Assembly (NCBI RefSeq): GCF_006345805.1
Contig: NW_021828254.1
Span: 1 to 8,953 of the forward strand
Origin: Octopus sinensis
Lineage: Eukaryota
Reading direction: 5' to 3'
Length of the DNA stretch: 8,953 nt
The notes under the pieces were generated by a model. It was not told the origin of the DNA. It ran no database searches and saw nothing but the letters and a program-made list of their open reading frames with translations. Below, one piece after another: positions 1-8,953 of the stretch (positions are counted from its first letter, which is position 1; each line of letters opens with the position of its first letter). The position numbers and the translations under genes were made by a program.

Positions 1-1
1 T

Positions 2-443
2 GCAGATTTAGTGGATTTAAGAAGGTATGCTAGCCTTAATAGCGATAATGGATGGTTATTTCTTTTTGTATAAATTGTAGTTGGTTGTGGTTATAGACTC
101 ATTTTTTAAATTCGCAGTTGCCAGGCGGAAATCAGGGGAGGAAATTTTTATGGTAGGAAATAATTTAATCCCGGAGGAAATAAGATTGGCGTTATTGTCA
201 TTCGATGAAAATGAAGCGGTTGAATCAAGTCAATCGGAGATAATTGGATCTGATTATTTCGAAAACGAGGAAGATTGTTTGAATCAACAAAGTGTGTATG
301 AAAGCCATGTTTTCGCCGGAGAAAAAATGGAAAAAAGGCGGAAATGGAAATTTAATGAAGATTTAGCCGTAGGAGAGAATGTTCTACTGAGGCATGATAT
401 TGATGCAAATCCAAATAATTTTTTATATAATAAAAATTCATGA
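2..443 (+). pseudogene. Degenerate KRBA2/SCAND3-type (Ginger-like) DDE integrase, copy 1, with the central core deleted
   Basis: The frame from nt 2 reads ADLVDLRRYASLNSDNGW (first catalytic Asp motif). The frame from nt 81 reads LVVVIDSFFKFAVARRKSGEEI, then an acidic linker and FNEDLAVGENVLLRHDIDANPNN (typical C-terminal 'VGDxVL..D.D.NP'). The DNG and VER motifs are absent. The fragment runs off the left edge of the window. Confidence 0.75.
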
Positions 444-757
444 ATTTTTAATATTTGTTTTTAAATGGTAGACCTAAAAAACTGTATAATTATAATAAAA
501 ACGTTATTGATTCGGAAAAATTGGTGATGTCGGTTTTTGCCGACTCTTGGAAAAATTCATTCAATCAAAAAATTGATAAAAAATTGAATAAATCGACTTA
601 ATTTCATTATCAAGTTATTTTTAATTAATTATCAGGTTATTTTCGTTTGATTTTAATAAAATTTTTAAGGGGGTATTATCCAACCCAGGGCATTATCCAG
701 CCTGTGACATTTAATTTCTACAAAAAATAATAAGATAAAAAATACCAATAGATTCAT

Positions 758-1063
758 CTTGCAAATCCAATTGTTTCCACTGGAAGATTTGTTCCCACTG
801 GAAGCCATATTTTTCAGTTTTCCTAAATTCGGCAAGGGCAGATACAGATCCAGGACGAGAAGCGGAGTCAACCAACGATGATGAAAAAAATAAGTCTATG
901 CAGTTGCCATTCTCTCCCTGAACGGGAATAAAGTCGACCCGACAGGGCGTTTTCCGTCCCCACGGTCTAGTCCTATCGGTTATGTGAGAACAATATATGC
1001 GTGCCTGGGGATTCTGCCGGCACTGAGGCGAAAAGAGAGAGTGTGTAAACCTCTCCTGTCAAA
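758..1063 (-). pseudogene. CRE-clade non-LTR retrotransposon fragment A (end of Zn knuckle + restriction-like endonuclease)
   Basis: Minus-strand translation across stops and frameshifts: DRRGLHTLSFRLSAGRIPRH / PIGLDRGDGKRPVGSTLFPF / (T)CID / SSLVDSASRPGSVSALAEFRKTEKYG / PVETIG. This matches the CRE pattern H.LSC..SAGR.PRH..GL.R.DGKRPDG.T.FP..WD.TC.D..AE..K..KY..VET.G. Confidence 0.8.
772..804. repeat. 18-bp-period tandem duplication inside CRE fragment A
   Basis: tgtttccactggaag (772-786) and tgttcccactggaag (790-804) match at 14/15 positions. Confidence 0.8.
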
Positions 1064-1162
1064 GTTTATTTTAACCTTAAGAATAAATAATTAAATTTTA
1101 ACATTATCTGATTATTTTTATTCAACAAATAATTTAGTTAGCATTATGTTTATGATATATAT

Positions 1163-1557
1163 GTAGCCTGGCGGATTGTTTCCCCGGATAATGGCGAAAG
1201 GGTCAACAGTGCAGCCACAGCGGCACGTGTGCGGGACACATTGCCTTAGTCCGAGGCGAGAGAGACTCCGATCCTTACCGCTTCATCGTCAAGGAGAGTG
1301 CCAGATGGGGCGTTCGGGAATGCACAAAGCCAAGCTCCGCTAGCCGGGGATGCTGCCGACAGAAGGCAAGCGCGGCGGTGCTGGTTAAACGACTCGAGCA
1401 GCAGATTGAAAGTTTTCTTGCATCTAATTCGGTCCCAGGCTCGTTGAGACATTCGATCTTCCGCAAAGTCAAGACATTGTTCCCTCCAGACTTCGCTGAA
1501 ATGAGCCACATTTGTGTCCAAGGAAAATTCAGAAAAGGAGCGTAGAATTTCCATGAC
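1163..1557 (-). pseudogene. CRE-clade non-LTR retrotransposon fragment B (post-RT linker to Zn knuckle)
   Basis: ORF 1246-1554 reads SQRAWDRI...RACLLSAASPASGAWLCAFP...LLDDEAVRIGVSL. After a 1-nt frameshift near 1255 it continues RLGLRQCVPHTCRCGCTVDPFA, matching CRE 'Q..WD..ARLL..SGAWL.A.P..LRLG..C.CG..VD'. Confidence 0.85.
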
Positions 1558-1590
1558 AAGTGTGTGGTTAGTTACTCTAGAGGGGCCGCA

Positions 1591-1604
1591 TTTGAGAACC
1601 GCTG
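1591..1604. mobile_element. Terminal inverted repeat of a Buster/Charlie/SPIN-type hAT element (element body lies to the left)
   Basis: The reverse complement of 1582-1604 is CAGCGGTTCTCAAATGCGGCCCC, which resembles the Charlie/SPIN terminus CAG(C/T)GGTTCTCAA. The adjacent 8-mer atcTAaca (1605-1612) fits the Buster nnnTAnnn target. No partner TIR was found in the window. Confidence 0.75.
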
Positions 1605-1905
1605 ATCTAACAGATCAAAAATATTGAGGTAAATTGTGTATCTTACTATCTTTGAGCAGAAAATATTTGTTCAAAGAATTTTGTTGATTGTTTTTCACGA
1701 AATTTTTTATTAAACAAAAAAGAAAATCCGGTAGATCTTGCCATCGTTAAGAAGATGAGTTGTCTTTCTGTAAGATGGTCCATTAATTTTTGACGTTGAG
1801 TGTATTTCTCAATTCTGAAGTCGGCGTCATTTTATCACGTTTCAGTAAAATAAATCAGTAAATCTTATTATTGATTTATCAACTACAAAAATAATTAATT
1901 TAATT

Positions 1906-2059
1906 AAGCACTGCAAGTTCTGATACCATATGCAACTACTTTGCTATGCGAATCTAGATTTTCATCTCTACTATATTCCGACATAACTTTGGTAAAAAAT
2001 ATCAAATTTTCTCAAAGGGAATTCACATATGAAAACGGTCTAAAAAATTGTCAAAATAG
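1906..2059 (+). repeat. ~155-bp second copy of the hAT transposase 3' end (also at 4105-4267)
   Basis: aagcactgcaagttctgataccatatgcaac...ggtctaaaaaattgtcaaaatag is shared with 4105-4267, differing by a few substitutions, a 7-nt indel and 1-nt A-run differences. It encodes ALQVLIPYATTLLCESRFSSLLY. Confidence 0.95.
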
Positions 2060-2061
2060 TA

Positions 2062-2392
2062 CATTCATGAGGGTGTGCGGCCGAGAGCAGCCACGCGAGC
2101 CGATGTTAGTCTACCTGTGGTTTCAACTTCTTGAACGAGTTTCACGCCACATACGTGGCCCGCACATTTCAGACGAAAGGGGTAGGTTGGCATCGGTACA
2201 GAAATTCGGTAAAATGTCAGCTGGTAAGTCCAATGAGAGTTCGTTGTAGGAGAGTATAATCTCATTGGCCAGATAAAGGCTGCTACAGATCGGAGAAAAA
2301 TATCCTTGCGAGGCCAGGTCCTTTGGCGAGCGAAGTCCAATACCTCCAAACCTGCCGGGAAGTTTCCCTTTCTCCATCCAATGTCGTCAAAT
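2062..2392 (-). pseudogene. CRE-clade non-LTR retrotransposon fragment C (RT thumb to linker)
   Basis: It reads FDDIGWRK / KLPGRFGGIGLRSPKDLASQGYFS...SLYLANEII / PRMW / ARVAA, matching 'W..A.LP.R.GG.G.R...LA' and 'Q..W...AR'. It contains frameshifts. Confidence 0.8.
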
Positions 2393-2868
2393 TTTCCGTG
2401 AATTTGTTTGATTTTAAAATCAAAACAAATTTTCTTTATTTCCTGATTCTTAAACTCAGATCCATTATCTGACTGGAGAATTTGACATGGGCCGTTTAAA
2501 TAAAATAATGATTTTAAACTTTCCGATACTTCTTTGCCTGACTTATTATAAAGAGGCCTGGGGAAGGCAAATCTATAATGATTCTTTTACCTAACCAACC
2601 TGCTATAGACATCAATGACCGCTAAAATGCATTTAAAATCATGATTAACAGTTTAAAATCTTTTTAAGTCTATAAGATCTATCTGAAACCGTTCATTAGG
2701 ACGGGAAGCAAAAACATGGTGATTTATATCTCCAATCTACAATAAAAATGCTTAACCTTTTAAAGGACGTGAAAATTTATAGACTTGACAATTTCTATTC
2801 CTATTCATTCTTCTATAATATGAAGACTGCAAATTCATCCTTTCAAAATTAAACCGGTACTCATCATC
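2392..2868 (-). pseudogene. Degenerate KRBA2/SCAND3-type (Ginger-like) integrase, copy 3 (Zn-finger remnant + D,D of the DDE core), intron-interrupted
   Basis: Minus strand: RNCQVYKFSRPLK / IGDINHHVFASRPNERFQIDLIDLKRF*TVNHDFKCILAVIDVYSR|FAFPRPLYNKSGKEVSESLKSLFYLNGPCQILQSDNGSEFKNQEIKKICFDFKIKQIHGK. It is truncated just before the PQSQG.VER motif. It is not in the ORF track. Confidence 0.9.
2573..2599 (-). other. Putative 27-nt spliceosomal intron in integrase copy 3
   Basis: GTTGGTTAGGTAAAAGAATCATTATAG has GT..AG ends and an in-frame TAA. Removing it gives VIDVYSR-FAFPRPL, the canonical VID.(F/Y)S(K/R)FA motif. Confidence 0.75.
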
Positions 2869-2899
2869 TTTACTAATAAGTAACAATAAAAAACCTTTA

Positions 2900-3450
2900 T
2901 TATAAATATCGGGATTTTTACAACTTCCAATTCTTCTATATCAAAACTTTTTGGATTTTCCTCAACACCTAATTCAACAACAGTGTTGAATCCAGGAATA
3001 CCACGATATCTTTGGAATGGACTAACGCCTAGAAAATAAAAAATCCAATTTACATGTGGATCAATGAGCTCTCTGATTGTACAAAAACACAGCATTTCAA
3101 ATGTGTTTTATCCGCTCTTTTTTATCATCCGAAGCCGTCAATTTGGATAAAATCCTTGTGATTGTTTGATTAAATCTTTCAACTATCGCCTGACTCTGAC
3201 TTTGTTAGGCATCAGAACAACGTGATTAGTGAAATGATTTATTTAGTTTATAGTATGCCAACAAAAATTGGTGTAGATCTTAAATAAGAGTAAAAACTCA
3301 TAATAATTCAAGAAAGTATTTAACAAATGGGAGTTTAAAATCACTCATGTCAGATGATTTTATGATTTAAAATACAACATTTTCATTAATCGTAAATCTA
3401 CAATACTTTTCATTGTAAAATGCTCGATTTTTTACAAGTCTAGTCTGCCT
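2900..3450 (-). pseudogene. Degenerate KRBA2/SCAND3-type (Ginger-like) integrase, copy 2 (catalytic Glu region + C-terminal linker), intron-interrupted
   Basis: QSQSQAIVERFNQTITRILSK (Glu codon at 3180-3178)...AVFLYNQRAH*ST|CVSPFQRYRGIPGFNTVVELGVEENPKSFDIEELE. Upstream there are weak relics (NEKY, IVDLR near 3390-3415). The 5' boundary is approximate. Confidence 0.8.
3029..3053 (-). other. Putative 25-nt spliceosomal intron in integrase copy 2
   Basis: GTAAATTGGATTTTTTATTTTCTAG has a GTA start, a U-rich body and a TAG end. Its length is not a multiple of 3, and removing it joins the VERFNQT frame to the SPF..RG..GFN frame. Confidence 0.8.
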
Positions 3451-3508
3451 AAAAAAATCTTCCCAAAATATATTTTCCAGTAATCTTTAAAAATTTGATA
3501 CTCAAGTC

Positions 3509-4267
3509 ACAAATACTATTCGAGGAAGAGCTTTGAATCATAGATTGTTCAAAACATTATGTATTGATTATGATGCTGACGCCACTGTTCTTTTGTATCA
3601 TACTGATGTTAGATGGCTTTAAAGAGGTCGTGCCTTAACAAGATTTTATATTCTCAGACTTGAAATCAAGTAATTTCTATTTGAAAAAAACTCTGAACTA
3701 TTTGACTGTTTCAAATCTCCTGATTTTGTTATTTTTGTGGCATATTTGGCTGACATTTTCAATCAACTTAACAAGTTGAATTTTTTAATTCAAGGGAAAG
3801 GCATAAGCATTATTAATGCTTCTGACAATATAAATCCCTTCAGGAATAAACTTTTGTTATGGACTCGCCGTATCCAAGACAATAATTTTGCCATTTTTTC
3901 CATGTTGGATAAAGTTGCTAGTGATTCTGATACCTGGATCGTTAATCCATTTGTTTTCAAAATGGAAAAGATGCATGATAGAAACGAAGTTAAAGACGAT
4001 TTGATTGAATTGCAGCATCAACATAACAGAAAATGTTGTACAACTCAAACTCTTTGGAGGTTTTTTGATGCGGTTTGCAAGAAGTGTTCCCGAAACTTCA
4101 AAGAAAGCACTGCAAGTTCTGATACCATATGCAACAACTTTGCTATGTGAATCTGGATTTTCATCTCTACTATATATTACATTCCGACATAACTTTGGCA
4201 AAAAAATATCAAATTTTCTCAAAGGGAATTCACATATGAAAACGGTCTAAAAAATTGTCAAAAATAG
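3509..4267 (+). pseudogene. Buster/Charlie-type hAT transposase remnant (C-terminal half with dimerisation domain)
   Basis: TNTIRGRALNHRLFKTLC...LLYHTDVRWL*RGRALTRF...AYLADIFNQLNKLNFLIQG...KLLLW...WIVNPF...LIELQ, then a frameshift near 4055, then ALQVLIPYATTLLCESGFSSLLYI. It has two in-frame TAA codons and internal deletions. Confidence 0.92.
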
Positions 4268-4575
4268 AAGTTCATTCAACTGAAAATGATTATAAAGAAT
4301 AATGAAAAGGCGTTCTATTAAACTCAGACTTATCTTTAGGTTTTAAATTATAATTATTTATTTGTTAAATCTTTCAATGTTTTTTTAATTAATTTTTAAA
4401 ATATTAAATGTTAGTAGACATAAAAGGATATTTTTAAAGCGATAATTAATTCATCCAGTATTAAATTTCTTAAATTGTTTATGAACTAAGCAAAATAACC
4501 AAAATTGCTAATTATTTTAAAATATACATTTTTTGTGTCTGTTCTGCAGGCTATTTAAAAAAAAAATTTAAAAAG

Positions 4576-4589
4576 ATGCGATCATATAA
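4576..4589. repeat. Target-site duplication, left copy (LINE 3' side)
   Basis: atgcgatcatataa is identical to 8709-8722, and the bases flanking the two copies differ. Confidence 0.92.
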
Positions 4590-4605
4590 TGAATGAATTT
4601 TTATT
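4590..4605 (-). terminator. LINE 3' end: AATAAA followed by a (TTCA)2 tail
   Basis: The minus strand reads AATAAA-AA-TTCA-TTCA directly before the TSD (AATAAA at 4605-4600, tail at 4597-4590). Confidence 0.65.
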
Positions 4606-4618
4606 AACGGAAAAGCCG

Positions 4619-4681
4619 AAAAAAGAGGGAGAAAGTTAATGAGACAACGTATGCCTCTTCTTCGTTGTTTCCCTCTTTTTT
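4619..4681 (-). promoter_or_regulatory. Bulged inverted repeat / hairpin in the LINE 3' UTR
   Basis: There is a 12-bp perfect outer stem (aaaaaagaggga 4619-4630 / tccctctttttt 4670-4681) and a 6-bp inner stem (acaacg 4644-4649 / cgttgt 4663-4668), with a 12-nt bulge and a 13-nt loop. Function is inferred only. Confidence 0.6.
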
Positions 4682-4687
4682 TTTTTT

Positions 4688-7275
4688 TTAATATTTAATT
4701 CGAGAAGAAAAGGCTCTCTCAAGAACACTTCCAACCGTTTCCGTCGCGTCTTCCATCACTTGAGGGATGGGTTGGTCCAACTGGAGTCCATTTGCCAATT
4801 TGATGGCATATCGCCTCGTCTTTTCGAGCTTAGCGATAATGCCATCCCTTTCAGCAGTAGGATACCATCCCTCGAACCCGTAGGTAAGCAATGGTTCGAC
4901 GCACGTTTTATAAACATATAAAAACGTTTCCGGGGAAAGGTGGAAGTGAATTATGCTCCTGAGAATTTGAGCGCATTTCCTTCTCCTCGAGTCGATGTAT
5001 CTGAAGTAAGAACCCTTGGATCCAACTTCAACCCCAAGGTATTTCAGGTTCTCCGTTACTGTAAACCCATAGAGGTTTCTCGGCGGTTTTCGTTTTGCTC
5101 CCTGTTTTGCAATCCAAGTGGCGGTGCACTTTTCTTTTGCAAGCGTCAGTCCTTTTGATATGCACCATTCTTCCACTCTTGTCACGTATCCTTTTAACTT
5201 CCTCCACGAGATGTCTTTTCTCCACGAAGCATCCGTTATTAATATGTCGTCCGCGTAGATCATGAGACGACTGGTAGGATCTTTCGGTTTTGGAATATCA
5301 GCAACGTAAATATTAAAAAGCAGGGGGCTCAAGACCGAGCCTTGAGGTACCCCTCTTTTGAGATCGACAGATTCCGACAAACGGTTTCCGCATCGTATGT
5401 ATGACCTTCTCATTGATAAATAGCTCTTCAGCCAATTGACCGTTTTAGACCCGGGTTTGCTCTTGGCGACACTTTCCAAGAGGCCCAGGTGCCATACGCT
5501 GTCAAAAGCTTTTGAGACATCGAGGCAGATAGCAATAGTCGCTGTATTATTAGCAAGACTAAGCGAGATGACTTTCTCGAGTTCTCCGAAACAATCACCA
5601 CAGGATCTTTTTCGTCGGAATCCCCACTGCTCTACTGCAAGTGCACCTGATTCCTCTACGAAGTTCGAAAGTCTTGTGAAGACAATCCGTTCCATAATTT
5701 TAGAGACGGAGCATATTAGGCTTATCGGCCTATAGTTCTCTGCATGGTCCTTTATTTTTCCAGGCTTTGGAATCATACGTACGATTGACTTTTTCCAAGA
5801 GTCCGGTACGTATCCAAGTCTCCAGCTTGCATTGTATAGTGCGGTCAAGTATCGTAGGAGAATATTTGGAGCATGTTTGAATACAGAAATTGGAATGTAG
5901 TCATGGCCGGGTGCATTATTCTTGCAGCTCATAATTGCGGCATACGTTTCTTCCAACGTTATGTCTCTGCACAGTGGTCCCGTATGACTCAAATTAGCTC
6001 TTAGACTTCTCTGAGCCTCACATATAACTTCTTTCGGAACCATGTCGATCGGATCCACCTCTTGAACTTTTGCCAGTTGACTTCGCAGATGTGAGGGAAC
6101 TTCATCGAGCGGGATATCTATTCCTTCAGTTGTTTTTAGTCGGATCTCTTCTCCTTTGTTCTCCATATTACTCAGTCTGTTGAAAACCTTCCAAAAATGA
6201 GGGTTTTTCTTATTCAGTTTCGAGCATTGACTCTTCCAAGCAAGGTCTGAATGTTTTTTTGCGACATCATTTATCTCTATTTTCACGGTACGAATCTTAT
6301 CCCGAAGACGAATACGATCTATGGGGTCACTGCATCGTCTTAGCTTCTTTTCAAGGTTTCCCTTCCATTTTATAAGTTTTCCCAAAGATTCGTCAATCCG
6401 GGTTTTTCTGTTAGTATTTGACATGATGTATTTCCTGATTGAAGATTTTCGGAGAAAGTCCAGTATAGCTTCTCTGAGAATTTTATCAAGTTTTTCAATT
6501 TGTATATTCGAAGAGATGTTTTGTATTGGATACGGTGTCAAATGCTTTTTCATTGATACCTCAAGGTCCGACCAGATTGTCCGAGACGTATCGTATCCGA
6601 TAAACAGATCTTCGCATATCGTAGATGATGTTCGCATACACAAGGATTGAGGTAGGTGATCACTACCAATGTTTATCTCAATCCTTGGTATGCTGCATTG
6701 ATGAACAAGATCTGCCGATACGAGGAAAACTCCAATACAATCCTCTCCATAACAAGAGAGTGGTTTGGTTCTCGTGAGGTCAAAACACTAAAACCGCAGT
6801 TCTCCGATAATCTGAGGAGTATATTACCGTCCGAATTTGTGTTGGCACATCCGTACGATGTGTGTTTTGCGTTAAGGTCTCCTATTAGAATTCCTCTATC
6901 ATTGTTCTGGAAAAATTCTTCAATAAGATTTTGATAATTCTTCATTGCTTTGGAGTACATAGCTCCGACAGATATCCATCCAAGGGATGTTAGTAGTTTC
7001 AATGTAATCAGTTCGCACAAATTTTGTTCGACGATTTTCAAGTCCCTCACCATCAGATTGTCTTTATAATATATGGATGTCCCAGTGCCAGCCACTGCGT
7101 CAGGTCGCCATGGGATATCAATCGACTGAAAACCATGGATTTTATGATGCTGATTTCCCTTAAGCTTCGTTTCATTAACAACCAATATGTCCATGTTTAC
7201 CGAGCTAACCAAGTAGGTTAGCTCCGTAGCCCGTTTCCGAATTGACCGGGCGTTGATAAGCGTAAAAACGCTCAT
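4688..7275 (-). pseudogene. ORF2: APE endonuclease + reverse transcriptase (~860 aa), one frameshift at ~6755-6762
   Basis: EN motifs: INARSI, VVNETKL, IGDLNAKH, IGSDH (the last lies in the downstream frame). RT motifs: PGHDYI, NYRPISL, QWGFR, LDVSKAFDSVWH, GVPQGSVLSPLLFNIY, YADD, KYLGV. The track ORFs 6673-7275 and 4688-6643 are the two halves. Confidence 0.93.
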
Positions 7276-8633
7276 CTCGTCAAGTTTTGGTGACTGTCCT
7301 CCATAACGAGCGCCACCAGTTCCAGTAAATTTTTAAACGTTTTTTTAGTCGTCGTTTTCGATTTAAGATGGAGGTCCTCCAGTTTTGCTTTTAAATGTTC
7401 AATTGCATTTGTCTTTTCATCTGCCACCTGTATGTTGCATGGTGGTTGTCCCGGGTTTGATTTGGAAGTGTCCCCGAGTTTCATGCCTTTTTTGGGTTGA
7501 GTCATATATTCGGTTGTGTTTACGCCTTGTTCCAACTTTAATTTTGGTTTTTGCGTAGATATAGTGGGTGTCGCAGTTTTCAAAGTGTTTGACATGGATT
7601 CAGAGATATCGTCAGTCTGAACCTCAGCATCCACGAATTTTGTACTTTTATTAAAGTTCCATCCTTTCCAGGTATTTTGTACTTTCACGTTTCCTGTTTC
7701 AGTTTTGATCGTTTTTCCTTGTATTTTCATTGCGGGAGATGTATCAAATTTCAGTTTAGTAGACTGATCTGTAGTTTTCCGAGGTAATCTCTTTTTAAGA
7801 AGCTCCTTGACAACAGGACATCCTCCATAGTTGGCCATGTGTGTTGAGGATCCACAGTTTATGCACTTGGTAGGGTAGTTTCCAGTCAGAGGACATTCCG
7901 AACGGGTATGTGGGCCCTCACAAATGAGACATCTCACTTTTTCTTTACAGAACCGTGAGATATGTCCGAAACGCTGGCAGCGGAAACATTGCGTGTCTGG
8001 TTGCTTGTACCAACTACAGAAAATTTCGCGGAAACCAATTTTCAACCCCATTCGTATGAGAGAGGCTGCTTCACCCCTAGAGGGGATGGTCACTTTAGCC
8101 AGAGGAAGTGGACTTCCATTTCGGAAAAATCTCTCAACCAAAAACCCCGGAGAGATTAGTTTACCCAGATACTTTACAAGTTCCTCGGTTCCAACCCAGT
8201 TCGGGAGGTTCCTAAGCATTATCGCGGACGCACGTGGCTTTGCCTCCTCGATTTTGTGGCCATTTGGTCCAAAGGGCTGGGTATACTTACAGTAGTCAAC
8301 AAAGGCCGAAAGATCCTCTTTACTTTTGAAATCCAAAACGTAGTCGCCCGAGTGACGACGTGTCACTCGAGCCTTACAAGCGATTTCACAACCACAAAGT
8401 GTGTTTGCTATCTCAATAGAATCGAGCTCTGAGTTGTGTATTGATAGTACAATACTCAGGCATACAGATGGCACGGAGGCCGGGATAGATGGCACGGAGG
8501 CCGAGATAGATGGTACAGAGGTCGAGATAGAAGGCACAGAGGCCGAAATAGAGCGCACAGAAGCCGAGATTGATGGCACAGAAGCCTGGATATTCGGGGA
8601 TTTAAAATTCTTCTTGGATTTTGAATAATTCAT
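7272..8633 (-). CDS. ORF1: gag-like nucleic-acid-binding protein, 453 aa
   Basis: It has three knuckles (CFRCQRFGHISRFC, CLICEGPHTRSEC, CINCGSSTHMANYGGC) preceded by an RRM/PRE_C2HC-like segment (IMLRNLPNWVGTEELVKYL). Its stop overlaps the ORF2 ATG (ATGA, 7275-7272). Confidence 0.92.
   Translation of the reverse strand: MNYSKSKKNFKSPNIQASVPSISASVRSISASVPSISTSVPSISASVPSIPASVPSVCLSIVLSIHNSELDSIEIANTLCGCEIACKARVTRRHSGDYVLDFKSKEDLSAFVDYCKYTQPFGPNGHKIEEAKPRASAIMLRNLPNWVGTEELVKYLGKLISPGFLVERFFRNGSPLPLAKVTIPSRGEAASLIRMGLKIGFREIFCSWYKQPDTQCFRCQRFGHISRFCKEKVRCLICEGPHTRSECPLTGNYPTKCINCGSSTHMANYGGCPVVKELLKKRLPRKTTDQSTKLKFDTSPAMKIQGKTIKTETGNVKVQNTWKGWNFNKSTKFVDAEVQTDDISESMSNTLKTATPTISTQKPKLKLEQGVNTTEYMTQPKKGMKLGDTSKSNPGQPPCNIQVADEKTNAIEHLKAKLEDLHLKSKTTTKKTFKNLLELVALVMEDSHQNLTR
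8466..8591. repeat. 6 x 21-bp coding minisatellite in the ORF1 N-terminus
   Basis: Units resembling agatggcacrgaggccgagat start at 8466, 8487, 8508, 8529, 8550 and 8571. They encode IQASVPS/ISASVRS/ISASVPS/ISTSVPS/ISASVPS/IPASVPS. Confidence 0.95.
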
Positions 8634-8670
8634 TGTGAAATTGTTATTAGTATTTTTCTTTTATTTTGCT

Positions 8671-8700
8671 CACAAGAACACCACGTCACAAACACCACGT
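8671..8700 (-). promoter_or_regulatory. Tandem motif in the LINE 5' UTR, possible internal promoter
   Basis: cacaagaacaccacgt / cacaaacaccacgt. The minus strand has ACGTGGTGTT twice, including CACGTG and GACGTG, within 40 nt of the element start. The promoter role is inferred from LINE biology. Confidence 0.4.
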
Positions 8701-8708
8701 GATTAAAA

Positions 8709-8722
8709 ATGCGATCATATAA
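8709..8722. repeat. Target-site duplication, right copy (LINE 5' side)
   Basis: atgcgatcatataa is identical to 4576-4589. Confidence 0.92.
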
Positions 8723-8953
8723 AGTCCTCAATTGCCCCTGATTTCTTTCCGTCCTCAAACCATGACTAGAAACGTTCTGACGGATGAACTTATTTCCTTT
8801 TAAAATCGGAATAGTATCGTATGGACGCAACCTGTTGGGATACATTTTGGCATCACAATAACTTCCTCTGCTCTTGAGGCTAAATCTGCTGCTAAGAAGG
8901 CTGAAGATTTAAACCTAACCAAATGTTTCGGCCTTACGGATAAGTTTTTGTGA
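8723..8953 (+). pseudogene. CRE-clade non-LTR retrotransposon fragment D (restriction-like endonuclease)
   Basis: Across 1-nt frameshifts: KRSDG*T (8770-8790) / LFPFKIG / SIVW / DATCWDTF / TSSALEAKSAAKKAEDLNLTKCFGL, matching KRPDG.TLFP..G..L.WDATC.DT..AA..AE..K..KY..L. Confidence 0.8.

Follow-up and report, generated by a model that had tools for sequence, protein, structure and literature searches.

The described systems that the elements reported here fit in structure are the Ginger2/Tdd transposons, among which TDD-4 itself has introns. Ginger1 and Ginger2/Tdd were defined by Bao, Kapitonov, and Jurka (2010, PMC2836005), and the parts of that paper used here give Ginger2/Tdd an H2C2 + DDE integrase-type transposase with no OTU or Ulp1 tail, an AT-rich target, TIRs of ~50-300 bp with TGTNR termini, and a size of 2.7-6.7 kb; the TSD is 5 bp in TDD-4 and TDD-5 and 4 bp in the described animal Ginger2 elements. 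The same parts give Ginger1 elements TGT ends, an integrase-type transposase, and 1-4 GT-AG introns each, together with 4-bp CCGG/CCGT TSDs, YPYY and GPY/F motifs, and OTU or Ulp1 domains. Ginger elements defined by the rve domain are listed in microsporidia in the portion of PMC5751038 used here, and a literature search pairing Ginger2 with microsporidia gave 0 matches. The microsporidian integrases that serve as references below (Dictyocoela P0002, P0003, and P0285, Nosema granulosis P0005, and Pseudoloma P0286) are unclassified, were deposited uninterrupted, are mostly labelled Gag-Pol or Pol, and are known here as proteins alone.

Miniature introns have been described for the host genes of dicyemids in the excerpts used here of three papers (Zverkov 2019, PMC6543705; Lu 2019, PMC6736024; Hadjez 2026, PMC13644364), including a published median of 27 bp (PMC6543705) and a genome of 67.5 Mb for Dicyema japonicum (PMC6736024). 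In the retrieved portions of the main texts of Lu 2019 and Zverkov 2019, “Ginger” and words beginning with “transpos” are absent. Ginger introns and dicyemid miniature introns are known separately, and their combination was not found in the literature; here the miniature introns lie within transposons. A first-pass annotation made from the sequence had called these elements possibly undescribed, which stands in so far as no paper joining Ginger elements with dicyemids was found among titles and abstract starts (the families could already be listed in Repbase or in the supplements to Bao 2010 and Lu 2019), while introns in Ginger elements were already published (PMC2836005, in the parts used here). 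We read the locus as a dead, duplicated patchwork of fragments left by three integrase-type cut-and-paste families, which likely belong to a dicyemid whose genome was co-assembled with that of a larger animal, and the inserts in it as likely genuine spliceosomal introns; we give this reading a probability of roughly 0.88.

Results

The window, by which we mean the whole 8,953-nt stretch of DNA analysed, is a complete contig in a 2.7-Gb assembly of 13,516 contigs. Of integrase-type DNA transposons it holds no whole element but a duplicated chimera, in which four pieces from three related families (A4-like N terminus, family B start, family B core, and family A) are fused (Table 1). The pieces contain stops and TIRs are absent from the remnant, the family A core (P0001) matches Pfam rve at E 2e-11, and the leader and core pieces of family B lie ~700 nt apart in L012 and L013. 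The same patchwork is found three times on contig C12459 and once on C8699, 91-98% identical, and was therefore copied within larger duplications. A single captured unit is unsupported as a description of it, and the arrangement reads as nested, deletion-fused fragments in segmental duplications. Searches against the same genome returned at least 48, at least 47, at least 72, and at least 97 matches, which are lower bounds because the best 40 or 94 candidates were scored. The segments 2394-2795, 2798-3199, and 3517-3926 are each ~400-410 nt long, an unexplained regularity that may be chance.

Table 1. Transposon pieces and intron sites in the window. Site numbers are codon.phase of P0003.
Feature	Position	Strand	Observation
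C-terminal fragment, more distant G-like family of the same transposon group	81..443	+	tblastn to L104, 56% over 48 aa, E 3e-9
Family A fragment, zinc-finger CxxC (second Cys mutated) and first two catalytic Asp	2394..2795	-	92-95% to L006/L009/L015; ends before Glu
Intron site 168.2	2573..2599	-	27-nt GT-AG, AT-rich, in frame with TAA stop, within the YSR/FAF site; GT..AG in 8/8 family A-type loci
Intron site 122.0	2737..2757	-	21 nt, damaged donor (GG); 22 nt GT-AG in other copies; filled in 8 families
Family B fragment, catalytic E helix (IVERFNQT) to linker	2798..3199	-	87-95% to family B copies; own stop codons
Candidate intron	2868..2894	-	27-nt GT-AG, variable linker, in frame, no stop; sequence only, region not alignable to homologues
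Intron site 281.1	3029..3053	-	25-nt GT-AG, AT-rich, frameshifting, between HxST and xVSPF; GT 15/15, AG 14/15, both ends 14/15 related loci
Family B 5' leader and start codon	3199..3308	-	80% identity to L012/L013; ~700-nt internal deletion joins next piece
A4-like family N-terminal coding fragment	3364..3503	-	73-76% DNA identity to L158 and L097
Decayed intron site 48.2	3379..3406	-	28 nt; GT donor kept, acceptor is AT; aligns with 28-nt GT-AG intron of L158

The rest of the window holds other repeats. A full-length LINE-type element occupies 4590-8704 on the minus strand, with an ORF1 of 462 aa carrying CCHC-like knuckles (by eye), endonuclease and RT frames that overlap at ~6673-6787 with a frame change, and an 18-nt target duplication (4572-4589, 8705-8722) whose empty site is present on C12459. 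Its 699-aa RT frame is uninterrupted, as expected of a LINE, which passes through spliced RNA. Fragments of another DNA transposon, which we take to be hAT/Buster-like, lie at 1906-2061 and 3517-4263, 92% identical to L060 and with no Pfam match on the window ORF. The GC-richer fragments at 1195-1614 and 2067-2393 belong to an abundant repeat with no Pfam match, presumably a CRE/NeSL-type non-LTR retroelement.

The assembly appears to contain two animals. Contig C8901, which bears family B copies as well, has an aldolase gene with five introns of 25-28 nt whose product shares 93% identity with that of Dicyema acuticephalum (the next best among the 120 matches listed is 63%), while a second aldolase, beyond 13 Mb on the long scaffold C29, is 49-60% identical, with exons ~2 kb apart. 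Two aldolases of such contrasting intron size indicate co-assembly, likely of the genome of a dicyemid, a tiny cephalopod parasite, with that of a larger animal, which from dicyemid biology would be its cephalopod host. The window contig holds repeats only, so its assignment to the dicyemid rests on the families it shares. A host with miniature introns, as the first-pass annotation had supposed, is borne out by ordinary genes with introns of 25-30 nt (the aldolase and a host gene in sequencing run X1, below), and the transposon introns resemble dicyemid host introns, as given in the consulted parts of PMC6543705, PMC6736024, and PMC13644364, in size, GT-A/T donor, and bare AG acceptor.

Further ordinary genes with GT-AG introns of 20-30 nt were seen at L053:2012-2962, L096:6345-7100, and L109:1444-2672; we take these to be nucleoside phosphorylase-, EB1-, uracil glycosylase-, and RPL9-like. 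The dicyemid-type aldolase occurs on C8901 (G000) as a near-identical pair ~21 kb apart (281132-282347 and 302565-303780), a duplication or an assembly artefact, and C444, C2376, and C10313 (G000) show the same family H match at identical coordinates (368-1267) and are probably redundant contigs.

Intact relatives of the window pieces are 1.6-2.25 kb long, below the Ginger2/Tdd size range, and consist of TGT..ACA TIRs and a single H2C2+DD35E gene flanked by 5-bp AT-rich TSDs. Family C, 75% identical to family A, is represented by copies ~1.85 kb long, 96-99.8% alike and bounded by imperfect ~60-bp TIRs. Both ends of family A/C elements were recovered in 14 of 25 loci, 12 of these 14 with a perfect 5-bp AT-rich TSD, and TIRs with a 5-bp TSD were found in 11 further loci among 46 examined (families C, B3, B4, A2, and H). 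The ends read TGTGA, TGTCG, and TGTCA, agreeing with the TGTNR termini of Ginger2/Tdd, as do the H2C2 + DDE transposase, the AT-rich target, and the lack of an OTU or Ulp1 tail; the TSD length is that of TDD-4 and TDD-5, unlike the 4 bp of the animal Ginger2 elements, and up to seven introns of 22-34 nt per element set the elements apart. The predictions of the earlier annotation fared well on these copies: TGT-starting TIRs and short TSDs, here of 5 bp, are present, the inserts are retained with their GT and AG ends, and neither LTRs nor RT flank the integrase, which together support a family of intron-containing, integrase-type DNA transposons. One family A element has an insertion of its own, a non-autonomous element of 608 nt (L021:892-1499, equal to L006:672-1280) that shows a 5-bp TSD and termini of the family B type.

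Spliced alignment of single family C copies covers aa 1-449 of P0003, the uninterrupted microsporidian protein, and the spliced gene occupies the entire element. Among 49 homologues, H79, H83, C112, C115, D203, and E239 are invariant and D142 almost so, with a D203-E239 spacing of 35 in P0003 numbering. The nearest named relatives are microsporidian proteins (53-56%), with P0002, P0003, and P0005 colinear over their full length of 424-458 aa. Ginger1, which shares the TGT ends, the integrase-type transposase, and GT-AG introns, was considered and set aside, as the TSDs are not CCGG/CCGT, the protein ends colinear with P0003 aa 449, and homologues have integrase Pfam domains only; the OTU or Ulp1 domains of Ginger1 were likewise not seen. 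By eye, no literal YPYY or GPY/F was found, and the beta-rich C-terminal domain (aa 393-449) of the P0003 model, which has an SPY/HPY string, may be a diverged equivalent. Core identity to KRBA2-like proteins is 33-38%, and a value of at least 30% is a further feature shared with Ginger2/Tdd; the KRBA2-like proteins of Littorina form a neighbouring, separate clade without starred support (91/74, 91/86) in a tree that lacks TDD-4 and Repbase sequences.

The integrase pieces could also be remnants of a Gypsy LTR retroelement or of a Polinton, given that the nearest named homologues carry the label “Gag-Pol polyprotein”, that the predicted model of P0003 (pLDDT 84) matches retroviral and Ty3 integrases (best E 1e-20), and that unnamed integrases, which we take to be Polinton-like, are 36-42% identical over 157-204 aa. 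However, the whole elements between their TIRs hold one gene, with no space for gag, RT, or polymerase, and reading the three coding-strand frames of a whole TIR-to-TIR element revealed no RT, RNase H, gag, or LTR. The homologues labelled Gag-Pol are themselves short and have integrase domains only, whereas RT-bearing polyproteins are 27-30% identical and fall outside the group in the tree. Polintons are large elements with a DNA polymerase, AG termini, 6-bp TSDs, and integrases without the zinc finger, in contrast to these small TGT/5-bp/H2C2 elements. Membership of either class is scarcely credible on this evidence.

Two tiny GT..AG inserts in two different integrase copies had been noticed at first, and the sequence confirms both at their exact positions on the minus strand, one in the family A piece and the other in the family B piece (Table 1, sites 168.2 and 281.1). 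Three inserts had been overlooked, namely the one with a damaged donor at site 122.0, the decayed one at site 48.2, and the candidate in the linker. Both of the original inserts have the miniature size of the parasite's introns and are likely true spliceosomal introns. Across 17 families we catalogued 55 family-site GT-AG introns at 14 sites, 22-34 nt long (median 26 nt) and 78% AT; the catalogue required GT-AG by construction, excludes the variable linker (aa ~290-385) and one doubtful E2 call at 240.2, and skips 14 loci that repeat places or families already covered. The length is not a multiple of three in 33 of the 55, and 17 of the 22 remaining introns carry a stop, so that with 50 of 55 shifting the frame or stopping it, unspliced transcripts would be dead and expression would depend on the host spliceosome. 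Site 168.2 is occupied in six families by introns of 24-32 nt and vacant in B and E, and site 281.1 holds introns of 26, 30, 28, and 24 nt in families B, B2, B3, and B4 and is empty in A, C, and D. In the 19 loci of family C the seven intron segments show GT..AG in 16/16, 19/19, 19/19, 19/19, 19/19, 17/19, and 17/17 covered copies, the intron at site 168.2 (26 nt in the reference copy) being among those with 19/19.

It might be argued that the inserts arose in dead copies as ordinary insertions or as footprints of transposons, with GT and AG at their ends by chance; the window copy is decayed and chimeric, and most introns covered by X1 contigs are retained. Against this, the inserts sit in near-identical, TSD-flanked copies, and their length and sequence vary between families at fixed sites. 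A splice-blind protein-to-DNA alignment of 14 family representatives and the two window pieces to P0003 placed, outside the variable linker, 50 inserts of 17-36 nt, of which 29 have GT..AG within 4 nt at equal length versus 1.2 expected; window intron 1 is such a match, and window intron 2 was found as a 25-nt insert beyond the 4-nt range and is among the 21 of 50 not placed on GT..AG. Third codon positions are the most variable in 19 of 20 exon comparisons (tied in one) when read in the spliced frame, and this bias follows that frame on both sides of the inserts. Together with an exact skip at another site in X1, these observations make chance insertion very improbable.

Run X1 behaves as RNA (one run from one study, its kind not on record): three GT-AG introns (25, 30, and 25 nt) are missing from a host gene covered at depth 424. 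The search of runs with the family C element listed no RNA run, only X1 (share 0.22, of unknown kind) and five label-mates; X2, X5, and X6 have no family C matches, and X3, X4, and X5 have short low-complexity matches on L109, and these blanks were not counted as evidence. Spliced RNA had been proposed as a check on both window inserts, and the result is partial, as in one X1 contig the 26-nt intron at site 431 of a family C relative is skipped exactly, an intron present in 17/17 genomic copies, while this skip concerns the sister family and neither 2573/2599 nor 3029/3053. Three other introns remain in the same contig, and the site-122 intron remains in a second one. The skipping contig is ~95% alike and matches no fetched copy (at most 4/38 alleles), a motif search for its genomic source was blank, and it may derive from an intron-less genomic subfamily in that sample.

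Trees were built with FastTree on 161 rows and with IQ-TREE on 57 chosen rows. In the 57-row tree, from which 4 of the 19 dicyemid rows and most of the unnamed homologues are absent, the dicyemid families occupy four positions, with 4 changes across the whole 5-95% bootstrap range, and their monophyly is rejected (AU p 1.85e-05). Dictyocoela proteins cluster with families A, B, and E at 100/99. The intron sets of the four lineages do not overlap, with nine sites in A/B/E, two in F, two in G, and one in H, the sites 47.1 (F) and 48.2 (A/E) being 4 nt apart. Within A/B/E, parsimony has 168.2 gained on the stem of A, 148.2 and 281.1 gained on that of B, and 182.1 gained in E, and has 48.2, 122.0, and 431.0 lost in B. 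A search for relatives of P0003 in metagenome contigs gave 80 pattern matches and no relative, and a family I copy (L130, on G000:C12471) has no intron called over aa 35-285 and is possibly a recent invader that is still intron-free.

Four tree positions and disjoint intron sets, beside microsporidian proteins, suggest repeated intron gain, and the introns were probably gained inside the transposon families. The introns could instead be real and ancestral, inherited from an intron-rich Ginger ancestor and shrunk with those of the host, so that families differ by loss only. Loss does occur, since family B lacks 48.2, 122.0, and 431.0, which are common to A and E, and site 393.0 is common to A, B, and E; the microsporidian outgroups may be intron-poor for reasons of their own, sites 47.1 and 48.2 could be one slid intron, and Ginger1 elements have introns (PMC2836005, in the parts used here). 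This explanation is nevertheless the less likely one, because the four dicyemid lineages are not one clade and their disjoint sets would demand at least 14 ancestral introns and complementary loss. Under repeated gain, both window introns would postdate the separation of A, B, and E, with other introns being lost in family B, a history that we hold less firmly than the mechanism drawn from the intact elements.

Discussion

The mechanism suggested by the intact elements begins with the host spliceosome, which would excise several 22-34-nt introns, seven from family C transcripts and fewer from those of other families. The spliced message would encode a ~450-aa transposase in which an H2C2 zinc finger and a DD35E core are followed by a C-terminal beta domain; this enzyme would cut at the TIRs and insert with a 5-nt stagger. 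To judge by the TIRs and TSDs, cut-and-paste movement with 5-nt staggered insertion is the most likely mode, and the introns would persist because the element moves as DNA. Partial intron retention in X1 may limit transposase output, which one contig set cannot show. As a tentative history, for which we would give somewhat less than even odds, at least four lineages of an undescribed Ginger-like clade, shared with microsporidia, entered dicyemids separately and intron-free, and each then gained new introns that had the host's size of 22-34 nt from the start; gain and precise loss would be continuing between families, and retention of most introns in transcripts would throttle transposase output.

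These elements are invisible to ORF-based and default gene-finder annotation, and their database relatives are labelled Gag-Pol though they are integrase only. The contigs also reveal what is likely a dicyemid genome inside the assembly of another animal. Animals seldom offer a tractable view of intron gain, and the present set comprises one small gene in 17 families, with 14 intron sites among them; the relatives outside are uninterrupted, and the introns of the host are near the minimum size. Such a system allows direct tests of the source of new introns and of whether introns are born small.
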